A stretch of 63,386 nt of DNA, counting the filler, from Rhabdomonas costata (lineage: Eukaryota): NCBI GenBank assembly GCA_019059605.1. It is 48 parts of 48 records of this genome, joined end to end, with 100 filler letters (N's around TTAATTAATTAA, not from the genome) between each part and the next. Parts side by side here need not be neighbours in the genome. Positions count along the whole stretch, not along the records: positions 1 to 1,224 come from JAHMHO010022984.1; 47 more parts are not named here. The stretch is one strand, 5' to 3'. The position numbers and the translations under genes were made by a program. The notes under the pieces were generated by a model. The model made no database searches and was not told the DNA's origin. It saw nothing but the letters and a program-made list of their open reading frames with translations. The stretch's first letter is position 1, and each line of letters starts with the position of its first letter. Shown piece by piece: positions 1 through 63,386 of the stretch.

Positions 1-170
1 TTTTTATAAAGATTATTAAAATATGTAATTGCTTCATCATTATGATAAATGGTATATTCTTGATAATTATTTATTAAATCTGTAATTGTAGTATTTATAG
101 TATATTCATTTTCAAAATCATGTGTTCCAGCATATTTATCATAAAAAAAATGTGTATTACAACAATTCAT
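1..170 (-). CDS. Partial AT-rich hypothetical protein, divergent from the SWIB gene and running off the contig end
   Basis: Not in the ORF track. ATG at 170-168 reads MNCCNTHFFYDKYAGTHDFENEYTINTTITDLINNYQEYTIYHNDEAITYFNNLYK with no stop to position 1. Confidence 0.5.
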   Translation of the reverse strand, partial: MNCCNTHFFYDKYAGTHDFENEYTINTTITDLINNYQEYTIYHNDEAITYFNNLYK

Positions 171-523
171 ATTGTTTTATTAAAATACAAACTTAAATTT
201 ATTCATATCATTGAATGCACTGAAAAATAAAGTATATATATCTATATAAATTTATTTAATAAATATAATTTTAAAAATTTATTTATTATAATTTTTTTAT
301 TATTTATAACATAAAAATCATAATAGTTCTCGTAAAATAAGATTTTACTAATTTAAAAGTATTTTTATATTATTTTCTTTGAAAATAACATAAAAATAAT
401 TTATAATAAATTTTTATATTTACAATATATATTTTGCTTTAAAAAAAAATATATTTTTTTAATCTATACTCTCAACTTATATAGGCTTAAAGATTAGTAT
501 ATATAATTACAATATTGAAAAAC

Positions 524-1224
524 ATGTCAACATCAAAAAAAGACAAAAAGCAAACCAATACGCAAATGCCCGCTGACGATAAGAACACAACCAAAAATCA
601 AACAGCGAAATCTGCGGAACAGGTAAAAATGGCAACTAAAGAAACAGTTCAACCGACTGAAGCAGACGGTGATTCTGAAATATCAAATATTACAAATGAT
701 TCAACAGAAAATGAAGAAGATAAATTCAAAATTTCATTGAATTCATTAAAAACAAATTTAGCAAAAACAATAAAAGAATTACGAGAAACAAAGAATGCTT
801 TAAAAAAATTAGAAACAATGTACAATCAAGAAGTACATAAAGCATCAAAAAATTATAATAAGAAAAAGAAGACAAGAGATATAAAACCGACAGGTTTTGG
901 TAAATTAAAAGTTGTACCGGATAAATTAGCAAATCTAGTAGGAATTGAAAAAGGTTCAGAAATGTCAAGACCCGAATTCACAAAACAATTTTATAAATTA
1001 TTGGAAGAGCGAAAATTATATTATGAGAAGGATAAACGAGTATTACGTGTTGATAAAGAGATAAGCGAAATTTTAAATATACCAATGGAAGTAAATTCAT
1101 CAACATATTACAAAGATCCAGAAGGATTTAATTTTTATAATGTTCAAAAATATATAGCGAAATGTTATACAGAAGACGAAAAACTACAAAATAGTAAAGC
1201 AGATAAAACAAATAACCCAACACC
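524..1224 (+). CDS. SWIB/MDM2-domain protein, giant-virus (NCLDV) type; 3' partial
   Basis: Low-complexity N-terminus, a coiled coil and a basic patch, then KPTGFGKLKVVPDKLANLVGIEKGSEMSRPEFTKQFYKLLEERKL...DKRVLRVDKEISEIL...FNFYNVQKYIAKCY, the SWIB pattern. Intronless and very AT-rich. ATG at 524 is preferred over TTG at 515. Confidence 0.8.
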
Positions 1225-1324
1225 NNNNNNNNNNNNNNNNNNNNNNNNNNNNNNNNNNNNNNNNNNNNTTAATTAATTAANNNNNNNNNNNNNNNNNNNN
1301 NNNNNNNNNNNNNNNNNNNNNNNN
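1225..1324. other. Artificial contig linker N44-TTAATTAATTAA-N44, repeated 47 times at about 1323-nt spacing up to 62065-62164
   Basis: Identical six-frame-stop 12-mer flanked by N runs; contigs are of near-identical length, as in a size-sorted concatenation. Confidence 0.99.
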
Positions 1325-1339
1325 TGTGTTGTGGTGTTA

Positions 1340-2535
1340 ACACCACACATTGCTAAACCGTTTCCAATTATTAAGGTATTACATGTTGCTTTAGAATACC
1401 GCTTTGCCACATTAGGCGGCGTTGGCACTGTTGCCACACAATTACTTAATGCCCAAAACAAATTTAAAAAAGGCGCCAAATTTGAATCTAGCATTATAAC
1501 GCCATACTATTCATTATTTAATGACGCCACAATGCATGTTGAATATGTCGCCACTGTAGTTCATACTTATAACGACGAGCAAATTAAATCTACTATATAT
1601 TTAAACCGGCATGATGGAAACAAACATTTTCTCGTACGACCTCAAGAAAAATATAGTTATTTATTTGATATTACCAACGTTCACCAAATTTATAGTGTAA
1701 AAGATTTTTTTGTAGAAAGAATCAAGTATTTCAATAGTGCAACAGCTGCATTCATTGTACAATGCCACGATATGTGGGAACATCAAGTTATCCAATTACA
1801 CGAATGGACTACCGCACTAAGTGCTGCATTATTGAAAGAAAAATACCAATTTACCACACCCAAAATAATTTATACCGTACACATCAACAATCTCGACAGA
1901 GGTACTTATGATTATACTCAACTAAACGGTTTGGGGCTAAATTTTACTTATAGGTTCAATAATTACCCTTTTTGTATTCTCAAACAAATGGGGATAATTT
2001 ACGCCGATTATACTGTTGGGGTATCGCAAAACTTACTAACAGAATGTACCACGCTAACACCACAAAAAGCTATTTGTTATGAAGAAAAATTATTAACCCA
2101 AACATTTTTTTTAGAAAAACTCGCTAAAAATTCTAGCTGGATTTTAAATGGTATTAATTATCAAAAATATTGCCCTATAGGTAAATTAATTTATAATCCT
2201 AAAGATTTATTTTCCGGTAAACAATCGCTTAAAGAACGGCTCGCTAAAGAATTAACTGGGGATTCTACTTGGCAAATTGACCCCAAATTACCAATGATCT
2301 TATATGTTGGCAGGTTTTCTCCAGAAAAAGGTATAGATCGTTTTAAAGATCTTATTACCATAATTAATAATAGAGCAATATTTTTTGCCATTGGCAAAGG
2401 CATAACACCAGAATTATTACAAGTAATAAGCACCTACAGTAGACGACAAAACAATGTTTTTATAACCTTTAGCGAAGCAGAACAAGAAAAATATGGCACT
2501 ATGATGCGGGCTGCTGCCGACTTTACTTTTGTACC
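1340..2535 (+). CDS. glgA: Glycogen/starch synthase-like glycosyltransferase (GT5), bacterial type; partial at both ends
   Basis: KVLHVALEY..TLGGVG (cf. VLHVCSE..KTGGLA), IITPYY, QLHEWTTAL (HDW), YTVHI, GVSQ, ILNGINY, YVGRFSPEKGID (RLxxQKG), AAADFTFVP. Intronless and AT-rich. Confidence 0.8.
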
Positions 2536-2649
2536 ACCAACACAACCNNNNNNNNNNNNNNNNNNNNNNNNNNNNNNNNNNNNNNNNNNNNTTAATTAAT
2601 TAANNNNNNNNNNNNNNNNNNNNNNNNNNNNNNNNNNNNNNNNNNNNGC

Positions 2650-3734
2650 TTGGTGGTCTTTCGGAAGCCCGCCTCAGAGACCACTGAAGAGGACGTCTCC
2701 CATCTGATCGGGCTGCTGCGCGAGGCCGGCTCGCTGCAGTACACCCTGGACGTGCTGGTGGGGCTGGCGGAGCGGATTTTCGGGAGCTGTGCGATGCTGA
2801 AGCAGCACGGCTACGACAGCAGCGTGATGAGGTCCCTTATCTTCACCTCCAATGGGCACCCATTCCTTGCACAGTGTGCTTTGAGTCCTGGAGCCTGCGG
2901 CTGTCAGGTGACAGTTGAATGCACTTGTTATAACGGATTCGATTTGTGTGAGTGAGTTCTGCAATGGGCTGTTTTTGATGTGCCCGATGGAATATGCGGA
3001 AACACAGTCTTGAGCAGGGGTGGACCCAGAACGGTTTCTGTGTGGAAGCTGTGCTACTACTGCTTTCTTTTCCATTCCTCCTTTCGCCCTTCGGACACAC
3101 ACATACACACACAGCACGTGGTTCACCAACTTGGCCTCGGGCACTGACAACTTGGTGCTGCCCATCCCGGACCCGGCGAAGTGCCCGTTCAAGGTTTCCT
3201 TTTCGCTCTCCCACTCTAACACGACGTACTGATCATCATTTCATTTACACCCGTAGTTACCGACATGATCACTCCATTGGAAGCCTTCGGTTTATGCCAC
3301 CGTATTGCATTTGTCGGCCTGATTCAGGTTTGGGGAGGGGGGCTTATGATCACTCTTTTGTGTGGATTTGCACCCGCTGCTGGGGGATTGCGCTTTCCTC
3401 ATCTTTGCAGGACCAAAAAGAATTTGGCTGGTCCTTAAGTCAGTTCCTCATCATGCTGTTATGTATAAGATGCAGGCGTCCATTGGCTTCCAACCGATTG
3501 TTGGAATTGCAATGGTCAGCACGCACGCACCACCGGCAGGTGACCTCCACTGCCGGGGAAGGGGTGGCCTCGGTGACCCCCGTGGACAGCCCCTCGAGCA
3601 GCAGCAAGCTGGCCGTCAGCATCCCCGTGCCCATGCCCGCTGCTGAGATGACCCTGGTTCAGAAGCTATGCTTCCAGGTCCTTGAGCTCGACCTCACCAC
3701 CAACCTGGGGGACATCGACAGAGTGATTCGCCAG
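2650..3734 (+). CDS. Spliced gene fragment: C-terminal helices of a trans-isoprenyl diphosphate (polyprenyl/GGPP) synthase plus an extension; exons about 2650-2831, 3115-3193, 3540-3734
   Basis: FRKPASETTEEDVSHLIGLLREAGSLQYTLDVLVGLAERI resembles the GS(I/L/F)EY(A/T) C-terminal segment of polyprenyl synthases. GT-AG junctions keep the frame. Confidence 0.5.
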
Positions 3735-4850
3735 GTCCTCTGGCGCCCTTTGGGGTTTTACACCGAAAGCCCTTGTTTGCGTTCTGCTCTCTCTCTTTTG
3801 ACTTGAGACGGTGAGAAGAAAAAGAAATCCCATTGTTATGCCTTGAGTATCCGTGCATATCCACAAAACANNNNNNNNNNNNNNNNNNNNNNNNNNNNNN
3901 NNNNNNNNNNNNNNTTAATTAATTAANNNNNNNNNNNNNNNNNNNNNNNNNNNNNNNNNNNNNNNNNNNNAGTAGGCATCACGGGTGGCGTCGGCCAAGC
4001 ACCGACTTTCCAGGTTGTTCGCAAATGTCTCCTGAGAGAATCACAAAGAACTCAAGGGCAACGACAGACGAAATCTCGTAACCGTAAAAGTGCACACGAG
4101 TCGCGTTTCTTGTGAACTCTCTCGTTCTGGAAGTGTTCATAGCACCATTGCAAGTTTACAACGATCCCCTCTCTTGGTGCTCATGATAAGCCAAGCTCTG
4201 CTTCGACAGGGTATTTCCACGGATCTGTTTCGAATTTGCAACAAGACAAATCCTGCTCGCTGCCGGCAACCTAAAACTCACCGAAAACCACGTCATCCTT
4301 TCCTACACATCGGGACAACCAAGCTCAAAGAACGACCCTTCCTTCTTGACACGCAAACATGGGGGAAGGCAGGGTGCTGTAAAAAAAAAAGCATAGCACA
4401 GCACGCAGGTCACCGCTGTCTTTTACAAACTGAGCTGGGTGCAAAGGCAACCTCCCGTCCAAACACTAGTACGGATACTAGCAGTCGGCTCGAATCCTTA
4501 TTTACAATCTAACACGCTGGTCTCGCTCAGGCGTGGTGTTGAAGGCAACACTGGCCCCACCCAACCAGGACTTCCCTGTGGAACATTGTCTCTCTTGAAT
4601 GACCGAAGTCTCGTTCCGTGGCGATACTTGGTATGACGGCGGGGAAGCTCTTACGTTCACACACACTGAATTGCGCGGATGGATTGGCATCCTTTCGCAG
4701 GGAATGCTGTCTTTTCTGTTGGTACAGCCTGTTCCACCGCCTCGCTGGTGGCGTGCGTGGCCCGCACGGATTTCACACCGTGCACAGGGCGCGACAGCTT
4801 AAAGTTCACACACATACATACAATTTCTGTGTTAATGTGTGAAAAAGCAC

Positions 4851-5099
4851 CTTGAGATCTGCAGTGCGCTCCAGGATGCGGATCTGGCGATCCCTGGCGT
4901 CAATGGCCAGGCTTTGCACTCGGAGCTTTTCCAGCAGGTCCGCACGCTCCTCCCGCCAGGAGGGATTCTCCCTCGCGGGTGTGGGTGCGGACTTCTTTAC
5001 CGGGGTCGCCCTTGGGGGGGCCTCCCCAGGACCCCCTGGGTGTACGGCGGTCTGCTGCAGGAAGGCCGTCAGGGGGGCAGATATGGCAGTGCACTCGGC
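4851..5099 (-). CDS. Exon of an unknown coiled-coil protein
   Basis: GC-rich block bounded by TTTTGCAG and GTGCTT, encoding ...SWREERADLLEKLRVQSLAIDARDRQIRILERTADLK. Confidence 0.5.
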
Positions 5100-5512
5100 C
5101 TGCAAAACAGGAAAGCAAGAAAATCAGACCAAACGAGCGAACAAACACCTACGTACATTCGCCATTCGCTGCAAGGATGGACACACCAACAAANNNNNNN
5201 NNNNNNNNNNNNNNNNNNNNNNNNNNNNNNNNNNNNNTTAATTAATTAANNNNNNNNNNNNNNNNNNNNNNNNNNNNNNNNNNNNNNNNNNNNTTTTCAA
5301 GGTTACGTTGTCCTTCAACTCTGAACCGAACGTCCCTCCTGTCCATGAAACCCCCCTGGAGAAACGAGCACTTCTCGAGTAGAGAGAATCTTTCTAGGCG
5401 CCCTTCTCGGGAGCATGCGGGATCCTTTACAAACACTCATCCTCCTGCTCGAAGGTCATAAGGAAACCCCACCAGCGAAATTAGAAAGCACGAAACAAAG
5501 GCTGACACATGC

Positions 5513-6250
5513 CTTGATTGACGCGATCGCCGAGCTCTTCCCCGAACCGCATCTTGCACTGAGCGAGGAAGGAGCTGCTCTGGTACCGCTCAATGTCACG
5601 GTTCACCTCTAATTACCAAACACATAAAACAGAAAAGAGAGAGAGATACGGAGAGCTCGTGCAAAAAGTGAATGGCTGTGATCAAACCAAAAAAAATGGA
5701 AGCAGCTCGGAACAGCCCTCAGGTGAATTCGCGGCAAAAAAGTAACCAACTTGCAGAAACTCATTGGTCCATTCTTTATCGCCTCAAACTAATTAATTAA
5801 TTAATTATGGAAAGGTTGATGCAGGTCGTAACTGATGTAATGCTCCACGGATCCGTGGTATCCTCGGATTGGGCCGGAGCGGGCTGGCGGGGCTTTCTCT
5901 TTACTCATTTGGATGATTGGAATTGTCATTTGGAATAATTCAATAGGATCTTGCTGCCACTACCACCGGTTACCATTAATTACTACGGTACCCTCAACGT
6001 GCCAAAACCAATGCCTCAATCCCTTTACCTTAGGTTGGCGTGCCTCTCGCAAGGCATTATCTTTCTCTTGCCCAAGGTCGACACAGATGAAGGGCTCGGC
6101 GTGGGGGGGGGGGCTGCACCCGCGGTCTCGTGGTTACCACGCAGCAGGAACACAGAGTCTGGCGCGATACACTTCATCGCCAGAAGCATAGCTGCCACCT
6201 CCGTGCCCGCCGCGCCACGGTCCACATAGTCCCCCAAAAACAGCAACCGC
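5513..6250 (-). CDS. PPP-family Ser/Thr protein phosphatase; exons 6250-6120 and 5608 to about 5513
   Basis: [10 protein letters not shown] and LLRGNHE motifs. The splice G|AG continues as [30 protein letters not shown]. Confidence 0.9.
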
Positions 6251-7976
6251 CTGTGAGGACCGGCGATCCACAACTACCAACCGCAGTTACCAATCGCCTC
6301 CAACCAAAACCAACCGTCGCTGACTGCCACCCGCCAACCTGCCGCGACCGGTCGGACCATCCAACAACAGCACAAAATAGCAAAACGAAAGGCGGTGCGT
6401 GGTACAAAATGCTGTAGAAACAACAACCCTTGCGTCAGGGTATATGCTCGGCGTCGTTTACCTAACAGTCTAGATGCAAGGGTTGTTGTTTCTACAGCAT
6501 TTCGGTTTGCANNNNNNNNNNNNNNNNNNNNNNNNNNNNNNNNNNNNNNNNNNNNTTAATTAATTAANNNNNNNNNNNNNNNNNNNNNNNNNNNNNNNNN
6601 NNNNNNNNNNNGGGTGTTGTGGTATGAATTCGTGCGAAGGGCTGAACATTGTACTTTTGCATGTGTGTCGCGTGGTGGCGGTGGTGGTGTCAAAAGTTTG
6701 AAGCACTGAGAAGCGTGCAACACTGCAAATTTTTTGGTGGCCGAGTTGGACTTTGCCTGAAGTGGGAAGACCCGAACAATAACATTTTCGGTCACGTTTT
6801 TCTTTCAAGAGCACATGCGAGTCTTTTTTTTTGGCGCACTGTATGAAAAAATTAACGCCAAACGGTCCCCGCTTCTGCCTCAAAAACCCATTGTGGTTAT
6901 TTCCGCAAGGTGGGTCAAGAAATCGGGGCCAGCCTTTACATGCATTTGGTTTGGCAAAAAGTAGGTAAGATATTACGGGCCACCTTAAAAGTAAGAGTTT
7001 TTGAGATGTACTTCAAAGGGGGCGTTTTTACCTTACAAGCCGTATTTCCCTGTGAAAAAGTCTGCTGTGGAATGTCAGCTAAAAGGTTGCATTTGAACGG
7101 CACGGTTGTTGGGAAAAGGTATCTTTGCAAACGGCGCACTGGAAAGGCGACATAGTGACATGTTTTTCTCTCATGGTGCGTTTTGAGGAATTTTTCAGCC
7201 CTTTCCGGACATATAAAACGACCTCATGAGTGTGATCACATCTCGCCTTTGAGGTTCCGTGGTCAGTTTTTGCAGAATTATAGTTTCGGCTGTCACTTGA
7301 CGCCCGCCGTATGACTGGCGTCACCTTGGAAGTAAGAGGTAAGTTTAGAAAGATCAAAGGAGGAGTTCGAAAACAGACAAAACCAAGATGCTCTGGGAAA
7401 CCAGTTTTCAACACCCGTTTTATCCCCCAGCTAGAAGCATTTCATGGAGTCAGAAAATCTGTGGCAGTCTGACACTGCGAAACGCCCCCGCCCTCCGATA
7501 CGGCTCAGAGGCGATACAATTGATTGGATGGAGATTGGGACTCTCAGCCTCACCTCATGGGGCAGCAGAGATCCGAGAAACGGGTCCAGCGCAGGGGCGC
7601 CGGGCCTGGAAGGCGTGTTGAGCTTGTCCTGAGCGGTGAGAAAACGTAGAGCAAGATTCTGACTGGTGTTTCAAGGAAGTATACATAGCGTTCGTTGAAG
7701 AAGACCACCGTTGCAGTTTGCGGAAGCCGCGAACCCATGACTGCAGGAATGAAGACGTTAATGGATAGCACAGATACGCAATGAAAACCAGTGGACGACG
7801 TGTCCCATTCCCCCTTTCGCCGCCCCACAACACNNNNNNNNNNNNNNNNNNNNNNNNNNNNNNNNNNNNNNNNNNNNTTAATTAATTAANNNNNNNNNNN
7901 NNNNNNNNNNNNNNNNNNNNNNNNNNNNNNNNNTGTGGGTGGGTGTGTGCTTCAATTGCTAACTTCTTCGGTTCAG

Positions 7977-8651
7977 GTCAAGCCTGTGCTGCCCACTCCC
8001 CGGCTGACGCGGAGGGATATTGAGAAGCTTCAGGACCCTGAGACGTATGTGGCCCCTTATTGCCCACATTCGCATTTTGATGCTTCCCCCCCCTTTCCCG
8101 TGGATCTCACCGTCCGCTTGAATGCAGCACAAAAATCTTGCCATTTTCGAAATGAGTCGTTTCAGATGGAAAGGTTGCCTTCGTGTGGTTCGCAATTCTT
8201 GAGTTCTGGTTTCTGATTCCTTGCTTTCTGGGTGTGCCCTTGAAAGTTATCATTGCGCCCCGGGTGATCACATTTCTGTAGATATGCTTGGTTAGTAAAT
8301 TTGCATGTGGAAGGAATACTGGAGAGAGGGTTTTCCTGCGTGTACGAGTATGACAGTAATCCATCGTGCGTGGAATCCCGAATACTACGCTTGCGTGTTA
8401 AGATAGCCCTTGCCTAACTGCAAAGTTAGGTTTATTCTGAAGCTAACGTCGCAAGTTTTTGACGAGAATGGTGATCAGAATGTTATCACTGGTATTCGGT
8501 CCCGGTGGGGCTGAAATAGTCAGTTCACGACGTAGTGCCCAACGGCTGTGGCCGTGGGGGCTTTTCAGGATTGAGTTCCTGACCAAGAACCGGCAGAGCT
8601 TGGCAAAGTTCATCAACCTAAACAGCATGGAGCGATCTTTCTCCAGCGCAG
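7977..8651 (+). CDS. Two exons of an unknown protein (7977-8044, 8569-8651)
   Basis: AG/GT-bounded and frame-compatible: VKPVLPTPRLTRRDIEKLQDPET / IEFLTKNRQSLAKFINLNSMERSFSSA. Confidence 0.45.
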
Positions 8652-9778
8652 GTGCGTGAGGTTCGTATCACGATGTTCGGTTACATCGCAGGGTTTTTTC
8701 AGAGGACCCAATTCCCCGGTAGTGCATGCTGCTTGCCTGTGAGCTTTCCTGTTGAATATCCACTGAGGTCCATTTCAATGTGTTGTACATGGGTGTTTGG
8801 TAGCGGTTCCATTGGCAACTGTTACCATCCCCCCACGCATCACACACGTGTATTTTGTGCCCTCCACCCTTGCCTTGTTCCTCTTACTGAATGCAATCTT
8901 CGCAAGGAGCACAAAAATCCACCACTCCTCCTCTCCAAGAAGCAATAATTGGGGCATCTATTCAACACCGACAACGCTCAACATTGGTTCTTTCGGGAAG
9001 ATTCTATCAAAGCGCTTCATCTTTTCTATCTTTTTTGAACATCGTAAGACTTATTGTCGGGGTGCATTTCGACCGTCACGTTCGCTTCATATTATCACAC
9101 AATTTCTATACCTTGAATTTAAGTTGAGTTAATGTCGCTCCCTCCCCCCCACCCACNNNNNNNNNNNNNNNNNNNNNNNNNNNNNNNNNNNNNNNNNNNN
9201 TTAATTAATTAANNNNNNNNNNNNNNNNNNNNNNNNNNNNNNNNNNNNNNNNNNNNGGTGTTTGGTGCTGACACCGAATCTTAAGGGTGTCCAAAATGTG
9301 TGAGTCCCGTCGTCTCTGCGGTATTGCTGCCACATTCCTCTACCACCTCCTGTTCTCACGCAGATCTTTGGAAGCTGGAGGCAAGAGATTGGATTCAGCT
9401 GTTTCCCTCCGGTACATCTTATCTGTTTCCTTCGAAAAATTTTGTTTTTTTCTGCTCCGGTTGCACGAGTAAATAGCACAGAAAACAGGTCCACGGGAGA
9501 CAAAAGGGTCAAAAGGGTCAAGCCAGCGTTCAAAGTTGCCAGAGGTTTGGCGCACAACAAATTGCTTCTGGCGGGTGGGCAAAGAATAGGTGAAAGAAAC
9601 AATGTGCTGCAGAAAAAGGTGGAAAACATCCCCACCCCGCCCGCGCCCGAACTGGTGTGTCTTAGGAACTCTGAGAGAGAGAGAAAGACAGATGAGAGCG
9701 AGAGAGAACGAGCGAGCCGCAACGATCCGGAAAGGGAAAAATGGACACGCACATGGATGGGCAGAGGGGTAGCACAAC

Positions 9779-10470
9779 CTCGCAGCACTTCTGCCCAGCG
9801 AGCAGGTCAATGAAGTGCTGCTTCGAGGTCCGCACGTTGGAGTTGGGGTTGTGGCACTCCGTGTTCACCATCATGATGGACATCACCAGCAGGTACAGCC
9901 CGTCCGTGTCAAAGGCCATGCTGTTGTCCTCGTTGAACTTCACCGCGAAGGGCTCCAGAAGCCTATAAAAAGCCGAAACCTCACTCTCCTCCACTGTCCC
10001 ACTGTCCACATCCTTGTTGTATGTGCTTTGGATAATGTAATGCCACTGTTTAATATTTGCAACGTGAGAGTGCGTGAGTGTATGTTTTGAGGACAGAAAA
10101 GCGCCGGCTGGCGCGGGGGTGCTTCCTCGGCCCTTCATCATCATTGCTGTGGCGTGGCGCACATGCCCCTTAACAACAACAGTTACTTGCATGTCTGCGC
10201 CATGCGGGTGCAGCAAGTTAGCAGTCGAGAGTGTTCTTCAACTTTTATTTGCCCACGTAAGCCTGGCGGCAAGTTAAAATAGGAAAAGGCAAGCCTCCAC
10301 GTACACCAAGCCTCCGCTTTGCGAGCAGTTCAGACCTCTGAACGATCTGACCCTCGCCTTGAATCCGGAAGGAGGTCATGAACTCACGCACCGCTGCGTC
10401 CACGTCGCGGTCCTTGAAATTGAACATCTTCAGGTACTGGTGGAAGACGTCCAGGTGAAACTCCTGCCCC
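9779..10470 (-). CDS. Sec7-domain ARF guanine-nucleotide exchange factor; exons about 10470-10336 and 9962-9779
   Basis: YLKMFNFKDRDVDAAVREFMTSFRIQGEGQIVQR|LLEPFA...DGLYLLVMSIMMVNTECHNPN corresponds to Sec7 motifs FRLPGEAQKIDR and LNTDLHN. Confidence 0.88.
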
Positions 10471-10589
10471 ACCCCCACCNNNNNNNNNNNNNNNNNNNNN
10501 NNNNNNNNNNNNNNNNNNNNNNNTTAATTAATTAANNNNNNNNNNNNNNNNNNNNNNNNNNNNNNNNNNNNNNNNNNNNGTTTTTGGTG

Positions 10590-11024
10590 TAGCTGGCGCT
10601 CAGCGGAATATACGCATAGGGGTCCGGCAGGCCCTCCTTCACCACATCCCCTGTCGCCTGTGCCACCCACGACACACAGCACCACATAATTTTCCATTTC
10701 ATCTTTGTGAAAACAATGTCGATCCGATGCCGCATCACAGTCGACAGCGACAAGCCGTTGTTGCAGCCACACATCTTGCTGATCACTTCCCACCACCACA
10801 GCTGTTTGCTAGGAAGCCCATCGCGGGGAAAGCCGAAGATGATCTTCAAGAAATTTGCGCACGATGCGATCGCACGGAGACTTCATCAATGGATAAAGTG
10901 ATGGCCTAGGGAGAGGGCGCATGCCCTCTTGGCGCGGAACTGCTCCCCAGTGACGATCATCTGCTGTAGACCTTCCAGTCGACGACGTTTCACATGACTG
11001 TCCCGAAGCTTCTGTCCGATTGGC
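10590..11024 (-). CDS. RRP12: RRP12-like ribosome biogenesis protein, C-terminal exons (11024-10925, 10657 to contig end); possible 19-nt micro-exon at 11155-11137
   Basis: The spliced peptide [29 protein letters not shown] matches the RRP12 C-terminal motif [25 protein letters not shown]. Confidence 0.8.
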
Positions 11025-14000
11025 CTGCGTCACGCAAAATCACAGCAGGGAGAACAAATAAAACCCTCTCAATCACGGGCGAGGCGACGGGGTGAAGTGG
11101 GGACTCAGCTGCGGCGTTGGCTGCAGCAGTGGTAACCTGCCGCTGTTAAAGCCAACTGTGACATAAACGGCGCGCATATAATCAGTATAGGGAAACACTA
11201 TTGCGAATTGACAGTGATCAGGAGAGACAAGCTTTTCTGGGAGTACCTCTTGGGGGAGAAAATTGAGGTGGGGGGAGCAGGATGGGGACTGAAATGGATA
11301 TTTCGCCATGCTGGCTGGGCAAAATATCAGGACCAAGAGACATAAGACTGCTTGTTCACCGCTAACTGTTAAAGACCAGTGAACGCACTTCCATGCTAAC
11401 ACTTTCCTAATCTCCGCGGGTTTCGGTGCACGCTATACCTTGACTGGGCCATCGGGAAGCACAACTGTGAGTTCTGGGGGTATGGGGATTCCCTAAAAGC
11501 TGGAAGAGAAGAACCCTTCGCGCCGCCAGGTCACCGTTTGGTGTGGCATCTCATCACGTGCGGTGATCAACCTAGGAACAACCTCCTCTCGGGTTCACAC
11601 CCCAGGCGTGCCAGGCGTTTGTATCGAGATCGTCTTTCTTCGATGACTTTGACAGAGACCACAACTGTGGGTAGATTCACCTCCCACACATTCACGCGGT
11701 GCAAGGGCATACCCAGGCTGTCCCCGCCTTTGGCTGACGTCCCTGCTGGTGTTTTGTCCCAGAGGGGTGCCGTGGCCGCGCCGCAGCACGTCCCCCACAA
11801 CCNNNNNNNNNNNNNNNNNNNNNNNNNNNNNNNNNNNNNNNNNNNNTTAATTAATTAANNNNNNNNNNNNNNNNNNNNNNNNNNNNNNNNNNNNNNNNNN
11901 NNGAAAATGTTTTTTTGGTGCGCATCAGTTGCGATTGTCATCGTGTGATTTCATCAGGGCGTGGCGCCACTCTCTTCCAGGAATCGGAGCAATTTATGTG
12001 CAGGTTACAGTGGGTGATGTAGGGGAACTATATTGCAGCTTCTGGGTTGGGGTCAAGTTTGCGTTTTTGCCCTTCGTCGGTGGTGGCAGTTGGGTGCTTT
12101 TCTGCCGTGGTTTGAGGGTTTCAAGCCCCGATTTCACCCTCCTGTTGTCCACCAGAAAGAATTGTCCCCTGAGCACCAGCCACGCAGCGTTTCGGGGGAG
12201 GGGCGCCTGCGAAAAAAAAGACCCCTGCTGCGGCTCAGCCCTCTCCACAAGTCTACACCTTTGCCTTGGCTTTGTGTGATGGTGGTGCCGCACTGCACAT
12301 CCCCCGTTTGTGTTTGCACTCCAGCAGCTTCTCAGTCAGTTCCATCTCTTAGCATGTACTCTAGGGCAGGCGCAATTGAACCATTGGGCATCAGCGCGGT
12401 TCTGAGTTCCGGGAGAGATGCTCCTGGAGCCAGGGCCCCGTGGGGAAGTGCTACCACTGGCTGAGCTCAGTACCCTGGACCAGGCATGTCACAAGGCCTA
12501 GAGCGAGATTTGAAGTTGTGAGAATCTTCCTTTCCTTTTTCTCCTAATGTGCTTCTAGCAGAGCAAACAGAAAGCAGGGTTCGAAACATGCGTAAGTTCC
12601 GTTTGGGAGCTGTTTTGGAGGGCTTCCGCTGCCTTGCTCGGAAAGAATCCCGTGGTGGAAGGGCGCCTGCACCCACTCCCTTTGTCCAACCTATATTCCC
12701 TGCAATCATCCCGGTCCTAACCAAAATTGTTTCTTTATGGTGGGCTTGTGAGATGCTCGTGAGATCGCTTTTAGAATACCCGCCCCCCTTCATCATCTGC
12801 TGACTTCCACAGGTGACAAGTGAACTCCCACCCTCAGACTACAAAGCTGACCGCTACCTCCATGGCCCTCGTGGCCTTGCAGCGCCGCCGACGGGGCACG
12901 GGTATGAAGGCTGCACCACGTGAGTTATGGAAGTGCAATACTTCTGGGCGGAAGCTGTGCTTCCAAGTATCAGCCCTCCATCGCGATACTGTACCACTAG
13001 AACGAAATGTTATCTGGATTTTCTCTCTCTACATAGTAACCTTTGGCGGCAGTAACAAGCGAGTGCATGTTGGGGGAAGCACGGCAAAGGCTTCTCCCAT
13101 TGTGGGAGCTGCATATGTGGAAATANNNNNNNNNNNNNNNNNNNNNNNNNNNNNNNNNNNNNNNNNNNNTTAATTAATTAANNNNNNNNNNNNNNNNNNN
13201 NNNNNNNNNNNNNNNNNNNNNNNNNGGGGTTGTTGACGGGAAGTTCGATGGGACGGATGGTGGATAAAGCCTTACAGAGCCGGTGGACTCCCTGGGACAC
13301 TTACTCGCACTCCTTGTGGGGCGGATGTGAGGGAAGTGTCAGTGTGTATGTGTGTAGGTGTCAGAGGATATACAAATTTTGTCTGCCATACGGAAGGGAA
13401 AACAAAACACGCACGGTGAGCAGCGAACTCATAAAAACATTCCAAGAATTTTTAGAATTTTGTTATGCATAAAGGAACCGATGCGGTTGAACAACTGCAA
13501 GGCGGCTCTAACGAAGAGTTGCCAGAGGGAAAGGAGTACGACATGGGCAACGACAAGGCAGGTTTGGTGTCTCATGCGCGAATTCTTTGTCTTTATAACC
13601 CCGCTTCTCCATCCAGCGTCCCAAACCACCCGTCGACAGGTTGGCAGGTGGAGAGGAGAAGCCCCTCCCATAAAATGGGCACGTAATCTCCAGTGCCAAA
13701 TACAGCAATATAGCAGGTCAAAAATTCGGAACCGAAGCCAATGTCGCAAACACAGCGAGAAAACGTCGGCATACCCCAGAAAGGCAACGAATTTATCGGG
13801 TTTCAATCCACTGAAACAACCAAGCCGACATGGTTTGCAAAAGGTGACCATTTTTACGATCCCCAAACCCCCTGAAAATCCAAAGGAAACTTTTTCATCT
13901 CAATTTTGAGGTGACACGAGCAATGTTAGAGATCCCACATACGTTTTGCTCCAGTATGTATCCCAAAAAATCCGGATCTCCCCATCGGGCTCGCAATTCC

Positions 14001-16539
14001 CCTCCCAGTAGCCTGCAACCCAACGGAAGGCAATGTGCGCCGCTCAAAACCGTGCCCTCACCAGCAGGAGCACCAAAGGCGTACAGTCGGCAAGGGAGAA
14101 GAGGAAGGGGAAGCAGGTAGTGGGTTCAGCGGGTCGTGCCTCATCACCACCAGCCCCCCAACTCGGGGACTATCTCTACACACGCAATGTAATCGCAATC
14201 GCGCCATTGTCATCGAGCACACTCCAACCACTCAAAACCCAACGTCAACCCCATGGTCCACACAAACGCCCCTGGATCCTGGAACAGTTCCCTCAACCAG
14301 AGATCGAGAAGGTCATCACCACTGCAGAGTCTGGGCACGTTCTCTTGCGGGGAGCTTCCCCCATAACCACAACCATTCTGGAGTGTCCTCACAGCAGGGT
14401 CTTCATGGCGGAGCGGAACGCGGGCATGTTCTGGGTGAACTTGTCCCGNNNNNNNNNNNNNNNNNNNNNNNNNNNNNNNNNNNNNNNNNNNNTTAATTAA
14501 TTAANNNNNNNNNNNNNNNNNNNNNNNNNNNNNNNNNNNNNNNNNNNNTGTTGGGGGGTGTAACGTTTGCATTCCACACTACAAGGGCGGCTGTGCACTG
14601 CACTGCACTGCACATCTGAACATAAATGCTCGTCCAAATGTCCTGCTTAGGCCGCGGAGGCGTAGATGCCCAACCGCTCCAATGAACGGAGCGAGCGGAA
14701 TTCTTTTGAATTTTATCAGGAAATGCAGGCTTTTCACGTTTGCCGTGCCAATGCCATGGTGACTTCCTCACAGGCGCAGTGCACAGTTCTGCGGGGACAG
14801 TCACACAGAGCGGTTGCGCTCAAGGCTTGCGCGGAAAGCACACGCACCACACCGACCCGCAGCGCAGCTTTATCCAACATAAACTGACCTCGCAGGTTGT
14901 GTGCCCAAGGATTTACAGCAATAAAGGCACAAACAAAATGGAAAAAAGTGCCGATACGAGAGACCATCCAGAGAAGCAAAGCTTCTCAACATCAAAAAAG
15001 GACTACCATAAAAGCAGGAGCTCAGGCTGGCCATCGCTTTGGCAAAGTAATTCCAACCCTCTCCGCGGACACAAGCGCACGTTCACACACGCGAGCTCCA
15101 GTTCACGGCAACGCGAGTGCCCCACCACACCAGGCGTCCAGCAGCCCAGCTGCTTCCTGAAGCTGCCGTCGCATCAGCTCCGCCCCAAAGGTTCCCAAAT
15201 CGATGCCCCCCGACCCCACGCCGGAGCTCTCGCACCCCGCCGGCTGTGAAGCGCCACGGACGGCATCAGCGGCAGGTTGACGGCGGGCCAGGGAGCGCGG
15301 ATGGGGCGGGGGGAGGCCAAGAGACCGCCCAGCGACAGCTCCCCGGGGAATCGGCGACAACGGGCAGCTGAGCATTCGGATTGGATGCGTGGGTCGTGCC
15401 GGCAAGAATACACAGTTTGAAAAAAAGAAAAGACAGGAACTTAGAAGAAGGTGACACCGGACACTCTGGAGAGAATTCAATTTGACCATAAGAGATAATA
15501 GGGAAAGAAGAGATAGTGACCCATCCCCCGTTTCCTACTATTAGCACGTCACACCGTAAACTACGAAGACGTTTTTGACGACCCTCAGCAACATTTGAAA
15601 CAAGTCACATGCATATGTGCCAGCCTAGCCGCGTTCCCAGGACATCAATTGGAAGCTAATCACGGCAGCAATGGAGTGACACAGAGCTGGAGCTCGTCAT
15701 CAATTGGAAGCTCGTAACACACAAAACTTCCGAGTTTCAGCCTTTCCAGCTCCTGGGGACAACAAACAACCNNNNNNNNNNNNNNNNNNNNNNNNNNNNN
15801 NNNNNNNNNNNNNNNTTAATTAATTAANNNNNNNNNNNNNNNNNNNNNNNNNNNNNNNNNNNNNNNNNNNNGTTTTTGGATCTAAATAAGGGGTACGTAA
15901 GCTGTGTTGCTGGCTCTCGTGCACATTATCAATTGTCGATATGTTAACATTATCATTTATCACTGGGGGGCTTTGCGAACCGGCCGAGTTGAGGTTAGCA
16001 CGGCTGAGGACAAATGAACGAACAACATTACAGCGGCGGAGCACAGCACAGGCACGCAACGAGGTGAGGGCTTCAGCACTATTCACGCTGGAGGAAAGAG
16101 TCACTCTGGTAGGAAAATGCACGAATAGTTAAAGGAGATGAAAAGTGCAAACATGGGAAGACAACAATTTCAGCATTTTTCACCGCTTCTGAATTCCAAA
16201 CAATAGATGTGCGGCTTTTTCTTGCAGTGGTGAAACATGGCGGCAAGGCGAAAGGGCCAACCATAGTATGGGCCTCGCAAGGGAGGCTAAAGGACGCATA
16301 CTTCCTTTTTGGACTTGGACGCATGTCTCGCATTGCAGTCGCAGCTGCAGATCAGGTTGTATTGCACACTAGGCAAAATATAGTAGATATAATACAGGAA
16401 ACCAACAATAAATTACGCAGTCACGAAGAACAGGGTAGTTGAAGGCTGTACCATGCTCCCCGGGCACCACTTCCTTTTCTGTTCACTTTTTCAGCCGTGC
16501 AGCGAACAGCCGGGAGCCGTTGTGCTTCATTGGTTTTGT

Positions 16540-17085
16540 TGAGAGGGTGGCCTGCTCCTGCTCCGGCGGGACAGTGAGTTGGGCTGCCCCTCGCCGAGGA
16601 AGCAAGATCTGCAGCAATGCCTCCAGCAACGGGGACCTGAATGGAGCCGCGAAATCCTTCGGCACCGGTGAAGCGCAGGTGCCGCCGCAGCGTCAGCCCT
16701 CCTCCCCGAACCGGAACTCCAGTTCGGTGGAGCCTCCCCAGTCGCCCGTCGAGTTGGTCACACTGGACACCGTGGAGATCTACAGGAATGAGCTCTTTCA
16801 CAGCGGGGACTACCCCTTGGGCAAGCCCATGGAGCGCCTTGCGCGGCGCGTTGTGCGAACCTTCTGGACGACCGACGGGCTCCCGGTTAACTTCACTCGG
16901 CTCAGAGCCTCAGGAATCAGTACTGTGCACGCCGATACTTGCTGGTGCTCTTGTAACAGCTCAGTCAACCAGCCCTCCAGCGAATCCGACGAGGGTGATG
17001 TTCTCTCACAGAGCTCCTCCTGTGGCGGAGTCAGCAACGGGGGGAGTGTGCCCTTTTCGCGAGGTTTTCGAGGCTGCCGAGCTCA
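16540..17085 (+). CDS. Probable long exon of an unknown Ser/Pro-rich protein
   Basis: Long GC-rich open frame (...VELVTLDTVEIYRNELFHSGDYPLGKPMERLARRVVRTFW...); no family recognised. Confidence 0.35.
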
Positions 17086-17324
17086 CACCCCAACNNNNNN
17101 NNNNNNNNNNNNNNNNNNNNNNNNNNNNNNNNNNNNNNTTAATTAATTAANNNNNNNNNNNNNNNNNNNNNNNNNNNNNNNNNNNNNNNNNNNNTTGGTT
17201 TGTTCCACATATATTTCTGTCCAAGTTTGTCGGCTTTTCTTTCCTGTTTCTGTCCGCTGTTTCTCTCTTTTCCTCACTTCCCTCTGTCTCTCTGTTGGTC
17301 TCCGTTGGTTTCTTGTGGAAATAG

Positions 17325-18052
17325 CTACTCCGCAGGGGGTCACCTCTCCGCGGGAGTTGCGCTGCACTACAACCACCCCTTGGCACAGCGGGCGGGGTGC
17401 GGGGAGGGCTGCCGGCTGCCCACGGCGCTGGGCCGCCCCAACTTCGTGATCCTGGGCTCCAGCATGGTTACGATGAAGGAACCGGAGGTTCTGGGTCCGT
17501 GCCGGGACAATCTCCTCGGGACGCCTGCGAGCGCAGAGCTGGTGGACTTGTACAGCCTGGGTAGGATGCTATTGCCTATGGATTTCTACTTTTTGTTTTG
17601 CCCAATTCTGTTTGAGCCTTTCCGACGCATACACCACACACGCAGACGTATTTTTCACTTTCGCAAAGATGAGAAACATGCATTCCGCAGATTAGGTGTT
17701 TGTGAGTTTTGATTGTTTTTTGTTTGTAGTATGTAAGATCTCCTCTTGTAATTCCAGTTCATAGTTTTTGGGGTCCTTGCTTGGGACTTCTCCTCTGCTT
17801 TCACCTCTGGTTGCTCCTGCTGACGCGTTTCTGCGGATAGTCGTGTTTCTTTCTTCTTCTTCTTTTAATTTGGTGGGCTCCGAGGTTGGGGTGGCGCAGC
17901 ACATCTATCATGGGAACATATTCCGTTTCAGGTTATAGGGCACATTGGCTTTGTCTCAGAGCTCCAGGTGACGGCCTCGGCTCCACCTATGTTTGCCGTG
18001 AGCTCGGACGGGGACTCCTTCATCACAGCCAACACTGCCTTGCTGGCGTCGG
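17325..18052 (+). CDS. Alpha/beta hydrolase, bacterial xylan/pectin acetyl-esterase (BD-FAE)-like; exons 17325-17560 and 17960 to about 18052
   Basis: (G)YSAGGHLSAG nucleophile elbow, RPNFVIL, VTM..CRDNLLG..ELVDLYSL|ELQVTASAPPMFAVSSDGD. GT-AG intron in phase. Confidence 0.8.
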
Positions 18053-18530
18053 GTCTGCCTCCCACCCCACCCCTCTCCGGATTTCGCCTCCTCGTTTTTT
18101 TTCTGCAAGTTGCAGTTGCAACCTATCTGCTGCTGATTTGCTGCTTTTGCTTCCCATGTTCCCGACAGTATCGCGATGTAATTTTCAGCTCAAGGTTTTA
18201 GCGAAACATAGACGAGAGGCAAATATTTAGGAGACTTGCGAGAATAGCTGGCGCGGGTCTTTTCTGTGTACAATGATGGGCCTCCCCCAAATGCCGCGTA
18301 GGCCGTTTGTCTGCTCTTTCTTTTGTCAATTCTCGTGCCCTACAGTAATAAGAGAACTTCTTCACAGGAAATAGGCTCCCGGGTCGCACAGCCTAACCAT
18401 ATCAGAGCACACCCCCCNNNNNNNNNNNNNNNNNNNNNNNNNNNNNNNNNNNNNNNNNNNNTTAATTAATTAANNNNNNNNNNNNNNNNNNNNNNNNNNN
18501 NNNNNNNNNNNNNNNNNTAGGCCAATGAAT

Positions 18531-18846
18531 TGATGTAAATATTTCCCATTCTTTTCATGCACATTTGCTTTCCTTTTCCAAGCTTTTACACACTCTTCTT
18601 CCTTCCCTCAATTCTCGTCTCTTTTAATCCGAAGAACCGTGGTTGCAATGTGTTTTTTGGTTCCTTCTAAGGGGTTTGTTTTGGGAATGGGAAAAAGAGG
18701 GAGTTTCAACTAAATTTCTACCGAATCAGCAAAGTGTTTTGTAAAGTAAGTAAGTATCAGTAAAACGGGCCCAGAGCCAAGTAAGAGGTTCGGGAGACCG
18801 AGCCCTCTCACCTTGTAGCAGAGGTTTGGTTCGACCTACCGGCCTC
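18531..18846 (+). mobile_element. Putative LTR (TG...CA, about 18531-18810) followed by a tRNA-iMet primer-binding site (18813-18824)
   Basis: ...CCCTCTCA-CC-TTGTAGCAGAGG versus the complement of the eukaryotic tRNA-iMet 3' end, TGGTAGCAGAGG. AGTAAA lies about 50 nt upstream of the CA. The LTR start is a guess. Confidence 0.6.
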
Positions 18847-19119
18847 AGCAGTGTGAATTTCTTTTGTCCTGCGTACCGAGTTTTGGTGTCCATTTTACCA
18901 ACTTTAAAAGAAAAGGGCTTTTTCGAAGGTTTTGTTTTATTTTACCGCTTTTTCACTACCGCTTTTCATGGAGAAGAAATTCTTTTGAAAGGGAATTCCA
19001 CCTCCATCCGCGATAGAAAAATGAGTGCTCCACCACTCCCATTATTGGCCCCAGTCAACCACTTCTTCTTCTAACGAAACCTCCGCAGTCATTTTCATGG
19101 ATCCAAGATCCCCACATTC

Positions 19120-19735
19120 ATGTACGTGTGTCAGCCTACCGCAGCCCCCACCAACCTGTCATTATTTGCATCAGTGAGACCACCAACTCTAATGCCTGCC
19201 GTCCCAGCTACGGGGCCGACTACAATGGAGTTGGACGCTGCCGTGCAGTCACACTCTCATGGACTTGGAGCCTGTTTGGCTCTCTCGACTACTGCTTTTC
19301 CAACTAACGTAGCAACATCAATGCCTAACGTCGCCAGCAATTCCAGACATTGGGACGAGCGCCCTTCAAAGCGCAGCCCCGTGAGTCCCAACAGTGGCCG
19401 TGACAGAAGAGAGTCGCCATATTTGGAACGCGACAGGAGAGAGTCACCATACCGCGGGAAAGATCGAGATGAGCGGAGCCCGCGCCAAGACGCGCGCGAC
19501 TCCACACGAAACGTTTACGAACGAGGCCGCGATCGGGACAGCTATCAGGACAGAGAGAGAATGGACTCACCTCGAGACCGAGTGGACCGACGTCCGCCCT
19601 CCCGAGACGAAGTTTACGAGCGTAGCATCCAGAGGCCACCATCACCCGCCAGCCAAGACAACAAACCCGTCTCACCAAGATCCGCAGGACGACCTCCAAT
19701 ACCCAGTTGGCTGCCCACGCAGGATCGTGTAAAAA
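19120..19735 (+). CDS. Intronless Arg/Asp/Ser/Pro-rich ORF downstream of the PBS, possibly the start of gag/ORF1; 3' partial
   Basis: More than 200 codons open, with a repeated RDRRESPY unit. Position fits ORF1 of an LTR element, but no gag motif is seen. Confidence 0.4.
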
Positions 19736-20678
19736 CACACNNNNNNNNNNNNNNNNNNNNNNNNNNNNNNNNNNNNNNNNNNNNTTAATTAATTAANNNN
19801 NNNNNNNNNNNNNNNNNNNNNNNNNNNNNNNNNNNNNNNNTTTTGGGGGGGGAGCGTTCGTCGTCCAACTCCTGTCTAACGCCTCCTTATCCGAGGCATG
19901 TCTGAGGGGGGGCTCCCCAGACGTGCATTGCCTCGTAACCCCTGCAAAGGCTCCATTCAAATCTCAAGGGGAAATGTTTTTCGCCTTCCTAACCCCTTGC
20001 AAAGGAAACAAGCGTCAATTGGACAGGAACACACCCATACGGTGTCCGTTAGACCCGTGCTTGACGTAAGACACCCGTCTAACGCACTCTAAAACACCCG
20101 TTAGACGGGAGCCCCACCCCAACTGTGCATCCCCTGAAGGTGGTGATCGTGCCGGTAGGTGGGTGAGGGAGAGACCCGCCGTGGAGCCGGTGCCGCCGCA
20201 GGCCTTCAGGGGGGCAGGAGGGGGCCGCTGTCCCGGCTGCGAGGCATCCGACTGAGAGGACCGCTGCGGCCTCGGGGGGCCAGCTAAGCGTACAAGTGGG
20301 TGAGGAATGTGGAAATGAGCTGAGGCGCGGGAGATCGGGTCCCGCTATAGCCGCTGTTTATCGGTGAGTTGCGAACGATATTACCGAATGGCAAACGTTA
20401 CTCAACAATGAAGCGAGCCTTAGTCATGGGATCCAATGGCGGGGGAGATGAAATGGACCAATCTTGTCTCAGCTCGCCTGCTGGCTAGTTTTTTCTCCAC
20501 ACAAAAACATCAGACCCTCACCCCACCCCCCAAAAAAACACTTTGTGCACTTGGCCAGGGTGACTCTTTTCTGGGGAGACTCGCGTTTCTCTTTATCCCT
20601 CGATGGGGCCTCACCCCTTTTCCTGTCTCCTCTACGCCTCACTGCCTCACGCCACACGCACACCTGAAAAAAAAACAC

Positions 20679-20716
<38 letters not shown>

Positions 20717-23339
20717 ACTTCGCGATCGACTGTGAGAGTGGGTGGGACGTTGGGACGTGCCTTCTCTTTGCTTCGGTACCCCCTTCGCAGACTGCTCTCT
20801 GCATTCACTGTTTCGATGGCTTGTGCGTGTGGCGGCGTTGGGCCTCTCTTCAGCCTTGTTTATAAAACCGTGTTGAGACGGTGGGTTTCAAAATCGCGAC
20901 CACACGGGAACACGCGCATGCCTCCATTGCCGTTGCCGTTGCCGGCCCCCGCGGTGCCATTGCCGGCGCTGCCCCGAGGATTCTTCGTCGCCGCGCGAGC
21001 CCCACCCTTGGGGGAGAACGACGAGGCCGCGGTGGGCCACCGCGGCCTCGTCGTTCTCCCCCAANNNNNNNNNNNNNNNNNNNNNNNNNNNNNNNNNNNN
21101 NNNNNNNNTTAATTAATTAANNNNNNNNNNNNNNNNNNNNNNNNNNNNNNNNNNNNNNNNNNNNGGGGTGGGGGGAGCGTTCTTACAAGTTTGGAACATC
21201 AAAAATGGGCGCTCATGAACATGTCGTTACTAAGGGGTGCGAAGAGACTATCGGCACCCCGTTTGTGCGGGCAGGCCTGGTTATTCTCTGGTCAGCTATT
21301 TTGGCTATGTGAACAATATTTACCAGTATAGCACGGCGAACGTGATGAAATTTAGGCGTACATTTTTCTAGCTGAATTCTCAATTGAGGATGGGTCTGAC
21401 TTCGTACTGTATGTTCTGCGAGTTTTGAATTTAAAACAAGCTGCTTATTTATCACTTATGCTGGCTGAGGACTTGCCCCTTCCACGGCTTTCACAGGAAA
21501 TGACTGGAATCATTTGAAAGCGGAGGCGAGCCGCTGCGGCGGCCGCGCCTAACAACCTTCTTCGCCTCTGCCTGCACCTGCCCATCCCCATTTTGTTTCT
21601 CTGATTCTCTCAGGATCTCAGAGCTGTGGTCTCCGTTCCTTTCCGCCCACGTCTCTTTGTTCTCATTGCATGCGGAAACCACGTGGCTGTTTGTTTGATG
21701 TTATTGAGTGAGTATATTTATCTCTCTATTTGCTCCGGAACGGACACTGGCACCTCGTTCGTGCGGGCGTGCCTGGTGTTTGACAACTTTAGCTGTCATT
21801 TTTAAGGAGGAGGGGGGAAGCTACTATCTTACCACCAAACATGAGCACCAACCCCTCGCTCTAGCTTTAAGTCAGGTCTCCGGTCCGGTCGGGAGTGACC
21901 ATGGCGGAAGTCACCCAGCGAATAGGGTGAGCTTATGGGCCGAAGTATTATTATGGGCCCCACCCCTCATTTCTGATGAGGCCCCTTGGTGAGGCTCCGG
22001 GGATCGGCTGGAAAGGCCCCCGGAACCCCCCGGAACAGCAATAAGAGAAAGAACTGCAGGTGACAGCGAACGTTATCGCCTTTTCCTGGGTCAAAGCACA
22101 CACCTAACTCAGCAGCTTTCCAAGGCAGCCAAAACAAATCATCACTGCGTAATGACTATTACTTTAACAAAATCCCCAAATTCACTCAAGTCTCCGCAGC
22201 ACAACACACTTGCGCACAATGGTGGGCCAACCCCACTTCTAGGAATCTGGATCCATACACAGAAAAAGAAAACACACACACACACACACACACTTCACAA
22301 CTCAACACTCAACGCCATTCTCGGGGTGCTTTCCAGCCCCCAACACCCTTCCAGCAGCCCGACCCACACCACCAAACACACCCACACNNNNNNNNNNNNN
22401 NNNNNNNNNNNNNNNNNNNNNNNNNNNNNNNTTAATTAATTAANNNNNNNNNNNNNNNNNNNNNNNNNNNNNNNNNNNNNNNNNNNNGGGGAAAAAGAAC
22501 ACACGAAAAAACGAAAAATACAACAACAGAACACAGAGCTGAAGGGAAAGAAGAAAGGCGGTGCAAATCCGACATGAACGAAACCTAAACGTTGATCTTG
22601 AAGCAACCGGTTGGCGACATTTGGTATCATGGGGACCATCCTTCAGAATCTGCGTTGCACCTGAGATTCTGCATCTCATCTGCGTCCCCTTCATACTCGC
22701 ACATGATGTGGGTGTCGTGATCGGCGGATCGAGACCATGATTTGGAGCTTATCTGCGCCCATTCCCATTTACAACAGACATACGCATACGCCAATATCAC
22801 AATTCCCAAAAATCAATGATCGTTCTGAAAATTTGTCTGTGAACTTACAGTAATCAACGACCACTGAATGTCTTCTGGCAATCCACGGAACCCACACACT
22901 ATTGGCGCGAGTGCTTCATGTTCCACGAAACCAAAACAGACACATATGCACGGGTTCTTGTGAGGATGCAACCGCTCCATTTGCGATCACCAGAGGCAAG
23001 GGGAACCGTTTCCACAATGGATCAACCGTCCGCAACTGGAAGTCCACTGAACCTTCTTGCCCACTCTTTTGCCACGAGTACGTATTTCGCGTTCCACAAA
23101 ACCAGGGGTAGCTACAAATGCACGGGTTCATGTGAGGATGCAAAAGAAATCAAAAACGCTTCATTGACCACCTTACGTTCGTTCCGCGAATGCTTGTCGT
23201 GCTCCATCTCGATAACTACAGGTATTAGAGAAACGAAGGTAAGGTGGTCAACGCAGCGCGATGTCTCTCTGAATCCTCTTCATACAGTACAAGCCTCTCC
23301 AGAAGTGACCCTCCCTCTTGGCCCTCCCTCCTGCTGCCG

Positions 23340-23700
23340 CTACTCATTGGGGCAAATCAGTGCACTGTCCCCGTCCCCGCGGATCACCACCGCCAGCCTC
23401 ACCGGAGCGGAGCCCAAAGCCAGCAGCCGAGCCCCTTCCCCTCCGCACACCGCCCGCCCATGGTTCAGCTCAAAGCTAACCTGCAGCGAGCTCCCCCGAC
23501 GGTCCACCACAATTGTCACCATCGTTGCCGGGGCCTCTGGGCGGCGCGTCCGGATCGTCCACAGGACTCCGCGGTGGAACAGTGCAGTGCCCTTGCTGCT
23601 CGGGGACGGAGAGGAGGACAAGGATGAAGAGGAGGAGGAAGAGTCAGTGCCCCCCTTGCTGCTGGGTCCGCGGTAGGTGGCGCCGCAGCTCCGGACCTCC
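23340..23700 (-). CDS. Terminal exon of an unknown protein with a beta-rich (possibly SPRY-like) C-terminus
   Basis: Open to TAG at 23340: ...MVTIVVDRRGSSLQVSFELNHG...PVRLAVVIRGDGDSALICPNE*. Confidence 0.4.
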
Positions 23701-26700
23701 CACCCAACACNNNNNNNNNNNNNNNNNNNNNNNNNNNNNNNNNNNNNNNNNNNNTTAATTAATTAANNNNNNNNNNNNNNNNNNNNNNNNNNNNNNNNNN
23801 NNNNNNNNNNTGTTGTGGTTTTATTGCAATGAATGCATAATGCATGGAAGAGGATTGAGCGAGACGCTGAAGGCGATTTTCTATGCGTTTAATTGTGTCA
23901 GCGGCGCAATACCCATACCTCATACCGCTTTTGCGTGATTATGGGAGTAATGCTGCATATAACACTGGCAGGCCTTTAACTTGCACCTTCGGAGCTCACG
24001 TTTTCCTATGCTTCCACGTGTCTTTACCACTGTCAATCGTTCGTTTCCCCGATAATGACATATGTATGAGATATGAGCATATGTATGTGTGATCATTTTG
24101 TTTCGCCTTCTGCCCCTAGCTTTGGTTCTCCTCTTCGATGTTCGCGCTTTTTTAGCGTGATTCGAGAGAGAGAGAGATGGCGAAATGGGCGGACGTTGTC
24201 AATCAGGCAAAACGGTTCAATGACCGAGTAGTTTTCACCTTGGCAACCGGAATTGTTAACAACCACGCCAGCGGTAAGCCCACCAAGGGCAAGTTCCGGG
24301 TCCTCGCCCGGAAAGGCAAGGCCGGAGACCCCAACTGCTGCCGGCACGCCAGCGGCCCCCCCCAAAAAGCCTTTGTGCAGACACCGGCGGAAAAAAGGAC
24401 GTTCCACCCACCAAGGGTTCGGGTCAAAGCGTCATCTTCCAATCCAGTCTCCTTGTTTCCTTCGGTTGCCCGCGCGCCTCCTAGAAATTTTCGAAAAGGA
24501 CATCTCTTAGATCAGAGCGTTCCGGGGCATCGACCACGCAAATGGTCCGCGCCAATGTAATTGTTTTGACCGGGCGCCAGTTTTAGCACCATGTGCACAG
24601 CCCGTCCGGGCCCGGCGCGCCGTCCGGGCCCGGGTAGATTATTCAGCTTTAGTGGGGTGGACAAGGGAAAAGTGGAACGCCGCTCGTCGCCACTCCGCTT
24701 CTTGGAAAGAGAGAAAACCCAAGGCAAGATAAAGGAGGTCCGCGTGTCCAATTCCTCTTCGGGAAAAACAAAACTGCTGACACAAAGCGGCAATACGCAG
24801 GAGCAGAAGCACAAAAGGGCCGAATCCAAGAGAGGGAGGCCTCTAGGAGAGGCCAAGGCCCAAGCCCACGCGGTAGAAACAGGCCCCGCCGCGATAGCCA
24901 AGCGAGGAATACGACGAGAGAGGAAGAGCATTGGGAACAGAAGGAAAATGAACCCACCACGTCGGCGGCCTCCTCGCCGTGAGCGTTCGTTGGGTCGGGG
25001 CCAATCCACCGAACACCTTGTACCCCCAACCCCNNNNNNNNNNNNNNNNNNNNNNNNNNNNNNNNNNNNNNNNNNNNTTAATTAATTAANNNNNNNNNNN
25101 NNNNNNNNNNNNNNNNNNNNNNNNNNNNNNNNNGTGGGGGGGGTGCGAGGCCATCCACTATTGCATCCGGGCCACGGACTGCATCGTAAAGACACCTTTT
25201 TAGCAAAGACAACCTCAATAAAAGACCAAAAATGAGAAAACCCCGGTAAATACGAAAATGATCACAGAGTTTTGTCACACGTTCGATGAGAGATACAACT
25301 AATCTGCTCTGCTGCACAGGGTAAGATGATGTATGGGTCGACAATACAGTCCGGCGACGACCTGGAAGCGGACCAGTCCAGTCCGATGTCACGTTTTGCG
25401 TTTCATTTTGCAAGTCACCAAAGCATCAGATCCACATGAATAACACTGGAAGCAGTCATACCCCGAAAGTCGCTGAGCTGCCATTGACCAATCGGACCAA
25501 TCGGACCAATCGGAAAGTCTGAATTTTGCCGCCACCTCGCACATCCGCTCCTTTTTTATATTGGTGGGGTTGGGATGAGGATGAGGAGGACGCACGAACC
25601 AGCGGAAGCCTCCACCGATGGAAAGGCATGGGTCAATTACTTGTAATCCATTTGCTCTCTGTGACTGTTGTTCTCCTGCCCATGCATAATTCCGTTCCCA
25701 TCGCGCATGACCAGCTGCATGCTCCCTCCCCCTCTCATCCAGTCATGCCTGGCTAGCGACGGGTGTCTATAAAACAGCATTGTTGACGATACCCACCCAG
25801 AAGGATCGATTTCGGTTTATAGAAAGTATTATTTGCTCTGCGTTGCTTCTACAGACCGTCACGGCTTAATTTGGTTTTGGATGCCGGCTGCCGGAGCCGA
25901 TCAAAAGTCTTCCTGTGCTGATGCCATGAATAAAGACCTCTGAATATTTCCGTGTCTGTGAGAAGGGGCAAACGGTATAGCAGGTATTCACGAGCTCACT
26001 GTTGTCTCTGATACCCGCTGGCTCATAAATGGCAAACGCAGCAAGGGGCACTCAAGCATAAGAGTAAGCAGCTCAGTATAAACCCAATGGGATTGACCGA
26101 AACAAGCCCAAAAGAAAAAGCAGGATAAAGCGCACCAAATAAAGGCATCATGCGCCAACACAGGGCAAAGCCAAATGACAACCAAAAGGCACAAAAGGAA
26201 ACAAATCGCCACAAACAGACGAGAGAGAGATAGAGAAAGAGAGCGACAACGTGATGACAACGCAGAGGCCTTACCACTGAGGTGGTAAGGTTAGGTTAGG
26301 AGGCCAGAACACTCGCCCATCCCTTCATCCCCCACACCCCAACCACACCCACCACANNNNNNNNNNNNNNNNNNNNNNNNNNNNNNNNNNNNNNNNNNNN
26401 TTAATTAATTAANNNNNNNNNNNNNNNNNNNNNNNNNNNNNNNNNNNNNNNNNNNNGGTGGGTTGTGGCAGTTCTGGGTGTTTACATGATGTCAATTTGG
26501 GCTCCGCGTCAGCAAGTCAGGAGGTTGGGGTTTTTATTCTGTGCACGCGTACGCCGTAGGCTGTGCAGTGGGTCCTTAATGCTGCGACGGTCAGTTTTTT
26601 CCTCATGGATTGCTAATTTGTAACTGGTAAGGACGGGTCTTTTATTTAAATTTCTCGTTTCACGCGGTGATTTTTCTGCATTTTTCAATGTCAGTGCATA

Positions 26701-26737
26701 GGGCACGGTTACCTTTTCCGTGTTGGTGTGGTTTCAG

Positions 26738-27618
26738 TTGCCATGGTTTGCGGAGTCGTTTCGAGGAAAGCATTTCAAGTACGCCGTTGAGAGCTTCGGC
26801 CGGAGCCACACTCGAGAGCAGCAAGTGAAGCTGATGCAGAGATTTGAGTCCCTGGACCACGGAGGGGCGGCAGTGTCGCTGTCTGCTCCGGACATTGTGA
26901 TATGGATTTTTGAGCACGTGGGTCTGCTGGTGCGTGCGTGCGTGCGTGATACCCTGATCCCTTCTGTGCTTGTGCCGGTAGCGTCTTCTGTCTTTCGGCA
27001 GCAGGACGGAAGAACAACTAGCCGGCACCGTCGTTCCCCGTGGTTTTTGTTTGCCTCAACACCCACACCGCCCACTACACACCAGCCATATATCGCACGA
27101 TCCCCAGTGAAGCTTTATCTAGCATCCTCCACACACACACACACCAGCTTTCCTTGTAGGTTTTGTTTTTCCTTCGCACCTCTCTCTGTCTCTGTCTCTC
27201 TGCTTCTTGGCATCTCTGTCTCGTGGACCATTACCTTTGCTGTTCCTACCGTGACATTCCCCTGCTTCAAAAAAAAGAAAGGTCCCAGAAAGAAGCAACG
27301 TACCGCACAAACAAATGCAAGTTCCAAAATATACTACGCTGTAGGTGTGAGAACGGCAGTCAGTCTTTTCTTCCCTTCCAGTTTTGTATCCTGTGTCTTA
27401 GGTCGATTCATCCGTATTACCTTCAAAAATTTTCTACACGAAGGAGGTTTACCTGTCCACTGCTCGCCAAAAGTATGACCTTGCTTTCCCCAGCTTTTTG
27501 TGCCATGTTCTGTGTTGCTTTTCTTTTTTCCGATTGTGATTCTGTTTTGGTCAGCTTTTTGGCAAAGTACTCTCTTAAAACTCGGAAGTACCTGGGGACT
27601 ACCTCGATGCCTCCCGAG
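26738..27618 (+). CDS. TRMT11: tRNA m2G10 methyltransferase TRM11; exons 26738 to about 26930 and 27555 to about 27618 (cut by a fold-back)
   Basis: FKYAVESFGRSHTREQQVKLMQRFESLDHGGAAVSLSAPDIVIWIFEHVG (THUMP region) and FLAKYSLKTRKYLGTTSMPPE (cf. YSxKKRxxIGxTSMDA). Confidence 0.85.
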
Positions 27619-28145
27619 TTTTAAGAGAGTACTTTGCCAAAAAGCTGACCAAAACAGAATCACAATCGGAACAAACAAANNNNNNNNNNNNNNNNNNNNN
27701 NNNNNNNNNNNNNNNNNNNNNNNTTAATTAATTAANNNNNNNNNNNNNNNNNNNNNNNNNNNNNNNNNNNNNNNNNNNNGGGTTGGGTTAGGAAAAGAGT
27801 GGGAAGCCAGCGGTCAAGGCCGGCCTCGAGGAACACCTGGAGCAGTGAAGAGGACGAAGAGGCATCCAAAAAGCGTTTTCAAGTGAAGATATGACCTCTG
27901 AGAACGAAAGTAACCGTAAGGGTAAGGGTAAGGGTAAGGGTTAGGAAAAAAGTAGAATGCCCGGTGGAGCCAGAAAGACCTCAAGAAGTGGCAATGCCTT
28001 GTGCACGGAGACGATGTCAATGAAGATGTACATGTGGGTTCGGGGGTGTGGGTGCATCCTGATTCTTTGCGCTGGTTTTGCAGTGACATTTTAAATGGTT
28101 AACGCAACGACTTGACTTTCTTGCGTTCTTCGTGGCTGTTTTCAG

Positions 28146-28389
28146 GTCCCTGTGGAGAAGGTCGTCGAGAAAGTTGTCAAGGTGTACTGCTTTCACAGCA
28201 AAGTTTCCTTATTTGAGGCGCACGAGCAAAGCTTTTTGACGGGGATTTGGGGTCCCGGCACAGGTTCCTGTGGAGACGGTGGTGCAGGTCCCTGAGGAAA
28301 GGATTGTGAGAAAGGTGGTCGAAGTGGAGGTCCCGTATGAGAACATTGTGGAGAAGGTCGTGACGTATCCCGTGGAGAAGATTGTCGAG
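28146..28389 (+). CDS. Articulin-like (VPV-repeat) pellicle/epiplasm protein; exons 28146-28181 and 28264-28389
   Basis: VPVEKVVEKVVK|VPVETVVQVPEERIVRKVVEVEVPYENIVEKVVTYPVEKIVE with GT-AG junctions. Not in the ORF track. Confidence 0.85.
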
Positions 28390-29184
28390 GTGTGAGCACA
28401 GAGACCGTTGTTGCTTGACCCCCCCCCCAGCTTTCTCGAACTTCACTTCTGGCGTTTTTATCACGGTGCCTATTCCCTATTTTCCTTCGGAAACTTTTGT
28501 TTTCTCCCCGCAAGCACAACAGAACAGCACAAGAGCACGTCGAAGGGAACACAGAAGGGAAACCCGAAGGTATCAGGTCCTGGACGTGAGTGGGGAGGGA
28601 GTGTGAGAAGACAGCGCGTGGGCATGTCTGTGACGGGCGTGACCTCCAGCACCGCAAGAGAGAGGAAACGGCGCGTTAACACGGACAAGCAAGGCTCAGG
28701 AGGGAAGGTCTCAAAGTTTTACAGGTCTCCTCCTGACTCGGGGCCCCCGCAGCTTGGGGCAGCGCGCCGGTGGGGTCGTGGAGGCGCCCAAACGGCCATT
28801 GATTGGTTGGCGGCACCAAACAATAAACTAAATAAAATAAACAATGTGCTGCAGAAAGGATCGAAAACATAAATCAAACAGGGAGTGTCGATGATTGTGC
28901 CGAACCAGGCGATGGCGCTCTGTGTGCTGTGTTGTGAGCTGTGTTGAGACAGACAGACAGACAGACAGACAGACACACACACAGACAGACAGACAAACAA
29001 CANNNNNNNNNNNNNNNNNNNNNNNNNNNNNNNNNNNNNNNNNNNNTTAATTAATTAANNNNNNNNNNNNNNNNNNNNNNNNNNNNNNNNNNNNNNNNNN
29101 NNGTTTGTGGCTAGAACAGCCGGTCATGCGGTTCTGCGCGGAGCATGGAAAGGCAAAGCCTCGAGCACAGAGACAGAGGCGTGC

Positions 29185-29378
29185 CTTGGCAGAGTCACCC
29201 TCGGTGAGGACCAGGGTGCATTCCGAGGCGCGTGAGCCCCCAGCCTCGTTGGCCTCCTCCAGCTTCGCGATCCCCACCAGCCGACGAGACCGCCGCGAGG
29301 CCACGTTGCGGTTCACAGCGGCCTCCGTGCGGCTCGCAGTGCTGGCCACAATGCTCTCCATGAGCTCCCCCTTGCACA
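29185..29378 (-). CDS. TOP2: DNA topoisomerase II exon (start of the TOPRIM region)
   Basis: RLVGIAKLEEANEAGGSRASECTLVLTEGDSAK matches KLxDANxAG...CTLILTEGDSAK. Confidence 0.93.
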
Positions 29379-30566
29379 CTGCAGGAGCGGAAGGATGGAG
29401 GGTCGGAGGAATGCGGGGACCAGCCCTTCTTGCACACCCCCTTGAACTTTTTGTACCCCGCTTTAGCGTTCAGGTCCAAATTGTGGGTGGACTCCGACTG
29501 TCGGCTCCATTCTAAAATTCGATTTGCAATTGGGACCACGGGGCGAGAATCCCGCACCAACAGGTCGGCTGGAACGACTGGAACGCTGGGGAAGCGGAAG
29601 CGGCCGTTTCTTGCGAACCAAGACGCCTCCATCCGCATTCGTCTGTGACTCTGCTGCTTGGTAATTACAGTCATATCATCCTGAAGCAGTGCTATCGCTT
29701 AGCTGCCAATTGCAAATACGCATACACTATACTAAACTGGTGTTTCTACTAGCACGAGGTGAGGCTTCGCCCTCGTGTCTGTGAAGTTCCTCTGCCGACA
29801 TCCATCGGCCGACATTATTGCTCTACTTTCCGCCACTTTTCCTTGTCTCCGCCCCCTGCATTCCGAGTTCTGCTTATTGTCTTGCTGTTCGTCAGCGAAT
29901 AATACTGAATAATACCCTGTGCTTCTGGGAAGGACTGCGTTTCAGAAAGGCACAAAGCACAAGAGCCGTCACCGTTATTTGCAGAATGCAAACATGTGTT
30001 CCTACCACATCTCCTCAGACGCAACAAAGGTCCTCAACATTGCCCCCCCGAAAAACCAAAGATGAAGACGAAAATTGTCTGTCCGGAGCAATTCGCGGGG
30101 TGAAAAGTAAGGGAGGAGTGCATACAACTATCCAGGAATTTGTCGCTCAACTTGCAATCGGAGCCAAAGTTGCCCTTCGTGGTGGTCAAGGTCTCTTTCG
30201 TTTGTGAGTCGAACGCAGGATTCTCTGCACATCACAAAAAGAAATTCATTCGCTCGTGTGTATGTGTGTATGTGTAGAAACGAAAGGCAGTAATTCACAG
30301 GAAAATCGGAAAATTACCAAAACCCNNNNNNNNNNNNNNNNNNNNNNNNNNNNNNNNNNNNNNNNNNNNTTAATTAATTAANNNNNNNNNNNNNNNNNNN
30401 NNNNNNNNNNNNNNNNNNNNNNNNNTTGTCTTGGGGGGGGGGCGTCTTGCTGCTGCATCACCGCTTGCTTTTCGTCGGAAGCTGATCTTTCAACATCCGG
30501 AGTTTGTCACGCTTGACTGCATGTCCTTGGCTATGCCCAGTTGTGATGGCTGCCTGGATCGCGCAG

Positions 30567-31370
30567 GGTACTGCCTGGCCGACTTCGAAGATGACCTGCG
30601 CGCTGTGCTGAGGCGTGCGGGATGCAAGGGGGAGCGGATCTGCTTCATCTTTGACGAGAGCAACATCATGGAGTCCGGATTCCTCGAGTATATGAACGCC
30701 CTGCTGGCCTCCGGAGAGGTCGACTCTACCCCCCCTCCCCGCCCCGCGCTCGCCGATCCTCTGCTCTAGCTGGGGGTGCGAATATCGGCCGAATATTTTT
30801 TGGGAAGGATCATTGCAATTTTGGTTGTTGGCATACTTTCTTTGTAGCTACTTCCCTCCGTTCTCGGCCACTGCCCGTTGTGTTGCTGACCCTTCCGAAC
30901 GGCAGGCAATGAATTCATCTCCGGTCTGTCCTTGCACCAAGGCAATTGGATTATGGTGTGAAAAACAACCAACCATCATATCTGATAATGTTTTATCGAT
31001 TTATCGCGTCCCTAGTTGCGTCTTAGTTGCACCTGTCACAAAGCAGAATCTAACCGCACTATGCTAGACGTGAGTTAAAATAAGGCGTCTGCTGATGTGC
31101 GGCAATTTCCAACCCCTTGGTGCGTGCCCCTCAGGTTCCCGGGCTCTTCGAGGGGGAGGAGTACACCAGCTTAATCAGCCAGTGCAAGGAGGGCGTGGGC
31201 AGCAGCATCGTCACCGGGGAGGCCGAACTGTACAAGTGGTTCGTCTCCCAGGTGCAGCACAACCTGCACATCATCTTCACCATGAACCCCCAGAGCCCGG
31301 ACTTCTACAACCGCACCGCTACATCCCCGGCGCTGTTCAACCGCTGCACAATCGACTGGTTCGGGGAGTG
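30567..31370 (+). CDS. DYNC1H1: Cytoplasmic dynein-1 heavy chain, AAA4 region; exons 30567-30718 and 31135-31370
   Basis: [28 protein letters not shown]...[19 protein letters not shown]...[10 protein letters not shown]...[18 protein letters not shown]. Confidence 0.95.
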
Positions 31371-34212
31371 GTATGCCTGCCCACTTACCCACTAGGTCCT
31401 TCCCGGCTCGTCAGTTAGAAAAGTGTCTCTGTCAGTTACGTGCTCAACGCGGAGTGCTCCACAAACCCAACAAAGGTCCAGATCGCCTGAAGAAACTAGT
31501 GCGGTGGTGGGGAGGAAATATACTGATGTCCAGAACGGCTTCTTGGCTTTCGGTTTCGGCAGGACCAATAAATACTAAATGGCGTGGCGGGTTTGGTCGC
31601 GTTAATATCGACCCTCTGGCTGCACGCACTCACACTACCACACACCCCNNNNNNNNNNNNNNNNNNNNNNNNNNNNNNNNNNNNNNNNNNNNTTAATTAA
31701 TTAANNNNNNNNNNNNNNNNNNNNNNNNNNNNNNNNNNNNNNNNNNNNTTAGGGTTTTGCGCCATTGTTGCTGCCCTATCGCTTGCTTCAGGTCGGAGTG
31801 GAGTGAGTAGACCGAGCCACGCGGATCAAGCCGATAGGGCAGCAACAATGGCGCAAAAGCACAAGGGTAAAGTATTAAGAAGGATGAACGAACGACCTGT
31901 TTGTTGCCACCCTTCTTGGCAACCCGGAGGTCATGCTGTAGACGCTCCTTTACCGTCTTTACCTTGTAGTTGTGGTAGGCCCGAACCAGCGGATTGATGC
32001 GACCCGGCATTCTTTTTGGAAGCCCTTCACCGCGGGCCAAAGAGGGAGAGAGATGTGTTCCGAAAATAAAGAAAAGATGCTTTCGAGAGCGAACTCAGCA
32101 ATGGAGGATGGGAGAGCGCCAAACCCACACAGAGCAGAGAGGAAAGGGGATTCTCCAAAGACTTTCCGCAATCGAATGCCCGGAACTTAAATGTGGCTAC
32201 TGCTGCCGCCTTGTCACCACGTGTGCCCTTAGCCTGCGACACGGGGGATACACCGACAATTTCACGCACCGTATACTACTTCACCTATAAATTGCAGTTT
32301 GCTGGTTGTCTCAACTTTTTGACTCTGTTTGCTTGCTTACCTATAGGCAAGCAACCATACCATAAGTCCACCTCGCCCAATTTGGAGTCAGTAAGGGATG
32401 TCATGTGACAGTTTGAAGCTAAAGGAGAGCGGGTTCGATGCAAGCCCAGCTGAAGCGAATCCGACCCAGATGGAAGATATTGGGTCAAAGAGATCAACCA
32501 TCGGTCAAGTGGTCAATTGGTCAAAAGTTGTGTACACAGTAAGAGGGACGTGAGTCCGCAGCTGAGAGGATCTCGCCGGAAACCAGCCGGAAACCGACCG
32601 GAAACCAATGGATGCCGGGGTTGGGTGGCAATGCACCCATCCAATAGAAGCTATTGCAGGGGGTTAGGTGGCGATCCACGCGTTTTTTAAAATTTCGACA
32701 GATCCTTTGCAGGGGGTTAGGGAATCGGTGCGTGTTCCCTTGGATTCCAACAAAAGATTTGCAGGGGGCTTGTGATGCACGTGTTTCCAGCGATGAACCG
32801 GTGTTTTCCATCTTGTCCAGAATGTCTCGGCCGCGGAGCGCAGGAACCAGGAAAATAAGAATTTGAAGCACATTAGTTGAAGCACATTCTTCATTATACC
32901 GCGACGATGGGAACAACATTGGGTCTCCGCTTTGCCATCTCCACCAAGTCTCGCCCAGAACGGTGAGAGAANNNNNNNNNNNNNNNNNNNNNNNNNNNNN
33001 NNNNNNNNNNNNNNNTTAATTAATTAANNNNNNNNNNNNNNNNNNNNNNNNNNNNNNNNNNNNNNNNNNNNGTTTTTTGTGCCATTCTCTCGCTTATTCT
33101 TCCCTCAGGTACCGCAGCCAGCGCCCCCACCGGAATTCACACCAGAACTACTGGCCATAATCCTAAAGGCACAAAATCAAACAGCCCTAATGAACATGAC
33201 GCAAAAGTTTTCGTGATCTGGTAGAAGGAGCCGGAGGTCAAGTGAAGAGGTGCTCCCACACCAGAGGATCCAACTAACCCATCCGCCAATACTACACCAA
33301 AAAGAGCCGGAGAAAGCACGGGAGTGAGATGAATTGTACCCGGATGTTGTGGTTCCTGGTTAAGACGAGGCCAAGAAGAGGCGGACATGGCATCCTTGTT
33401 GTCAGGGCAAGCGAAGGCTCCTCACAGAGTATGCCTTGCGGCGAATCAAGATAGCGGTGCAGAGTCCCGAAAATACCTGGATGATTCCTCAACAGCTGCA
33501 GCCACCAAAGATGACGCACCACCATGTCAAGCCTGGGGTCCAGCATCGCACAAGCACCCAATGGAGGGCCTCAAAGGACTTCAGTGGAAGCAAAGTGGCT
33601 CAGACAGAGGGTGGTCAGCCGATGCAGATTAGTCTTTCCCTGTGCCCACACAGGCAGCACGTGGGCGTTGGTCACGTTCCGAATATCACAACCATCCAGA
33701 AGCTGCGGCAAGTGCTCCATAACTGCATCACCACAGGAGCCGGAACAGAAAGGGCGTCCAGGCTTCGAGCTGATAACTTTGCCTTGGGAATACGAGAGGC
33801 TAAGTGTGCCGTAGTAGCCACCTGCTTATTTGCCACCAGCACAACCCCGAGGCTTTTTCTAGGGGTTTTGGCTTTTGCTGGTAGGTGGAGTCGAAACAAA
33901 TTGTCCAACAAGAAGCAGAAGAAGCAGAGGCGCACCGGGTGAAAGGAAGAAAAGGGAGAGGAAAGGAGTAAAGTCGTATTTTCGGCAAATGGTTCGGAAG
34001 TAAGGAGCCCAAAAAACACAAGATTTGCAGGAAAGTGGTAGAGAATAGATGGTGGATGTGCTAAAGGGGAAACGTTTTCAAAGGGAACTGGCGCGTTGGT
34101 GGAAACAAATGGAAAAGCACAACAGGAAGGCGACCGGGCCAATGTGACGACGAGGTGGGAAATTATGCTATGGATGTTGACTGACACGGTGCAAAAATTA
34201 TTAAATCGAATG

Positions 34213-34294
34213 AAAAAGAAAAAGAAAAAGAAAAAGAAAAAGAAAAAGAAAAAGAAAAAGAAAAAGAAAAAGAAAAAGAAAAAGAAAAAGAAAA
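34213..34294 (+). repeat. (AAAAAG)n microsatellite at contig end
   Basis: Perfect hexamer array; it explains the poly-Lys ORF. Confidence 0.95.
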
Positions 34295-35212
34295 CNNNNN
34301 NNNNNNNNNNNNNNNNNNNNNNNNNNNNNNNNNNNNNNNTTAATTAATTAANNNNNNNNNNNNNNNNNNNNNNNNNNNNNNNNNNNNNNNNNNNNGTGGG
34401 GTTTGACCATATAACTTGTAAACGCGGCCACCGTACAAGATATATGGTCAAATCCCCAGGGGAAAACCACGGGTGTGACGTTGCAGGAAGAGAGGATAAA
34501 AAACAACAGTACCCTGGCGTCTCGTATGCTGAACTCGGACGAGGACGAAGGCTGCAAGGTGGAGCCAGCCATTTTCTTTTCAAAACGATGTCAATGAAAG
34601 CAAGTAAGAAGAGGGCAACACGCTGGTATAGAGTGGAATACTTGCCACAAAGATTTTGCTACTGAAAGAGGTAAGAGGTCCGCAGAGTGAACCTCGACGC
34701 CACGCGTCCGTTTGAACCAGACTGCAGTTGATATGACGGGTGTTTGGTCATGCAAATGGGTGTCGAGATGTCGGAGACTCATTGAGAACTGCACCACGGC
34801 CACCTGATGCCATGAATTAGGCGGTGACAGAATCAATCGGCATGCATCACAAGCTGAACCGAGGCAGTGGTGGGCTGCAGCAACGACCCTGCATCGCTAC
34901 AGTGCAATCTCGCGTGCCTTCGGAATTGCTCGCGAAAGGCGTTGCTGTGGCCACCTTCTTTTTCCAGGTGCATACACCCAAAGTCAAACTTCTCCAAAGT
35001 ACCACACACCAAACTCCAAATTCATCCAAACACATGTACCCCTCTATCCGTTATGTTGGGAGCGAACAGGGCCACAAAACGGCACCGGAGTTTAGTACCA
35101 TGCGAGTCTTCGTCCGAAGCGCCAACACACACAGCAGCACAGAATGAAACAGGGACTGTCTGAGTGAGAGAGCCTCCGGGGCGGGAGGGGGGGGTGGAAA
35201 TAGGGAGTGGAA

Positions 35213-35416
35213 TTAGGATCCCGTGGTGAAGGCCAGCTTGTGCATCTCCCGAACAACGGCCTGGACCTTCTCGAAGGTAGGCTTGGCCTCCGCGGGCAGC
35301 CCCTCGGGCCGGACCAGCACCACGGTCACAGGGCGTTTCACCATGCACGCCAGGCCAAGCTCCCGGCGAGAAGGCACGTAAATGTATGGCACGTCGTGGT
35401 CTTCAAAGACGGCAGG
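35213..35416 (-). CDS. NHP2: H/ACA snoRNP subunit NHP2 (L7Ae family), last exon
   Basis: PAVFEDHDVPYIYVPSRRELGLACMVKRPVTVVLVRP...TGS* after a CTAG acceptor. Not in the ORF track. Confidence 0.8.
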   Translation of the reverse strand, partial: PAVFEDHDVPYIYVPSRRELGLACMVKRPVTVVLVRPEGLPAEAKPTFEKVQAVVREMHKLAFTTGS

Positions 35417-36106
35417 CTAGTTTTGTTTTTGGAGGGAGGAAGGGAAAGACTCGTTTATTGCGCGCTGACCCAAAAAAATCCAGACGACTATGGTAACTTA
35501 AGCCCTTCAACCTGGCGCCTTATCATGTGACCGCGTGATCGGTAAACGAACTATTTGCCGCTGGGAGCTCCCTACCCCCACCCCCACCCGTCTTCGCAGC
35601 AATCTACGACCCCACACANNNNNNNNNNNNNNNNNNNNNNNNNNNNNNNNNNNNNNNNNNNNTTAATTAATTAANNNNNNNNNNNNNNNNNNNNNNNNNN
35701 NNNNNNNNNNNNNNNNNNGTTTGTGGGTGGGGGAGTGGCGGCAGGTAGCGGGGGTCTCGGCAGGGACTCTTTTACGCTGCTGTTAGAAGGGGAGCTGAGC
35801 GCTCTTTTTGGCAACAAGTCAACCTTTTGGAGCAAGCAAAAACTGCGGCGCAGCAAAAAAAAAGTTCGACAGAGCAGCAGGGCATAGGGTAAAATAAGGG
35901 AGGAAGCCACCAGAAGAGAAACACTATACGTACTCAAACGAAGGGTTTTTGCCCAATAAATGCAGAGGGGAACGATGAAGGAGATGAAGAAGCGAGGGGG
36001 CACGAGCGAGAAGAGGGGGATGCAAACCAGGCACTGTGAAAAGCTTCCAAGCAAAAAGGAAAGGTTGCCAGAAGGGTGCAAAAAGAGGCTGTACACCCAT
36101 ACACAC

Positions 36107-36662
36107 CGCAAACAGCCTGGTCACGCCCACTTGTGGGAAGTTCTTGTGACACAGCCCGGCAAACTCGGGCAGGGCCGCCGCGAAATTCGTCTCCTTCACA
36201 CCATGCACCAGCCCAATAACCGCAGACACCTGCGGTGGTGGTGGTGGTGGTGGGTGCAGCACAGCATAACAAAGCCCAACAACAGGCCCAACAACCTGGT
36301 GACGGTCAGACCGGACCCCCATGGTGTCGTTTGTGTCATTATCTGTGTGAGAGATGGGGAATCTTTAAGATTCTGGGGGATATATTTTATGTGTTTTGCT
36401 ATGCCACAATATCATTTGTCATCTCCCAACCACAATTGCAAAGGGAAATGGAATCGAAATCGAATCTTCTTCGCGCCGATGTGTCTGAGTGAGTGAGTGA
36501 GTGAGTGAGTGAGTGAGTGAGTTGAGAAGAGAAAGGGATGAACAGCTCTACCCGCCGGGCCATGTGTAAGTCCTGGAACTTCCGGGGCTCCTCCTCGGCC
36601 CGAGTGAAGTTCAGTAACACCAGGGCCTTGGCCCCAGGCCTTCTGGGGAAAGGGTTGGCCGT
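36107..36662 (-). CDS. TRAPPC9: TRAPPII subunit Trs120/TRAPPC9, N-terminal exons (36662-36552, 36229-36107)
   Basis: NPFP...LLNFTRAEEEPRKFQDLHMARR|VSAVIGLVH...FAGLCHKNFPQVGVTRLFA parallels Trs120 SPF...WEDFQxxRKxxAVIGxxH...RxFAF. Confidence 0.75.
36486..36521 (+). repeat. (GAGT)n microsatellite; similar arrays are (CT)n at about 20683-20713 and 38625-38654, (GACA)n at 28947-28995, (GCAC)n at 41464-41510 and (TG)n at 51589-51613
   Basis: Directly visible. Confidence 0.9.
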
Positions 36663-37790
36663 CTGAGAAGCGCAGGCAACGTTGGGAAGAGGATACGCTT
36701 AAAGCAGAGCGCGAAGACGACAACAACTGAGAGAGGCCACAACTGGGTGGGGGTGTCGTGAACACAGTGGTGTTTCATGCCAAAGAAGGCCATTGAACTA
36801 AATCAGGAACCAGCTCCGCTCAACCGCAAACATACAGACGCTTCAATGCAGCGACTTCACGGTCATTAGATCTTTCAAGTTGCCAGCCAGCCTTTATTCA
36901 GCCTTCGGCATTCGGCATTCCACTTCAGTCTCCATTAGACCNNNNNNNNNNNNNNNNNNNNNNNNNNNNNNNNNNNNNNNNNNNNTTAATTAATTAANNN
37001 NNNNNNNNNNNNNNNNNNNNNNNNNNNNNNNNNNNNNNNNNCGGTCGCAACGCTCCCCCAGTTGTATTATGTCTTGGTGGAAAAGAAGTGCCAAAGGTGT
37101 GGTGACTATTTATCATCACGTTTACCGCTACCACCCTCCCACGTTCCTCAGCTGCGAACCATCAATTTTATGCTAAGATTCCTAGTGGTGATGTTGGCCA
37201 AGAATAGCGATGTTGGGGTTGTGAGATGGATGCGGAGAACATCATGAAGGGATCCGATCTCGCGGAATAGGGGTCGATTGGATACATCAATCGAATTTCC
37301 GGAACATGATTTCGGGAACATTTCCTGCAAAGAGCCTTTAATTTGCCGATTACCGAATACGCCGATTACCGATTATGGAAGAGCGAGAACACAATACAAC
37401 TAAACTTTTAGGCGGTCTATTATCGCACTCGATTATCGCAAAGGTGATAATGATGCCTCGGAAAGTGGATCAACGCCAAAACTTTTCGTGACAAAAAATA
37501 AACGGATCCTAAAAATTCATTTTGCCAGCTCCAGGTCAATGAAAGGAAATCCTCTTCACCTCTGTGTTTTGTGAGAGGGAAGCAAAGGATCAGCCAAGAG
37601 ATCAACACCCTGGGCCACTGATCTATTCTTTGTATTTAACTATCACACCTGCTCGGTGTCGTGACTCCGGGGTGCATCACGTACCAAACCCCACCAGAGC
37701 GCGATTTTCACTATCGATTACAGATTACTTCAAACTTTCGGTTTGTCGATCTCAAATCCCGCCCGTACTTTTGTGTTTGCTCGACATTAG

Positions 37791-37972
37791 GGTCTGGCGG
37801 TTGCTCTGTGGAGCCCAAGGTGTGGCTGTCGTGCTCCCTGCGCACTCGGAACCTTCTGCTGGCGCTGCTGCGGCCATTGCTTCCGGGACTGCAGGCGGTC
37901 TCCTACCGCGGTGCCAGACCCCTCTCCGTGACCTTTGACAACGAGCTCAGCGCTGCCAATGCCGTGGTCCAG
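37791..37972 (+). CDS. Exon of an unknown protein
   Basis: GC-rich block between CATTAG and a perfect GTAAGT donor: ...LLLALLRPLLPGLQAVSYRGARPLSVTFDNELSAANAVVQ. Confidence 0.5.
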
Positions 37973-38470
37973 GTAAGTTTGGGGGTGCCAACAGCAGACT
38001 CGGCCTTCACCCCAACCCATGGAGGGAATGTATCAACCAGAACAGGGAAATCTCAGGAACAGCACTTCGAAAGCAAGTGGATTTTTGCGTGATGAAGGTG
38101 AGCAGGCTGGTCTACATACCGGGGCTGAGAAAATTGTGAAACTTGAAAGTTGCAAGTTGTTTTTTGCAAATAAATGCATATAATTGAAAATATTTTAAAT
38201 TACATTTAATTAATTTAATTTAATTAATTAATAATTACATTTAATAATGAATAACAAACAAAANNNNNNNNNNNNNNNNNNNNNNNNNNNNNNNNNNNNN
38301 NNNNNNNTTAATTAATTAANNNNNNNNNNNNNNNNNNNNNNNNNNNNNNNNNNNNNNNNNNNNTTTTGTGGGCCGCGTGGCAGTGTCTTAAGTATATAAG
38401 CAGATGGTTTGCATGTGCGTTCCTGTGTGTGGGAGTGATCAGGGCTCCCTATTCTTTTGCTCTGTTGCAG

Positions 38471-38622
38471 GGATCTGAAGGGGGCAAACATCTTGATCAC
38501 GCACAAGGGGGTCCTCAAGCTCGCAGACTTTGGCTCCTCGAAGCAGCTTTTCGACCTCTCCGACGCCAACCAGTACTCCCTCAGCGGCACCGCTCACTGG
38601 ATGGTGTTGCCCATTCCCTCAC

Positions 38623-38659
<37 letters not shown>

Positions 38660-39499
38660 CGGTGGGTTTCATTCGCTTGGTGTGCCCTCAAACGATCCAC
38701 ATCGTGGGCAGATTCTTAGAACGTATGTACCACTCTGCTCGACCGGCAGCCGACAGCCATGTCCAAGAATGGCATTGCGTTTGCCCTCTATATGTCGGCC
38801 CACTTCAGTTGCACCGTCGTTTTGATGCCCGGAATACAGGCATGGCAGTGTGGACCCATTCTTCTTTTGGCCGCATGCCTTTCATAGCACAACATCGCTT
38901 CCTTTCGAAGCACAATATCGCTGCGCTTGATGTTACATTAGCTCTCCAGATGTGAATACTATGCAGTACCCGCATCGTGCACATACACTTTGGTTGAGTG
39001 GGTGTTGTGTTCCCCACCAACTTTCCTGCTTAAACTTTGCGACCTGCCAGACCACCGCATGTGCAATGTTTTCAACCTTGTGCAAAGGTGTGGTGAGGCG
39101 CTTAGTGGTCAAATGTTTTCTCTGTTCTCCTCCCAGGCTCCGGAGGTCATCAAGCAGACTGGTCACGGTGCGACTCCCCCCCCCTTCCTCTTCTCATCAT
39201 CTGCATTCTATCTCGTTCGCTGTCTCCGATGGTTCGTGATCAGATCACAACAACGACCGCCGCATGAATCATTGCGGGAAAGGCTCATGCTGAAGTTGTT
39301 ACAGAAAATAAATACGGCTCGAAATGATCCAAAGGAAAGCATTCAAGATCGTGAATCAAAGATAATCGTGAGTTCAGGGTGGGTTTGGTATAACGTTTGG
39401 GTTCCAATGGTATGCGCATGGATCCGAATGAGCCCTTCCGGCTCTCCTCCAGGCACTCCGGCGGACATCTGGAGCCTGGGCTGCACCGTTGTAGAGATG
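38471..39499 (+). CDS. STE11/MEKK-type MAP3K kinase domain; exons 38471-38603, 39137-39167, 39453-39499
   Basis: RDLKGANIL...KLADFGSSK...GTAHWM|APEVIKQTGHG|TPADIWSLGCTVVEM. Confidence 0.93.
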
Positions 39500-41467
39500 G
39501 TGTGCGTAGCCGAGCAACGATGGGTGGGGTGGCGGTGGGTAGGGTTTCCCGTGTGTAATCCTCTTTCTCCTTGTGGTCACTCGTTGCNNNNNNNNNNNNN
39601 NNNNNNNNNNNNNNNNNNNNNNNNNNNNNNNTTAATTAATTAANNNNNNNNNNNNNNNNNNNNNNNNNNNNNNNNNNNNNNNNNNNNCCTCTTGCGAAAG
39701 ATAATCCGTTGCAGGGTAAAGCAAGAGCTGACTAAGCGCAACAGAACTTGGTGTGAATGAAGTACAGTTAAAGCAGAACCGTTGCGGACGCAAACAGCGG
39801 TGGATGTCACCAATTTACAAGGACCAATGTTTTCTAACGCTGAAACGTCGTGGAAGTTCAACAACAGTGAGGTCAGCACGTTGCATGAGCCAGAAGCCCC
39901 AGAAGCAGTTCAGCAAACCCCCGCTGACCACCCGTGGGGTGGTTGTGAGAAGGCCAACCTTCTCTGAGTGCGTAAACGGACGATTTTTTTGTACTATCTC
40001 GACAGCCTCGAGAAGTGGGGCTCATCCACAAAGTCCCACTTGAAATTAACTTCATTACCAGCCCTGAATATGATCATGATCAAACCACTGTACGTGGGCG
40101 TACTCTTTGTTCAGAAAGACCCGGAACACCGTGGTGGACCATGACGATCAGCATTTTTGGGATAGATCCCTTGTCTTTTTGGCCTTCTACCTGTTCTGAA
40201 AAATCTTCGTATACGAGATCTCGACGTTGTCTTGCTTCTCCACCACAGCTTTGAGGACAATACAGTCCAGGCAGTAGTCCTGGTCGCGGAGAGATAAATC
40301 TGTCGGATCCCCGAGTCGAGCGTTTCCAGCTTCAGCACCGTGAGGAACTGGATCCGAGAAGGAAATGTGATATGGTCGCTTATTTCTAGGTGCACGAAGT
40401 GAAATTCTTCTGGTGTTAATGAATTGCGTAGGGGTCGGTAGGGGACCCGGACGACACCTGTGATGCACGAGCCTCAAACAAACGTAGGGTATTTGGCTGT
40501 TTCTGCAGTCGCAGTGTCAAGTTGTATCATAGCTCAGATTTGCATATTCGTGAAAATACCAGAAATCAAGACTAGATATATTGTATTTTCAAAAGCGACC
40601 TTGAGCTGTGGAAATGAGAACATTTGTAATTTAGGAAATGCACGCCTGAATACTACGGCAGCCGATTCTAACGAAAAAAGTGGCTTTCAAAAAAGAAAGG
40701 GAGGTAACGTTTGCAATGCCACGTGATCAATTACAAAAACCCGCATGGTTCATGTTTTTTGCCAGTCGTGAAACCCGAATGGGTCGATTTGGACATACAA
40801 CGATTGATTGCATGACGTTTGCAGGCACCATCTAAAATCCAATATAACACTGCTCGCAAGTCAATGATTTGAGTTCTTTCGAACCAAAGCAACAGAAACA
40901 CAAACNNNNNNNNNNNNNNNNNNNNNNNNNNNNNNNNNNNNNNNNNNNNTTAATTAATTAANNNNNNNNNNNNNNNNNNNNNNNNNNNNNNNNNNNNNNN
41001 NNNNNAAGAATCTCTGGCTCAGCTGGAGGTCGAATGGGGAGATGGGCGGGGGGAGAAGCACACACACCCCATCTCGTTATAGACCAGGGGGTCGTTCTGG
41101 CATGCGTGCAAAGACTTGGAGATGCAGTCTGATGCCACCTGGACATTGCCGCCTTGGAGATGTTCCATCCCTTTTTTGTATGAAAGGCACGATTCAAGGG
41201 TCGCAGGGTGTCCATGTGAGGTGCTCGCCGAACTGCAACATATTCTTCAGCTGCGGCCATACCCCAGAACATTAAGGAAGTGGGGCCAGAAGAAATCCGT
41301 CTGATGAGAATGGCATATCGCGCAGTCCGGCAAGCACTTCCATTCTGAAGAAGCTGTGGAGTATTGGCTAAAGTGATGTTCTAGGTCTGGACCGTCGTAG
41401 CAGAATTTCGTGGACAGGGTTAGCCGAACGACAGCTCTGGCTTGCATTGGGACGTGAGGCCACGCAT

Positions 41468-41522
<55 letters not shown>

Positions 41523-41523
41523 C

Positions 41524-42180
41524 CCATGAACAGCTGCCCGAGATGGCTGCCAGGATGCAGACGAAGAGTGTTGCGGTAGGCTGAGAGCGCCTGCTCACTC
41601 TCCCCCATGAGGCTGAGGGAGTGACCTGCATTGGCACCCGACGCAGATGGGAACACACCCGCACAGCTGCAGCAGAGGCGTGTTCACAGTAGCGGGGACA
41701 CCGCGGCAGAAAGCACTCGTGCAGGCCACGCAAGCATTACTATTCAGTTTCTGCCCTATGATCTAATCCCAGCTTTGCCTTCGCATTTTTTTCATTGACA
41801 TTGACACCGTGATGAGTACGTTAGTATTAGTTTGCCTTGACTGCCCACCTCCGAACAACTTTTTCAACTTTTTCACGTTGCTATCGTATTCAAACAAAAA
41901 AAACGGAGAGTAGAAACACGAAGTCCCCTCCCTCTTCAAGCTAAATAAGTTGAATTGAAAAGCACACAGCCACCGCCGCACACACACCGTAGGCGAACCA
42001 GGCCGGGATGAACCTGGGGTCCAGGGTGGTGGCCTTGATGAAGGCCTTGCCAGCCTTCTCCAGGCTACGGATGGTGAGGTAGTACGCTCCCACACACAGC
42101 CACGAGATGGCGGCCCCGGGGCGGGTCTCCATCAGCCGGCTGGCCAGGGTGTACAGCTGCACCTTCTCCCTTAGTTTTGC
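41524..42180 (-). CDS. CDC16: Anaphase-promoting complex subunit 6, TPR exons (about 42180-41988, 41625-41524)
   Basis: LYTLASRLMETRPGAAISWLCVGAYY...FIKATTLDPRFIPAWFAYG|HSLSLMGESEQALSAYRNTLRLHPGSHLGQLFMG. Confidence 0.9.
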
Positions 42181-44182
42181 CGTGGGTCAGGTAAAACTAA
42201 GGGAGAAGGTGCAGCTGTACACCCCCCCNNNNNNNNNNNNNNNNNNNNNNNNNNNNNNNNNNNNNNNNNNNNTTAATTAATTAANNNNNNNNNNNNNNNN
42301 NNNNNNNNNNNNNNNNNNNNNNNNNNNNGCTCCGAGAGATGCCTCCACACACCTTTCGAGGAACTTTATTGTCCTTGTCCAGGCGGTGGCCGGTTTGAAT
42401 TGTGGTGGGATTGGACGTCGCCTTCATCTCGCGGCTGTACTGGCGAGAGATAACCTGAAAATCAATGGAAAGGAAACCCAAACTTTGGGCCATTTAGCGA
42501 GAGGTTCAAACTGGAGGTTTATCCTTGCCATAAGACCGATACACACATTCGCAAAGATCAGCGAAAAGTCAAAAAATGGCCGAACATTCTGCATTAATCG
42601 CCTTCTTGTTACTGAGGCAGCTGATTTTATTGCAGTGTATACGAACGTACACGTATATTATGACAATATCAATCAAAATATCACTAAGAGCTCTGGCAAT
42701 GGTTCAGGAGCAGGATTACATATTCAGGGCAAAACGTCGACGGGAAAAGATTAAAGAAGTAGATTAAAGATAAAAACAGAACAGCAGCAGCGTACCCAGC
42801 AACCGCTACACTTCAGCTCAGACGGCATGGAGACGGGGACGTTGACGTCCGCAGTCACAAGAAAGTGCTCACCCCACAGAACACTGCAAAGAAGGACAGC
42901 CATGGCTGAGAAGCCAATGGCTGATCCGCAAGAAGACATCTCTTAAATGCTGAAAAGGCAACGGAGATCCGGAAGAGTCTGTGAACCAAGGAAAAATGGG
43001 AACCAAGGAAGAATGGCCATAATGGGCACAATGGTCAGAGAATGGTCCCCTGGCACACAAAAACGGAGCCTGCGGCACTTTTGGTGTTGGACGGTGGGAG
43101 ACCTCGCTCCGTCTTCAAACAATTCCGGATCAGCTTATCCGGGCGGTAGAAACGCGCTAAGTTCATGTTTATTTGAGATCTGCGACAAGTCATATGCAAC
43201 GGCCCCGGCGAGGTCTTCAGGTATGTGCATCACTTCTCTGAACTTGTCGGACTTGTAATGTTAGGGCAGCCAGATACGCAATCAATCACGGGGAAAACTG
43301 AGTGGGCCAAAAAAGTTCACACAAGTTTGACCAGTGCGCCACAAGAGGCTTGAGTAAACTGAGAGTTCCTTGTTACCCGATCCTAGTTAGTTCACCGCAC
43401 CCAGCAACTTTTGAAATGAAATTGAACACAGCACACAGAGAAAGCCGGTGCGGGAGAACTGCCTCAAAGGAGCCATCTCCCAAACACACCGAAAACACCA
43501 ACAAAACTTGAAATTAAACCAGCGCTCATCCCCTCCTCAGGACCCAACCCCNNNNNNNNNNNNNNNNNNNNNNNNNNNNNNNNNNNNNNNNNNNNTTAAT
43601 TAATTAANNNNNNNNNNNNNNNNNNNNNNNNNNNNNNNNNNNNNNNNNNNNTTTTGTGTGATATGAGTGTTAATAATCTACACGCACCCAAGTCTTTTTG
43701 CCGTTTTATGTCACAGTTCGCAAGTTTCAGAATACCGTGAGCCACATCATTTACGCCATGAAGACCACCATTATGGAAGAAGTTGCAACACTTTATCCTC
43801 CCTGCTCTATACTCAAAGGCAGTCAAGCCACAGAGGAACTGTTGGGACAGATTAGGAGTGTCAGGGGTTGTCAACCATGGCAAATCTCTTCAGGAATCTT
43901 AGTAGGCGCAAAGACCAATCAAAATTTGTTACCTGTTCATTGCACAAAGCTGTTGACTCCGGGTGCTTATGACGGTTCATCCCCAGGGCCCAGTCAGAAC
44001 CACCTCGTTCTTCACCCATCTGACCCATCTGGGTCAAACTCTGAACATCATCTCTTGAAGCAACGCTGGCTGTGCCTTCCCAGACTGCCAGACTGACATT
44101 CCTGGTGGGGGGGGGGTCGTCGGCTCATCGCTGCTTATCATTGCTGCTTAAACGATAACCCCTTCGTTGTCCTTTTCTTCAG

Positions 44183-44743
44183 AAGACCGACAACATGCTA
44201 CAGCGAGAACTTCAAGATACGTTTAAGAATCTTCAGCACGAGAATGTGGTAAAGATCGTGGCGGTACGTCCAGCTCATCTGTTTTTTGCCCGGTTTCCGG
44301 TGAGCAGCCAGAAGAGTAAGAATAATTAATAGTAGTAAGAATAACACCGTTGAAATGAACGCTGTCGTTTTGAACCAATTCGACGGAGTTTCGGCTGAGT
44401 TTCTTGTTCGCTCTCTTTTTTTTTTGCAGATCTTCATCATCTCACCTGAAGTTCACGTGGTGATGGAGTACATGAATGTGGGGTCTCTAGAAGTCCTGAT
44501 TTCCATTCTTGCGTCTCCCCTTTTGCTGCCTTCTGACTACGAGGGGATTTTTCCAGAGCCCATCTTGTCGTGCATCACCCGACAGGTCCCTTCCTGTTGA
44601 TGACTACAGTTTTTACATTCTAACACGCTTTATTAGATTTTTTTTCAACATTTTCTTTTTCAGACGTTGTCAGGGCTGCAGTTTTTGCACGCTAATAAGA
44701 TCATCCACAGAGACCTGAAGCCCTCTAACGTGCTTGTCAACAG
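44183..44743 (+). CDS. STE7/MAP2K-like kinase; exons 44183-44263, 44430-44585, 44664-44743
   Basis: [13 protein letters not shown]...[12 protein letters not shown]...[38 protein letters not shown]. Confidence 0.9.
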
Positions 44744-46033
44744 GTGAGGCTATGTGTGCTTTGCTATTGTTGCTGTGCATTAAGCCAAAAAGCAAGTTTC
44801 ACCGAGCAAAAGAGTTGAGCGTTTCGAAGCAATTTTGCTCGGTGAAACTTGCTTATTGGCTTAATGCACAACAANNNNNNNNNNNNNNNNNNNNNNNNNN
44901 NNNNNNNNNNNNNNNNNNTTAATTAATTAANNNNNNNNNNNNNNNNNNNNNNNNNNNNNNNNNNNNNNNNNNNNGGTTTTGGTTCACGTTTTGTTCGTCC
45001 CCCTCCCCTTTTCCCAGTCAAAGTGCGTGCTTAGCAGGATTGGGAGCGTAATTCCGTGGCCAATTTGCAGTTCCTCAACAACCAACATTCAACAACACAA
45101 CCAACAGTGGCGAACCGATACTCTTGGATAGAAATCCAATTCGTTACCGTCGTTCAAAGCGGTGTGTTGTCATTTATGTCCGTGTTGACCAGGCCAACGA
45201 GGCCAACTTTGAGAAGGCGAAGGCCAGCGGCAATGACTTCCCTGCCGCCCTCAGGCGTCCTCCTCCTGAGTCCTTCGACACCAAGGCCTGGGGTCTGTGA
45301 GGGCTGTTGTTGGGTGCACTGTTGCCGTCCCCCGCGGTATATATGCGGCTATCTACTCGGCTTGCTGCTGGACTTGACATGTTGTTGCACTGTGTGTCGC
45401 GTTATTTTGTTCGTGTCAATTTAACCGCAAAGACCACGGGTGATCGGGGTCGGTGGCGTCAAATTGGCTGCAAAGGTCTGAAGCCGCTTTCCCGTTGTGC
45501 GGGTCGTCGTTTCTCCAGCTTTTGCTGAAGTTCGCCGCCGAAGGTCGTCTGAAGACCCTTTTTAACCTTCCGGAGACAAAAAAAGAAGAAAAAGAGTAAA
45601 AAGTAAGGCACGACCCACAAAACCCTCACAACCCTTTCTTCTCCAGTTTTTCGGCGGGTCATTTCCGTGAACTCCGTTGTTTTATTGTGCTTTTTTCCGG
45701 CTTCCTGTTAAGCCGGTTCGCGCGTGCACTTTTGGGCTCCCCCCCAGTTTGTTTTGTTACTTTGCCGCCGCCGTGCTCCGGCTTTTCTTTCCCGGAAATT
45801 TCGTTTTCTTGTTTCCTTTGCCCCCCACCCTCCAACCGGGAAAACGTGAAATCTCGAAAACGGCTTGAACGCCCCGACGCGCCCTGGAAACCTCGAAACG
45901 TAGAAACCAGCAAAAGCCGACGGTTCGGCACCGGGGATAGCAAAAAAAAAATATGATAAAGATACGTAGGCTCCTTTTTCGTCGGTCGGGTTTTCCTTCC
46001 TCGCTCCTCTCTGCTTCTTTGATCTCCTTGGCC

Positions 46034-46197
46034 GTCGGCGGCCTTGTTCTTGATGGGCTTCTTCGTCTCGCTGGTCTGCCTTCGTTCTCCTTCGAATCCT
46101 TCCTTCGAAAACAAACTCGGACAAAACTCTCCTGTCGAACCTCGATAGACGGAATGATGCCCACCAACACCTCTTGATCTCATCCGCTCTTGAATCC
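46034..46197. repeat. Dispersed repeat, copy 1 (copy 2 at 47648-47828 on a different contig)
   Basis: Shared GTCGGCGGCCTTGTTCTTGATGGGCTTCTT...GAAAACAAACT...CTCATCCGCTCTTGAATCC with substitutions and indels. Confidence 0.85.
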
Positions 46198-47647
46198 NNN
46201 NNNNNNNNNNNNNNNNNNNNNNNNNNNNNNNNNNNNNNNNNTTAATTAATTAANNNNNNNNNNNNNNNNNNNNNNNNNNNNNNNNNNNNNNNNNNNNGTG
46301 AGCTGACGGAGTGTCCCTCAGCCGTTCTCGTCTCCCTTTGTTGCCGGCCTTCCTCCCTTCTGTCTCTCGGTTTCTCATCTTTTTCTTGGCCAGCTGCCCA
46401 AGAACGCACTATATGTTACCCTCCGTCCCTGTATCTCGGAGAGGTCTTCACACTGGAGGGAAATTTGTACTGTTTTTTGTCATCTCTTCCTGCCTCTCGA
46501 CAGGATTTCACTCTCTTTGGGGTTTCACAAATGACTGCAGTTTTCTTTCCTTCAGCGACGTTTGCTTGCTCTCTGCTGCTCAGCGTGGGGAGGGGGCTAT
46601 CAGGCAGAAGGCGGCCACCACCCTCAGCCCTTGCTGGGGCCAATGCACGGCGTGTGTACGACGAAGTGGCTCCGGCCATCGCTTCGCCATCGTCGCGCAT
46701 GCGGCTTTCTTCTGCCCTACACACCTCTCCGGAAATCCATCTCCGCCCATTGTCTTTTTTCATTACCTGCATTCCTGCTTTCTCCCTCGCGAAGCCTCTC
46801 CTTATATATCTACTGATGGGAACAGCGAGCTGCACCTCTCACTGCCGCTCCTCACCCCTTTTGCGTTTTTGTTGGCGAACCGCTTCTGCCGCTTTGTTGC
46901 ACAGTGCGGCTTCTGAACTTTTTTCAAGCGTGGAATTGGGGAATTCATCCAGTCTCCTCGACATGCTGCATAAATGTCTTTCGGGCGCCCCAGGAAGTTG
47001 CCCCAGATCTATGGTTGTGTCGTTTGTCCTCGTTTTCCGCACTGCTCTTCTCAAACCCAAAACCGTCAGAATAAGCGCTGGTTTCTCGCTGCGGTGCGTT
47101 AATTCCTATAATTCCTATTGCCAGGCCGACCATTGTATACCATGGAACGCCTTTCGCCCGATGCCCAGTTTATATATGCAATGACCCACACACACATTCC
47201 CGTTTACCCATCCGAAAGAAAAGCTCCAAGGGTCGTTCCCGCAAGAAAAGCCCCCCCCCCCCAAGGAAGAAGTGTGGAGTCGCAGAGACTGCAATCAGAC
47301 AGCAATGGAGCAGGCGCTGGAAAAGAGCGGCTGCGCGACAATGGCCCGGGACCCGTGGGGCAGAAGGGAGGTTACCAGGTGTGGAACGTTCGGTGGTGAG
47401 CCGGTTTCGGTTCCCCACGGCACCGTTCGCTCCAACGGCACATCTCCCGAGCACCCGTGGCTAACAGCGCGTGCGCCAGTCAGTCCACAGTGGTCACCAA
47501 CAACCAAGCAACCAAACAACNNNNNNNNNNNNNNNNNNNNNNNNNNNNNNNNNNNNNNNNNNNNTTAATTAATTAANNNNNNNNNNNNNNNNNNNNNNNN
47601 NNNNNNNNNNNNNNNNNNNNTGTGGTGGGTCTTGATCCTGCTTGCTT

Positions 47648-47828
47648 GTCGGCGGCCTTGTTCTTGATGGGCTTCTTTGTCTCGCTGGCCTTGTTCTCCT
47701 CCGAATTCTGCCGAAAACAAACTAGAACAAAACTCTCGTCTCGAACCTCGCTCGATGGAATGCTCCGCTGCCACACACCTGTTGATCTCATACGCTGTAT
47801 TCTCTTGGTCTCATCCGCTCTTGAATCC
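47648..47828. repeat. Dispersed repeat, copy 2
   Basis: Homologous to 46034-46197. Confidence 0.85.
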
Positions 47829-49108
47829 ACGCCTTACCCACTGCACTCTTCCTTGTTTGCATCCTTCGCTTCCCTCTCTATCATCACACCGCCTCTCTTT
47901 TCACTTCTGGAATGCGCCTTGCCTCCCATACTCTTTTATAGCAACACCTACATGACTTCTCTCTTGTCACACATACGTGATCTGGGCCGTGACCATAGGA
48001 GGAACCAGCGGTTCTTTGACGACCAATCCCTCCTCACTTATTCGCTCTTGTGTTTTGCCTCTTCAGTTCTTCCCTTCTGGCACACTCTACTGCAATTGTC
48101 TAAACGGTTAAACTCCGCTCTTCTATCAGGTGAAACCCCAGTGACTCCTGTATTGGGTTTCTTCCACCACACGATGCGCGCTTCCCACTTTTCGCTCTTC
48201 ATTTCCTTCATAAACATCAGTATTCTCGGTCCCTCCAAAAATTGTCTGCTTCGTCCAGCGCATACATTGCAAATGACATTTTCTGAGCTACAGTAGTCCC
48301 ACTTCTGATCCAACTTCTCGCGCAATCTGGTTCATGAGTTCTTACCCTTGCTTAATGACTGCTACACAGTGCTCCAACCGCTTCTCCGAACTCCGCTCTA
48401 TGACACAAAACTCCTTGATAGCTTGATAGCATCTTGCAACGCCTCGCTCAACTGCATTCTTCCCCATGCCACGCCACTCTTCTCGACCACCACGCACTCA
48501 AATATTGATTGGTTAGTCAGCACACTCCTGTACACACTTGATCAGCACTCACTCTGACATAAGCCCTACGGCAACACGCTCTCGCCTCACCACGTCCACA
48601 ATACCCAAACATCCACCGCATAAAGCCTCATCTGAGGTAAAGAACTCCTCTGGGTATCATCTGCTTTGCCAGCATCACATGAAAAAGAGAAAACAAAGAA
48701 ATGACTCTCCGGCAAACTCTCAAGAAAGAAAGGGTATCAACGTCTCCGCCACGACATCTCTGGCTCGACTCTGAATACCATGCTGCTGCACATCTCCACT
48801 CTCTGGCTCCGTAACTTTTCAATCCATACTTCCCCCACCCCCNNNNNNNNNNNNNNNNNNNNNNNNNNNNNNNNNNNNNNNNNNNNTTAATTAATTAANN
48901 NNNNNNNNNNNNNNNNNNNNNNNNNNNNNNNNNNNNNNNNNNTGTGTTGGGTGGGTTTCGGTCTCGGATTCGGTTCCTCCGTTGCTTTGTTGTGCTGGGA
49001 AAGTAAGATGGGTGGGCTCTCTGGTGTGGAAGGGGTTCTTGGGTGGTAGAGTGATGCTTTCGTTGTGTGCGGTGTTTCCTCGACCCCTTGCCCTGACGGG
49101 GGCCCCAG

Positions 49109-49857
49109 GTGCTGCCCTGGCGGGGTTCCGAATGGTAGGGCGGTTCCTGGGCCGCGCTATTCAGGACGGACGGCTGGTCGACCTCCCGCTCTCCCCGGTG
49201 TTGCTCCACTTGCTCTGCCACGGCGACGAGCTGCAGCCTCTGCCCGGCGGGCCTGCGGGGGGCAGGAGGGGCCTAACGCCATCCTGGGGGCCGCGCGAGG
49301 TGGCCCAGGTGGATCCTCAACTGGCACTCTCCCTCCAGCGCCTGGCTGCGCTTGGTTTGATTTGCCCCCCAACACACACACATACGAACCAAACGAATGC
49401 ATGGATGTTGCATTGATGTTTTCGCCTCGTCGTCTTGTGCCCATGCTCGATCTTTGTGTTGCTTCTCTTCCCCACTGTCTTTTTGGGCCTCGTGGGCTGC
49501 ACTATAGTGGCGGTTTTCCCCACAATCACCTGCCATTATGCTCCCTTTCCCAAGGCTCTTTGACTTCATTCGAAGCCATTGTAGACATTATAGTGCAAGG
49601 GGAACTTCTGCAGTATTTCGGGCCGCGTTGGTTCAAAGCGATAACATTCCGCCTGGCCTCGCGAGCTGGTTGGGTGTCGGGGTAATTTTGGGGGATTTAC
49701 CTGACTTGTGGTTGCACAGGAAACCATTGAACTCGGTGGATAGCAGCATTTGTTATTGTGGGATCGGTATTTTGCAGGTGGATCTCCGAAGAAATCCGCT
49801 GTGGCAGCTCGAGAACTGGCGGAAATGCAGCTGGACTTCACCCTTCCGGGCTACCCG
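49109..49857 (+). CDS. HECT E3 ubiquitin ligase, TRIP12/UFD4-like; exons 49109-49354 and 49778-49857
   Basis: FRMVGRFLGRAIQDGRLVDLPLS...VAQVDPQLALSLQRL|...ELAEMQLDFTLPGYP. Confidence 0.88.
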
Positions 49858-50497
49858 GTGTGTGTTATCGTCACTCAAATTCCCTGCTCCAAGCCTGAAG
49901 TGTGCCGGGCCCGAGAGGAGCCGAGATGAGATTGCAGCTTGAAATTGGACGTCAAACAAAATGTGGGACCAAAACATTTCGGGTGAAATTTTCTTCTCAC
50001 ACTGTGTCATAACCTGTTGTCTTGCACCGCGGGTGTGCGGGTGTGGGCTGGGTTGTGTTGTGTGTAGTGTGCATTTCTCCCCATCGAGGGTGAGGAGCCC
50101 GAGGGAGGGGGGAGAAATGCACACTACACACAACACAACCCAGCCCACACCCGCACACCCCACANNNNNNNNNNNNNNNNNNNNNNNNNNNNNNNNNNNN
50201 NNNNNNNNTTAATTAATTAANNNNNNNNNNNNNNNNNNNNNNNNNNNNNNNNNNNNNNNNNNNNGGGTTTGGGGTGTGCCCCGGTGTGATGGAAGGATTC
50301 CGTCTTTGTGGTTGGAATTTTGGGCCCCGAGCATTGTGACCCGTGACGTGGTTTGCCAACAAGGCATCCTTTGTTTTTGAGTGCGTGCCCTTCGTCATTC
50401 TTTGTTTGTGAGTGTTTTCGTGTGTGCACCCCCTGTCCAAAAGTGGAGAGTAAGTTTCTGGGTTTTGGTGTGTGTGTGAGAGCGGCGAAGCAGAAGA

Positions 50498-50761
50498 ATG
50501 ACGGATGCGATCCTGGAGATGGCGAAGGTGGCGCAGCAGAAGGCCCAGCAGCTGCGCTCGGACTCCGCGGCAGGAGGCGCGGCCGGGGGCAGCGGAGAGG
50601 CCTTCAGCAGCTGGCAACTGAAGCAACAGCTGAACCAAAACATGTACCTCCACAGCACCGAGAAGGCCCCCACGGTGCGGGAGAGGAAGGTCGAGGCGGC
50701 CTCGCAGCAGTGCCAGAAGTGCCTGGAGTTTGGTCACTGGAGTTTTGAGTGCAAAAACCAG
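50498..50761 (+). CDS. ZCCHC10: Zinc-knuckle protein, ZCCHC10-like; first exon
   Basis: QCQKCLEFGHWSFECKN (CCHC) followed by CAG|GTCCAG. Confidence 0.75.
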
Positions 50762-52205
50762 GTCCAGTTCTCCCCCATAAAGTGTGGTTTGTGGCAAAGA
50801 CCTACTCTGGAATTCTCTAGAAAAGGGAGAGAGACAAAAGTGCACCAGTGATAACCCAGACCTTAGTAAAATTCATGCTGCAAAAAAAAGAGTGCCCCCC
50901 AGTCCCCAATTGTGCTTGCTTACCTTTTTTTCCTTTCTGCGTTCTGGTGGATTGCCTTTTCCTTTCGTCCAAACTGTGAGCACTGCTGTGTGACTCTGCA
51001 ACGACCTCGGTGAAGCGCATAAAGCTGTGTGGGAACAGGAAGTGGTGTTTCAATTTGAATGGTATAGAATTTTAAGGTTCCTCGAAGACAACACAACAAA
51101 CTTGCAGCTTTGTCAAGGGAATGTATTGCCCACAAAAATGTTGCCCTTGTGCATACCCAAGTGCAACATTTTCTGGAAACGCGGGTTGCCGCTCAGGTTG
51201 TGCAGACATTTGTGATTTATACGGTGCACGTACACATCACTCATGGGAGGAGAGTCTCGGCATTCGCTTGTATGCCCTGTCACCCCCACTATTCTGCTGT
51301 TGAGGGATCAGGTGCGGACGTTTCGGTCTGTTCTTTTTTTTGGTGGGGGGGGGGGTTGTTAAGCGATATAGCACCGTTATACGGTATAACGGCGCTACAC
51401 GGTATGACAGTGTCATTCGATATGAGACGTTTTACGGTCATGGAGCGGTATATGAAAAAACGATTTTTGTTTATTCCGTTGTCTTTNNNNNNNNNNNNNN
51501 NNNNNNNNNNNNNNNNNNNNNNNNNNNNNNTTAATTAATTAANNNNNNNNNNNNNNNNNNNNNNNNNNNNNNNNNNNNNNNNNNNNTTTGTGTGTGTGTG
51601 TGTGTGTGTGTGTCGTTATAGAGATTCCGGAGGGGATGTTTCTGTTGGAATGAATACAACCTTCAGTGGACTGGTGAGTGTGATCTGAGTGACTCTTCCT
51701 CCGCGTACTGTCTTCGCGATGAAAGATGGCTTTTCTTGCCGTGAGCCTCCTGATCAGTCCGTTTTATAGGTGCGAGGCAATGAGTTCTGGGGGGGGGTAT
51801 CACGTCCCTGGAAATGATGTCCCATGGTATTGCACGGGTGCGTACAAGAGCACCCTGAAAATCAGATGCTTTTGTTCCATGAAGCTCTCTCCTTCCCTCT
51901 TTTGCTATCATTTTTGTGAGCCGTTTTTCCACCTACCAAAAACAAACAACGCGGGCTGTGGATGTCTCGCCATCATGTTTGAGTGAATGTTGTTGCCTTA
52001 TTATGGGGCGTTTTTGAAAGTAGTGTCCTCGATAAAGGTGCTGTCTACACATCACCGAGTGGTGGCATGCACACAAAACCCACTCCAAGTGATTCTTCTC
52101 GTTTTTTATTCCGTTTTCATTCGACCGAAGATTGTATTGTGGGCTTTCTTGTCGTGCCAGCCCGTGTGTTTGACGGTGTTGCAACCTTAAATGGACAATC
52201 TCAGT

Positions 52206-52805
52206 AATGGGGCTGAGGAGTCAGACGAAGACTCCGAGCTTACCCTAGAGGACGACGCACCTCCTGTTGAAGGACCTTCTGCCCAGTCCGAAGCCACTCC
52301 CCAGGTCACCTTGCATCAAATCGACATGTTCCCTTTTCAATTTACTCTGACCTAAGCATGTATGCTCTTGTTGTTTGCTCAGGTTGAGTCGAAGCCTGAT
52401 CTCGATCCTGCTTTGTTAGCTCATCAATCAGCGCTCTACGTGGGGCGCGTGGGGGAGGGTGATGCATCTGATTATGCAAGGGATGACTGTTATCCCGCCA
52501 TTTCGGTTTCGCCCAGCCAAGTGGAACCTTCTTCCTGCCCCGAGTTGGCTGCAACAGTGGAGGGTCCTTCTGCCTCATATCTGCAGTCACCACACACACC
52601 CGCCAACTCAGGCGGGACTGACGAAGAGACGTACTCCGGAGGAAGTGACGCCTCTTCCGCAAGAAGCTCCCCACATGGTGTTGAGCAGAATGCAGCCTCA
52701 GAAATAATGGGATCTGCTGAAGAGATTCAGCGCCGAGCTATGGAGCTTAGACAGGCGATGACGTTTGCAAGCCCTTCCATCTGCAGTGAGATGGAAGGGC
52801 TTGCA
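52206..52805 (+). CDS. Exons of an acidic Ser/Pro-rich unknown protein (about 52206-52303, 52383 to end)
   Basis: AG/GT-bounded, frame-compatible, low-complexity peptide. Confidence 0.45.
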
Positions 52806-54231
52806 AACCNNNNNNNNNNNNNNNNNNNNNNNNNNNNNNNNNNNNNNNNNNNNTTAATTAATTAANNNNNNNNNNNNNNNNNNNNNNNNNNNNNNNNNNN
52901 NNNNNNNNNTGTTGTGGGTTAGGTTTGCTAAAACTGAACCGAAACTGTACTAAGTTTGATCCGAACACAGTTTTTCCTGGGCAAAGCCGAAGTGGCGGCG
53001 CCTATGATAACCGGTAAGCGATATGGCTCGGGACCGCCAGAGCGACAGGATACTATATCAAGAAAGGGTTTGACTGATATCCTTTTATTCTTTTCGTAGG
53101 CGGTTGGGAAGCGATGCACGTACTCTCTATAAAAAGGCTCACTGCCGGCTTTTATCGGAGGACTCTGAAAAGTCTGCGAATCATAGAAACTTACATCTCC
53201 GTCTGGTCCCTGATGCTACCGCGCGTAGATGGTCAATCTCACTGCCTACAACACCGATTTGTTACCTGTGCGGCCGGGCCGGCGGGGTAGCCAAACCATC
53301 CGCAGCTCTCCGCACCACCGGCGGGCAAGGTACCGCTCCTCACACAATAGGTCGCCGGGCTGGTGAGCCGTAGTGGAGACTGTTTCAAAGGGATCCCCAA
53401 AGTAGGCGCGGGAGGGGCCCCCCACCAGCTCCCCGCAGGCCATACTTGTGACGGAATCATTCCTGGGGACGACGAAAGAGGCCTTGGCGTGGGAAATTGG
53501 CTTTTCGAAAGCATGGGTCCCATTCCACTGAAATACCACATCTCTTTCGCTCACGGAGGAGGGGGGGGGGGTTCTCGGTAGTTTCCACTCGCCTCAAAGA
53601 ATGTGTTTAAAAAAGCAAATACAAACCTGCACAGATGGCTGCACAGTAACATATAACCAACTGCCCAAACACACCTCAACTACACCTCACCCATACAAGT
53701 CGCGGCAGACCCGCCTCTGTAGGCCATGCCGACAAAACGCCAGCGAGGGTTCAACAAACAAAACGAACGGTTTCTTGGGCACTCACATCCCACGAAGGGG
53801 GAAGATGCATAGCCGTTACTCGATTTTAGGAGGCTCGAGGCTCCGCCATTTATAGGCACCTTTCGGAGGGAGGTAAATATCACCCAAACCAACGGCTGAA
53901 GGATTTGCCAGCTCGTTGCTCATGGAATATGATTCCCTGGGCAGAATTTGGGGGTTTCAAAGGCAATTTTTGCTGGGAACCGCGCCATTCGGAATCCAGG
54001 GCGAAGCGGAGAGGTGCAGCTCCAGAGGGATTCACGGGATGCTCGTGTTGTGTGGGAGGTTCTTCTCGGCGAAGAAGAAGAAAAAACACAGGAGCTTTGC
54101 AGAACCACTCAGAGCAAAAACAAGTCAGCAGNNNNNNNNNNNNNNNNNNNNNNNNNNNNNNNNNNNNNNNNNNNNTTAATTAATTAANNNNNNNNNNNNN
54201 NNNNNNNNNNNNNNNNNNNNNNNNNNNNNNN

Positions 54232-55340
54232 TGATGTCGTTGATGACCAACCCGAATATCCAAGTGCTCAAGCTATGACGCCCGGACAGGACGAAGATGA
54301 TGAAGGTGAAAATGACGACGTTTTATCCAAGGTTCCGAGCAAACGGAAGTTCAGATTGGTGATGTTATCAATGATGACGGCCAAAAGCAGAACGAGGTTG
54401 ATGTGATGATGGCCAGGACTTCTCGACAGGTATGGGTGGTTTCGAGTCCCCATCGGAGTCACTCTACCCGTTAGACGGTGAAGTAAGGGTGAGGCCCGCT
54501 GATGTTAACGCGTTAACGGAGGAAGCCGAATCCATTCCCGCACCACCACCAAAAGACGACACTTAAGCTGGCTAAGAGGCAATACACGCGCCAACCTCGC
54601 GCATCTGTAACGCACGCTGTACCGGTTGCCGTGTCGCAACAATCTGTCATCTACCTGACAGGCATGACTGATTACATGCTAACTGATGAACCGAAGATGC
54701 AGATTTACCCCACGAAGGACACCCCAGCGCTTGCCGCCGGGAACGAGCGACCCGCCATAGCACTTTTCACCCCCGAAGATTGTGTATACTTTCGTTTTGT
54801 GCACTTGGTGCAGAAGGGTGAATTGACAAATGTTTCTTTCAAAAGAAAGGTCAACGGACTCGTTGTGATGCTTTCTCCTGATCTACTCAGACAGTTATTT
54901 GAGAAGAGGCGCACTCCATTTGGGGGAGGAAGCTTCACACATTTTTGACCGTGCGACACAAATGGATGTGGTGTTGGACCTTAAGGAACTTTTCTCTTCA
55001 GCAAGTGCCTTGCAGACCATATTTAGGAAGAGCGAAGGCGGGTATTCAAAGGATATGGTTGCTATGAATGTCGCCAATGTCGCGTTGGACAGAAAGTTCT
55101 TTTTGTCAAGTTGCTGATGGCGTGTTGAAGATGTCCATCATGCAAAAGGCCAGAGAAGTCTTCGTTGAGCCAGGAAAGGTCGAGGTCATTCCACCCTATG
55201 CGATAGTACTCGCCGCCACGAATCAGAAAATTTCTTTTGAGAGCAGACGACGGTTCTCTTCTCTGGTGGAGGCGCGTCTTTGTCAGCAACGACAGTATCA
55301 CTCGATGCCTATCGTGAGGGGACGGCCACAACGTAGCATT
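54232..55340 (+). pseudogene. Degraded intronless coding-like region of unknown family
   Basis: Overlapping protein-like segments in successive frames (54631-54948, 54899-55117, 55068-55340) without splice signals. Confidence 0.4.
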
Positions 55341-55555
55341 CCGGCCCGGGAGCCGCTCCTTCTCCGGTCACCGTCACCGCAGATATCCCACTTACGACTC
55401 TTGACGGTGTACTCACAGCTCGACACGTCTTTTCAAAGTGCATGTGCTGTCGTNNNNNNNNNNNNNNNNNNNNNNNNNNNNNNNNNNNNNNNNNNNNTTA
55501 ATTAATTAANNNNNNNNNNNNNNNNNNNNNNNNNNNNNNNNNNNNNNNNNNNNAT

Positions 55556-55563
55556 AAAATTGA
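55556..55563 (+). promoter_or_regulatory. AAAATTGA Mimiviridae early-promoter motif
   Basis: Exact octamer about 54 nt upstream of the ATG at 55617; it overlaps the 16-bp palindrome AATTGAAATTTCAATT. Confidence 0.7.
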
Positions 55564-55616
55564 AATTTCAATTGTTTATGATATAAAATAAAGAGATTAA
55601 ATATTTTAAGTTACAA

Positions 55617-55770
55617 ATGTCTAAAATTACAAATGATCGAGATCTTAAGAAATTATTTCATTCTATTCATGATTATATTCGAAATCATGAAGCTTATTAT
55701 GGAATGACCGCCTTAAAGATATTTAATGTTATATATGCTTTAAAATTACTTGATCCATTAATTACAGATA
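55617..55770 (+). CDS. N-terminus of an HsdM-like / fused type I-IIG N6-adenine methyltransferase, truncated by an inversion junction
   Basis: MSKITNDRDLKKLFHSIHDYIRNHEAYYGMTALKIFNVIYALKLLD fits the HsdM N-terminal helical pattern. From 55771 the sequence is the reverse complement of 55554-55579. Confidence 0.6.
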
Positions 55771-55794
55771 ATAAACAATTGAAATTTCAATTTT

Positions 55795-55825
55795 ATTTAT
55801 TTAAAAATATATTTTTTAAATAAAT
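55795..55825 (-). terminator. 13-bp AT hairpin (ATTTATTTAAAAA-TATAT-TTTTTAAATAAAT), Mimivirus hairpin-rule-like polyadenylation signal
   Basis: Perfect 13-bp stem with a 5-nt loop, 17 nt past the stop at 55843. Confidence 0.55.
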
Positions 55826-55842
55826 ATCTTTTTAATTATTAT

Positions 55843-56765
55843 TTATTGTGTCATTATCAATTTAAGAAGTAAAGAATCATATTCTTCTCCAATTTTTATA
55901 ATTTGTTCTTTAGTTCTGTAAATATAATCAAAACTAAATTCTAATTTATCAATTACATCTTTGTTTTTTGGTATATTTAATTTCAATTCTTCTGGATTTG
56001 TATTTGATATTTCTTTTAGTTTAAAAAGCATCATAATGTAATAAAAATAATGAGTATTTATCTCGTTATTGTTTTTTAATACAAATATATGATCACTTGG
56101 ATATATTTCACCATCTGTTTCATTTTTGGTAATTAAAATATGTTGTTCATCAAATACAAAATGATAAATATATTCAGTATTATCTTCAGTGTCATATTTA
56201 AATATTTTTTTTTATCGTCTGATATTTTATTTTTATCATTTTTTATGTATTTACATATATCTTTTAATTCAATTTCATAACATTCTTCTTTGTTTAAATA
56301 AATATTTTTTATTTTTGTTTGTAATGAATTTTCTAAATAAACTAATAATTGTTTCATATGTTTAACTACATCTTTTCGTAATGTTATATTGGTCATTACA
56401 TCACATAATTTTTCATTACTTACCGGTACTGGAATTTGATATTGTTTAATATTTTCGTCACTTATACTATTTGTTGTTGAACTGTAACATTTTTTATAAA
56501 AATCACTCCAATTCATTTTTATCATATAATAAATGTACTTAGTAAGAATATAATTATTTGTTGTTATTACATGATTTGTACATACAGTTGAAAAATCATC
56601 GTCTAAAAATACATATTCACTTTCAGAATGTCCGATTATAATACATAATTTTCCTCTAATATCTGCACTATTACATTTTAATATTTTTTGATCAGATGAA
56701 TAAAATTTAGATGTTCCATCTTCTGAAGAAAATGAATCTAATCTTTTACTTTTTGGTAAAAATTC
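55843..56765 (-). pseudogene. Type I R-M specificity (HsdS-like, two TRDs) region with two frameshifts; 5' partial; giant-virus type
   Basis: TRD1 FLPKSKR..DGTSKFYSS..CIIIG..TKYIYY..SISDENIKQYQIPVP, a coiled spacer, EIELKDICKY, then TRD2 pieces in shifted frames (FDEQHILITKN; GEIYPSDHIFVLK..INTHYFYY..LKLNIPKNKDVI). Confidence 0.7.
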
Positions 56766-57402
56766 CACAACCCCCNNNNNNNNNNNNNNNNNNNNNNNNN
56801 NNNNNNNNNNNNNNNNNNNTTAATTAATTAANNNNNNNNNNNNNNNNNNNNNNNNNNNNNNNNNNNNNNNNNNNNCTTCCTCGGGATACTAACACTGGCA
56901 TAAGGGTGTGCGTATGATTGTGCACCTAGATTAAAGTTCTGCTCAACAGGTCGTCTTGACTATAATGAGCTCCCACTGCTGAACGCGTATACGAAGAATT
57001 GGAGTTGGCTACGCTTGGGAGTGATATAAAGACTGAAGAAGGGGCACCTTTGTTGGCTTTTCCATTCACGAGGCAGAACAAGAGGAAAGGTGGTGAGGGG
57101 AGGGGAGGTGGTGAATTGATGTGAAATAAACCAACCCCGTAATTTCACATTCACATTTGATTTGGGTGCATGCGAGATATACGATCTGAATACGGAGTTT
57201 CTGGGGTTCTGCGGTTCTAGATCTGTACTGAGAAGAAGTTGTTTTGTTGTGTTTGGTGGGTGGATGGTTACCTGGCATTGGCATATACCACTACTTACTT
57301 AAGCACACAAGTCAGGCGCCACCGAGTCACTCCATGGTGCAGCAGCCGCACTTGAAAGAGGAGGGGAGGAGGGGGGGCAGAGTGGGGGAGAGGGATGCAC
57401 AC

Positions 57403-57891
57403 GGATGCAGCTGCTGCACGTGCGGCACCGCGGCGTCGTTAGAACCCTGGGGCCCCAAAAGAACGTGAAAGACCTGTCCCGTGCCCTCCGTGCCAACCCG
57501 AGAGACAACAGAGGCGGTCAGCAGACCTGAGTTTGAAAGCCAACAAAAACAGGAATGAGCCAAGAAAACAGGTAGGGCGGATCCAAAAAAAAAAGTGTTC
57601 CAAACCTCAAACCTCCCACCGCCCACCTCTCCATCCATATCGCTGAATTGATTGCTACTTCGCCTTTAATAGACTCGGAGGTTCTTCTGCACGCGTTCTC
57701 CAAATCACAACGGTGCGTGAGCACACAACAGTCGGAAATGAAAACGGGAACAACGCTGTTAGTGTTATTGCTGGCTTCCCGCGTGCGCATAGCTCACCGG
57801 AGATTGTGTCCACGACCATCACCCGCACGTCGGAGTGAATGTTGGCGTACGCGAGCAGCTGCGAAAGCGAATCGGAGCGCAGCCCGAGGAC
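57403..57891 (-). CDS. TRMT6: tRNA m1A58 methyltransferase non-catalytic subunit TRM6/GCD10; exons 57891-57798 and 57526 to about 57403
   Basis: VLGLRSDSLSQLLAYANIHSDVRVMVVDTISG|LLTASVVSRVG. Confidence 0.85.
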
Positions 57892-58429
57892 CTGCAAAGA
57901 GTTAGCCAAGACCGAAAATGGGGGGTACAGAAGCTCACCTATACCCCACCTAGGTCCACGACAACCAGCCCCAGCAGCCTGAAGCTAAGGGACCCTCGTT
58001 CAAATACGTTTGTCACAGCAACGGCAAAGGTCCCAGGCTCGACGCAAAGTCACTGACGTTCGGCCTTCACATTACTCGCGGTAAATGACCACACACCNNN
58101 NNNNNNNNNNNNNNNNNNNNNNNNNNNNNNNNNNNNNNNNNTTAATTAATTAANNNNNNNNNNNNNNNNNNNNNNNNNNNNNNNNNNNNNNNNNNNNGTT
58201 TGTGGCTGCCGTTTGATGGAGAAGACTCAAGTAGTTCGGCACGTGGTTCGTTAGTGTGGGAGTTCTTTGAAATTCTCCTCTTGTGGACACAAACAATTTC
58301 ACATGGCGAACATATACGGGAGTCTGGAGTCAAGCAGTGTGGGCACAGGGCTTCTTAGTGGGGATTTAGGGTGGACCCTTCGGGTGGGTAAAGACTGTGC
58401 AAACTATTTGGCGGAGCGTGACACTGCAC

Positions 58430-58675
58430 CTGCTTCACTCTGTTCGGGTCGGCGATGATGACGGCTGGAGTGCTGGGGTGTACCACAAACTCCAGAGTGA
58501 TGCCCAGCCTCCGCGACTCCCCGGTGAACACCGCCCTGAGCCGTTCTATGAGCCTTCCCAAGGGAAAGGGCCGCGGCGCCAGCCCCAGGGTATCCTGCTG
58601 GCACTGCGCCAGGTCTAGGAAGTCTGAGACCAGGTTGGCCATCACTCTGGCGGAGTGCGAAATGATCAGCACCAA
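58430..58675 (-). CDS. Two-component histidine kinase exon (end of HisKA to the N-box approach)
   Basis: IISHSARVMANLVSDFLDLAQ...LAPRPFPL...GITLEFVVHPSTPAVIIADPNRVKQ; CAG acceptor and GTGCAG donor. Confidence 0.88.
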
Positions 58676-59519
58676 CTGAGGCTCCGGGCGAGACGGGTTG
58701 ATAACCTAAGGCAACACAACACAAGGCAGTAGGAATATGAACAGTGAGCAAATTTCAAGTGAACAGGCCTTTCATTCGGAGTATCGGCGAGTGACGGGTG
58801 AGGCGAAAGTTCATGTTCTCCTTCTCCGCAAACGGAGACGGACCCCAGTGCGTGTGCCAATTCATGTGAGTTAGAGACACCCATTGTCCCCTCGGCCCTA
58901 AGAACAGCACTGTACGCCACTGGATAATGGTGAGCCCCCTCACAGCTTGTTCCATCACTCCCGTTTTACTGCACCACTTTGAGCTGGCTTTCACTGCCTC
59001 AGCCACACACGGTTCACCTACACACAGGCAGCTGGTTACCCTACGCCAAAGAAGAAGAAAACAACAGTAGGTGAAACTCTGCCCCGACCCATCCCGCAGG
59101 TGAAACCAACCCAGCCTTTCCCATTCGCAGCCACAACCATACCTCCGCTCAGTATGCCATCTTGTGCGGGGGAAGGTGCCAATGCCTGGTGCTACTGACG
59201 TTGAGGGGGGGGGAACGGTAAACGCTCTCGGGAAATTTAGAAAAAATAAAAAGCCACCACCTGAACTGCCCCAAGAATGGCGTTTAAACTGGTGTTCAGC
59301 TCATGGCTAAGCCGAGACAGCATTGCAACCATCGTGTGTTGGCATGCAATGCCGGACGACTCTTTGTACACAGGAACAGAAGCGACTTCTCGTACAAGCC
59401 GAAGGGTCTCCCGCCAACANNNNNNNNNNNNNNNNNNNNNNNNNNNNNNNNNNNNNNNNNNNNTTAATTAATTAANNNNNNNNNNNNNNNNNNNNNNNNN
59501 NNNNNNNNNNNNNNNNNNN

Positions 59520-60741
59520 GCCAATTTCAAATTGGCAGGACTACTTCAATGACCTTTATGGATGTCACTGAGACTTTGAAGTACCACACTTGTTGTTTCC
59601 ATTATGTCCGCATTTGGGAACATGACCTGATTGTTGTGCAAAAATCGGTGGCCAAGGATATCATTGCGCAGTACCATAACCTTCCTGTTGCAGGACACTG
59701 TCTGCCTGGAGAGGAGGGGGTACAGAATTGAACATCTAAGGAGGATCGCGAGCCGTTATTGCTTGACGTTTGTGGCATGTAAGGAAACGACATGTGGCAG
59801 GAAACCACATGGAAAAATTGGAGATACCCATGAGGCACTGGAAGTCCAATTAATTGAACTGGAAGATGCTGCCGAAGATCAAAACAACACAGGGGAAGAT
59901 TTTTGATCAGGTGCTTACTGTTACTGACATTGCGTCAAAGCAGGTGGTTTTGATTCATGCTCGGACAAATTAAAGGCACAACAAGTGGCATATATCTTTT
60001 GTACAAGGTGGTGCTCCACATTGGATTGCAATCAGGCATCATTTCCGACAGGGAAACAAAGTTCACCAGATCTTTATGGAAGGCGCTGTGCAACATGATG
60101 GAGATCAAGCAGCGCATGACTTCCCACTTTCCGTCCGCAGGCAAATGACGGAAGGGGGAGAACTAACCACACAATGAATCAGGTTCTGCGGACAATTGTA
60201 CTCTCCAAATTGCAGGACTTCAGTGATGGGAGGCTGCCCAACTGTCTTTGACTTCTGGAATTCGCTTAGATTGCCATCATCAATGCCCACCTCGGAGGAG
60301 CAGATCTCAGCCAATACTTCTTAAACCTGGACTACCACACTAGCTTCTTTTCTGACGTCCAGATAACCATAGAAAGCATCATCTTGGCCCTCTGACCCCT
60401 GGAACAGAAGGACGTTGGTCATTACAAGATCAAAAGAAAATCACAAAGAACACATTCGAGATTGAAATCCATGCTCGCATGCGTCCAGTCTTCCATTCCA
60501 GAGATCTGATCCCATTTGAGACGATGGATATAATCAAGCAGGTTGATGGCCCCTTCTTCACGCGGAGGAACAACGGGAACAGTAACAAGCACTGAGTTTT
60601 TCACTAGGAGATTCCAGTGCCCGGTTCACCAACAGCAATCTGTTGATCAGAACTTATAATCTCAGAATGCAACTTCTAAACGTGATGTGGACCAGAAATT
60701 TGATGGAAGCAACCCCCAATGGTACATCAATGCCGTTCATG
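59520..60741 (+). mobile_element. Decayed Ty3/Gypsy LTR-retrotransposon integrase region
   Basis: VVQKSVAKDIIAQYHNLPVAGH (Zn-binding start) and VVLHIGLQSGIISDRETKFTRSLWKALCNMMEIKQRMTS (rve core), broken by stops and frameshifts. Confidence 0.88.
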
Positions 60742-61841
60742 NNNNNNNNNNNNNNNNNNNNNNNNNNNNNNNNNNNNNNNNNNNNTTAATTAATTAANNN
60801 NNNNNNNNNNNNNNNNNNNNNNNNNNNNNNNNNNNNNNNNNGTGGGGGTTTTGTGCTGGCTGCGTTGGTTCCTCTATGTGTCCTGTATGGTATGCGTGGT
60901 CTTCATGGCTTTGTGTGTGTTCATGCTTATGTTGATGTTGTCTCTGTGTCTGCGCATTCTGCGTGTGTTGATCTTCATGCTACTTTGTGTACTTACTTTG
61001 AGTGTGTGACCTCTGCATCACGTTAGTGTGTTCTCTGTGTGTTGAATCCAGTTATGTTTCTTGCATCTGTGTGATTAGTGACCTTGATGCTACTGTTGTA
61101 TTTCCTGACTTAAGCGCGGGTTGTTGCCTCTCCACATCTCTGCATCTGCAGATGTGTTGCCGTGACATCTATGCCTTGACGTGTGTCTCTAGCAACCTGG
61201 ATGCATTCCACGTGAATCCTAACTGTGTGCGTATTCCTGCCGCTTCTTTGCGTTTTGGTGATCTTAAATTTGTAATGAGCAACCATGATGCTAGTGTTGA
61301 CAATTACGCCTATCCCGGGAGTTCCAAATCTCAGTTACCAGGTATCTTAATGCGCATTCTAGCCTCTTTACGTGCGGTGATTCTAGATCCTTACCTCTGA
61401 CTCTGATTCAACAATGGTAGTAGAATACCAGCTACTGATGCTGATAATGTTTTTGAAGTTCGTTTCATACCAAAATGTTACAATGTTGGATTGAGCATTT
61501 AATTCCCGGTGGTGATGATGCTGATGAGTACATAGTGATACGTGATGGCATGAGTGACAGAGACTCAGCATGACCCTAGCGTGAGATCTGCTACCTTTTC
61601 ATCCACCGTGACATCCACCACACTTTGGTGCATTTTAACCTCCCATAATATATCCGCGAGTGAGTGAGTGAGCACAATATACGCACCAACCAACCACTGA
61701 TTCATTCACTAATCCACCTTACGTACAACTCCACTCTGATGCATAAACACTAGCTACATCAAATCATTCATTACCCATTACAAACTAACAACCACATTCA
61801 AGAACACTACCGCACACTACCACATACCGTACAAATGACTA

Positions 61842-62064
61842 ACACCACACCACACCACACCACACCACACCACACCACACCACACCACACCACACCACAC
61901 CACAACCATAGCACCACACCAGTATACAAACTAACACAACTCCACTCCACTCCACTCCACTCCACTCCACTCCACTCCACTCCACTCCACTCCACTCCAC
62001 TCCACTCCACTCCACTCCACTCCACTCCACTCCACTCCACTCCACTCCACTCCACTCCACTCCA
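61842..62064 (+). repeat. Adjacent pentamer arrays (ACACC)n at 61842-61903 and (ACTCC)n at 61939-62064
   Basis: Directly visible; they explain the EWSGV/HSTPL ORFs. Confidence 0.95.
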
Positions 62065-63386
62065 NNNNNNNNNNNNNNNNNNNNNNNNNNNNNNNNNNNN
62101 NNNNNNNNTTAATTAATTAANNNNNNNNNNNNNNNNNNNNNNNNNNNNNNNNNNNNNNNNNNNNTCCAGTTTAAACTCCCACCACCTGCACCCGAAGAAT
62201 GATGCGGTGTCGTTGTCCCGTTGGTTTCTTTTCTTTTTGGGTTTCGATGTATGGGATCTTATGATGGTTGTGATTCATGAGATGTGGAAGTGTTCGTTGC
62301 CATTTCTGTCGGTTTGCTGCAGACATGCCTTTTTAGAAGTCTGACGCAACCTTGACTGCCCTGTAAGTGGGTAGGTGTGGTGGGGGGAGGGATGGAGCTG
62401 CAGGGAGGTTCACTGTTGCTTTTTTCTCTTTCATTTCTGCATGGCTTGCTAATTGCGGTGCTTGTCCCTGTTCTTTTGATTCGCAAAAGAGACAAAATAA
62501 ATGAGGTTAGGGGCTGGCATCTGATGAGTAGAAACTCAACCCCGTCTTCTTGAGCCATGCTTTCTCTTCAACGGTGATGGCCTTCTGGTGTTGCCCCTGA
62601 AAGAGACAGACACATCAGCTCATCGTGTTCTGTTATCTCTGCATCTTCCTCTCGTCATGTTCTCTTTATTTATTGTATCGTTCTGCATTCGCTGCATGTC
62701 CTCTCGCCGTCACCTGAGTGGGACAGTGGTCAGCATCCTGGGGGTATGTTTTGAAGGGTCCCTGAGAGCTCGACTTCGGTTCCCGTCGAACGCCGAGCCA
62801 CTGAAGGCCCAAGATCGTTTTTCCACCACTGCTGTCAGTTGCCACTTGTTCTGTCCGCATTCCGAGTGCCCCCCCCCCCCCCTCGTTTCCCATGTCCATT
62901 CTTTTTGCAGTTTCTGTTTTCGTCCGTTCACCGTTCACGACGCCTGCTTGCGTTTGTTTTACGGGTTCAGGTTAACATTCCTATCCATCGGATGCTTTGG
63001 AATGAAGGTTGTTTAATCTCCTAAGGAGATCATGCATTCAGTAAACGGAAACGGATGTGTCAGCAAGTGATCCAATAGAAGATGAATAAGTACTTCATGC
63101 CTAGTACATAATCGTTGCTTTGTAAAGTTTCGGAAGGGTCTCTGAGAACTCGCTTTTGACTCCCATCGGAAGCTGAGACTCCCGAGGCCCCAGATTATCT
63201 CTTCCGGTTGATCCACCCCTTTTGTTTGTTCCCGGCATGGTCTCTTATCCCTGAAGGTAGCCCCCTGCCTTTTATCTCACGGTGTTCCGGCCTCTATTTT
63301 CCCAATTGTTGCTCGGTCTTCATCGTCTCTCTCACACTCTCACCCGGGTTTTCTTGGTACAGAATAGTGTGGATTCTGTTTCTCGT

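Follow-up and report, generated by a model that had tools for sequence, protein, structure and literature searches.

AT-rich contigs, one of them with a SWIB/MDM2 gene, in the Rhabdomonas costata assembly: probable fragments of a mimivirus-like giant virus genome

The window, i.e. the whole stretch of DNA analysed here (63,386 nucleotides, filler included, from the Rhabdomonas costata assembly GCA_019059605.1), is composed of 48 contigs of 1218-1224 nt each, with spacers of the form N...TTAATTAATTAA...N between them. Its first contig (1-1224) holds two divergent intronless genes and a short spacer within 1.2 kb, and is AT-rich over its full length, with an overall GC of 0.221 and values of 0.105-0.295 in 200-nt bins. 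GC is 0.454-0.587 in 45 of the other 47 contigs, 0.337 in contig 1325-2547 and 0.200 in contig 55554-56775. The contigs of about 50% GC look like eukaryotic nuclear DNA, and four of their 116 ORFs have Pfam matches, all to generic eukaryotic domains. An Rfam scan of the whole stretch found no family, hence no rRNA or tRNA is present there. Contig 1325-2547 is GlgA-like and foreign-looking; its scores are far below the GlgA cut-offs, and no close relative was found in the prokaryotic or viral collections. The features of the first contig are the following.

1..1224, no strand: AT-rich contig, probable Imitervirales-like giant virus genome fragment (composition and relatives)
3..170, minus strand: first 56 codons of the divergent upstream gene, the remainder lying beyond the contig start (ORF)
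171..523, no strand: divergent intergenic spacer of 353 nt, presumed bidirectional promoter region (GC and position)
524..1222, plus strand: SWIB/MDM2-domain gene, 233 codons (ORF, Pfam, AlphaFold2 model and relatives)
707..862, plus strand: long coiled-coil-like helix, residues 62-113 (AlphaFold2 secondary structure)
860..871, plus strand: KKKK basic patch, residues 113-116, followed by a conserved PTGFGK motif (K113 and K114 conserved)
884..1201, plus strand: SWIB/MDM2 fold (about residues 121-203) and C-terminal helix (204-226) (Pfam, VIA-align and pLDDT)
1214..1224, no strand: A/C-only 11-nt tail AACCCAACACC (remnant of a degenerate G/T amplification primer)

In the SWIB gene, which the end of the contig truncates on the 3' side, the conserved part is complete, and both the ORF and its conserved residues are intact. 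The Pfam SWIB model (PF02201) matches residues 131-185 with 27.7 bits (E 2.2e-6), just above its cut-off of 25, and relatives of the protein score 28.6, 34.5 and 40.5 bits. The AlphaFold2 model (mean pLDDT 73.9, rising to 92-95 in the SWIB domain) predicts a disordered N-terminus, a helix of 52 residues (62-113), the lysine patch, the SWIB fold and a C-terminal helix; no catalytic motif was found in the protein. When the model was compared with 48,161 PDB representatives by VIA-align, the best ten matches were all SWIB/MDM2 folds (Z 9.5-6.9), headed by eIF2D (9.5), BAF60 (9.1) and Rsc6 (8.6), with the next rows at 6.1 or less and the SWIB fold covering residues 116-223 of the model. In the same collection, the long helix resembles dimeric coiled coils at Z of about 5.8-6.1. 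Foldseek retrieved nothing from the PDB at E≤0.001 (best 9.8e-3), though its top rows are SWIB/MDM2 families, and a sequence profile built from 16 members of the family did not reach any solved SWIB chain in the PDB at E≤1, returning coiled-coil noise only (E≥0.28). An earlier note on this DNA, made from the sequence alone, had described contig 1-1224 as very AT-rich and intronless, with two divergent ORFs of which one carries a SWIB domain after a coiled coil and a basic patch; GC content and ORF calls confirm the first part of this description, while Pfam, the AlphaFold2 model and the KKKK at residues 113-116 confirm the second.

The ends of the contigs follow a regular pattern across the window. 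An A/C-only run of at least 8 nt is found at the 3' end of 31 of the 48 contigs and a G/T-only run of at least 8 nt at the 5' end of 29, with the opposite letters at the ends of none (0/48); the background frequency of G/T-only 8-mers at internal positions is 1.2%. A degenerate G/T whole-genome-amplification primer, TGTGTTGGGTGTGTTTGGKKKKKKKKKKNN, is given in the methods section of PMC10781638, and the A/C-only tails are the leftover of a primer of this kind rather than a biological feature. As primer remnants, they indicate common library chemistry only and no biological link. The tail common to AT-rich and host contigs, to which the earlier note had drawn attention, is therefore present at most ends but has no value as evidence of a virus-host relation. 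Since the tail at 1214-1224 is not template sequence, the last codons of the SWIB ORF (NPT) may be artificial. In practice, G/T and A/C tails are to be trimmed and not taken for telomeres or shared biology.

Relatives of the SWIB protein were recovered from several collections. Among 202 candidates, 15 are relatives at E≤0.01, and the best six share 61-71% identity with it, their contigs measuring as much as 490,192 bp. Two relatives of about 70% identity, P0003 and P0001, are encoded on contigs of 490 kb and 47 kb. Of the 797 clusters that a full phmmer scan returned at E≤1e-3, 249 reach ≤1e-10 and 10 reach ≤1e-30; nearly all are of 150-330 aa and alike in layout. BFVD provided 17 matches at E≤0.001, of which all the named ones, including the whole of the top 13 rows, come from Nucleocytoviricota. 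The top five belong to the Klosneuvirinae (Catovirus, Hyperionvirus, Terrestrivirus, Yasminevirus and Bodo saltans virus) and align over the whole length with E values of 8e-15 to 2e-11 and identities of 28-34%; Cafeteria roenbergensis virus and a mimivirus come after them. Moreover, Viruses make up 96-100% of each of the four nearest ESM Atlas clusters, with Nucleocytoviricota the most common group. A single-protein scan of IMG/VR with the SWIB protein found nothing, relatives being reached only via an alignment, and three of the four loci obtained in that way are labelled GVMAG. In a tree of 34 rows (two duplicate rows dropped), the 1-1224 protein groups with the proteins P0001-P0009 and L006/L007 with a support of 92/83 (not starred); as it contains no cellular outgroup, the tree cannot tell viral from cellular origin. 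The metagenomic relatives (60-71% identity) are far closer than the named ones, which points to a virus lineage without a named representative in the databases searched. P0053, a protein of 914 aa considered as a candidate SNF2-SWIB fusion, was rejected: it combines GTPase, Prim-Pol and SWIB parts and is probably a merged gene call.

The ORF at 3-170 is probably the N-terminus of an SNF2 ATPase with a RING insertion, judging from its sequence similarity. Against a profile of four verified SNF2/RING N-termini it scores 15.9 bits, a value reached by none of 2000 shuffles (maximum 11.9), and it matches the divergent ORF of the locus L012 by tblastn (E 1e-5) and, weakly, the N-terminus of the SNF2/RING protein of L003 by BLASTP (E 0.007). 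No match was obtained with the SNF2/RING protein of L011, and a word-based search for longer relatives of this 56-residue ORF found none. The metagenome loci L005, L011 and L014 and the viral locus L003 have a GC of 0.22-0.27, are 90-93% coding and include genes for DUF7197, the SNF2/RING ATPase, Hsp70, DnaJ, D5 primase, an Rpb1 fragment, TFIIB and XPG. The SNF2/RING ATPase gene is divergent from SWIB in L005 and L014 and lies one gene away from it in L003 and L011. A ubiquitin E1 enzyme takes the upstream position in a SWIB clade further removed, and a nucleotidyl transferase does so in L010, so the SWIB-SNF2 pairing is limited to a clade. A gene order common to contig 1-1224 and giant-virus contigs is accordingly indicated weakly, by the score of 15.9 bits and with other neighbours in other clades. 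The recurring, clade-specific neighbours of SWIB, an SNF2/RING ATPase and a ubiquitin E1, offer a small lead on the function of viral SWIB proteins.

Across the spacer between the two genes (171-523), GC in 200-nt bins is 0.17, 0.105 and 0.22. The octamer AAAATTGA is the early promoter of mimivirids. The exact motif is absent from the spacer and from all of contig 1-1224, so that the spacer is a putative promoter only. Over the whole stretch there are five matches against 4.5 expected; contig 55554-56775 has two, a count reached by 145 of 2000 shuffles, and no consistent promoter motif was found in the spacers of L005, L012 and L014. Given this lack of enrichment, the octamer was discarded as promoter evidence.

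The second AT-rich contig is of the same viral kind and carries the following features.

55554..56775, no strand: second AT-rich contig, probably of the same viral origin (GC 0.200 and methyltransferase relatives)
55617..55823, plus strand: 68-codon ORF with an early end, similar to about residues 95-150, in the N-terminal region, of the methyltransferase family (79 loci)
55846..56774, minus strand: C-terminal third of a fused N6-adenine methyltransferase and specificity-domain gene (Pfam, homologs and tblastn)
56765..56775, no strand: A/C-only 11-nt primer-derived tail (tail composition)

The region 55846-56774 is colinear with residues 610-933 of the protein P0017 in a tblastn map and matches Pfam Methylase_S (PF01420) with 31.2 bits against a cut-off of 22. 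Its reading frame changes once, at or next to nine consecutive T (56205-56213), and the catalytic N6_Mtase part, for which relatives carry NPPYGGD (an NPPY motif), is off the contig end. The ORF at 55617-55823, matched by 79 loci with a best E of 3e-13, is read as the remnant of a second methyltransferase copy, and two copies of a 16-nt palindrome flank it (55558-55573 and 55777-55792). A single-protein IMG/VR scan with the methyltransferase fragment found nothing, and an alignment was required to recover the 126 IMG/VR relatives of the fused family; 79 loci were kept, of which 47 are named GVMAG. Proteins of this family from giant-virus bins (P0017-P0021; IMG/VR L024-L102) measure 918-1125 aa and are 41-56% identical to 55846-56774 over their middle and C-terminal parts. 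Unlike P0017-P0021, the contig has the last third only, with one frame change and a truncated second N-terminus alongside. Furthermore, one viral record of 187 kb contains both the SWIB and the methyltransferase/specificity families.

Contigs 1-1224 and 55554-56775 are most probably (we put this at roughly 0.8) fragments of an uncultured Imitervirales genome, Mimiviridae-like and with its nearest named relatives in the Klosneuvirinae, whose DNA was present during the G/T-primer amplification of a eukaryotic cell. BFVD, the ESM Atlas and the genomic context support what the earlier note had proposed for contig 1-1224, namely a giant-virus-like piece close to Mimiviridae and klosneuviruses. Its further statement that stand-alone SWIB genes of such layout are common in Nucleocytoviricota agrees with BFVD, the ESM Atlas and the phmmer scan, and its pairing of this contig with 55554-56775 is borne out by the methyltransferase family of giant-virus bins. 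It is already known that giant-virus SWIB genes are common, and giant-virus DNA has been described in single-cell protist data. Capsid, PolB, A32 and VLTF3 hallmark genes were found on neither of the two 1.2-kb AT-rich contigs. A capsid model (PF04451) matched nothing in the 187-kb viral record, and neither did its control.

A cellular source for these contigs, be it an AT-rich eukaryote, an organelle or a SWIB-bearing bacterium such as a chlamydia, is largely refuted and now extremely improbable. SWIB domains do exist in eukaryotes and chlamydiae, and the SWIB ORF weakly matches the model of the chlamydial topoisomerase I/SWI fusion (19.2 bits, E 2.5e-4), but this score is far under the cut-off of 868 for that model. 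In 185,579 prokaryotic species genomes, searched with two family-specific patterns, none of the 41 pattern matches encodes a SWIB relative. Eukaryotic or chlamydial best matches, which the earlier note had named as the outcome that would speak against it, did not occur in BFVD, the PDB profile search, NCBIfam or the prokaryotic genomes; instead, the named structural relatives are all viral and the nearest ESM Atlas clusters almost entirely so. The densely coding contigs of the relatives, with their D5 primase, Rpb1 fragment and TFIIB, and the lack of any Rfam family, and so of rRNA and tRNA, in the stretch also speak against a cellular source. The low-GC contigs of the assembly, viral and perhaps partly bacterial, should be binned apart before their genes are credited to the eukaryote.

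How the viral DNA relates to the co-amplified cell is a separate matter. With a chance somewhat better than even, it is incidental, deriving from an ingested or adhering virion, from infected prey, from a co-sorted particle or from cross-sample carry-over, in which case some other organism would be the true host. Environmental metagenomes commonly contain relatives of both genes, the foreign-looking GlgA-like contig is among the 48, and single-cell protist studies report mixed microbial and viral associations (PMC12644861). The sole counter-point is that two of the 48 contigs are viral, which is above a trace. The same proportion would fit an active infection of the co-amplified eukaryote, with viral DNA originating from replicating genomes or a virus factory in that cell, and so would the primer-derived tails, which, being alike on viral and eukaryotic contigs, indicate the same amplification chemistry for both. 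Bodo saltans virus, which infects another euglenozoan, is moreover among the nearest named relatives (BFVD; host as given in part of the review PMC8061765). However, active infection is unlikely: the contigs are short amplicons, whose numbers carry no information given the amplification bias; the foreign look of at least one more contig (1325-2547, GC 0.34) shows that the library is not pure host DNA; and the four Pfam-matching ORFs of the roughly 50% GC DNA, out of 116, are all generic eukaryotic, none naming a euglenid.

The contigs could also derive from a giant endogenous viral element residing in the chromosomes of the eukaryote, although we regard this as very improbable. The frame change in the methyltransferase gene and the adjoining truncated second copy could reflect erosion, and Euglena gracilis is described as carrying giant endogenous viral elements in an eroded state (PMC12455990). 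These elements, however, are assigned there to Asfuvirales and not to Imitervirales; the frame change falls at a nine-T run, a typical site of amplification or sequencing error; the SWIB ORF is intact, as are its conserved residues; and both contigs are AT-rich to their ends (GC 0.105-0.295), with no flank or junction of about 50% GC within 1.2 kb each. The elements of Euglena gracilis also make the link between euglenids and giant viruses less unexplored than the earlier note had held when it called it not well described. A passage of a 2021 review (PMC8061765) states that euglenid viruses are not experimentally verified. Were the association real, Euglenozoa would gain a further host lineage for mimivirus-like viruses.

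As for the SWIB protein itself, contig 1-1224 would span the divergent promoter region and the 5' ends of a conserved pair of genes, encoding an SNF2/RING ATPase and a small SWIB/MDM2 protein. The latter may work in the virus factory as an adaptor without catalytic activity, for viral transcription or for DNA packaging. In this scheme, self-association or pairing with a partner would be the task of the long helix, contact with DNA or nuclear localisation (as a signal) that of the basic patch, and docking of a protein ligand that of the SWIB domain. A candidate partner is the adjoining SNF2/RING ATPase, in the way BAF60, Rsc6 and Snf12 accompany cellular SNF2 ATPases; the presence of an SNF2-family ATPase gene next to the viral SWIB gene suggests an adaptor role analogous to that of SWI/SNF-type SWIB subunits, a partnership we infer by analogy. 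In Tetraselmis virus 1, the SWIB/MDM2 gene TetV_204 appears among early-expressed transcription genes and is annotated as a transcription activator, according to a section of PMC12126595, while an excerpt of PMC11953307 classes SWIB of haptophyte viruses under chromatin remodelling. It is conceivable, though very improbable at present, that a euglenid-like protist supports the replication of a Mimiviridae member of klosneuvirus type, which would bring its own chromatin-type module of SNF2/RING ATPase and SWIB adaptor, expressed from one divergent promoter. If true, Imitervirales and euglenids would be paired for the first time, in addition to Bodo saltans virus in kinetoplastids and to the Asfuvirales elements, now eroded, of Euglena gracilis.

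Among known systems, the chlamydial SWIB proteins and the topoisomerase I/SWI fusion (NCBIfam NF004966) likewise place SWIB outside eukaryotes, but the viral protein stands apart from them by its 19.2 bits against 868, by the 0/41 prokaryotic pattern matches and by its viral GC and gene context. Human BAF60/SMARCD (6lth_P), yeast Rsc6 (6k15_I) and Snf12 (6uxv_H) have the SWIB fold joined to long helices and match with Z of 9.1, 8.6 and 7.5, respectively. With this family the viral protein has the fold alone in common, as the profile search against the PDB at E≤1 gave no sequence link; its helix precedes the SWIB domain and it is half the size. In comparison with cellular remodellers, moreover, the neighbouring viral ATPase is RING-bearing and not of the Snf2/Brg1 type, and no SWI3 or SNF5 partners are known. 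Stand-alone SWIB proteins are encoded by other giant viruses, such as Cafeteria roenbergensis virus (E3T5E5), Acanthamoeba polyphaga mimivirus Kroon (A0A0G2YAY0) and Tetraselmis virus 1, and further by Heterosigma akashiwo virus 01, marseilleviruses and iridoviruses; the BFVD rows beyond the top five (E≤0.001) have identities of 16-25%, save a Harvfovirus fragment at 32%. The closest likeness among named viruses is with the SWIB/DM2 proteins of the Klosneuvirinae, i.e. those of Catovirus CTV1 (A0A1V0SBB3), Hyperionvirus (A0A3G5AB72), Terrestrivirus (A0A3G4ZQ94), Yasminevirus (A0A5K0U999) and Bodo saltans virus (A0A2H4UU69). Despite an identity of 28-34% only, against the 60-71% of the metagenomic relatives, these stand-alone proteins of about 200-316 aa match in both structure and sequence over the whole length (197-247 aligned columns) and have the helix, the basic patch and the SWIB domain as in contig 1-1224.

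The window comprises 48 separate contigs of 1218-1224 nt each, linked by N...TTAATTAATTAA...N spacers, and its sequence was analysed together with public relatives. GC content is 0.221 in contig 1-1224, 0.200 in contig 55554-56775 and 0.337 in contig 1325-2547, against 0.454-0.587 in the remaining 45. The first of these is evenly AT-rich (0.105-0.295 across 200-nt bins) and carries two divergent ORFs separated by a 353-nt spacer:

3-170, minus strand: N-terminal piece of a divergent gene (first 56 codons; the gene runs past the contig)
524-1222, plus strand: SWIB ORF, 233 codons

The Pfam SWIB model matches residues 131-185 of the 524-1222 product with 27.7 bits (E 2.2e-6), narrowly over the threshold of 25. 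An AlphaFold2 model, obtained from a 16-sequence alignment (mean pLDDT 73.9, 92-95 in the domain), begins with a disordered stretch, after which come a helix of 52 residues (62-113), a compact domain and a further helix at the C-terminus; a KKKK patch lies at residues 113-116. The earlier note had read an AT-rich contig, two divergent ORFs and a SWIB domain preceded by a coiled coil and a basic patch, and was right on each point. Foldseek searches of this model against the PDB returned nothing at E<=0.001, the top rows, all above that value, being BAF60, plant SWIB domains, Rsc6 and MDM2. Independently of Foldseek, in an all-against-all VIA-align comparison with 48,161 chains, ranks 1-10 were all taken by SWIB/MDM2 folds (Z of 9.5 for eIF2D, 9.1 for BAF60, 8.6 for Rsc6 and about 7 for MDM2/MDMX), and the rows below were generic coiled coils with Z<=6.1.

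The attribution of contig 1-1224 to a giant virus, also proposed previously, is well supported. Among 17 matches at E<=0.001 in a viral structure library, all the named ones belong to Nucleocytoviricota; the top five (Catovirus, Hyperionvirus, Terrestrivirus, Yasminevirus and Bodo saltans virus) align over the whole length at 28-34% identity (E 8e-15 to 2e-11), and are followed by Cafeteria roenbergensis virus, a mimivirus, Faunusvirus, Heterosigma akashiwo virus, marseilleviruses, iridoviruses and Tetraselmis virus. In the ESM Atlas, the four clusters closest to the SWIB protein consist of 96-100% Viruses, with Nucleocytoviricota commonest. Eukaryotic or chlamydial best matches, which had been named as a refuting outcome, did not occur; the named relatives are viral, and the chlamydial topoisomerase I/SWI model scored 19.2 bits on the SWIB ORF, far under its cut-off of 868. 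Two family patterns gave 41 matches across 185,579 prokaryotic species genomes, none of which encodes a relative, and with the family profile every solved SWIB chain stayed outside E<=1.

The family is large. Scanning 1.84 billion representatives with phmmer recovered 797 clusters at E<=1e-3, of which 249 reach <=1e-10 and 10 reach <=1e-30, nearly all of them stand-alone proteins of 150-330 aa whose alignment spans helix and domain. Of 202 candidates from a word-indexed search, 15 are relatives at E<=0.01; six of these share 61-71% identity across 65-85% of the query, their contigs reaching 490,192 bp, and one bears the JGI label "RSC6". One 914-aa member of the representative library, P0053, is a predicted protein in which a SWIB family member is joined to a GTPase and a Prim-Pol domain; probably either two gene calls were merged or its genome has reassigned a stop codon. 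In a 34-row tree drawn without a cellular outgroup, the SWIB protein of contig 1-1224 stands with moderate support beside relative proteins P0001-P0009 and loci L006/L007, adjoining loci L003/L009.

Genomic loci of relatives were recovered from IMG/VR (four distant ones, 31-32% identity, three labelled as giant-virus bins, GVMAG) and from JGI and ENA metagenomes (19, the best with 46% identity on a 174,505-bp contig). Their flanks have a GC of 0.18-0.27 and are 84-93% coding. The immediate, divergent upstream neighbour of SWIB in loci L005 and L014 encodes an SNF2-family ATPase with a RING finger inserted between the helicase lobes; in L003 and L011 this ATPase is one gene away. All four loci have a DUF7197 gene behind the ATPase gene, and their surroundings include genes for Hsp70, DnaJ, D5 primase-helicase, an Rpb1 fragment, TFIIB, XPG/FEN1 and Bro-N. 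A profile of the first 110 residues of four verified SNF2/RING proteins scored 15.9 bits on ORF 3-170 (0 of 2000 shuffles above 11.9) and 41.5 bits on the divergent ORF of locus L012, which among all loci is matched by ORF 3-170 in tblastn at E 1e-5. ORF 3-170 is, from its sequence, probably the N-terminus of an SNF2/RING ATPase; we grade this no higher because pairwise matches are weak (E 0.007 to L003, none to L011) and the search for longer relatives found none. The SNF2 pairing is not universal, the upstream gene being a ubiquitin-activating E1 enzyme in the 31-32% clade and a nucleotidyl transferase in L010.

The E1 gene is the divergent upstream neighbour of SWIB in loci L001, L002, L004, L021 and L022. 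Both the E1 enzyme of one clade and the RING-bearing ATPase of another lie within or touch the ubiquitin system, which is curious since MDM2 unites a SWIB domain and a RING.

Contig 55554-56775 is likewise giant-virus-like, in agreement with the earlier proposal. Its minus-strand ORF encodes a type I specificity domain (Pfam Methylase_S, 31.2 bits versus 22), whose relatives are proteins of 918-1125 aa with an N6-adenine methyltransferase fused to two specificity domains, on contigs of up to 312 kb, one of these proteins being labelled viral metagenome in UniRef. Searching IMG/VR with an alignment of this family yielded 126 relatives; 79 loci were kept, 47 of which are named GVMAG, and one 187-kb viral record carries this family together with a SWIB family member. 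The window gene is colinear with residues 610-933 of relative protein P0017 except for a single shift of frame, which falls on or next to nine consecutive T (56205-56213), a typical slippage site. On the plus strand, an ORF of 68 codons is similar to the N-terminal region of this methyltransferase family and ends early. Two copies of a perfect 16-nt palindrome, AATTGAAATTTCAATT (55558-55573 and 55777-55792), bracket this remnant; the palindrome might mark transcript ends as a hairpin, or be a small repeat element.

Both exact matches of the octamer AAAATTGA in this contig (55556-55563, plus strand; 55787-55794, minus strand) overlap the palindrome copies. Elsewhere, a convergent ResIII helicase-like gene follows the fused methyltransferase/specificity gene of giant-virus bins in loci L101 (2078-7128) and L024 (3317-8370), and a ResIII/DEAD/T5orf172 gene lies 7.5 kb from it in L026 (9995-22553). 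Together these genes may form a type I- or ISP-like restriction-modification module.

The other 45 contigs contain 116 stop-to-stop ORFs of at least 100 codons, and long ORFs are scarce. Only four match Pfam at E<=1e-4 (9665-10237, 38439-38822, 48943-49413 and 57658-57984), each match covering about an exon's worth of a eukaryotic domain (Sec7, protein kinase, HECT and Gcd10p), and Rfam found no family in the window. These ~50% GC contigs look like intron-bearing nuclear DNA of a eukaryote, and the domain fragments fit a genome rich in introns and poor in genes. Contig 1325-2547 holds a single open frame for a distant GlgA-like GT5 glycosyltransferase (104 bits with TIGR02095, cut-off 328), with bacterial nearest Atlas clusters and no close relatives in the prokaryotic and viral collections. 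It probably represents a third source of DNA, other than the host, and shows that the library is not purely host DNA.

The A/C-only tail of contig 1-1224 (AACCCAACACC, 1214-1224), which the earlier note saw on host contigs too, is real but is not a biological link. A/C-only runs of at least 8 nt close 31 of the 48 contigs and G/T-only runs open 29, the opposite letters occur at no contig end, and G/T-only 8-mers occupy 1.2% of internal positions. The runs are ~10 nt long (e.g. 1325-1338, 7934-7949 and 25134-25145). A methods passage quotes a whole-genome-amplification primer, TGTGTTGGGTGTGTTTGGKKKKKKKKKKNN (PMC10781638), in which ten G/T positions come after a constant stretch. The tail is a library artefact, the residue of such a trimmed degenerate primer, and is uninformative on biology; the SWIB ORF may owe its last codons to the primer. 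Because the tails are shared, the AT-rich contigs were amplified by the same chemistry as the rest of the window. Such remnants at contig ends can be mistaken for telomeres or shared host sequence.

How viral DNA came to lie among eukaryotic contigs has several possible explanations, and after amplification the number of contigs is no quantitative measure. We rank incidental DNA highest (ingestion, an adhering particle, a co-sorted cell or carry-over), followed by infection of the co-amplified eukaryote, which is also possible. Integration into the eukaryote's genome ranks lowest. Within their 1.2 kb, neither of the two AT-rich contigs bears a ~50% GC flank. Passages of a 2021 review state that euglenid viruses lacked experimental verification and that Bodo saltans virus was the sole documented kinetoplastid DNA virus (PMC8061765), while a 2025 paper describes eroded Asfuvirales elements in Euglena gracilis (PMC12455990). 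Single-cell genomics is reported to have tied giant viruses previously to choanoflagellates, ciliates and amoebae (PMC6789865, PMC12644861).

In passages of three reports, viral SWIB genes are termed transcription activators or chromatin-remodelling candidates, and TetV_204 is early-expressed, none of these passages describing a functional test (PMC12126595, PMC11953307, PMC12085832). The SWIB fold, the architecture of the protein and its conserved neighbourhood are established here. The protein would act as a non-catalytic adaptor, its helix serving self-association or partner pairing and its lysine patch DNA binding or nuclear localisation. Since the SWIB and SNF2/RING genes share a divergent spacer in one clade, co-regulation and possibly partnership are suggested, and we tentatively propose, with a probability of about 0.4, that the SNF2/RING ATPase is what this adaptor serves. 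Cellular remodellers offer the parallel: in BAF60, Rsc6 and Snf12, the SWIB fold is combined with long helices and serves an SNF2 ATPase.
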